Positions 1 to 64,000 of a DNA stretch of 64,000 nucleotides are shown piece after piece. Origin of the DNA: Mycoplasma sp. CAG:776 (lineage in GTDB: Bacteria; Bacillota_I; Bacilli_A; RF39; UBA660); assembly GCA_000438195.1 (NCBI GenBank), contig FR903066.1, positions 55,922 to 119,921 of the forward strand, read 5' to 3'. Position numbers and translations under genes: made by a program. The notes beneath the pieces are model-generated. The model was not told where the DNA came from, made no database searches, and saw only the letters and a list, made by a program, of their open reading frames with translations. Numbering within the stretch: position 1 is the stretch's first letter; every line of letters starts with the position of its first letter.

Positions 1-1029
1 AAGCTCTTCTATAGAATATAAATCAGTAATTTGAGCAGAAGAATTTTTTATTCCCAGCTCTTTTCCAAAATCAATTTTAAGTTGATAGGCTTTTTTCTTT
101 GCCTCAGGAAATTCCTTTGCTTCAACAATTGTTCCCACCCGAATATCTAACTTCAAGAAATCTAGAAAAGTAACAACAGAATCATTTCGAATCTTTTTTA
201 TGGCTTCTGGTATACACTGAACTGTATCACTAGCAATCATTCCAATATCTGTATTTTTCTCTTGAGCAATTTCTCCTGCTAAACCATTTAATAAAACTCC
301 GGCACTAATAGTTAAAAGATTAAAATCTTGATAAGCAAGCATCCCAGCCAAAATTCCTGATAAAACATCCCCACTTCCGCTTGTAGCCATTCCAGCACCA
401 CCATAACTAATGGTATAAGTCTCTTTACCATCACTCACTATAGTCGTATGACCTTTAAGTAGAAGAATGACCTGATATTCCTGAGCAAAAGATTTAACGA
501 GTTCAAAATTACGTTCTTTAATTTCTGTAATATCTAAACCCGTTAAACGGGAAAATTCTTTCAAATGTGGAGTCAAAATAATTTTAGCTTTACTTGTTTT
601 CAACCATTCCAAATAACCAACCAAAGTATTTAAACCATCAGCATCAATTACTATTTTTCCTTCAAAATTTTCCAAAATAAATCTTAAAATAGATAAATGC
701 TCCTCATTAGAACTCCATCCCATGCCAATAGCTAAAACATCTAAATCATAAATAGCCTTTTTAATATCTTCCAAATAATAATAAGGATATAATGTTTGTT
801 CCAACAAACAAGGTACAATAGAAGAAACTATATTTTCAGGAACAATTACTCTCACTAATCCACATCCGCTTCGAAGAGAACTTAAACTCATATAAGCAAG
901 TTTAATTGCTCCACTATATTTTATAGAACCACCAAGTATACCCACTTTTCCAAAATTACCTTTATGAGTATCATCTTCTCTTTTTTCAAATAATTCTTGA
1001 ACATCTCGGATCCTAATTTTTCTTATCAT
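1..1029 (-). CDS. NAD(P)H-hydrate dehydratase (YjeF_C/Nnr type) fused to a C-terminal CsaA/EMAP-like tRNA-binding domain; 3' end lies outside the window
   Basis: Not in the ORF track because it runs off the edge. My reverse translation from ATG at 1029 gives [35 protein letters not shown]...[15 protein letters not shown], the carbohydrate-kinase-type NAD(P)HX dehydratase motifs. It continues in frame into ...[50 protein letters not shown], a CsaA-type OB fold. The frame is open to position 1. Confidence 0.8.
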
Positions 1030-1107
1030 ACATATCTTCCTTTATAAAAACTATAACACAAAACGAATAAACTTGTAAATATAATAAAACTGTGATATAT
1101 TAATCAT

Positions 1108-1172
1108 GTAAGTGTTATCCAGTTTGGGTAACGCCTGCAAAATGTTTTTGGGCGCTACTTAGCGCTTTTTCT
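1108..1172 (+). ncRNA. Candidate cis-antisense sRNA (antitoxin) overlapping the 3' end of the minus-strand transcript
   Basis: Plus-strand promoter TTGTAA (1073-1078), 17 nt, TGaTATATT (extended -10, 1093-1101). A 5' hairpin GUUAUCC-AGUUU-GGGUAAC (1114-1132) is followed by an intrinsic terminator GCGCU-ACUU-AGCGC plus UUUUU (about 1152-1170). No plus-strand gene lies upstream that this terminator could serve. Confidence 0.35.
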
Positions 1173-1332
1173 TATATTCTTCTCTAATGATAGAAATGAG
1201 CATAATTATGATAATAAGTAATAGTTTTGTATCACTCAATTCACATCACCTGCTTTCGTAAAAACCCCCTGAATACAGAAGTAGTTTAAACTACTTACAA
1301 ATGAAGCAGGCGCTAAAATCAAACTAGATAAC
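1114..1332 (-). ncRNA. Structured transcript carrying the small ORF (toxin mRNA with 5'-3' fold-back); alternatively an independent rod-like sRNA
   Basis: Promoter TTGTCT-17 nt-CATAAT (plus coordinates 1369-1341) sits 8 nt upstream of G1332. The 5' arm GUUAUCUAGUUUG...GCGCCUGC pairs with the 3' arm GCAGGCGU...CAAACUGGAUAAC. The two imperfect positions are G:U on the minus strand but C:A/A:C on the plus strand, which favours the minus strand. The same 5' segment CGCCUGCUU can alternatively pair with AAGCAGGUG, covering the SD of the small ORF. Confidence 0.4.
1159..1239 (-). CDS. Candidate type I toxin peptide, 26 aa (MSDTKLLLIIIIMLISIIREEYKKKR)
   Basis: Hand translation of the minus strand. 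SD-like AGGTGA is followed by 6 nt and a TTG start at 1239; the TAA stop is at 1159-1161. The peptide has a short polar N-terminus, a 13-residue hydrophobic helix and a Lys/Arg-rich tail, the usual shape of Fst/TxpA/BsrG-like toxins. It is too short for the supplied ORF track. Confidence 0.45.
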   Translation of the reverse strand: MSDTKLLLIIIIMLISIIREEYKKKR

Positions 1333-1390
1333 AATAGTTTATTATGAATGATAACTCTTAAAAAGACAAAAAAACGTTCGACATAATTAG

Positions 1391-1417
1391 ACAAAAAAAT
1401 GAACTTCCTCGTTCATT
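1391..1417 (-). terminator. Rho-independent terminator after the BceB-like permease
   Basis: Minus strand reads ATGAAC-GAGGAA-GTTCAT followed by TTTTTTTGT, immediately after the stop codon at 1420-1422. Confidence 0.7.
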
Positions 1418-1419
1418 TT

Positions 1420-3483
1420 TTATTTATCTTTAATAATATTCTTACTACAATAATAAGTAATTAAAAAATAACCTCCATAAATAATAATCAAGAATATAGC
1501 TGTTATAGTAATAGACCGAACCATTGCCTCATCTCCAAAAGTCATCAAAATATAACGACAAAATAATAATCCAAAAATAGAATGAATAATAGCTAATAAT
1601 AGCGGAAATATAAAGAAAATTGCCACTTGCTTAAACAAAGCACGATGAATCAATTTCTCATCTGTTCCAATCTTTCGAAGCATATGATATCTCTCTTTAT
1701 TATCTGTACTTTCGGATAATTCTTTTAAAGCTAATATAGCGGCACTAGAAATAAGAAAAATAATACCTAAATATAAACCAATAAAAGTTACCATTGCACC
1801 TAACCCAACACTAGCTTCATAAATACTAATTTTAGTACTAGCATCAATATTCATTGTATTACTATTTTCATGTTCTCCTAAAGCTAAAATAGTATTTTCA
1901 ATTTCTTGTTTTCCTTCTTTACTATCTGCTTTATAATTAGCAAGTAAAATCTCCTTCTCTAAATAGGACTCATCAACAACCGAATCAGGAACTACAATAA
2001 TACCCGTATTAATATGATTACTAGAAATACGAATAAAACCATTTTGGCATTCTTCATATTTTGGAATTAAAGTATGACCAAAAATCGAAATAGAAGGTTT
2101 AGTTTTTAAAGCTTCATTACGCATTTGAATTACACTTTCAAAATCAGCTACAATAAGATACTCATTTTCATTCAAAGTATACTCTTGATTACCATATAGC
2201 TTTGCTACTTTGTTATAATCACTTAATTTCATAATTTCTTCTGGAGCATGATAAGTATAGATTGGATATTTTCTTTTAATTTCAGCTTCACTTTCTCCTA
2301 AAGTATCTAAAAAAGTAAACTCATCCGCTACATAAATATAAACCGTAGTAATATCATCAAAATAAGTATGAATATCAAAATCGACTTTATTTAAACTTTC
2401 TTCAATACTAAGAAAAGAATCTTGTCTTAATATCTCACTATAACCAGTTTGATTAGCATAATCCTCACTAATATTTCTCGTTTTAGAAAGTTCAATATCT
2501 ACTGGTACTAAACTAGTTAAATTGTCTGTCATCGAATTTTTCATGGATAAAGAACTAGATAAAACACAAATCGTAACAAAAAGCATCAAACAAATAACCG
2601 TCATCGAAAAAACTGTGGTATTTACTTTACTACTAATTTGTCTTAAAACAAAACTATTAAGTCCTTTATAATAAATTCTTTTAAAACTCATCACAATTTT
2701 TAAGATAAGTCCTGATAAAGACCAGAAAATAAGAAAAGTGGAAACACAGCCTAAAACAATAGGTAAAAAAATATCAGTAGCATTAGTAAGTGTATCAAGC
2801 CCAGCAGTTACTAAATAATAAGCATATCCAAGTATAAAAGAAGCAACAAGAAACACCATAGTACAAATAATCGGATTTTTCATTTTAACTTCTTCATTTC
2901 TTTTACTAGCTTGAAGTAAATCGATAAGTTTACAACGTCCTACACTAATCACATTAAATATCATCACAATTAAATAAATAATACCAAAGTAAATGATCGT
3001 TTTAATCATAGCACTACTAGAAAAAATAAAAGTAAAATTTGTAAGATCTGCTTCAAAACTATTAGCCACTAATACACTCATAAACTGAGAAGCTCCAATA
3101 CCAATCAAAAGCCCAATAACCAGTGAAATAATACCAATTACAAAAGTTTCTAAGAGCATAATTTTAGAAATATTTTTCTTACTCATACCTAAAGTAAGAT
3201 AAATACCAAATTCTTTATTTCGACGTTTCATCAAAAAACGACTAGCATAAATAATTAAAAATCCTAAAATAAAAGAGACAAAAACACTTACACCTGAAAG
3301 CATATTAACCATCAAATCAATAATATCTCGAGTATTTTTTGTAACATTAAGTAAAACCGTTTGACTATCAATTGCATTAAATACATAAAATATAGCCACA
3401 CCCAAAATTAAAGTAAAAAAATAAATCGCATAATCTTTAAAACTTTTTCGTATATTTTTTAAAGACAACTTAAAGAGCATCAT
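1420..3483 (-). CDS. BceB/VraG-type FtsX-family ABC permease (peptide-antibiotic sensing/detoxification type)
   Basis: 687 aa, about 10 predicted TM segments with a large extracytoplasmic domain between late TMs. N-terminus MMLFKLSLKNIRKSFKDYAIYF is typical of the family. It overlaps the upstream ATPase gene. Confidence 0.85.
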   Translation of the reverse strand: MMLFKLSLKNIRKSFKDYAIYFFTLILGVAIFYVFNAIDSQTVLLNVTKNTRDIIDLMVNMLSGVSVFVSFILGFLIIYASRFLMKRRNKEFGIYLTLGMSKKNISKIMLLETFVIGIISLVIGLLIGIGASQFMSVLVANSFEADLTNFTFIFSSSAMIKTIIYFGIIYLIVMIFNVISVGRCKLIDLLQASKRNEEVKMKNPIICTMVFLVASFILGYAYYLVTAGLDTLTNATDIFLPIVLGCVSTFLIFWSLSGLILKIVMSFKRIYYKGLNSFVLRQISSKVNTTVFSMTVICLMLFVTICVLSSSLSMKNSMTDNLTSLVPVDIELSKTRNISEDYANQTGYSEILRQDSFLSIEESLNKVDFDIHTYFDDITTVYIYVADEFTFLDTLGESEAEIKRKYPIYTYHAPEEIMKLSDYNKVAKLYGNQEYTLNENEYLIVADFESVIQMRNEALKTKPSISIFGHTLIPKYEECQNGFIRISSNHINTGIIVVPDSVVDESYLEKEILLANYKADSKEGKQEIENTILALGEHENSNTMNIDASTKISIYEASVGLGAMVTFIGLYLGIIFLISSAAILALKELSESTDNKERYHMLRKIGTDEKLIHRALFKQVAIFFIFPLLLAIIHSIFGLLFCRYILMTFGDEAMVRSITITAIFLIIIYGGYFLITYYCSKNIIKDK

Positions 3484-4237
3484 TTAAATCTCCTCCAAGT
3501 ACAGTCACAACATCAATTATTTCATCAAAGAATTCTTTACGAGATTTATCTGCTTTTATTAATTCATGAAACACTTTACCATCTTTAATAAAAATAACCC
3601 TAGTCGCATAAGAAGCACTAAAAGCATCATGCGTAACCATCAAAATAGTAGTATGAAGTTCGGTATTTAAGTAATTAAAACTTTCCAGTAACATTCTTGA
3701 TGATTTACTATCTAATGCCCCAGTTGGTTCATCGGCTAAAACTAACTTAGGATTAGTAATAATTGCTCTAGCACTAGCAATTCTTTGTTTTTCTCCACCA
3801 CTCATTTGATAAGGATATTTATTTAAGATAGCCTTAATATTAAGTCGACTAGCAATTTCTGTTATCTTTTTATCAATTAACTTAAAAGGAACATTTTGAA
3901 TAGATAATGCCAGAGCAATATTTTCATATCCCGTAAGCGTATCTAACAAATTAAAATCTTGAAAAATAAATCCAAGTTCTTCTCTTCGAAAACGATTTAA
4001 ATTACTTCCTTTTAAAGTAGTAATGTCTTCTTGATTTACATAAATATGCCCACTGGTAACTTTATCTATAGTAGAAATACAATTAAGAAGTGTTGTTTTG
4101 CCACTACCACTTGCTCCCATAATAGCAACAAACTCTCCCTTATTTACACTAAAACTAATATTATCAATCGCTTTTGTTAAGTTTGATTTATTCCCATAAC
4201 ACTTTTCAATTTTTTCTATTTTTAAAATTTCTTCCAT
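3470..4237 (-). CDS. BceA-type ABC transporter ATP-binding protein
   Basis: Walker A GASGSGKTT, signature MSGGEKQR, Walker B LVLADEPTGALD. I moved the start to MEEILKIEK (ATG 4237), which has a GAAAGGA SD 7 nt upstream. The 17 upstream codons in the track look like read-in. Confidence 0.9.
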   Translation of the reverse strand: MEEILKIEKIEKCYGNKSNLTKAIDNISFSVNKGEFVAIMGASGSGKTTLLNCISTIDKVTSGHIYVNQEDITTLKGSNLNRFRREELGFIFQDFNLLDTLTGYENIALALSIQNVPFKLIDKKITEIASRLNIKAILNKYPYQMSGGEKQRIASARAIITNPKLVLADEPTGALDSKSSRMLLESFNYLNTELHTTILMVTHDAFSASYATRVIFIKDGKVFHELIKADKSRKEFFDEIIDVVTVLGGDLNDAL

Positions 4238-4307
4238 AAAATCTGTCCTTTCAAAATTTATTATATAATAAAAGAACGAAAAAATCATTCGTTCAATCTT
4301 ACTTAAC

Positions 4308-4321
4308 CTTACAGTTTTGTA
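4308..4321. promoter_or_regulatory. BceR-like response-regulator box TTACA-GTTT-TGTAA upstream of the ABC operon
   Basis: Perfect 5-4-5 inverted repeat about 70-85 nt upstream of the ATPase start. It matches the TNACA-N4-TGTAA type site described for BceR-family regulators (recalled from memory). A TATAAT element lies between it and the start codon. Confidence 0.5.
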
Positions 4322-4383
4322 ACTTAAACACCCCCACTACAAATAAATTACAATAAATACAGACAACCTCACAAGTAATTCTT

Positions 4384-4498
4384 CTTCATTCATATTAATA
4401 TAACTTTTTTCTTACTTCTTTCCCTTTTAATAACTAATTTCAAATCCAATAATCCCTACTAATAAAATAATTATTCCCATTAACATTATAGTTTTCAT
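4384..4498 (-). pseudogene. Truncated duplicate of the 5' end of the neighbouring 266-aa gene
   Basis: Minus strand encodes MKTIMLMGIIILLVGIIGFEISY*. Compare MKNKVLMGITALLVGVIGFEIYY at 5310. The nucleotide block (c/t)atattaatataacttttttct is shared between 4391-4412 and 5191-5212. Confidence 0.6.
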
Positions 4499-4509
4499 AA
4501 TCAAAACTC

Positions 4510-5310
4510 CTAACATGCAGCTCCAGAAGTTTCCAAAATCTCATATTGATTAATAACTTTATATTCTAGCTTGTTATTATTAATTGTATAAACTCTTTCC
4601 TCCATATAATCACATGTATAATATAAATTATATATCTTATTTCCTTCAATTTCACTTCTAATCTTATTATCATCATCCAAAGTATCTATGTAGAAATTAT
4701 TTGAATACCATACACTTTCATTTTCTAAAACAACACTTTGTCCTTGATAAACTACATTCAAATAGCCAATATAATCCCAATTTTGATTAAAAATATTATA
4801 TTTTATTCCTACTCCCCCTGCTGGAGGTAAAGAATAATCTTGAACAATCAAATAATTAATTCCATCAATTCCTGGAAAAATAATAAAATTATTTTCATTA
4901 AAATATCGTGCAATAAAATCGACATAACTATTAGGAGGAATAGTATCATACCAAACACTAAATAAATAACTATCTCCTAAAGTTGACTCAATATCCCAAT
5001 ACCCTACTCCTTCATTAATTTCAAAGGTAATGTCAAACTCTTTCTTCTCACCATTTAAAACCATTTCATATTCTTGAATAATTTGATTACCATTTTCTTT
5101 AGTATTAACAAGTTTTACATAATCTTCTACTTTATCTGGATTATTCTCTAATGGTAAATCTTCTTCTTTATTGTTCTCTTGTTCCCCACTTATATTAATA
5201 TAACTTTTTTCTTTTTCGCTATTCTCTGAATAACTAAAAATATAATAGATTTCAAATCCAATAACACCCACTAATAAAGCAGTAATTCCCATTAACACTT
5301 TATTTTTCAT
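4510..5310 (-). CDS. Hypothetical N-terminally anchored/secreted protein
   Basis: 266-aa ORF with one N-terminal hydrophobic helix and no motif I recognise. An extended -10 TGTATAAT lies just upstream. It sits between the TCS and the ABC genes. Confidence 0.6.
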   Translation of the reverse strand: MKNKVLMGITALLVGVIGFEIYYIFSYSENSEKEKSYINISGEQENNKEEDLPLENNPDKVEDYVKLVNTKENGNQIIQEYEMVLNGEKKEFDITFEINEGVGYWDIESTLGDSYLFSVWYDTIPPNSYVDFIARYFNENNFIIFPGIDGINYLIVQDYSLPPAGGVGIKYNIFNQNWDYIGYLNVVYQGQSVVLENESVWYSNNFYIDTLDDDNKIRSEIEGNKIYNLYYTCDYMEERVYTINNNKLEYKVINQYEILETSGAAC

Positions 5311-5368
5311 AACACCAACTCTATTCTACTTTAAATTATACAAAAAATATGGAATAAACTCAATATTT

Positions 5369-6391
5369 TTATTCCATATTACGAACCTCTTTATAAAATA
5401 AATTTTCATCAAAAACAATAATAACTTTAGTATACTCTCCTTCTTTTGATTCAATTTCTAATTTGTGCCCTAACTTCTTACATAATTGATCAACAATATA
5501 TAAACCCATGCCAGTTGAACCGGGAACCTTTCTTCCATTTTGACCAGTAAAAGTTTTCTTAAAAACTCTGCCTAGATCACTTTTAGGAATCCCCATTCCA
5601 TTATCCAATATTTCTAAAATAATTTGTTGTTCCTTATGATAAGCTTTTATTTCTATTTTTTTATCTAAACCATCTTTCATATACTTAATGCTATTACTAA
5701 TAATTTGATTCATCATAAACTCTAACCATTTATAATCAGTTAACACTTTTAATTTTCCAACATCACTAATTATTTCAATTTGTTTTTCAAGCAAAACATC
5801 TTTATTTTTAAGCATAACTTCTCGAATAACTTTATTTAAATCTACTTCTTTAATAATATAATCATTCTGTGTATTCTCACTTCGAATATAGTAAAGTATT
5901 TGTTCTAAATATCCATCAATTTTATGAATTTCTCCCACTAATACTTTATCTGTTTTCTTATTATGAGTATATAAAGATAAAGCTGATAAAGGTATTTTAA
6001 CTTCATGAATCCATAACTCCACATATTCTTTAAAGTCATTCATTTTTTCTTTATAATCATGAATATTCTCATTCATCGATTTATTAATTTCATATAACAT
6101 TTGATAAAAAAGTTCTCCTTCTAAAAAATTAGGATTTTTAACTAATTCACAAATAAGATATTTTTCTTTTAATAAATCTAGTTTTACTCGCACATCTCGG
6201 TAAAAAAACACTTTTCTCAAATAATCATATAAAAAAATAAATAAGAAAAGTAAAAAATAAATAATCGAAAAAGCAACTTGAAAATCAACAACAATTTTAA
6301 AACCAATCATAAAAGATAATAAAACAAAATAAGCTACAATAATAAAGAAAAATATCCAAAATTTATCTTTTAAATAATCACTTAAAGTCAT
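5369..6391 (-). CDS. BceS-like intramembrane-sensing histidine kinase
   Basis: Two N-terminal TM helices with almost no loop, H-box IHEVKIPLSAL, and N/G boxes NSIKY, DNGMGIP, GMGLY. It overlaps the regulator gene by 4 nt. Confidence 0.85.
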   Translation of the reverse strand: MTLSDYLKDKFWIFFFIIVAYFVLLSFMIGFKIVVDFQVAFSIIYFLLFLFIFLYDYLRKVFFYRDVRVKLDLLKEKYLICELVKNPNFLEGELFYQMLYEINKSMNENIHDYKEKMNDFKEYVELWIHEVKIPLSALSLYTHNKKTDKVLVGEIHKIDGYLEQILYYIRSENTQNDYIIKEVDLNKVIREVMLKNKDVLLEKQIEIISDVGKLKVLTDYKWLEFMMNQIISNSIKYMKDGLDKKIEIKAYHKEQQIILEILDNGMGIPKSDLGRVFKKTFTGQNGRKVPGSTGMGLYIVDQLCKKLGHKLEIESKEGEYTKVIIVFDENLFYKEVRNME

Positions 6392-7062
6392 AATAAAATA
6401 TACCCTTGTCCTTTTCTCGTTTCAATCGCATCTTCTATTCCCAACTCTCGAAATTTACTTCTAAGTCTACTAATATTCACAGTTAAAGCATTATCATTAA
6501 TATATTCTTCATTATTCCAAAGTTCTGTCATTAATTCATCACGCATCACAATTTTCCCCTTTGCCTCATATAAATAAAGAAAAATAATCATTTCATTTTT
6601 CGTAAGAATAACTTCTTCTTCATCCTTTTTTACAATACCTTTCTTTACATCAATAATTAAATTATGATAATGAATAACATCCATAATATTATTTTCTAAT
6701 CGTTTTAATACAGCTTGTATTCTAAGTAATAAAATAGTAGGATGATAAGGCTTTGTAATATAATCATCTGCCCCATAACTCATAGATAAAACTTCATCTA
6801 TCTCACCTATTTTACTCGTTACCATAATAACTGGTATACTACTAACTTTTCTTAAATTCTTTAATAACACTTCTCCATTCATATAAGGAATATTAATATC
6901 AAGTAAAATTAAATCTGGAAGAACTTGCAAAATATCTTCCAACATATTTTGATATTTTTCTAAAAGAACAACTTCATAATTAGCATTACTAAGTAATTCC
7001 TTTAATTCATTTCGAATATTTTCATCATCTTCAATAATTAAAATCTTTTTCATATCCATCAC
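6388..7062 (-). CDS. OmpR-family response regulator (BceR-like)
   Basis: Receiver motifs ILIIEDD...LILLDINIP...TSK plus a winged-helix C-terminus ...TRKGQGYIL. Confidence 0.9.
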   Translation of the reverse strand: MMDMKKILIIEDDENIRNELKELLSNANYEVVLLEKYQNMLEDILQVLPDLILLDINIPYMNGEVLLKNLRKVSSIPVIMVTSKIGEIDEVLSMSYGADDYITKPYHPTILLLRIQAVLKRLENNIMDVIHYHNLIIDVKKGIVKKDEEEVILTKNEMIIFLYLYEAKGKIVMRDELMTELWNNEEYINDNALTVNISRLRSKFRELGIEDAIETRKGQGYILL

Positions 7063-7281
7063 ATTTCAAGTATATCACATTTACATACTTCCATCATTAA
7101 ATATTTACTATCTTTCTTATAATAAAATTATATTTATAACAACTAATCCTTCTAATAAATAGATTTCAGCTTTAAATTGTTTTTTATATTTTCTTTACCT
7201 TTGAACAAAAAAACAATTCATCTTATTATGATACATATTAGCGAACTACACTCATTTTATTTTAAAATAATATCTTTACTT

Positions 7282-8289
7282 TTACTGCATCACATCATCA
7301 TGCATTTTACTTTTAGGAAATATAATATGAACTCTTGTATATTCTTGATATTTTGATTCAATATTTACTTCAATATCTAGTCTTAAACTTAATTTTTTAA
7401 CTAAATAAAGACCTATCCCTGTTGCATAACTTTTCTTTCGATTAGAACCCGTAAACCCTTTATCAAATACTCTTGGTAAATCCGAAAAACGAATTCCACA
7501 TCCATTATCTTCAATAATAAGTTCCACTTGATTATTTTTTGTCATGCTATAAATTTCTAGCTTTTTTTCTTTCTTATCAAAATATTTTATAGAATTCCCA
7601 ATAATTTGTTGAAGAATAAATAAAATCCATTTTTCATCCGTATAAACAAAATGCTCTAAATCATGAACATTCAAAATAATATGACTCGCTAAAAAGGAAT
7701 CTTTATATTTTAGCATCAACGTATGGACAAGAGAAGAAAGTTTTATTTTTTTCACAAAATAATCTTTTTCAGTATTATCACTTCTCGCATAATATAAAAC
7801 TTGCTCCACATAATCTTCAATTTTTTCTACTTGTCTTTTCAAACTTTGATCTCGATTATTATCAAAATATAAAGCTAAAGCTGCAATAGGTGTTTTAATT
7901 TCATGAGCAAAACTTTCAATATATTCTTGATAATCCTCTTTTTCTTGTTCTATTCTAGTAATTTTATCATTCATAGATTTACAAGCTTCTTTTAAAACAT
8001 AATAATAAGGATAAACATCAACTGAATAATCTTTAGGAATAACCTCAGAAATATAATATTTGTCTTCTAATTTATCACAACACCGAATTATTTCTAATGC
8101 TTTCTTTTTCTTAAAGTAAAAAGAAAAAAATAAATAACTAAAAGAAAAAAAGATTAAAATCAAAGATAATATTAACGCAATAAATAATGGGATTTCTAGC
8201 AAATAAAAAAGAAGAAAAAGAACAATACTAAATGAAAAGTGAAAAATAAGAAAAGAAATATTTTTCTCTAAAAAATTTCCAAAACTCAT
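7282..8289 (-). CDS. Second BceS-like intramembrane-sensing histidine kinase
   Basis: Two N-terminal TM helices, H-box AHEIKTPIAAL, then DNGCGIR and GIGLYLV. Confidence 0.85.
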   Translation of the reverse strand: MSFGNFLEKNISFLIFHFSFSIVLFLLFYLLEIPLFIALILSLILIFFSFSYLFFSFYFKKKKALEIIRCCDKLEDKYYISEVIPKDYSVDVYPYYYVLKEACKSMNDKITRIEQEKEDYQEYIESFAHEIKTPIAALALYFDNNRDQSLKRQVEKIEDYVEQVLYYARSDNTEKDYFVKKIKLSSLVHTLMLKYKDSFLASHIILNVHDLEHFVYTDEKWILFILQQIIGNSIKYFDKKEKKLEIYSMTKNNQVELIIEDNGCGIRFSDLPRVFDKGFTGSNRKKSYATGIGLYLVKKLSLRLDIEVNIESKYQEYTRVHIIFPKSKMHDDVMQ

Positions 8290-8945
8290 ATAAAGTATCC
8301 AACTCCTCTTTTAGTTTTTACCAAATCACTTAAATCAATATCTTCTAGTTTTTTTCGTAAACGATTAATATTTACGAGTAAAATTGTTTCATCTAAATAA
8401 TATTGGTCATTCCATAAAAATTCAATTAATTTCTCTTTACTTAATACCACCCCAACGTTTAAAAAAAGGTAATATAATATTCGAAATTCATTTCTTGTTA
8501 ATTCCACTTCTTTATCTTGAAAACGCACTTTTGATAAATGTAAATCCAAAGTAACATCATGAACTTTTAGTTCCTTATAACGAACTGGATCATTAAGTTT
8601 TAATGCTCTTCTAATTTTTTCTAACAAAATATATTTATTATAAGGTTTAGTAACAAAATCATCCCCACCAACTAAAAGACTATTTAATTCATCTTCTTCC
8701 GTATTTCTGCTTGTAACAAAAATAATGGGTGTTTGTCTCTTCTTTTTAATTTCCCGACAAATTTGAAATCCATTTTGATTAGGAAGATTAATATCAAGTA
8801 ACATCAAATCACAATCTTTGGTTAAAATATCTTCTATAATTGAAGAAAAATTAGTAAGTGTTTCTACTTCATAATTTTCATGTTCTAATAATATTTTCAA
8901 TTCTTGAGCTATCTTTAAATCATCTTCCACAACTAACAATCTCAT
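8286..8945 (-). CDS. Second OmpR-family response regulator
   Basis: MRLLVVEDD...LMLLDINLP...TSR plus winged helix ...TKRGVGYFI. It overlaps both neighbours by 4 nt. Confidence 0.9.
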   Translation of the reverse strand: MRLLVVEDDLKIAQELKILLEHENYEVETLTNFSSIIEDILTKDCDLMLLDINLPNQNGFQICREIKKKRQTPIIFVTSRNTEEDELNSLLVGGDDFVTKPYNKYILLEKIRRALKLNDPVRYKELKVHDVTLDLHLSKVRFQDKEVELTRNEFRILYYLFLNVGVVLSKEKLIEFLWNDQYYLDETILLVNINRLRKKLEDIDLSDLVKTKRGVGYFI

Positions 8946-15608: not shown

Positions 15609-17567
15609 CTATTCTACAATATTCTTTTTAAATCCAAAGTAAGTAGCCATAAAATAAACGAAATAAATCATCAAGAATAAAACTAAATTACTAAAGAAAT
15701 AAACAAGATACACTTTATCATTAGTTAAAACAATTTGAAATAAATCATTTAAAGATGTAATCGTACAAATACTAACGATAACTGGATAAATAAGAGGAAA
15801 CAAGAAAAATAATAATAATTGTTTCCGAACCGTTTTAAATAGCTTTCTATCCTTTACACCTAATTTTCTTAATACCGTATAACGATATTTATATTTAGTC
15901 GAATCACTTAAAGATTGAATAGCCAAAATAGTTCCTACAACTGCTGTAAAGATAAAAGCAACATAATAGAATACAAAGGAACTAATAGTCATAAAACCAT
16001 TATTGTTAGCTTCCTCTTGTCCTCTTACTACTATATTAGATAGAGAATAGCAAATCTGATAACCATATTCATTTTCTTCGCAAAAATCTGGAGCCGCAAG
16101 TCGAATAAGACTATTAGCAAAATCTTCGGTTGTATCTTCTTTCGTATCCACAATTAAATGACTTTCACTAATACTTAATCCTTCTACTGCATAATCCGGA
16201 ACAATAATCACGAATCCATAACCATAAGCCCAAGAAGAAGTATATCCTTCCGTTCTAAACTCTTTTTGATGTAAAGAAACACCATTAGATAAAGTAATAT
16301 TTTTTAAATCTGAAATATTTAAAGTATCCTTCCATTCTCTAGTAACATGTAAAATATATTCATCTTTATTTAATGTGACTGGATCCATTCCTTTCATTTC
16401 TAGTAGTTTGTTATAATCACTTAGCCTTAATACCAAATCATGACTTCTCCAAGAATCACTTAAATATTGAATGACATTATTATTAGTGTCTTGATAAGCA
16501 TCATAAGTAAATTTTTCTAAAATCGTATACTCTTCTTCAATGAAACTCAAATAATTTTGATATTGTTCTTTATCATCAGCAATATTAATATCATAAGGAG
16601 CATTCGCCTCAATTTGATAATCAAACATTCCTTTAAATAAACTAGACATATTTAAAGCTACTAAAGTTAAAGTAATTAATACAGTTAATGTTCCTAAAGT
16701 AAAACTCATGGTTCGCACTTTAGATTGAAAAGTACGAGCTACAAATAAATTATCTTTATTATATTTAAGTTTTTTTCTTTTCAAAACTAAATTTAAGAAA
16801 AAATCAGCTAAAGTAAAAGTAACACCATAAATGCTAATAATCATAAGTCCTAAACATAGGAATATCATTCCCATATTAGGCTCAATTCCAATAATAAATT
16901 GTTGATCGAATAAATAAATAGCTAAAATTCCAAGAATTAAAGAAAAAATAAATCCTAAATTACGCACATTTTTATTTTTAACCATTTTCTTTTCATTTAC
17001 TTTTTCCCAATATAGCAAATCATAAACCTTTATTTTTTTAAATCTTCTTCTAGCTAAGAATAAAATAATAAGATAAATAATTCCAAAATAAAGAATGGAA
17101 AGAAATAAAGCATTAAAGTTAAAATCCATTAATACTTGATATGGTAGATCAAAAATATTCATGATTACTGCTGAAAATAAACAGCTTAGAACATATCCAA
17201 CCGGAATAGAAATAAGAAAAGATAAAATTCCTAAAAAGAGATTTTCCAAAGTAAACATTCTAGAAATTTGTTTTTTCTTAATTCCCAAAACCATATAAGT
17301 ACCAAACTCATGACTCCTCTTTGAAAACATAAACTTAGTGGTATAATTAATTAAAAAAGAAACAACTAAAATAATAAATATATTTACAACATACATCACA
17401 TATTTAAAATTATCCATTACACTACTAAGTTCTAACACATCTTTAGAATTAGAAATAAGATTAAATGCAAAGATAAAAGAAAATGCCAAAGTAACAGTAA
17501 TTAAATAAATTACATAATCTCGAATGCTTCTTTTAGCATTGCGAAAAGAAAGCTTACTTAACATCAT
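15609..17567 (-). CDS. Second BceB-type FtsX-family ABC permease
   Basis: 652 aa with the same architecture and N-terminus (MMLSKLSFRNAKRSIRDYVIYL) as 1420-3483. It overlaps its ATPase gene. Confidence 0.85.
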   Translation of the reverse strand: MMLSKLSFRNAKRSIRDYVIYLITVTLAFSFIFAFNLISNSKDVLELSSVMDNFKYVMYVVNIFIILVVSFLINYTTKFMFSKRSHEFGTYMVLGIKKKQISRMFTLENLFLGILSFLISIPVGYVLSCLFSAVIMNIFDLPYQVLMDFNFNALFLSILYFGIIYLIILFLARRRFKKIKVYDLLYWEKVNEKKMVKNKNVRNLGFIFSLILGILAIYLFDQQFIIGIEPNMGMIFLCLGLMIISIYGVTFTLADFFLNLVLKRKKLKYNKDNLFVARTFQSKVRTMSFTLGTLTVLITLTLVALNMSSLFKGMFDYQIEANAPYDINIADDKEQYQNYLSFIEEEYTILEKFTYDAYQDTNNNVIQYLSDSWRSHDLVLRLSDYNKLLEMKGMDPVTLNKDEYILHVTREWKDTLNISDLKNITLSNGVSLHQKEFRTEGYTSSWAYGYGFVIIVPDYAVEGLSISESHLIVDTKEDTTEDFANSLIRLAAPDFCEENEYGYQICYSLSNIVVRGQEEANNNGFMTISSFVFYYVAFIFTAVVGTILAIQSLSDSTKYKYRYTVLRKLGVKDRKLFKTVRKQLLLFFLFPLIYPVIVSICTITSLNDLFQIVLTNDKVYLVYFFSNLVLFLMIYFVYFMATYFGFKKNIVE

Positions 17568-18321
17568 TCATATCTCCCCCAAGAAGTGTCAAAACATCAA
17601 GTATTTCATTGAAAAATTCTTTTCTTGTCTTCTCACCCTTCAATATTTCATTAAATATTTTCCCATCTTTAATAAAGATTACTCTCTTACAAAAACTAGC
17701 ACTAAAAGCATCATGAGTTACCATAAGAATTGTAGCTTGTAACTTCTCATTCATTTCACTCATCGTCTCTAAAAGCATCCGTGAAGCCTTTGAATCAAGT
17801 GCTCCTGTTGGTTCATCCGCCAAAATAAGTTTAGGCTCATTAATTAAAGCTCTTGCACAAGCACATCGTTGTTTTTGACCACCACTTACTTCATAAGGAA
17901 ATTTATCTAAAATCATACCAATATCTAATCTTTTAGCAATTTCTTCTACTTTCTTATCAACACTCAAGATATCTTCATGATTAATAATTAAAGACAGAGC
18001 AATATTTTCTTCAATCGTAAGTGTATCGAGTAAGTTAAAATCTTGAAAGATAAAACCTAAATTAAATCTTCGAAAATCGGCTAACTCTTCTTCCTTTAAA
18101 GTTGTAATATCTTGTTTACCAATAAAAATATTACCACTTGTTACCGTATCAATAGTAGAAATACAATTAAGAAGAGTTGTTTTTCCACTACCACTCGCTC
18201 CCATGATAGCCACAAATTCCCCTTCTAAAACTTGAAAGCTAATTCCATCTACAGCTTTCGTAATATTTCCTCTATTACCATAATATTTTTTTAAATGATT
18301 TACTGTTAAAATTTGTTCCAT
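17554..18321 (-). CDS. Second BceA-type ABC ATP-binding protein
   Basis: GASGSGKTT, VSGGQKQR, ILADEPTGALD. The start was moved to MEQILTVNHL (ATG 18321). Upstream lies a 10-bp stem hairpin AAAACTGTAA/TTACAGTTTT and an extended -10 TGATATAAT. Confidence 0.9.
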   Translation of the reverse strand: MEQILTVNHLKKYYGNRGNITKAVDGISFQVLEGEFVAIMGASGSGKTTLLNCISTIDTVTSGNIFIGKQDITTLKEEELADFRRFNLGFIFQDFNLLDTLTIEENIALSLIINHEDILSVDKKVEEIAKRLDIGMILDKFPYEVSGGQKQRCACARALINEPKLILADEPTGALDSKASRMLLETMSEMNEKLQATILMVTHDAFSASFCKRVIFIKDGKIFNEILKGEKTRKEFFNEILDVLTLLGGDMNDVK

Positions 18322-18380
18322 TTCATCCATCACCGCTACCATTATATCAAACAAAAACTGTAAAAAGTATTACAGTTTTG

Positions 18381-19307
18381 TTATATTGCAATTAAAGTAA
18401 TTTCCGTTGGATAAATATTACCACCATAATAACGTAAATAAAACTGATAAGTAGAATCTATCTCTTGAATCATTTGAGGAATTTTAAAAAGATCTTCATT
18501 ATTATGATATACCGAGATAAAAAGTTTAGGATGTTCGTTCTTAATATGCTCTTTTGCTCCTTCAAGAGCCTTTTGTTCAAATCCTTCAATATCAGCTTTA
18601 ATCATCGTAATTTCCTCACAAATATCCGAATCTAACGAAACAACAGGTATACTACCCGTATCATCCGAAATTAATGTATTCGCTGAACTACTAACTGCAT
18701 TATGAATAAGATTCATAGTACAATTTTCATTTCCTACTCCTTTTAAACGACATTCAACACGTTCTAAATCCTTAACGTTATCTTCTAAAATAGTAAAAGT
18801 ATCAGGCGTAATTTCATAAGCATAAATTTTTTGATAACTATCTTTTCCATAATTATTTACAAAAGATAAAATAGTATCTCCCGTATAAGCACCCAAATCC
18901 ACCATTACTTCTTGATTACATTCTGGTACTAAATCTAAATCAAAATAATCGTCAAAAGCTTTTTCTCGAACTTGTTCTAAAGTTAGAAAATCAAAACATA
19001 CCCAATTATTTAAAATAGCATATAAAGTTTTTTTAGAACGATAATCACTTAATAGTTCATATAATTTTTCAAAATCACTTAAATGTTCTTTCAAAGCTTT
19101 CGCTTTCCATTCTATTTCTTCATAGCAACTTTCCTCTATATTCATTCTTCCCCAATAAAGAAAATCATTAAAGAAATTCATCATACTAACCTTTGTCTCT
19201 AAGGGAACTTTCTCAAAAGAAGTACGCATTTGATAATATAATTCTGCTTCACTATAACCTTTAATTTTCTTCATCAATTCTTGAAATTTTTGATCAATAC
19301 AATTCAT
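18381..19307 (-). CDS. FkbM-family SAM-dependent methyltransferase
   Basis: VDLGAYTGDT (SAM motif I) and IKADIEGFEQKALEGA are typical of FkbM-type methyltransferases. Confidence 0.7.
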   Translation of the reverse strand: MNCIDQKFQELMKKIKGYSEAELYYQMRTSFEKVPLETKVSMMNFFNDFLYWGRMNIEESCYEEIEWKAKALKEHLSDFEKLYELLSDYRSKKTLYAILNNWVCFDFLTLEQVREKAFDDYFDLDLVPECNQEVMVDLGAYTGDTILSFVNNYGKDSYQKIYAYEITPDTFTILEDNVKDLERVECRLKGVGNENCTMNLIHNAVSSSANTLISDDTGSIPVVSLDSDICEEITMIKADIEGFEQKALEGAKEHIKNEHPKLFISVYHNNEDLFKIPQMIQEIDSTYQFYLRYYGGNIYPTEITLIAI

Positions 19308-19355
19308 ATTTCAACTCCTCAAGTTAAATATATGAAAAAGAATAAAATTTATCCC

Positions 19356-21980
19356 CTATTCATCTTTAAAATATTTCCCTAATAAAGTTTTTAATAATTC
19401 TAATACCACAAAAGTAAAGATATTAAGAACAATAACCAATAAAAATTCTCCTATATGAATGGCTGTTAAAGAAAATATTTGACCAACTGGTGTTAAAAAA
19501 ACAAGTAATTGAATGATAAAAAGAATAAAAATGCCAATATTCAAATATCGATTAGAAAAATATCCTCTATCTTTAATTTGTTCCTTTAAACTACGACAAT
19601 TATAAGCAAAAATAAATTCATTAATAACAACACTAAGTAAAGCTAAAGTTTGAGCAAGTTCTAAGGATTTACTAACAAAAATAGCATAGACAATCATAGA
19701 AATACCAGCTTCAATAATAACGGATGAAATAAGAAAAGAAAGAAAATAAGGTGTAAAAATAGGTCGGTTAATTCCATTTGGCTTTCGCTTCATGTTATTT
19801 TTTGAAGCACCTTCAAAAGCTAACATAATAGAAGGAATAGTATCCGCTACTAAATCAATATATAAAACATGAAGGGGTAAAATAATACTTTGACCAAGAA
19901 ACATTCCAATGATAATGATAACAATCTCAGTAAAATTACTAGACAAATTATATAAAACATTACTAATTACATTATCATAAATTCTTCGACCTTCATCTAC
20001 AGCAGTAACAATCGTTGAAAAACTATCATCTAATAAAAGAATATCCGCAACATTTTTCGTAACATCTGTTCCACTTTTACCCATACCAACACCAACATTA
20101 GCTAACTTCATCGCTGGAGCATCATTTACTCCATCTCCACTCATAGCAACAACTTTCCCCTGTTTTTTTAAAGCGGTAACAATAAAATATTTCTGTTCTG
20201 GTGTAACTCGTGCAAAAACATGATATTGTTGTACTAAACGATCGACCTCTTCTTGAGTAATATGTTGTAACTTACTAAATTCAATGCCATCTTCTTTTGT
20301 TTCGCTAATTCCTACTTCTTTACTAATCGCTAGAGCTGTTTCTAAATTATCACCAGTAATCATATAAACATCAATACAAGCTTCTTTACACTTTTTAATA
20401 GCTTCTTTAACATCAGGGCGTGCTGGATCTTTAAAACCAATTAAACCAACAAAAATAAGTTTTTGTTCTTCTTTTGATAGTTCTTTTTCCTCTTCTGTTA
20501 AAGAAGAAATTTCTCTATAAGCTAGCGCAATTACTTTCAAAGCTTGATTAGAATATCTTTGTTCTACTTCTTCTAAACGTTTTCGATCATCCATAGTAAT
20601 TTCTCTTACTTTTCCATGATCCAAAATAAATAAACAACGTGAAGAAATAGCATCAAAGCTTCCTTTGGCATACAGAATATTTTCTTTATCTCCTTTATAT
20701 ATTGTACTCATCATTTTACGGTTAGAATCAAAAGGGATTTCCATAAGTCTAGTAAAATTTTTCTCCATTTTCTCTTTACTAAACCCCTGCTTTTTTAAAT
20801 AATTAGCACAAGCCACTTCTAAAGCATCTCCATAATATTCTTTTTTAGCATCCATTACAGCATTATTGCAAAATGCCATAATTTGTACAAAAAAGGGATT
20901 TTCTGCACAAGAAAATTGTTCACTAGTATAATCATTTTGATTAGTATGTAATAAAATTACTTCCATTTGATTAGTTGTAATCGTTCCTGTTTTATCCGAG
21001 CAAATAACTTCTGTAGCTCCTAAAGTTTCAATCGCTGCCATATTTTGAACCACAGCTTTTCTCTTAGCCATTGCTTTTACACCAATCGACAAAGTTGCCG
21101 TAATGGCAATCGGTAAAGACTCTGGAACACTAGCTACTATCATAGAAATAGCAAGCATAATTAAAACTAAAACATCATAATCTTGAACAATTCCAAAAAT
21201 TAAAACAAAAGCCACTAAAAAAATAGCAAGTATAGAAATAAAAGTACTGATCTGATTAACTTTCACTTGAAGTGGTGTAACAGGTTCTTCCGTTTTATTT
21301 AAAGAATCTGCAATAACCCCCATTTCCGTTTTCATTCCTGTACGAGTAACAACAGCCAAAATTTTTCCTGTAACAACATTCGTACCTGCAAAAACCATAT
21401 TACTCATTTCATGAATACTTTTATTTTCTTCCAAAACATCATCAGTTTTACTAACATAATCACTTTCACCCGTTAAAATGGATTCATCTACTTTAGCAAA
21501 CATTGCCTCTATAATTCGAGCATCTGCCGGAACTTTATCCCCAGCTTCTAACAAAAGAATATCTCCTATTACTAAATATCTAGAATCCACCTCTTTTTGA
21601 ATACCATCTCTTATAACCGTTACTTTCGTCGCAGTATATTTTTTTAAATTTTCTATCGTATCTAAAGCTTTACTTTCTTGAAAATATCCCATTAAAATAT
21701 TAACGAATGTACATCCTAAAATAACTATAGGATCCAAATAATCCTCTCCACTATAAAAGGCATAAAATAAAGAAAGAACACCTACAACAAGCAATAGAAT
21801 AATCATCAAATTTTTAAATTGTTTTAAAAAAAGACTAAATTTTGTTTTCTTTTTTCCATCCAAAATAATATTATATCCATATTGCTTTAATCTTTTTTGT
21901 GCTTCTTCTTCACTTAAACCATTTTCATTTGTTCTTAAACTCTTATAAATTTCCTCTATTTTCTTATGATAAAAATTCAA
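19356..21980 (-). CDS. P-type cation-transporting ATPase (P2, Ca2+-ATPase-like)
   Basis: LTGESD, phosphorylation site CSDKTGTITTN, MITGDN, GDGVNDAPA; about 10 TM segments; 874 aa. Confidence 0.9.
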   Translation of the reverse strand: MNFYHKKIEEIYKSLRTNENGLSEEEAQKRLKQYGYNIILDGKKKTKFSLFLKQFKNLMIILLLVVGVLSLFYAFYSGEDYLDPIVILGCTFVNILMGYFQESKALDTIENLKKYTATKVTVIRDGIQKEVDSRYLVIGDILLLEAGDKVPADARIIEAMFAKVDESILTGESDYVSKTDDVLEENKSIHEMSNMVFAGTNVVTGKILAVVTRTGMKTEMGVIADSLNKTEEPVTPLQVKVNQISTFISILAIFLVAFVLIFGIVQDYDVLVLIMLAISMIVASVPESLPIAITATLSIGVKAMAKRKAVVQNMAAIETLGATEVICSDKTGTITTNQMEVILLHTNQNDYTSEQFSCAENPFFVQIMAFCNNAVMDAKKEYYGDALEVACANYLKKQGFSKEKMEKNFTRLMEIPFDSNRKMMSTIYKGDKENILYAKGSFDAISSRCLFILDHGKVREITMDDRKRLEEVEQRYSNQALKVIALAYREISSLTEEEKELSKEEQKLIFVGLIGFKDPARPDVKEAIKKCKEACIDVYMITGDNLETALAISKEVGISETKEDGIEFSKLQHITQEEVDRLVQQYHVFARVTPEQKYFIVTALKKQGKVVAMSGDGVNDAPAMKLANVGVGMGKSGTDVTKNVADILLLDDSFSTIVTAVDEGRRIYDNVISNVLYNLSSNFTEIVIIIIGMFLGQSIILPLHVLYIDLVADTIPSIMLAFEGASKNNMKRKPNGINRPIFTPYFLSFLISSVIIEAGISMIVYAIFVSKSLELAQTLALLSVVINEFIFAYNCRSLKEQIKDRGYFSNRYLNIGIFILFIIQLLVFLTPVGQIFSLTAIHIGEFLLVIVLNIFTFVVLELLKTLLGKYFKDE

Positions 21981-22033
21981 GTTTGATCACCTATGATAAG
22001 TATATCATAAAAATAAAGAAAAAAAGAAAAAAA

Positions 22034-22933
22034 CTAATTTTTTTCTTTTAAATATTGAATAACATTCATAGCAGCTACTGTTCCATCAGCAACAGCAGTT
22101 GTAAGTTGACGAATTTTTTTATTCCGAACATCTCCTGCAACAAAGACCCCTTTAATATTAGTATAGCAATCTTCGCCAGAAGAAATGTATCCATCAAGGT
22201 TCAAATCCAATAAATTTATAAATTCTTGTGTTTCTGGCTTTTGACCTATAGCCAAAAAGACTCCTGCCACATCCAAAACTTTCTCTTTATCTTTATCTCT
22301 TACCACTACTCCAGTAATATCTTGATCTCCTAAATATTGAATAATTTGAGTTTCATATAAAACAACAATATTCTTTTTAGATAAAACTTCTTTAATAACT
22401 ATATCTTCGCCCTTTAAACGATTAGATCTTACAATTAAATAAACCGTTCTAGCAATATCACTCAAATAACTAGCATTAATTAGAGCCGAAGAAGATCCCC
22501 CTACTACAGCAACATCTTTATCTTTATAAAAAGCTCCATCACAAGTAGTACAAAAAGAAATACCATTACCAATAAATTCCTTTTCACGTTCAAGATGTAA
22601 CATATTATATTTCGTTCCAGTTGCAATAATAATTGATTTCGTTAAATAATCACCTTCATCCGTAATGACCCTTAACGGATCCTCCTGAATAGTAGTTGCT
22701 TCTTCAATATCAATATTTCCTCCAAGATTAACTACTTGCTCATATAACTGATCAGCCAAATGAGCTCCACTTATAGATAAAAAACCAGGATAGTTATCAA
22801 CTCGAGAAGAAGAGGCTATTTTTCCTCCTATAGTCTCTTTCTCGATGATTTTAATTTTTTTATTTTCACGTAACAAATAAATAGCTGCCGTAAGACCTGC
22901 CGGACCTGCTCCAATAATAATAGAATCAAACAT
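22034..22933 (-). CDS. trxB: Thioredoxin-disulfide reductase
   Basis: GAGPAG FAD motif, redox-active CTTCDG, and GDV...Q near the C-terminus. The start overlaps the nrdD stop. Confidence 0.9.
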   Translation of the reverse strand: MFDSIIIGAGPAGLTAAIYLLRENKKIKIIEKETIGGKIASSSRVDNYPGFLSISGAHLADQLYEQVVNLGGNIDIEEATTIQEDPLRVITDEGDYLTKSIIIATGTKYNMLHLEREKEFIGNGISFCTTCDGAFYKDKDVAVVGGSSSALINASYLSDIARTVYLIVRSNRLKGEDIVIKEVLSKKNIVVLYETQIIQYLGDQDITGVVVRDKDKEKVLDVAGVFLAIGQKPETQEFINLLDLNLDGYISSGEDCYTNIKGVFVAGDVRNKKIRQLTTAVADGTVAAMNVIQYLKEKN

Positions 22934-25293
22934 TATTTACTTCCCAAATACTTTTTAATATCTGAAACATTAAGATATTTTTCAACTTTTGAATCATGTA
23001 TTACAATTAAAGTTGGCGCTTGTTTCACATTAAACTCTTTACTAAGTTCTATTTCTTTTTCAGCATCAATAGTAGTATATTTCACTTTCGCTTTATCAAG
23101 CAAAGATTTAGCAACCTTACAATTAGGACAATCTTTTTTAGTAAATAACATGATTCCATCTTCTAAAGAACATTCAAAGTTTTGTTCACATGAATTTTGT
23201 TCTTGCTTATGAGCTAAACAAGAATTTTCTAAATCATAAACTTTACGATTTTTATACTCCTCAGCTTTTCCATCATTCCAATTTTTAACTGGTCTATAAT
23301 ATCCTGTAATTCGACTATAAACTTCCGTTTCTTTTCCACAAATAGGACATTTAAATTCTTCACCATTAATATATCCATGAGTTGCACAAACAGAATAAGT
23401 AGGAGATAAAGTATAATATGGTAATTTATAATTTTCAGCAATAGTTCGAACTAATTTAGCAGCTGCTTTCCAATCTCTTAAGCGCTCGCCTAAAAACGCA
23501 TGAAATACCGTACCTGAAGTATATAAAGTTTGTAATTCATCTTGAACATCTAATGCTTCAAAAATATCGTCTGTAAAATCTACTGGCAAATGAGAACTAT
23601 TTGTATAATAAGGAGTATGATCAGGCTCACTAGCCGTTATAATATTTGGATATAACTCTCTATCATGCTTAGCAAAACGATAAGTAGTTGATTCAGCTGG
23701 AGTAGCTTCAAGATTATAAAGATCGCCATATTCTTCTTGATAATCACTCAACTTATCACGCATAAAATTAAGAACATCCTTAGCAAATTCCTGAGTCTTC
23801 TTATTAGTTAGATCTGCTTTCAACCAATTCGCATTAAGCCCTACTTCGTTCATACCAATTAATCCAATAGTTGAGAAATGATTATTAAAAGTTCCTAAAT
23901 ATCTTTTCGTATAAGGATATAATCCCTCATCTAATAACTTAGTAATAACATTTCTTTTTATCTTTAAACTTCTTGCCGCAACATCCATCAATTTTTCAAG
24001 TCTAATATAAAAATCTTTTTCATCAGTTGCAAGATAAGCTATTCTTGGCAAATTAATTGTAACAACTCCAATTGATCCCGTTGATTCTCCACTACCAAAA
24101 AAGCCACCTGATTTTTTTCTTAATTCTCTTAAATCAAGACGAAGACGACAACACATAGAACGAACATCACTAGGTTCCATATCACTGTTAATGTAATTTG
24201 AGAAATATGGTGTACCATATTTAGCAGTCATTTCAAATAACAATTTATTATTTTCTGTCTCGCTCCAATCGAAGTCTTTCGTAATAGAATAAGTTGGAAT
24301 AGGATATTGAAATCCTCTACCATTCGCATCTCCTTCAACCATAACTTCAATAAAGGCTTTATTAATCATATCCATTTCTTTTTGACAATCTTTATATTTA
24401 AAATCTACTTCTTTTCCTCCAATAATACAATTAAGTTCAGCAAGATCATTTGGTACAACCCAATCAAGAGTAACATTAGTAAATGGAGCTTGTGTTCCCC
24501 ATCTACTTGGAGTATTAACACCATATATAAAAGATTGAACACACTGCTTTACTTCATAATAACCTAATTTATCAGCTTTAACAAACGGAGCAAGATAAGT
24601 ATCAAAACTTGAGAAAGCTTGAGCTCCAGCCCATTCATTTTGCATAATTCCTAAAAAGTTAACCATTTGATTACACAAAGTAGATAAATGCTTTGCTGGT
24701 GATGATGTAATTTTCCCTGGAACTCCTCCAAGACCTTCTTGAATAAGTTGTTTTAAACTCCAACCAGCACAATACCCTGTAAGCATAGATAAATCATGTA
24801 AATGAATTGCTCCACTTCGATGTGCATTAGCAATTTCTTCATCATAAACTTCACTCAACCAATAATTAGCTGTTATAGCCCCACTATTACTTAATATAAG
24901 TCCTCCAACAGAATAAGTAACCGTAGAATTTTCTTTAACTCGCCAATCTGTTACATTAATATAACTATTAACTACATCTTTATAATCAAGTAATGTTGAT
25001 TTCATATTTCGCATTTTTTCATGTAACTTACGATATAATATGTAAGATTTTGCCACATCAGCATATCCAGCAGCAATTAAAACTGCTTCAACACTATCTT
25101 GAATATCTTCCACAGCAATAATATTATCTTTCAATTTTGGCTCAAAATCAGCCGTAACTTTTAATGCTAAAAAATCAATAACATTATCATCATACTTTCT
25201 ATCTACTGAATCAAAAGCTTTCTTAATCGCCTCATCAATCTTTCTAATATCAAAAGATACAACTTTTCCTTCTCTTTTCCTTACTTTATACAT
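22933..25293 (-). CDS. nrdD: Anaerobic ribonucleoside-triphosphate reductase (class III) with C-terminal glutaredoxin/NrdH-like domain
   Basis: ATP-cone N-terminus, CCRLRLD loop, Zn ribbon CPICGKE, and glycyl-radical tail SRITGYYRPVKNWNDGK. About 90 extra residues follow, containing MLFTKKDCPNCKVAK...APTLIV (a CPxC thioredoxin fold). The start was moved to ATG 25293 (GGGAGGAG SD 8 nt upstream); the track start is an in-frame GTG. Confidence 0.9.
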   Translation of the reverse strand: MYKVRKREGKVVSFDIRKIDEAIKKAFDSVDRKYDDNVIDFLALKVTADFEPKLKDNIIAVEDIQDSVEAVLIAAGYADVAKSYILYRKLHEKMRNMKSTLLDYKDVVNSYINVTDWRVKENSTVTYSVGGLILSNSGAITANYWLSEVYDEEIANAHRSGAIHLHDLSMLTGYCAGWSLKQLIQEGLGGVPGKITSSPAKHLSTLCNQMVNFLGIMQNEWAGAQAFSSFDTYLAPFVKADKLGYYEVKQCVQSFIYGVNTPSRWGTQAPFTNVTLDWVVPNDLAELNCIIGGKEVDFKYKDCQKEMDMINKAFIEVMVEGDANGRGFQYPIPTYSITKDFDWSETENNKLLFEMTAKYGTPYFSNYINSDMEPSDVRSMCCRLRLDLRELRKKSGGFFGSGESTGSIGVVTINLPRIAYLATDEKDFYIRLEKLMDVAARSLKIKRNVITKLLDEGLYPYTKRYLGTFNNHFSTIGLIGMNEVGLNANWLKADLTNKKTQEFAKDVLNFMRDKLSDYQEEYGDLYNLEATPAESTTYRFAKHDRELYPNIITASEPDHTPYYTNSSHLPVDFTDDIFEALDVQDELQTLYTSGTVFHAFLGERLRDWKAAAKLVRTIAENYKLPYYTLSPTYSVCATHGYINGEEFKCPICGKETEVYSRITGYYRPVKNWNDGKAEEYKNRKVYDLENSCLAHKQEQNSCEQNFECSLEDGIMLFTKKDCPNCKVAKSLLDKAKVKYTTIDAEKEIELSKEFNVKQAPTLIVIHDSKVEKYLNVSDIKKYLGSK

Positions 25294-25314
25294 ACTTTTT
25301 TCTCCTCCCACTTA

Positions 25315-25998
25315 CTATAAAGTCCGAATTTCTATTTTAGGAAACTGTTTTTTAAGTTCCCCATAAATAAATAATAATTCTTCATAACTAAAGCCATGTA
25401 ACTCATGGTTAATTACGTCACGACTATCTTCAAAATTTTGCAAATAATAAACATCATCCCCAATCAATTCACAAATATTTCTAATATCTTCTAACTGATG
25501 CATTTCTTTAATAATCGTTGTTCGAAATTCATGAGCAACACTGCTCCTTTTAATAATTTCAATACTTCTTTTTATATTTTCCAAATTTACTTTTTTACCA
25601 GCAGTTATAAAATATTTACTAAAAACATTTTTAATGTCCATAGCCACATAATCAACTAATTGATGTGTTAATAAAAATTCTAGCATTTCAGGATTACTTC
25701 CATTTGTATCTAATTTCACTAGCAAACCTAATTGTTTTATTTTCTCAATAAATAAAGGAATATCTTTATGAATTAATGGTTCTCCTCCTGTAATTACAAC
25801 ACCATCTAACACATTCTTCCGACGCTTTAAATAATGAAACAATTCCTCTTCCGAATAGTTTTCATCTCCATTTAAAGGAATCAAACTAGAATTTTGACAG
25901 AAAGGGCATTTAAAATTGCATCCTCTTGTAAATATTTCACAAGCAATATGCCCCGGATAATCTAAAAGAGTAACTTTTTGAATTCCGGCAATCAACAT
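25315..25998 (-). CDS. nrdG: Anaerobic RNR activating radical-SAM enzyme
   Basis: CNFKCPFCQN radical-SAM cluster motif, GGEPL, 227 aa, lying between the two NrdD-type genes. Confidence 0.9.
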   Translation of the reverse strand: MLIAGIQKVTLLDYPGHIACEIFTRGCNFKCPFCQNSSLIPLNGDENYSEEELFHYLKRRKNVLDGVVITGGEPLIHKDIPLFIEKIKQLGLLVKLDTNGSNPEMLEFLLTHQLVDYVAMDIKNVFSKYFITAGKKVNLENIKRSIEIIKRSSVAHEFRTTIIKEMHQLEDIRNICELIGDDVYYLQNFEDSRDVINHELHGFSYEELLFIYGELKKQFPKIEIRTL

Positions 25999-27923
25999 TT
26001 AAACCTCACTCCCTTTATTTTTTCACGTTTTAACAATTCCAACGAAGTTAAAATTGCCTGCCTATTTCTAGGAACATCCATAACTAAATTAAAATAACAT
26101 AAATCTTGATATTTTCTAGCATATTGATACTTTTTAGTACTATCTTTTAAATAATCACTAATTCCTTCATAGTAATCTTTTTTTAAAAGTTCAATATTTC
26201 CATACATCGTTTTATCAAGCGCTAAAAAGTGTTTACCAATACTTTTATCTGCTTCTTCACTTAACGCAAAATTGATTTTTAAATCATTTGTATATTTTTT
26301 TATTTTTTCTTTCATAAAAGCTACAATGCTTAAACCAAAATCTAGAATTTTATCCACATCATTACTACTAGTAAGTGCTTTACTACACTCCATCAATCCA
26401 GAAAAACTAATGTTTAAAACACCATTTCTAAGAACTTTCCGTACTCGCCGGTTACTTTCCAATTTTTTAGCTTCATAAAGCATATTATCATTAAATATAA
26501 CAGTATAATTTTCTTTATAAAGGTTTGCCTGATATTCATATCTTTGAATCAAAGAATTTTTACTAAGTTCTAATAGTTCTTCTAATTCTTGATAAAAAGC
26601 ATCCATATTTTTTTGATGATATTTTAAACCCAGTCTAGCTAAATTAATAGTAACTGTAGAAAGTTTCATCTTTCCTCTAGATGTAATTTCATCACTAAAA
26701 ACATTCTCATCTAAATAAAGCATATTACTTAAAACATCCATTTCTTCATTAAGATGATTATCTAAAAATAAGACAATAACATCTAATTTCTTTGATATTG
26801 CTTCTACTAGAAAATCATTATTATTTTGATACTTATAAATGGTTGTACAATCTTGATCCTGAATTTCATATATAATCTTAAAATAAATCTTTTTAAAATG
26901 TGTATCTTCCGAACTTAAACTAATATTAACTTTATGATTAGCAAGCCTATAAGTACCATTTTTAATAAATTCTAATAATTTCCTTACATTTTTCTCTAGC
27001 TCTTCTAATATTTTTTCTCTAGTAAAAGATAATACATCTAAAAAAATATTTTTACTGGTAGAATTTAACAATATATCTTGATATGAATGAATAGATATTT
27101 CTAATGTTTTTTCTAACATTATTTTTTCTTTCAATTTCGTAAAATCAAGAAATTCTAATAATCCCATAACTTTAAAAAACATTTCCAAATTGATAATAAA
27201 TTTATTCCTAAAGCACGCAAGAGTAACATTCTCATATAACAAATCAAGATTCATTAAAGTTTGCTCTCCAAATTGTTCTTCTTTAAAGTTCTTAATAATA
27301 TAGATGAGTTTTTCTGTACAATCGGATATATCATCACTAATAATACTACTTAGATCAACAATAGCAGACGAAGTCGTTTTTAAAGCATAAGCATTTATAT
27401 TTTCTATATATATTCTTCCTTCTTCAAAAGCTCGATTATATTTAGACTCAATTAAATACGCTTTCGCAAACTCCTGAGAAACTGTCTTTCCAAAATTAAA
27501 CATCAAATCAGCAGGCTTATTTTCTTGATAATTTTTAGCATTTAAGCCAATCTTTTCTACAGCTTTAACAAATTTATGCTGTTCTTTTACCGAAAAAGCT
27601 TCTCTTGACGCTGCACGCTGTAAACGATATTCGTTAAACTTCTGAAAAACAGTGATATATCCACATTTTTTAAGGGTATCCTCTATGATATCTTGGATAT
27701 CTTCAACATTGATTGTCTTCCGATTCTCATAAACAGTTACAATATACTCGAGTACTAAATTGTAAACTTTATTTATCTTTTTCTCATTTGAAGCACTATC
27801 TTCATCGTTATCATTATCAAAAGCATGTTTAATAGCAACAGCGATTTTAACACTATTAAAATTAACCCGTTGCCCACTTCTTTTAACAACAATCAAATTT
27901 TTAAAAACTTCATTTTCTTTCAT
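25992..27923 (-). CDS. NrdD-like paralogue with ATP-cone but lacking catalytic Cys loop, Zn ribbon and glycyl-radical domain
   Basis: ATP-cone (VVKRSGQRVNFNSVKIAVAIKHAF...VEDIQDIIEDTL). NrdD-homologous blocks AFEEGRIYIENIN (compare AHRSGAIHLHDLS) and STVTINLARLG (compare GVVTINLPRIA). The CCRL position reads MLYLDENV, and the protein ends at ...KGVRFKC with no RxxGY motif. Confidence 0.7.
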   Translation of the reverse strand: MKENEVFKNLIVVKRSGQRVNFNSVKIAVAIKHAFDNDNDEDSASNEKKINKVYNLVLEYIVTVYENRKTINVEDIQDIIEDTLKKCGYITVFQKFNEYRLQRAASREAFSVKEQHKFVKAVEKIGLNAKNYQENKPADLMFNFGKTVSQEFAKAYLIESKYNRAFEEGRIYIENINAYALKTTSSAIVDLSSIISDDISDCTEKLIYIIKNFKEEQFGEQTLMNLDLLYENVTLACFRNKFIINLEMFFKVMGLLEFLDFTKLKEKIMLEKTLEISIHSYQDILLNSTSKNIFLDVLSFTREKILEELEKNVRKLLEFIKNGTYRLANHKVNISLSSEDTHFKKIYFKIIYEIQDQDCTTIYKYQNNNDFLVEAISKKLDVIVLFLDNHLNEEMDVLSNMLYLDENVFSDEITSRGKMKLSTVTINLARLGLKYHQKNMDAFYQELEELLELSKNSLIQRYEYQANLYKENYTVIFNDNMLYEAKKLESNRRVRKVLRNGVLNISFSGLMECSKALTSSNDVDKILDFGLSIVAFMKEKIKKYTNDLKINFALSEEADKSIGKHFLALDKTMYGNIELLKKDYYEGISDYLKDSTKKYQYARKYQDLCYFNLVMDVPRNRQAILTSLELLKREKIKGVRFKC

Positions 27924-28123
27924 TTCTCTACCCTCAATAGCATTATATCATACCCAGTAATTATTTCAATATTTTTTTTGAAAAAAATTTTTTATTTTTT
28001 GTGTCATTTTTTCATTTTGCTGTTTTTTCTTACAAAAAAAACATTTTAAAATCTAAATTGTAAAAAACTGTCAAATAAAAAACAATAAAAATAATATATT
28101 ATAAGACAAAATAAAAATAAATA

Positions 28124-28152
28124 TTGAAAAAATTCTTATTTTCTTATATAAT
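28124..28152 (+). promoter_or_regulatory. Sigma-A-type promoter of the tRNA gene
   Basis: TTGAAA (28124-28129), 17 nt, TATAAT (28147-28152), 13 nt upstream of the tRNA 5' end. Confidence 0.6.
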
Positions 28153-28165
28153 CAAATTATCAGAT

Positions 28166-28242
28166 GTCCTCGTAGCTCAGTAGGATAGAGCAACTGCCTC
28201 CTAAGCAGTAGGTCGTTGGTTCGACTCCAATCGAGGACGCCA
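28166..28242 (+). tRNA. tRNA-Arg (anticodon CCU), CCA encoded
   Basis: Acceptor GTCCTCG/CGAGGAC, D arm GCTC...GAGC, anticodon stem ACTGC/GCAGT with loop CTCCTAA (anticodon CCT), T arm GTTGG-TTCGACT-CCAAT, discriminator G, then CCA. Confidence 0.9.
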
Positions 28243-28267
28243 TTTTTATGAAAGTATATAATTAAAC

Positions 28268-28291
28268 CATTACCTTACGTAATGTTTTTTT
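28268..28291 (+). terminator. Terminator after tRNA-Arg
   Basis: CATTAC-CTTAC-GTAATG followed by TTTTTTT. Confidence 0.6.
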
Positions 28292-28371
28292 ATTTAATAA
28301 AGTTTAAAAAATATCAAAACAAGATTTTACATATTTAAAATTTTATGCTAAAATTTTGATTAGTGATTTTC

Positions 28372-30222
28372 ATGGAAAGAATATTGGACTGGCTAATAAA
28401 ATTAATTAAAAAAATTTTTTGGTGGATAAAATATATTATAATAATTATCTTTTGTTTCATATGCCATTTTTTTAGTAAAAATACTAAACTTGAAAATGAA
28501 AAAAACAAAATGAAAGAAAAGAAACTTCAATCTAAAAAGAAAGAGCCAATATCATCAACAAGTTTTAAAGATAACCCTACTCTAATAAAAAATTCTATTT
28601 TTGGGCCAACGAAAGAAACATTAAAAGAAAAAATAATAGAATTTTACTGTGAAAAATACCAAATAAAACGATATGAACTAACTAAAGAAGATGAACAAAT
28701 AATTGAAAAAATAGAAGAAGAAATCATTCCTCAATTAGCCAAAGAAATAGAAACAAAACATATTCAAAATGAGGAAGAATTAAAAGAAAAAATAAAAGAG
28801 TTAAGCCTAGAAGAATTAAATAAAATAGAGCTTGAAATTAAAAAAGCAACCAATATTGAAGATACACCAAAAAAAACAACTGAAAAGAATATTTTTTCTT
28901 CATTGCCAATGAAACAAGAAGTACTTTTAGTAAAAAATACTCCCCTAAAAAGTATTTTTCATCAAGATACACTATCAAATCAAAATAACAGAACCCCATT
29001 TATAACTGACCAAAAAAATACACCAATTATTACTCCTAAAAAAGAAAAAAATATTCAAGCTTCTGAAAGTTTGAATAATACAAAAGCTCCAGACAAAAAC
29101 CTAGTTCCTTTAGAAAGTCCATTAAAAAGAAAAGAAACCTTACAATCATCACCACTTGAAATACAATCTGTACCTCTTCCTGAAATAGAACTAGAAAATA
29201 TTGAATTTCTAGAAGATATTCCACCTAATCTTGATAACCAAAAAGTAATTTTAGAAGAAACAATAGAAAATCAAAAATCAAAAGAAGAGCCCAAAGAAGA
29301 ACTAAAAAAGAAAAAGAAACAAGAAGAACAAAAACCTATTTTAGTTGACACTTCACTATTAGATGATAAAATTAAAAAAATTAGCGAAAATAAAAATATA
29401 GAATTAACCAAAGAAGAATTTGAAGATAAAGATTATGACAAATTAATAATCGAAATTGATATATTATTAAAAGAAATTACTAACTTAAAACAAAAACCTC
29501 TTACAGAAGAAAGTAAACAAAAACTAATACAACAAGAAAGCAAACTAAATCAAGTTAAAAAAGAACTCGAAATAAAAAAAGGAGAAGATCTTAAAAAAGA
29601 AGAAAATTTATTACAAGAGGCCATCTTAGATCAAGAGTTATTTAGACTAGAAGAAGAGCTAAAAAAGCTACATTTAGAAAACCAAATAGATTTAAACGAG
29701 AAAAACATCCAGAAAGCAGAAGATTTAGAATTCTTAAGTAAAGAACAAGTGAGCAAAATCGAAAAAGAATTAATTAAACTAAAAATCAAGAAAGCTTGTA
29801 AAACTCTAGAATTACCATCTATTCTTCTACTCCCCTTCATAAGAAATAAATACTTCTTTTATTTTACCGCTGGTCTTTTTGTAAGTAATCATCTAAACTT
29901 TTTAAATCTTATCTTAAGACATAAGACATCAAATTTCACAAAGCCAGAATTAGAAGAAATAAGAAGAGGAAATGATGCTTTAAATGAATCTCTAAACTTA
30001 ACAAATAATAATATTGCATACCTATCATATCTTGAAAATGATATACGAACTAAATACCCAGAACTATCTTATGATGAAGAATATTTAATATATATCAATA
30101 GATTAAAATACAATTTAATTAAAAACCAAGAAAAACTATTAAAGAAAAAGAAAATGATTGAAAAATACAATCTAAAATATCAAGTAAAAGTTAGAAAACT
30201 AAAAAAGAAAAAAATTGCTTAA
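28372..30222 (+). CDS. Lys/Glu-rich coiled-coil membrane protein, hypothetical
   Basis: One of the few plus-strand ORFs. It has an N-terminal TM (IFWWIKYIIIIIFCFICHFF), about 400 residues of K/E-rich low-complexity helix and a C-terminal hydrophobic segment. The start is uncertain: GTG 28363 or ATG 28372, both very close to a TTTACA-17-TAAAAT promoter. Confidence 0.55.
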   Translation: MERILDWLIKLIKKIFWWIKYIIIIIFCFICHFFSKNTKLENEKNKMKEKKLQSKKKEPISSTSFKDNPTLIKNSIFGPTKETLKEKIIEFYCEKYQIKRYELTKEDEQIIEKIEEEIIPQLAKEIETKHIQNEEELKEKIKELSLEELNKIELEIKKATNIEDTPKKTTEKNIFSSLPMKQEVLLVKNTPLKSIFHQDTLSNQNNRTPFITDQKNTPIITPKKEKNIQASESLNNTKAPDKNLVPLESPLKRKETLQSSPLEIQSVPLPEIELENIEFLEDIPPNLDNQKVILEETIENQKSKEEPKEELKKKKKQEEQKPILVDTSLLDDKIKKISENKNIELTKEEFEDKDYDKLIIEIDILLKEITNLKQKPLTEESKQKLIQQESKLNQVKKELEIKKGEDLKKEENLLQEAILDQELFRLEEELKKLHLENQIDLNEKNIQKAEDLEFLSKEQVSKIEKELIKLKIKKACKTLELPSILLLPFIRNKYFFYFTAGLFVSNHLNFLNLILRHKTSNFTKPELEEIRRGNDALNESLNLTNNNIAYLSYLENDIRTKYPELSYDEEYLIYINRLKYNLIKNQEKLLKKKKMIEKYNLKYQVKVRKLKKKKIA

Positions 30223-30244
30223 AAACATCATTAAGCAATTTTTT
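30215..30244. terminator. Bidirectional terminator between convergent genes
   Basis: TTGCTTAA-AAACATCA-TTAAGCAA flanked by an A-run upstream and a T-run downstream. Confidence 0.65.
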
Positions 30245-30250
30245 AATAAA

Positions 30251-31144
30251 CTAATCTTCTTTTTTCTTCTCTAAAATCTTCTTCAACTGTTCAAGTCCAA
30301 TAATAACTAAACCACCAATCAAGAAAAATAAGATACTAAAAGTAGAAAAAGATAAAGCTTCTTGTGGAACACTAAGTGTGGTAGGTCCCATAATAATTGC
30401 ATAAATAGAACCAACCATTAAACCAAGGATACAGTAAATTGATTGACTTCGATATTTTTTTAGAGCTAGTTTAATAAACCTAACAACCATCAAAATTCCT
30501 GTTAAAACTCCAAGTCCAAATACAATTAAGACCGGAAGATAATCAAAATTCAAATGCAACAATTCTTTAATCGCTGATATAATTGGAACATATAAACCAA
30601 ATATCAGCAACAAAGTAGAACCGGAAATACCAGGTAAAACCATCGCTGATATAGCAATCATCGCAACCACAAAAACATAAAAACCAAGTCCCATACTTAA
30701 TTTAGAAACATCTACGGCATTAGCATCCCCCGTAACCGGATTAAGATATGTAATAAGAACAACTGCTATAATTCCTAATAAAGTAAAAATCAAATTTTGA
30801 TATTTTCCTTTTAAAGTTTTCTTTTCTTCTTTAACAATAAGCGGAATGGAAAACACAATAAATCCAATAAATACAGAGCTTACAGCATAAATATGTTTTT
30901 CAAACAAACTAGTCAAAATTAAAACCGCCAAAACCATTCCAACGAGCCAACCAAGAATAATTTTAAACAAGAAGAATAAAGCTTTCTTCTTTTTCTCTCT
31001 ATCCCCGTAAGCTAAATCATCTAAAGAATTGATAAATTTATCATAAAAACCTAAAATAAAGGCAATCGTTCCACCCGAAACCCCTGGAACACTATCTGCA
31101 AGTGCCATACAAAACCCTCTTATTCCATTAATTAAAAAACTCAT
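30251..31144 (-). CDS. DUF368-family membrane protein (putative undecaprenyl-phosphate translocase type)
   Basis: Duplicated signature VPGVSGGTIAFILGFY and LPGISGSTLLLIFGLY; about 8 TM segments. Confidence 0.8.
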   Translation of the reverse strand: MSFLINGIRGFCMALADSVPGVSGGTIAFILGFYDKFINSLDDLAYGDREKKKKALFFLFKIILGWLVGMVLAVLILTSLFEKHIYAVSSVFIGFIVFSIPLIVKEEKKTLKGKYQNLIFTLLGIIAVVLITYLNPVTGDANAVDVSKLSMGLGFYVFVVAMIAISAMVLPGISGSTLLLIFGLYVPIISAIKELLHLNFDYLPVLIVFGLGVLTGILMVVRFIKLALKKYRSQSIYCILGLMVGSIYAIIMGPTTLSVPQEALSFSTFSILFFLIGGLVIIGLEQLKKILEKKKED

Positions 31145-31233
31145 TATAACCTCCCAATTTTTTATCTATTCTTATTATACATGAAAACTTAAGAAAAGGT
31201 AAAGAATTATTATAATCCTTGACAAAAAAGAAG

Positions 31234-33756
31234 TTAAATTTCTAACTTCTTTAACTTCTCTTCTTCTAAAGCTAGTTTTTCCTTTTCCTGTTCTACTAAA
31301 TGAGTTGGAGCTTTACTAATGAAATTAGAATTAGCAAGGAGACTTTTTCTTTTGGCAATAGATGCTTTTAAAGTTTCTATTTCTTTTTTTAATAATGCTT
31401 TTTCTTCTTCCGTTATTTCTTTTTCAAAATAAATCGTAACATCAAATTCTTGATAATGAACTGGATAAGAAACTATATTAAGAGAATCTTTAACCACATT
31501 TTCAATCTTTAACATTTGCCGAATTAAAGAATAATCTTCATCATTATTAAATTTGACTTGAACCGACTTATCCATATGATTTTCTTGATATGTTTTGCGA
31601 TATAATTTAATAAATTCAATCATATGTTCCACTTTTTGACAAGCATCTTTAAAAATTTCTTTTTTATTATATTTTGGATAATCGCTTACCATAATATTTT
31701 CACTTATATTAGGAATCATTCCATAAATCTCATCCGTAACATAAGGCATAAACGGATGAAGCATCTTTAAAATACCTTTTAATACTTGTACAAGCACTTG
31801 TTTAGTATTATCTTCTTCCATATGAAATTTAGCGAATTCAATATAATGATCACAAAAATCATCATAAATAAAATTATAAATCTCTGTACCCGCATTATTA
31901 AGTTCAAACTTATCCATAAACCTTGTAACATTTTTTATGGTCTCATTATATTTCGTCAAAATCCATTCATCAATAATAGAATATCCTTCTAATCTAGAAC
32001 TATTTTGGTAACCCTCTAAATTCATTAAAACAAAACGGGAAGCATTCCAAAGTTTATTAATAAAATTCCAAGTAGCTTTTAAATTTTCCTCATCAAATTT
32101 AAGATCCATCCCATTCGATACAGAAGTTGTAAGATAATAACGTAAAGCATCGGCTCCGTATTTCTCGATCATATCCATTGGATCAATACCATTACCTAAA
32201 CTCTTAGACATTTTACGTCCTTCTTTATCACGAATAAGTCCATGAATAAGGCAATATTCAAATGGTCTTTCACCTAAAAATTCCAAGCCTTGAAAAGTCA
32301 TTCGATTTACCCAAAAAGGAATAATATCATAACCGGTAACTAATACTTGATTAGGATAATATCTTTTTAAATCATCTGTATTATCTGGAAAGCCGAGAGT
32401 AGAAAAAGGCCATAAAGCACTAGAAAACCATGTATCAAGAACATCACTATCTTGTATCCATCCATCCTCTTTAGGAGCATAATTCCCAACATAAACTTCT
32501 CCATTTTTATACCAAGCAGGAATTCTATGTCCCCACCAAAGTTGCCGTGAAATACACCAATCATAAGTAATCTCCATCCAATGATTCATAATTTTTTCAA
32601 AACGTTTTGGAACAAAATTAACTTTTTTGTCTTTATTTTTTTGATTACGTAAAACCTGATCAGCTAAAGGACGCATTTTAACAAACCATTGCTTAGATAA
32701 ATAAGGTTCAATTAAAGCTCCACTTCTTTCACTAAAAGGAGCATTATGCGTAATAGATTCTACGGAAAGTAATAAGCCTTGTTCTTTTAAATCTCCAATC
32801 AATTTTTCCCGAGCCAAAAAGCGATCTAGACCCTCATAGCAACCAGCATTTTCATTCATCGTACCATTTGGATTGATACAAACAATTCTTTCTAAATCAT
32901 GGCGTAATCCTACTTCATAATCATTCGGATCATGAGCCGGTGTAATTTTAACACATCCCGTTCCCTTTTCCATATCAGCATGATTATCACCAATAATAGG
33001 AATTTCTCTTCCCACAATCGGTAAAATAACCTTTTTACCAATGAACTGATTATAACGTTCATCATCCGGATTAACCGCAACCGCTGTATCACCAAATAAT
33101 GTTTCCGGACGAGTTGTCGCAACATCTAAATATAAATCACTATCTACTAACTGATACTTTAAATGATAAAAAGCTCCGGGAATATCTTTATAAATAACTT
33201 CTTCATTGGATAGAGCAGTCATAGCAACAGGATCCCAGTTAATAATCTTTTCTCCTTGATAAATAAGACCTTTTTGATATAAATCTACAAATACTTTTCT
33301 TACTGCTTTAGATAAACCTTCATCTAAAGTAAAACGTTCTTTAGAATAAGCTAAAGATAAACCTAGTTTAGCCCATTGTGCATGAATATTTTCTGCGTAT
33401 TCTTTTTTCCAATTCCAAGCATGTTCAAGCCATTCTTCTCTAGATATTTCTCTAGGATTAATTCCCATATCTTTTAATTTTTTATCTACTTTAGCTTGAG
33501 TTGCAATGCCTGCATGATCCATACCTGGAATCCATACAGCATCAAATCCTTGCATTCTTTTATAACGAATTAGTATATCTTGAATAGAAGTATCCCAAGC
33601 ATGCCCAATATGTAATTTACCAGTAACATTTGGAGGTGGGATTACAATACAAAATGGCTTTCTACTTTTATCAACAGATTCAAAATAACCCCGTTGTTTC
33701 CAACTTTCGTATTTATTTTTTTCTACTTCTAAATGATTATATTTCTTATCTAACAT
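31234..33756 (-). CDS. valS: Valine--tRNA ligase
   Basis: HIGH motif PPPNVTGKLHIGHA, KMSKS motif KMSKSLGN, coiled-coil C-terminus, 840 aa. A hairpin plus T-run overlaps the stop (about 31226-31252). Confidence 0.95.
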   Translation of the reverse strand: MLDKKYNHLEVEKNKYESWKQRGYFESVDKSRKPFCIVIPPPNVTGKLHIGHAWDTSIQDILIRYKRMQGFDAVWIPGMDHAGIATQAKVDKKLKDMGINPREISREEWLEHAWNWKKEYAENIHAQWAKLGLSLAYSKERFTLDEGLSKAVRKVFVDLYQKGLIYQGEKIINWDPVAMTALSNEEVIYKDIPGAFYHLKYQLVDSDLYLDVATTRPETLFGDTAVAVNPDDERYNQFIGKKVILPIVGREIPIIGDNHADMEKGTGCVKITPAHDPNDYEVGLRHDLERIVCINPNGTMNENAGCYEGLDRFLAREKLIGDLKEQGLLLSVESITHNAPFSERSGALIEPYLSKQWFVKMRPLADQVLRNQKNKDKKVNFVPKRFEKIMNHWMEITYDWCISRQLWWGHRIPAWYKNGEVYVGNYAPKEDGWIQDSDVLDTWFSSALWPFSTLGFPDNTDDLKRYYPNQVLVTGYDIIPFWVNRMTFQGLEFLGERPFEYCLIHGLIRDKEGRKMSKSLGNGIDPMDMIEKYGADALRYYLTTSVSNGMDLKFDEENLKATWNFINKLWNASRFVLMNLEGYQNSSRLEGYSIIDEWILTKYNETIKNVTRFMDKFELNNAGTEIYNFIYDDFCDHYIEFAKFHMEEDNTKQVLVQVLKGILKMLHPFMPYVTDEIYGMIPNISENIMVSDYPKYNKKEIFKDACQKVEHMIEFIKLYRKTYQENHMDKSVQVKFNNDEDYSLIRQMLKIENVVKDSLNIVSYPVHYQEFDVTIYFEKEITEEEKALLKKEIETLKASIAKRKSLLANSNFISKAPTHLVEQEKEKLALEEEKLKKLEI

Positions 33757-34274
33757 AAATGTACCTCTTTCCTATATTTTTCAAATTCTTTCAAACATAT
33801 TTTTAATTCAACATCAGTAAATTTTTTATATTTATTTTCATTCTTTTCTTTTAACAAATTTAGAATTTCATCCAAAGAACAGCTCATTAAATGAAAATGA
33901 TAATGTTTTTCATAATTAGTAAGGTGGACTCGTTCTGGTTCAACTTTCTTAGGATTTACTATCAAAAATAAATTTACATCATTTTCCCTATTAACATTGA
34001 TCTTTTCACCAAAAAAATCTTTGTGCCAAAAAACAATATTCCCAATATATTGAATCTCTTTTGTTGTAATATTTATTCCTAACTCTTCTTTTAGCTCCCT
34101 TATCAAAGCATCCTTTAAATCTTCATGTGCCTCCACTCGACCTCCTGGAAGATTATAAGAATTATCCATATTGGTAACATAAAATTTCCCCTCATAATTC
34201 ATTATAACTGCTCTTACTTTACAAACTTTTGAATTAATATCTTTCTTTTCTAAATGTCCTAAATTAACTAGCAT
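33750..34274 (-). CDS. NUDIX hydrolase
   Basis: Nudix box GGRVEAHEDLKDALIRELKEELGI. The start was moved to MLVNLGHLEK (ATG 34274, GGAGGAAG SD); the track start lies inside the T-box terminator. It overlaps the valS start. Confidence 0.85.
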   Translation of the reverse strand: MLVNLGHLEKKDINSKVCKVRAVIMNYEGKFYVTNMDNSYNLPGGRVEAHEDLKDALIRELKEELGINITTKEIQYIGNIVFWHKDFFGEKINVNRENDVNLFLIVNPKKVEPERVHLTNYEKHYHFHLMSCSLDEILNLLKEKNENKYKKFTDVELKICLKEFEKYRKEVHLC

Positions 34275-34286
34275 AGGCTTCCTCCA

Positions 34287-34480
34287 ATAAAAAAAGATAG
34301 CACCAAAGGGTGCATAAATGCACGGTACCACCTTTTATTTCACTTAAATTTTTAACGTATTACATACGGGTTTTTAAAAACCAGCTCCCAAGCAACCTTC
34401 CAATACCTTCAATATTCTATTCCACCACCCTAGAACTCTCTAAAAAATCCAGTACTGTACTCCTCTTGTTCATCGCTTTT
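34287..34480 (-). promoter_or_regulatory. T-box riboswitch leader, specifier GUU (Val), controlling NUDIX-valS
   Basis: Minus-strand elements in order:
- promoter TTGAAA-17-TAGAAT (34517-34489)
- GA motif GCGAUGA
- AGAGAG bulge
- distal GGUGGUGGAA
- specifier loop GAAG-GUU-G next to the CAAG/CUUG helix (GUU = 34394-34396)
- T-box AAAAGGUGGUACCGUGC
- terminator GCACC-CUUU-GGUGC plus UAUCUUUUUU. Confidence 0.85.
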
Positions 34481-34513
34481 ATACAAGTATTCTATCAAAA
34501 TTTAAAATATTTT

Positions 34514-36718
34514 TCAACTACTAACTGATTTTAATCCATTACTATCAAAAGTATAAGTAGTATTTGTACTAGTAATCGTAACACTAAATCCGCCATTAAC
34601 TTCTTTTACAGTATAAGAACCATTATAATTTTCTGTTCCAACATCTATTGATTCTGATAATGAAAAACTTGGATCACTATATTTATGAATATTAAGCATA
34701 TTTTTAGAATCAATTACGACATAATAATTATTTTGAAGATCTACATAATTATATGCACCATCTTCTTCTCTTAATTTATTGCCTAGAAAATCATAAACAT
34801 AATATTTACTACCATCTATAACTTTTAAATAAGTTCCCACATAATCAACAATACGATATCCATAAGCATCTGTTATTTCTCCACCAACATTACTAAATAA
34901 TTGATAAGTATTACTAGAAGTGCCAACTTCATAATAATCACCCAATTTTTCAATTGAAGTATAACTAAAAGCAATTGTTCCAGAAACGTGATCACCAATA
35001 CGAATTAATCCATATTTACCACTCTTATTCTTTGCCATAACATACGTAGCATCCGTACTTTTAAAATTTATCTTTTTCTCTTTTGTATAACTTCCACTAT
35101 CTATAGCTGTATAAGTAGCTAATTTTGCTTTCTTTTCATCCTTTTCCTTTAAATCATAAAGAACAATAGTTGGATTATTAGTGTCAATAGTATCTAAAAT
35201 AAATACATAGCGTTCATTATAAATAGGAATCCATCCAACATTACTAGATTGATCAACTTCTACTTCATTTTTACTAAAGAAAGAATCGGTTGCTACAGTA
35301 CAATTAGTTAAATCTGTAGAATTTTTATTTGTACAACTATAACTTCCTAATAAATCGGTTTCTTCTTCATCTTTATAAAAATATAATACTCCATCAAAAT
35401 AATTAATATAAGTATAATTAGCACTCATTTTCCCATCTTGTAAATCAATAGATTCTGCTTTTTCTTTTCCATCCTTTGTTAAAGTTACATCTAAAACATC
35501 ATCATTAATTTCAACTTCATAAGCTCTTTTAGTTTCAATTAACTTCTTATCTTCACTATAAACATTTAAAGGATTAAAATAAGAGTTCTCAAGGACAATT
35601 CCCTCTTCATTATATTTATTATTCTTATAATCACGAATATAAAGTTTATTACGATCAATAACAACCGCATAATCATCTAATAATTCAATAAAATCATACC
35701 CATCATCATAAATCAAATTACCATCATAATCATATAAATAATATCCACTATTATCTACAACAATATATTGATCATTATAACTCTTAACTTCATAGTTAAG
35801 TCCTTGACTTAAATTCTTTCCTTCTTCACTATAAATATAATAACGATTATTCGTTTTTACAACCAAATTACTATCACTAGCCATTCTTCCCAAATAATCA
35901 TAAGAGAATGCTAAAACTTCTTTAATTCCTTCATTACTAAAACTTAAAGCTCCATATTTATTTTTATCATTTTTAACAATAACAAAATCACTATCATTAA
36001 ATCCTTTAACTAATGAATAAGTCTCTTCTATTTCTTTATTCTCAATATTATATAAAAGAACACTTTCATCATCTAAAGATTCATTATCAAAAATAAACAC
36101 ATAATTATCCTGATAAATAGCACTAGGTCTTTCTATTAAGGTTTCATCTTCATAAACATTCTTTTCACCATCAAAATTATCTTCATTACTATAAGGAGAA
36201 ACAAAGCACAATTCTTCTGATTTGTTTTTACAATCATAACTACCAATTTCTTTATCATTTTGATCTAAAAATACTAACGTTCCATCACGATAAATATAAT
36301 TATCTTTTTCAACAATTACTTCTGGAACCTCTGGCTTCTTTTCTTCTTCCTTATTATCCTTCAAAGTCAAAAATAAAACAAGGGCAACAATCGCTAATAT
36401 AATAATAATTAAAGAAACAATAACCATAATCTTTTTCTTTTTAGACCAACTCTTCCAAATTTCTTTTAGACTTCTTTTAGGCTTTTTTTCTTTTTTCTTT
36501 TTCTCGTCTTTTTTATCAGTCTCTAACATTTCAATTTTCTCTTCTTTTTGTGGTTCTACCGCATCTTCACCACTTAACCCAAAAGTTAATTCATCAGTCA
36601 AATTGTCTTTACTAATTCCTTCCTCATCAATATTATCAATTGGAGTAGGAACATCATCTACAACAATATCAAATAAATCTTTAGTTTTCTCTAAATCGTC
36701 ATACTTCATTCTAGACAC
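34514..36718 (-). CDS. Membrane-anchored WG-repeat (KWG-like) beta-propeller-type surface protein
   Basis: Acidic cytoplasmic N-terminus, K-rich stretch, one TM (VIVSLIIIILAIVALVLFL), then repeated units such as KYGALSFSNEGIKEVLAFSYDYLG and KYGLIRIGDHVSGTIAFSYTSIEKLG. Confidence 0.65.
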   Translation of the reverse strand: MSRMKYDDLEKTKDLFDIVVDDVPTPIDNIDEEGISKDNLTDELTFGLSGEDAVEPQKEEKIEMLETDKKDEKKKKEKKPKRSLKEIWKSWSKKKKIMVIVSLIIIILAIVALVLFLTLKDNKEEEKKPEVPEVIVEKDNYIYRDGTLVFLDQNDKEIGSYDCKNKSEELCFVSPYSNEDNFDGEKNVYEDETLIERPSAIYQDNYVFIFDNESLDDESVLLYNIENKEIEETYSLVKGFNDSDFVIVKNDKNKYGALSFSNEGIKEVLAFSYDYLGRMASDSNLVVKTNNRYYIYSEEGKNLSQGLNYEVKSYNDQYIVVDNSGYYLYDYDGNLIYDDGYDFIELLDDYAVVIDRNKLYIRDYKNNKYNEEGIVLENSYFNPLNVYSEDKKLIETKRAYEVEINDDVLDVTLTKDGKEKAESIDLQDGKMSANYTYINYFDGVLYFYKDEEETDLLGSYSCTNKNSTDLTNCTVATDSFFSKNEVEVDQSSNVGWIPIYNERYVFILDTIDTNNPTIVLYDLKEKDEKKAKLATYTAIDSGSYTKEKKINFKSTDATYVMAKNKSGKYGLIRIGDHVSGTIAFSYTSIEKLGDYYEVGTSSNTYQLFSNVGGEITDAYGYRIVDYVGTYLKVIDGSKYYVYDFLGNKLREEDGAYNYVDLQNNYYVVIDSKNMLNIHKYSDPSFSLSESIDVGTENYNGSYTVKEVNGGFSVTITSTNTTYTFDSNGLKSVSS

Positions 36719-36775
36719 TCCTTTATTATTTGAATAAAGTATACCATATTTCTCTTACTTTTACTAGCCCATTAA

Positions 36776-36802
36776 AAACAAAAAAGTTAGATCGCTCTAA
36801 CT
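36776..36802 (-). terminator. Terminator after the DUF1653 gene
   Basis: Minus strand AGTTAGA-GCGA-TCTAACT followed by TTTTTTG. Confidence 0.6.
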
Positions 36803-36929
36803 AATTTTAACCACTAAAACCCCCGTAATAATATCAAGACAACCTACTCTAAAAATTAAAATATTTTGCCAAAAAATTATTTAAATTCTTATATTCATTT
36901 AGTCTGATATTATTATCTTCCCTAATCTA

Positions 36930-37178
36930 TTATTGTTCTCTAACACTTCTAATATTCTGTAATTCAAACCGATATTTTTGAACTACATCAGGATATTTTT
37001 CATGATCCACTTCCGAAGCAAACATCTCTAATGGCCTAATGTATAAACTTAAATCTCCATATAATGCCCGATAAACAACATATTTTTCTTTTGTTTCACT
37101 ATGAGTTGCTATATCCAAAACCAGATATAAATCCCCTTTAAAATGCTTATAAATAGCTTGTACCTTAATGTCATTCAT
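36930..37178 (-). CDS. DUF1653-family small protein
   Basis: [33 protein letters not shown] matches my recollection of the DUF1653 pattern. Confidence 0.6.
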
Positions 37179-37223
37179 AACAATTTTCTCCTTTTTAATC
37201 TAAAAAAAAGTTAGATATACTAA

Positions 37224-37415
37224 CTATTCTGCATCTTTATTTTCAACTTTGATTACTTCTTCATTTTTATAGTAACCACACTTAGTACATGCACGATGAG
37301 GTCTTAAAGTTGCACCACATTTTGGACACTTAGTTAATGCTCCAACCTCTTTTTTTAAGTGAGTACGACGCATTCTTTTTTTAGTTTTACTTGTTCTTCT
37401 AAAAGGAACTGCCAT
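37224..37415 (-). CDS. rpmF: 50S ribosomal protein L32
   Basis: [19 protein letters not shown]...[20 protein letters not shown]. The start was moved to ATG 37415. A terminator AGTTAG-TATAT-CTAACT plus T8 overlaps the stop. Confidence 0.9.
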
Positions 37416-37419
37416 GTTT

Positions 37420-37908
37420 TCACTCCTTCCCTTTATCCAATAATTCACTTAGCTTAGCAAATCTTGGATCAATATTATTATCTTCATTTTTATTTTCACC
37501 CAAACTCCAACCTTCACCAGAAAGATGAGCATCTTCTGTTAGAGTAAATCTCATGGGTACTTCCAGAACAATATTTTCCCACAAAATCTTCATAATATCA
37601 AGTATATTTTGCGATTTTTGATAAGTTTCTAAGAAATTTTCATCATTTAAATCATATTCTTCATCAATTTTACTAACAAAAGGATAATCTACAAAATCAT
37701 TTGTAACAGAGTCAGTTATAATCATAACCCCTGTAATCTCTAAATGGACTTCTAACATTGAAACTGAATTGAGATAAATTTCACCTTTTAAATACAAATC
37801 TTTTAAATCATGGATCTCTTTATTTTTATATATATTTAAATTAATCGAAAAATCTTGATCATATTCAAAACGATTCTCATTACTAAGTTTTACTAAATCC
37901 AATTCCAT
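37420..37908 (-). CDS. yceD: YceD/DUF177 family protein (23S rRNA accumulation protein)
   Basis: Conserved position immediately upstream of rpmF, acidic about 160-aa protein with a DPRFAKL tail. Confidence 0.75.
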
Positions 37909-37967
37909 AGGTATCACCTACTAAAAGTATAATATAAACGAAATAAAAATACAAGAGAATAATAGAA

Positions 37968-38915
37968 TTACGTTATTTTAACATACCAATAATCACCACT
38001 GTAGTTATCATCAGGATAAGCATTTTCCTCTTTAGAAGTAACAATATCTATAAAATCCCCTCGACTATAACTAGTATCTGAAGACTGATAAACATACCAA
38101 TAATTACCAGACCGACCATTATTAGGATAAGAAGAACTAACTTGAGAAGTAACTTGATCTAAATAACTTCCTTGCGAATAAGTATAATGAGGACTACTAC
38201 TAATAGATTGTGAGTAATAAATTATAGTACCATTTTCCCCATCACTACTATATTGATATGCAGTTTTCCCATAAACAGACGTCGTAAACCAATGTCCAAC
38301 CTCTATTCCATTTAAATTACCAGATGTTAAAGGCGAACTAACCCGACCTGTATCTGAATCAAAATTAGGTGCAGTTGTTTTTTGATGTACATAAATCTTA
38401 CGAAAACCATTAGAATTAGTAATACTTCCACTTCCACCATAAGTAGTAGAATAATAATCAATTTCTGAATCAACATCATAACGATTCCATAAATAAGTAG
38501 TTATTTTATTAAGTTGATATCGATTCCATTGATAAAAATTTGCATTTTGAAAGTATAAATAGCATTTAGTTCCCTTTGTTGTCATAGGTGTTACACTTAA
38601 ACTCTTCACTACACTATCATAACTTAACTTAATACCACTATCTTTTTCACCATTTACAGTACAATAGCTTTCTTCCGTTAATTCATAATTTCCATCAGGA
38701 ACTTGATCCATTTCTTCCCCATCTACTATAATAGCCACTATATTTAAATCTGCTAAACTATAATTGATAGTTCCATTTGCTAACGGTATACTTTGAGTAT
38801 TTTTAATCTTAGCACTCGTAAATATGAATACTATTGCACTCAAAATTACTATCACCACTATTCCTATGATAATATTTCTTTTTAAATGACTTCTTTTTAA
38901 TACTTCAAATTTCAT
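37968..38915 (-). CDS. Signal-anchored surface protein, paralogous at its N-terminus to 53744-55036; tandem YP(D/N)(D/N)..SG(D/N)YWYV repeats at the C-terminus
   Basis: MKFEVLKRSHLKRNIIIGIVV...SIPLANGTINYS...TKGTKCYLYF compares with MEFQTLKRSHLKRNIIVGVLV...SIPLVNGIINYS...TRGTKCNIYF. The C-terminus reads SYLDQVTSQVSSSYPNNGRSGNYWYVY / DFIDIVTSKEENAYPDDNYSGDYWYVK. Confidence 0.65.
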   Translation of the reverse strand: MKFEVLKRSHLKRNIIIGIVVIVILSAIVFIFTSAKIKNTQSIPLANGTINYSLADLNIVAIIVDGEEMDQVPDGNYELTEESYCTVNGEKDSGIKLSYDSVVKSLSVTPMTTKGTKCYLYFQNANFYQWNRYQLNKITTYLWNRYDVDSEIDYYSTTYGGSGSITNSNGFRKIYVHQKTTAPNFDSDTGRVSSPLTSGNLNGIEVGHWFTTSVYGKTAYQYSSDGENGTIIYYSQSISSSPHYTYSQGSYLDQVTSQVSSSYPNNGRSGNYWYVYQSSDTSYSRGDFIDIVTSKEENAYPDDNYSGDYWYVKIT

Positions 38916-39099
38916 AACTTATTCTCCTTTATGAAGTATACCTTCATTTATTTTTTTATTTATATAAGCTACGATGAGTTTCCTAGCTTATATTCAAATT
39001 ATAGTTTGAGCTAGTTCAAAAGTCAAGAAAAATATCAATATTACCCTAGTTAATCAATTTAAAAAATTTATCATGAGAAAATTAAATTGGTGAAATGTT

Positions 39100-39555
39100 A
39101 TGATATACAGTGAAAAGCTAAAATTTTTAAGAGAAGAAAAAGAAATAACTCAAAACGAACTAGCCAATTTACTTCAAATACATTCTGCTACTTATAGCCA
39201 ATTTGAAAGAGAATATACAATAATTCCTATTAAAAAGTTAAGTATTCTAGCAGATTTTTTCCATGTTTCGATCGACTATTTATTTGATTTTACAAGTATA
39301 AAACAATATACCAACACTAAAAAAGAAGTTGATTTAAAAATTTCTGGAAAAAGACTAAAAACTTTCCGTAAAGAAAATAGAATAACACAAAAAGCACTTG
39401 CTCAATTCTTAAATACTACTCAATCAAATATTGTTGGATATGAACAAGGAAAATTTATAATCGCTACTCCTTATTTATACATGATTTGTCAAAAATATAA
39501 CATCTCTGCTGATTATCTTTTAGGAAAAATAGATAATTCAAAATATTTAAAATAA
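39100..39555 (+). CDS. XRE-family regulator with two tandem HTH_3 domains
   Basis: LKFLREEKEITQNELANLLQIHSATYSQFE and LKTFRKENRITQKALAQFLNTTQSNIVGYE. It is divergent from 37968-38915. The intergenic region has palindromes TATAAGCTA/TAGCTTATA (38963-38992) and TTTGAGCTAGTTCAAA (39005-39020). Confidence 0.85.
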   Translation: MIYSEKLKFLREEKEITQNELANLLQIHSATYSQFEREYTIIPIKKLSILADFFHVSIDYLFDFTSIKQYTNTKKEVDLKISGKRLKTFRKENRITQKALAQFLNTTQSNIVGYEQGKFIIATPYLYMICQKYNISADYLLGKIDNSKYLK

Positions 39556-39610
39556 TGTCTACTTCTCTTTATTTAAATTTTCTGTTATACTAAAATAAGG
39601 TGATCATAAA

Positions 39611-40726
39611 ATGGAAGCAGTAGGAATTATTTGTGAATACAATCCTTTACATAATGGACATATTTACCATATCGAACAAGTAAAAAAATTATTTCCTGGA
39701 AAAGCAATTATACTTGTCTTAAATGGGTACTTTCTAGAACGTGGTGAAATAAGTATTTTATCAAAAGAAAACAAAGCCAAATTAGCTTTAATTTATGGAG
39801 TAGATTTAGTAGTAGAACTTCCCTTTATTTTTGGCACTCAAAGTGCTGATATTTTTGCTGATGCAGCCATCAAAATATTAGGTTATTTAGGGTGTAATTA
39901 TCTTGTTTTTGGAAGTGAAAGAAATAATGTTGAGATATTAAAAAAAGTAGCAGATATCCAAGAGCAAAAAGAATATAATGAAAAAGTAAAGGAATTACTA
40001 GCAACAGGTATAAACTACCCAACAGCCCTTGCCAAAGCTTTAAATATTGAAGAAGATATTTTTAATCCAAATGATTTACTTGGAATTTCTTATATAAAAG
40101 CCATCCAAAAAAACAAGTTAAATATTACTCCCGTAACAATTAAAAGAACAAGTACTTATCATAGTAAAACTGAAAACACTAATATAATCAGTGCTAGTAA
40201 CATAAGAAATAAATTAAAACAAAAAGAAAATATCACTAACTTTGTTCCCAGAAAAACTCTAAAACTAATTGAAAACATTTCTCTAGAAAACCTATTTCCT
40301 TATATAAAATATAAAATACTTACTGACCTAGACTTAAGTAGGTATTTAACCGTTGATGAAGGAATTGAAAATAGATTAAAAGAAAAAATAATAGATTCTA
40401 ACACTTTAGAAGAACTAATTCTAAGTATCAAAACAAAAAGATATACCTACAATAAAATAACAAGAATGCTAATTCATATTTTAATAGGACTACCAAAAGA
40501 AATTAATAAACTAGCAAATATCGAATATATCAAAATATTAGGATTCAATAAAAAAGGAAGAGAATATCTACATAATTTAAAAGAAGACTTAGAAATCTCC
40601 TTAGTTCCTATCCCTAATTCCTTACAATATAAATATGAATTAATTGCATCTCAAGTCTATAGCTTAGTCAGTAAAAATAAAATTTTAGCTTATGAAAAAA
40701 GCAATAAACCAATCTTTTTTGAATAG
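39611..40726 (+). CDS. tmcAL: tRNA(Met) cytidine acetate ligase (YlbM/UPF0348 family)
   Basis: MEAVGIICEYNPLHNGHIYHIEQ is the characteristic N-terminal nucleotidyltransferase motif of TmcAL; 371 aa. Confidence 0.8.
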   Translation: MEAVGIICEYNPLHNGHIYHIEQVKKLFPGKAIILVLNGYFLERGEISILSKENKAKLALIYGVDLVVELPFIFGTQSADIFADAAIKILGYLGCNYLVFGSERNNVEILKKVADIQEQKEYNEKVKELLATGINYPTALAKALNIEEDIFNPNDLLGISYIKAIQKNKLNITPVTIKRTSTYHSKTENTNIISASNIRNKLKQKENITNFVPRKTLKLIENISLENLFPYIKYKILTDLDLSRYLTVDEGIENRLKEKIIDSNTLEELILSIKTKRYTYNKITRMLIHILIGLPKEINKLANIEYIKILGFNKKGREYLHNLKEDLEISLVPIPNSLQYKYELIASQVYSLVSKNKILAYEKSNKPIFFE

Positions 40727-40727
40727 T

Positions 40728-41555
40728 TTATTGCTTTTCTTTTTGACACATAGAACAATAATAAGTACTTCTTCCTCCTACTTTTACATTTTCTATTAAA
40801 GTACTGCACTCTAAACATGGTTCTTTCTCTCTTTTATGTACTTTTAAATTCTGCTGAAATCTCCCGGTTACACCTAAACTAGAAGTATAACTTCGAATTG
40901 TAGTACCACCCATTCGGATTGCTTCGCGAATAATTATATCTGAGCCAACCACAATTTGTTCACATTCATCTTTTGTAAGATTACACGCAGGTTTTAAAGG
41001 ATTAATTTTAGCATAAAACAAAACCTCATTTGCATAAATATTTCCAAGTCCACTAATTATAGTTTGATCTAACAATACAGTTTTAATGGGAAGTTTTTTA
41101 TTTTTAAACTTCTTTAATAAATACTCACTTGTTAGCTGTTCATCACCAGGCTCTAACCCCTGCTTTTTTATACTTTCTACATTTTCTAAATCAGCTTTTA
41201 AAACAAGATTCATTCTTCCAAATTTGCGAGTATCACAGTATCTTAAAGTTGTATCATCTTCAAAAATAAATATCACATGTTCATGTTTTTCTTTTACTTC
41301 ATTTTTATCTTTAATAAAATATTTACCTTCCATTCTCAAATGAGATAACAAATAATAATGTTCTGTCTCAAAAATTAACCATTTTCCTCTTCTTTTAATA
41401 TCAATAAAAGATGCACCAATCAAATTTTTCTTAAAAGAGACTAAATCACTTTCAATCATTGGCTCATAAAATACTTTTACCTCTTTTATTTTCTTATTTA
41501 GAATTCTTTCTTTTAAAGTATTTCTTACTGTTTCAACTTCTGCTATTTCTGGCAT
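40728..41555 (-). CDS. mutM: Formamidopyrimidine-DNA glycosylase
   Basis: N-terminal MPEIAEVETV (catalytic Pro2/Glu3), H2TH region, C-terminal zinc finger CLECS...YYCSMCQ. Confidence 0.9.
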   Translation of the reverse strand: MPEIAEVETVRNTLKERILNKKIKEVKVFYEPMIESDLVSFKKNLIGASFIDIKRRGKWLIFETEHYYLLSHLRMEGKYFIKDKNEVKEKHEHVIFIFEDDTTLRYCDTRKFGRMNLVLKADLENVESIKKQGLEPGDEQLTSEYLLKKFKNKKLPIKTVLLDQTIISGLGNIYANEVLFYAKINPLKPACNLTKDECEQIVVGSDIIIREAIRMGGTTIRSYTSSLGVTGRFQQNLKVHKREKEPCLECSTLIENVKVGGRSTYYCSMCQKEKQ

Positions 41556-42447
41556 ATTCGTCCTCCTTGTTTCTATCTTTTTTTATTTTATTATAAAGTT
41601 CCAAGAAATCCTGAAGAACCAATTGATCTCTCTTTTTAGTGGTTTGAAATAATTGCTCAGAATTAAAAGCAACTTGATATCTTTTTAAATCTAATTGATA
41701 AATTTTATCACATAATTCTTTTAAAGAAAAATAATGTTCTTCTCCCAAAAATTTTCGAAGAGATTGATCATCCTTTGTAAGTTCTGCTTCCATAAAAACA
41801 TCAAATAAAGAAAAACGATCACACAAAATATTTGCAACAAAGCTAACTCCCCCATATGCATTACTTTTAAAATTTGGCTCTATAAATTGTTGCATCATTT
41901 TTTCTTCAAAAATACAGTTTAACCCTTCTTCAAGTCCCATATTTTTTTCAGAAATAAACTCTCTTTTTACTTCTCCATCTTGAACAGTTAATAAAAACTT
42001 TTCTTCTATAAACCCACTTCTTCTAACTAGCATATTTCCTTCAATTTGATATTCATTTTGAAAAGCTTTTAAAGCATGACCAAGTTCATGAATAAAAGAA
42101 GAAATAGAATTTACAGAATCCACTGAAAAATTAGAAACGACAATAATTCTTTTAATTTCCTGAATAGAATAATTTTTTCCATCATACTTTAAAACAGGAA
42201 AAGAAGAATAAACTCCACTCGCTCTTTTAAGTTCCTCGCTACCAACTATAGAATTTATTTCTAACATATTTCTTTCAACTAACACATCATATACATTTCG
42301 ATTAAAAACAAAAGGAACCTGAAGAAAAACTTGTTCAACCAAGTTTTTCCAATCACTCCCTAAAAAATGAATACAACCTTGATAAATCTTTTTTAAAAAA
42401 GGAACAAAATCTTCAGGATAAAGCTTTACAATTTCATCTATCTCCAT
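41533..42447 (-). CDS. Hypothetical protein with HExxH zinc-metalloprotease-like motif
   Basis: SSFIHELGHALKAF. It is sandwiched in the polA-mutM operon: its start abuts the polA stop and its end overlaps mutM by 23 nt. Confidence 0.55.
   Translation of the reverse strand: MEIDEIVKLYPEDFVPFLKKIYQGCIHFLGSDWKNLVEQVFLQVPFVFNRNVYDVLVERNMLEINSIVGSEELKRASGVYSSFPVLKYDGKNYSIQEIKRIIVVSNFSVDSVNSISSFIHELGHALKAFQNEYQIEGNMLVRRSGFIEEKFLLTVQDGEVKREFISEKNMGLEEGLNCIFEEKMMQQFIEPNFKSNAYGGVSFVANILCDRFSLFDVFMEAELTKDDQSLRKFLGEEHYFSLKELCDKIYQLDLKRYQVAFNSEQLFQTTKKRDQLVLQDFLELYNKIKKDRNKEDEYARNSRS

Positions 42448-64000: not shown

Follow-up and report, generated by a model that had tools for sequence, protein, structure and literature searches.

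From its sequence, the segment 1073-1393 of the window (the whole 64-kb, 64,000-nucleotide stretch of DNA analyzed here) is probably a self-contained module of ~320 bp belonging to a previously undescribed type I toxin-antitoxin (TA) family of low-GC Clostridia-like gut bacteria. The conserved module lies within the gap between two ordinary genes, one for an ABC/FtsX permease and the other nnr-like. A preliminary description had argued that this gap is not empty and had read it as a candidate type I TA locus. All the features it listed were present, their conservation in relatives indicates that they are not due to chance, and the TA reading survived every computational test applied. The extent given at that time (1073-1369) proved too short; we moved the end of the module to 1393 because two Spo0A-box-like heptamers belong to it. 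The features discussed below are:

1073-1101, plus strand: antisense promoter TTGTAA-17-TGaTATATT with an extended -10, at the right edge of the module
1108-1171, plus strand: predicted 64-nt antisense RNA, the putative antitoxin (homologues predict 63-76 nt with the same architecture)
1110-1335, minus strand: predicted core of the peptide mRNA, from an inferred start at ~1335-1332 through the 3' clamp arm
1114-1138, minus strand: 3' arm of the clamp helix (GCAGGCGUUACCCAAACUGGAUAAC), also the complement of the 5' hairpin of the antisense RNA
1150-1171, plus strand: intrinsic terminator GGGCGCUACUUAGCGC followed by U5CUU, functional on the plus strand only, with no plus-strand protein gene upstream
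1159-1239, minus strand: 26-aa ORF MSDTKLLLIIIIMLISIIREEYKKKR with a TTG start, a predicted single-pass membrane peptide and putative toxin
1246-1251, minus strand: Shine-Dalgarno (SD) sequence AGGUGA, 6 nt upstream of the start codon, GGTGA invariant
1279-1296, minus strand: conserved leader hairpin of 7 bp, AAGUAGU-UUAA-ACUACUU, inside the anti-SD/SD helix
1297-1305, minus strand: anti-SD UUCAUUUGU, whose UCAUU pairs with GGUGA of the SD in the minimum free energy (MFE) fold, the pairs being invariant in 7/7 sequences
1306-1332, minus strand: 5' arm of the clamp helix (GUUAUCUAGUUUGAUUUUAGCGCCUGC; GUUAUCUAGUUUG...UAGCGCCUGC), identified from the fold, the variants and the arm duplex
1341-1369, minus strand: peptide mRNA promoter TTGTCT-17-CATAAT, with an invariant -10 TTCATAAT and a -35 of TTGnnT in all copies
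1377-1393, minus strand: two Spo0A-box-like heptamers, TGTCTAA-TTA-TGTCGAA, 7 nt upstream of the -35, at the left edge of the module
1394-1421, bidirectional: terminator (A-run/hairpin/T-run) after the FtsX permease gene, identified by sequence and hairpin alignment

Extent and distribution of the module

The module was found in at least four unrelated genomic contexts on metagenome contigs of low-GC, Clostridia-like gut bacteria, where its neighbors include FtsW/RodA, prmC-side genes and others. Pairwise BLAST placed the homology between contexts at about -155 to +165 around the start codon. Its edges coincide exactly with the two outer promoter elements of the module, namely the distal 0A box and the antisense -35. 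Divergence among the copies is only 3-21%. One copy (L020) was located via synteny, and a degenerate peptide pattern led to six metagenome loci, all of them (6/6) true whole-module homologues; copies with a broken ORF would escape detection among these six, since they were found with the peptide pattern.

At the FtsX/nnr locus, the module is present in the window and in L001, L002, L049 and L020, and absent from four close relatives with the same neighboring genes (L023, L024, L026 and L027). The permease-nnr gap of the module-free syntenic relatives measures 52-98 nt. At the prmC/196-aa locus, the module is present in L046, L048 and L058 and absent from L051, L053-56 and L059, while L052 retains an antisense-side remnant only, the peptide half having been lost. 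A 1-nt deletion in L046 and L048 recasts the C-terminal tail of the peptide as KKVASPRA, and their clamps also carry mismatches; decay may be in progress in these two copies. The terminator at 1394-1421 sits directly upstream of the module and is part of its context, outside the conserved sequence. It probably insulates the peptide promoter from read-through, and a non-homologous A7-hairpin-T7 occupies the equivalent place in L045 and L047.

We recovered no second copy of the module from the 64-kb window or from 400 kb of fetched loci. Searches of plasmids and phages with the element (blastn) and the peptide (tblastn) returned nothing, or chance and low-complexity matches only, and scans of viral contigs gave 0 true matches (zero for the degenerate peptide pattern, and 16 matches to a 17-mer that were due to chance). 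A tblastn look-alike at 57721-57792 was rejected as the C-terminus of a 260-aa permease. A search of genome contigs for the Nnr protein recovered only unrelated proteins with a common C-terminal tRNA_bind domain, the species of the window and its sister species being absent. Rfam yielded nothing relevant for the window locus and the divergent homologue L045 at permissive thresholds, or for the whole window at gathering thresholds, and none of the known antitoxin RNA families in Rfam (RatA, SR4-type, Sok, Sib, Rdl, IstR, SprA1as and others) matched the window or L045 near its gathering score. Three variants of the peptide produced 0 matches in Pfam, NCBIfam, PHROG and PADLOC (Pfam and NCBIfam at E <= 10), and no homology of the peptide to known toxins was detectable in those family searches. 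A literature search on the peptide sequence found no mention of it.

The peptide, its mRNA and the antisense RNA

The ORF begins with a TTG codon (1239-1237, minus strand) and encodes a peptide whose hydrophobic core of 13 residues averages 3.7 on the Kyte-Doolittle scale and whose tail is +3; the ORF is therefore of the small (<60 aa), hydrophobic and membrane-targeted coding type that characterizes type I toxins. Homologues have ATG or GTG at the same codon, the set being restricted to TTG, ATG and GTG, and the spacing of the SD to the start codon is invariant across copies. The SD, the TTG start and the 26-aa hydrophobic ORF of the preliminary description were thus confirmed in the window and retained in relatives. 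Values of pS ranged from 0.44 to 0.52, against a pN of 0-0.054 (pN/pS <= 0.1), and ten codons had synonymous changes only, versus three with conservative replacements. The comparison of the window with L020, which is free of ascertainment bias, gave a coding signature of P = 9e-4. Judged by these substitutions, the ORF is clearly under strong purifying selection and truly coding. The case that had been named as refuting the TA reading, namely a 6S-like non-coding RNA with a conserved structure but no conserved ORF, is ruled out by the coding signature.

The minus-strand promoter reported earlier was present at 1369-1341. Promoter hexamers alone were not significant in this AT-rich DNA (11 found versus 4.2 expected), and we accepted the promoters as real because of their conservation in homologues and not because of hexamer counts. 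The 230-nt minus-strand RNA folds with -74.7 kcal/mol, compared to -43.6 +/- 4.4 for shuffled sequences (z = -7.1; 0/200 shuffles as good), and in 6/6 variants the MFE of the toxin strand was better than that of the opposite strand by 16-25 kcal/mol. The fold contains a clamp of ~24 bp in which the first 27 nt of the mRNA pair with a segment ~165 nt downstream. This clamp appeared in the MFE structure of 6/6 variants, and the duplex of its two arms reached -35.8, compared to -9.3 +/- 2.8 for shuffled arms. Its two imperfect pairs are G:U on the minus strand and A:C mismatches on the opposite strand, and five of six one-sided transitions preserve this asymmetry. The pairing of the mRNA 5' end with a downstream segment, with G:U pairs on the minus strand only, had been noted before; it lies at 1332-1306 and 1138-1114 and is kept in the variants. 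No terminator was found on the minus strand 3' of the clamp arm, and the 3' boundary of the predicted core is only provisional.

The part of the anti-SD conserved in all variants is UCAUU (1304-1300), and all six sequence variants retain the 5'-3' helix as well as the SD and its anti-SD. The proposed structure had 97% of cells paired, compared to 33-53% with the partners slid. The locus therefore has both SD/anti-SD sequestration and a 5'-3' long-distance interaction, which are among the descriptors of T1TAdb (PMC8594479). The probability of the SD being unpaired was 0.03-0.46 over all modelled states, and thermodynamic modelling of closed, antisense-bound and 3'-truncated forms found no open-SD (ON) state. 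An alternative pairing between CGCCUGCUU and AAGCAGGUG, suggested in the preliminary description as a hok/fst/bsrG-like fold that would bury the SD, formed when the window RNA was modelled with its clamp open but was not conserved in all variants, as two of the six carry three mismatches and a third carries one. The search among relatives for similar peptide/antisense pairs succeeded in that whole-module homologues were recovered; covariation of the helices was not significant, with no clean double-sided compensatory change at any base pair and a shuffle control that was likewise not significant. On the available alignment, the case for the helices is one of conservation and not of covariation.

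On the plus strand, the extended -10 promoter and the terminator that serves no protein gene were present as proposed and kept in homologues. All copies have an unchanged TGnTATATT element, and their -35 reads either TTGTAA or TTGTTT; the promoter, the 5' hairpin and the terminator are conserved in all 8 copies. Terminator-like sites outnumber the expectation (2 found versus 0.1 expected), and in the L045/L046 group the terminator hairpin is longer and of different sequence, followed by U6-7. The predicted transcript comprises a 5' hairpin of 10 bp (not 7 bp as first given), a single-stranded linker of ~11 nt and the terminator hairpin with its U-run. Its whole length is complementary to the final 64 nt of the peptide mRNA, and its overlap with the ORF takes in the last 3 codons plus the stop, in agreement with the ~65-nt RNA, complementary to the 3' part of the toxin message including its last codons, that had been postulated. 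At the sequence level, the locus thus contains a cis-encoded antisense RNA gene such as defines type I TA systems, the transcript itself being predicted.

The two heptamers at the left edge had been missed in the preliminary description. Each copy carries two such boxes, 3 bp apart, with <=1 mismatch and 7-9 nt upstream of the -35. The GTC[G/T]AA cores are kept in 8/8 copies and the 3-nt spacer varies. The consensus of the 0A box is TGTCGAA, and boxes with a 3-bp spacing have been described (PMC3485338, PMC2731898); at motif level, the promoter region therefore has the 0A boxes expected of a Spo0A regulon member. The tandem with its 3-bp spacer is the only match in the window (1 found versus 0.24 expected, not significant alone), and single 0A boxes elsewhere in the window provided no useful cross-check. 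The possibility that a neighboring BceRS/BceAB-like module controls the element through direct repeats was dropped, because these repeats stay with the element in contexts unrelated to one another, and they correspond to the Spo0A box. Phosphorylated Spo0A (Spo0A~P) probably modulates synthesis of the peptide mRNA at entry into stationary phase or sporulation, as suggested by these motifs, and activation is favored by the position of the boxes, which lie ahead of the -35, between about -45 and -61.

Alternative explanations and known systems

We considered whether the ORF, which is clearly coding, might be the gene of a non-toxic small membrane protein, for instance a peptide of stationary phase or sporulation under Spo0A control, whose expression a cis-antisense RNA merely tunes, in a TA-like architecture without addiction or killing. 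In favor of this, the 0A boxes hint at a part in development, genes other than those of toxins can also have a sequestered SD or an antisense RNA, and toxicity is a prediction here. However, the distribution of the module (patchy, in multiple contexts, with sharp bounds and gain or loss between close relatives) is typical of selfish TA modules and not of housekeeping or sporulation genes. The layered repression by weak start codons, anti-SD, clamp, strong convergent promoter and upstream insulating terminator, and the L052 remnant that lost the peptide half, also argue against a non-toxic peptide, and we regard this explanation as unlikely, albeit one to be taken seriously. It is barely credible that the module regulates the nnr-like gene downstream in cis, as its leader or attenuator, or that it is a 3' element belonging to the operon of the ABC permease. 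The module shares its strand with both genes and, with no minus-strand terminator before nnr, read-through into nnr is possible; the syntenic relatives nevertheless manage with their short gaps, in which nnr has its own extended -10 promoter, and elsewhere the module adjoins unrelated genes. We excluded an nnr leader on the ground that the module is autonomous, given its several contexts and its absence from syntenic relatives.

The 27-bp inverted repeats (1306-1332 and 1114-1138) could also act at the DNA level, as parts of a miniature mobile or recombination element in which the ORF and the 'promoters' are incidental. They flank ~165 bp, the element occupies several loci with presence/absence polymorphism, and contigs L021, L022 and L058 break within it, as repeats would. 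Such an element is very unlikely, considering that the homology passes both repeats by 45-60 bp and stops at promoter elements, that only one strand has G:U at the imperfect positions, an asymmetry kept by 5/6 one-sided transitions, that the substitutions between the repeats follow codon position, and that neither a transposase nor a target-site duplication was seen. The long terminal helix around a multi-branched RNA of ~220 nt, with its very low folding z-score, would suit a structured non-coding minus-strand RNA (6S-like or another sRNA) with a short ORF by chance. Rfam gave no match, 6S included, and the ratio of synonymous-only to conservatively replaced codons, the interchange of start codons and the invariant SD and spacing speak against it. 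The coding signature of the ORF led us to exclude the 6S-like alternative, and we consider a non-coding RNA of any kind highly improbable.

The type I TA reading places the module beside several known systems. Its layout, as far as the sequence tells, matches that of Gram-positive type I TA families, which T1TAdb describes as having an antisense RNA on the 3' side that covers the ORF end, an SD paired with an anti-SD, and long-distance contact between the 5' and 3' ends (PMC8594479). As in bsrG/SR4 and txpA/RatA of Bacillus subtilis, the peptide is small and hydrophobic and its C-terminus is charged, the antisense RNA is convergent and overlaps the toxin mRNA 3' end together with the end of the ORF, and the SD is sequestered in the mRNA, with cleavage of the duplex by RNase III to be expected; SR4 also exerts a long-range effect on SD pairing, as the preliminary description proposed for the present module. 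The locus differs from both in having no peptide or RNA sequence similarity, a shorter peptide (26 aa versus 38-59), a shorter antisense RNA (~64 nt), an antisense target that includes the 3' arm of a 5'-3' clamp, a location outside a recognizable prophage, and 0A boxes.

The locking of an inert full-length mRNA by a 5'-3' long-distance interaction, with an anti-SD that sequesters the SD, is shared with hok/Sok of plasmid R1 and aapA1/IsoA1 of Helicobacter pylori. There, however, the antisense RNA acts on an activated mRNA that has been processed at its 3' end, and it binds this mRNA in the 5' part or at the translation-initiation region, whereas here 3' trimming would remove the antisense target, since the antisense RNA is complementary to the mRNA 3' end itself. 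There is also no mok-like overlapping frame and no homology here, and the host lineage is Gram-positive. The peptide had no Pfam match to Hok/Gef (PF01848), and the antisense RNA lies at the 3' end rather than over a 5' leader. The par locus of Enterococcus faecalis pAD1 (Fst/RNAI-RNAII) similarly pairs a convergent toxin mRNA of ~200+ nt with an antitoxin RNA of ~65 nt across a common terminator region, and has a 5' structure that sequesters the SD and a hydrophobic peptide with a charged tail. The par RNAs interact through 5'-end direct repeats outside the overlap, unlike those of the present module, where pairing is confined to the 64-nt overlap; the two RNA 5' ends are not complementary here because they are near-identical (an inverted repeat in the DNA), and the terminator is active on one strand only. 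The peptide had no match to the Fst family (PF13955) in Pfam or NCBIfam at E <= 10.

Among Clostridia, experimentally validated type I TA systems were reported only in C. difficile according to a 2019 review, with toxins of 34-59 aa, locations near CRISPR arrays or in prophages, and SigB-type promoters (PMC6563280). The Clostridioides difficile modules (CD2517.1-RCd8, CD0956.2-RCd10, CD0977.1-RCd11 and others) resemble ours in their small membrane toxin with a charged C-terminus and cis-antisense antitoxin. Set against their published description only, the present module differs in its 26-aa peptide, its chromosomal intergenic position, its sigma-A-like promoter with 0A boxes and its 5'-3' clamp.

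Proposed mechanism and significance

We propose that a sigma-A-type promoter behind two Spo0A boxes would drive the minus-strand mRNA, and that within the clamp the anti-SD UCAUU would cover the SD of the 26-codon ORF with its weak start codon. The mRNA would be translationally inert through SD sequestration, with the terminal clamp as a stabilizer; once made, the product, a single-helix membrane peptide with a basic tail, would damage the membrane. An abundant antisense RNA would nucleate on the single-stranded linker and then invade the 3' arm. Because the 5' end of the antisense RNA is a near copy of the mRNA 5' arm, the two would compete for one partner. Invasion of the 3' arm would open the clamp and yield a 64-bp duplex cleavable by RNase III, so that the mRNA would be destroyed. 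This duplex/RNase III route is the mode by which RatA acts on txpA and SR4 on bsrG. A more specific version, which we hold to be possible if doubtful, is a sporulation-gated type I TA family in which Spo0A~P would turn on the toxin mRNA at sporulation entry; its antitoxin RNA would mimic the mRNA 5' end and displace it from the protective clamp rather than block the ribosome-binding site, exposing the mRNA to RNase III and a 5' exonuclease.

The module represents a compact and well-delimited candidate for a new type I TA family in low-GC, Clostridia-like gut bacteria beyond C. difficile. Standard annotation is blind to it because the ORF is only 26 aa long, and in the metagenome contigs this position is without a gene call. 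Alleles that are naturally filled, empty or reduced to a remnant provide a clean test case for the spread and decay of such modules. By joining a hok/aapA-like 5'-3' lock with a Gram-positive-style 3'-overlapping antitoxin, with the lock itself as the antisense target, the module would constitute a testable mechanistic variant, and such cassettes have practical use as counter-selection markers and plasmid-stabilization tools in Clostridium genetics. Given the tandem 0A boxes kept in all copies, one would predict that Spo0A is linked directly to a toxin promoter. If the sporulation-gated version is true, it would connect the choice of cell fate through Spo0A in gut Clostridia with a selfish killer module under RNA control, with possible roles in eliminating or arresting cells that begin but fail to finish the program, or in mother-cell lysis.

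Organization of the peptide-antisense locus

Between the FtsX-type ABC permease gene (1420..3483, minus strand) and the nnr-like gene (start at 1031, minus strand) is a 388-nt gap that holds a candidate type I toxin-antitoxin (TA) module. All the features of both strands listed in the preliminary description were present in this gap, as follows:

1369..1341, minus strand: peptide promoter, TTGTCT-17-CATAAT
1332..1306, minus strand: 5' clamp segment, complementary to 1138..1114
1251..1246, minus strand: SD, AGGTGA
1239..1159, minus strand: 26-codon ORF with a TTG start, product MSDTKLLLIIIIMLISIIREEYKKKR
1073..1101, plus strand: antisense promoter, TTGTAA-17-TGaTATATT
plus strand: antisense 5' hairpin
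1150-1171, plus strand: antisense terminator

The antisense promoter, 5' hairpin and terminator predict a 64-nt plus-strand RNA. No second copy of the module was found within the 64-kb window, the G+C content of which is 27%. The nnr -35 (TTTACA, minus strand) and the antisense -35 (TTGTAA, plus strand) are the same bases set back to back (1050-1079), an overlap specific to the species of the window because L020, the locus of a sister species, has 15 extra nt there. The leader contains a conserved SD-like CAGGGGGU run between its hairpin and the true SD (1262-1269 and homologues), and immediately before the real start codon the SD is overlapped by a start-stop (AUG-UAA or AUG-UGA).

Upstream of the module, a BceAB-like cluster for sensing and detoxifying peptide antibiotics (1420-9916, minus strand) encodes the 687-aa FtsX permease together with an ABC ATPase, a 266-aa protein of unknown function, and a histidine kinase paired with an OmpR-type regulator; next come genes for another kinase/regulator pair and for a D-Ala-D-Ala carboxypeptidase (Peptidase_S11). 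The window also carries a Fic/DOC-family protein gene (11461-12273, minus strand) and a 274-aa ORF matching the ADP-ribosyltransferase exoenzyme family (49886-50710, minus strand; PF03496, E = 1.5e-16). Its only two gathering-level Rfam matches are a T-box leader (34303-34482, minus strand, 110 bits) and a tRNA gene (28166-28239, plus strand).

Distribution of the module among relatives

Syntenic permease-nnr loci were reached through homologues of the Nnr protein. The intergenic region was identical to that of the window in human-gut metagenome contigs encoding the permease, and the element was present in L020 (Nnr 90% identical). It was absent from relatives with Nnr 77%, 67%, 66% and 65% identical, the gaps being 69, 285, 98 and 52 nt, respectively; unrelated sequence fills the 285-nt gap. 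These element-free relatives retain nnr's own extended -10 promoter. Taken together, the presences and absences mark the element as an insertion or deletion polymorphism and rule out an nnr leader. The nnr-like gene (1-1031, minus strand; full gene at L001:5455-6636) encodes a Carb_kinase domain (NAD(P)HX dehydratase) with a tRNA_bind domain fused at its C terminus; this fusion led the genome scan with Nnr astray, to unrelated matches in Bacteroidota and others.

We scanned for the module elsewhere with a degenerate pattern derived from the peptide (start, x, [DE], x, [KR], ten NTN codons, x, two NTN codons, [KR]EE). No viral contig matched, and at each of the six matching metagenome loci the homology took in the whole module and not the ORF alone; together with the window and L020 they comprise six distinct sequence variants. 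Module boundaries were taken from oriented pairwise BLAST of the surroundings. The window-type, L045/L047/L050-type and L046/L048-type copies are 79-90% identical, and identity across types runs only from about -155 to +165 relative to the start codon (window 1393..1074). Outside these limits the types have unrelated flanks: the FtsW/RodA side, the prfA-prmC side and others. In a second synteny survey, at the prmC locus, the element was present in L058 and the site was empty in L051 (neighbour protein 93% identical), L053-L056 and L059. In L052 (108-173, prmC/196-aa locus) there is a decayed remnant with only some of the 3' arm and the -10 region of the antisense promoter left; the toxin half, comprising the peptide gene and its promoter, has been lost. 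By this comparison, the module is evidently autonomous and patchy, gained and lost among close relatives.

Several other observations were made at these loci. Three metagenome contigs start inside the element (L021:1-158, L022:1-158, L058:1-93), and such breaks in assembly would be expected if it is multi-copy in those genomes. In L059 (156-1391), an IS-type DDE transposase gene (DDE_Tnp_1) lies upstream of the 196-aa gene, where relatives have the element or an empty site. Upstream of the element in L045 (950-1075, minus-strand reading) are three ~22-nt direct repeats, GTAACATTTTC[A/T]CTGAAAATT, ~40 nt apart, that look like iterons or operators; L047 shares the element and downstream flank with L045 and lacks the repeats. 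The FtsW/RodA/SpoVE-family gene adjoining the element in L047 (5844-6940) reads as two separate ORFs of 158 and 193 aa, reflecting a frameshift, pseudogene formation or an assembly error.

Conservation of the peptide gene and RNA structure

The peptide promoter (-10 TTCATAAT, -35 TTGnnT), the SD (GGTGA) with its 5-6-nt spacing and the position of the start codon (TTG, ATG or GTG; weak in seven of eight copies) are kept across copies. Ten codons of the ORF vary only synonymously and three conservatively (pS = 0.44-0.52, pN = 0-0.054), the six metagenome copies being ascertained through the peptide, so that ORF-disrupted copies would escape. Conservation also extends to what the pattern left free, namely codons 2, 4 and 16 and the choice of hydrophobic residues. 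L020 keeps the ORF intact, beginning with ATG, and differs there from the window by seven synonymous and three conservative substitutions (I/V, R/K, Y/H), for which P = 9e-4 if 0.2 is taken as the neutral synonymous share. The L046 and L048 copies may be decaying, because a 1-nt deletion in an A-run changes the tail to KKVASPRA and their clamps carry mismatches. On the plus strand, the extended -10 (TGnTATATT), the -35 (TTGTAA or TTGTTT) and the terminator are conserved, although in the L045/L046 group the terminator hairpin is longer and differs in sequence, with U6-7 still behind it; the predicted RNA folds into a hairpin and the terminator.

The predicted minus-strand RNA (fold z = -7.1) is closed by the clamp, a helix between its 5' arm (1332..1306) and 3' arm (1138..1114), and UCAUUUGU pairs over the SD. 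The anti-SD, leader hairpin and both arms are conserved. The clamp was contained in the ORF-strand MFE structure of all six variants, which had a stability advantage of 16-25 kcal/mol over the opposite strand, and the arm-arm duplex favored the ORF strand by 5-13 kcal/mol. Paired cells made up 97.3% of the alignment, versus 33-53% with the partners slid, and cognate arms gave -35.8 and -40.1 kcal/mol versus -32.6 and -33.5 for arms swapped between types. Five of six one-sided clamp transitions yield G:U on the ORF strand, a bias that is suggestive only (P = 0.11). No pair in the alignment changed on both sides, and the shuffle control was not significant; the structure is conserved and strand-specific, not proven by covariation. 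In the models, SD accessibility was low in the closed form and also with the antisense target blocked or the 3' arm removed, none of the three providing an ON state with an open SD. The alternative pairing proposed earlier (CGCCUGCUU/AAGCAGGUG) formed in modelled clamp-open states of the window and L045; L046 and L048 each mismatch it at three positions and L050 at one. No minus-strand terminator was found 3' of the 3' arm.

Predicted Spo0A boxes and classification

The leftmost conserved 17 nt of the module are two heptamers 3 bp apart:

1393..1377, window: TGTCTAA-TTA-TGTCGAA
other copies: TGTCGAA-TTT-AGTCGAA; CGTCGAA-CTT-TGTCGAA; TGTCGAA-ATT-TGTCGAA

Copies agree in the GTCGAA cores and differ in the spacer. 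TGTCGAA is the '0A box' recognized by Spo0A of Bacillus and C. difficile through contacts at G2, C4 and G5 (PMC3485338), and pairs with 3-bp spacing have been described as Spo0A sites (PMC2731898). Within the window by itself, the tandem motif does not reach significance (1 found, 0.24 expected); we read it as predicted Spo0A boxes because it is conserved and forms the edge of the module. A stretch of 7-9 nt separates the boxes from the peptide-promoter -35 downstream. With spoIIE- and spoIIG-type promoters as the yardstick, this position would fit activation better than repression, the sign being our inference. Non-homologous A-run/hairpin/T-run terminators lie directly upstream of the boxes in the window and in L045/L047, consistent with insulation of a dangerous promoter.

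Gram-positive type I TA loci combine an antisense RNA on the 3' side overlapping the end of the ORF, SD/anti-SD pairing and a 5'-3' long-distance interaction (PMC8594479), and the predicted layout here is the same in all three traits. The 5' end of the antisense RNA, GUUAUCCAGUUUGGGUAACGCCUGC, is almost identical to the mRNA 5' arm, GUUAUCUAGUUUG..UAGCGCCUGC, and the two would compete for the 3' arm. In the likeliest scheme, pairing would nucleate at complementary single-stranded linkers, the antisense RNA would then invade the 3' arm and open the clamp, and RNase III would cut the resulting 64-bp duplex, a step proposed by likeness to txpA/RatA and bsrG/SR4. An extended -10 in the antisense promoter and none in the peptide promoter, together with the weak start codons, are consistent with tight repression. 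The main rival reading, in which an antisense RNA regulates a small membrane protein that is not toxic, is in our judgment unlikely; the type I TA interpretation advanced in the preliminary description gained computational support, and the locus is probably such a system.

No Rfam family matched the locus, no homology of the peptide or RNA to any described family was found, and the searchable literature contains no mention of the peptide. Among Clostridia, validated type I TA systems were limited to C. difficile according to a 2019 review (PMC6563280). We file the module as a putative new family within type I TA, with two unusual traits: the predicted target of the antisense RNA is the 3' arm of the clamp that joins the two ends of the mRNA itself, and predicted Spo0A boxes are conserved in the module.
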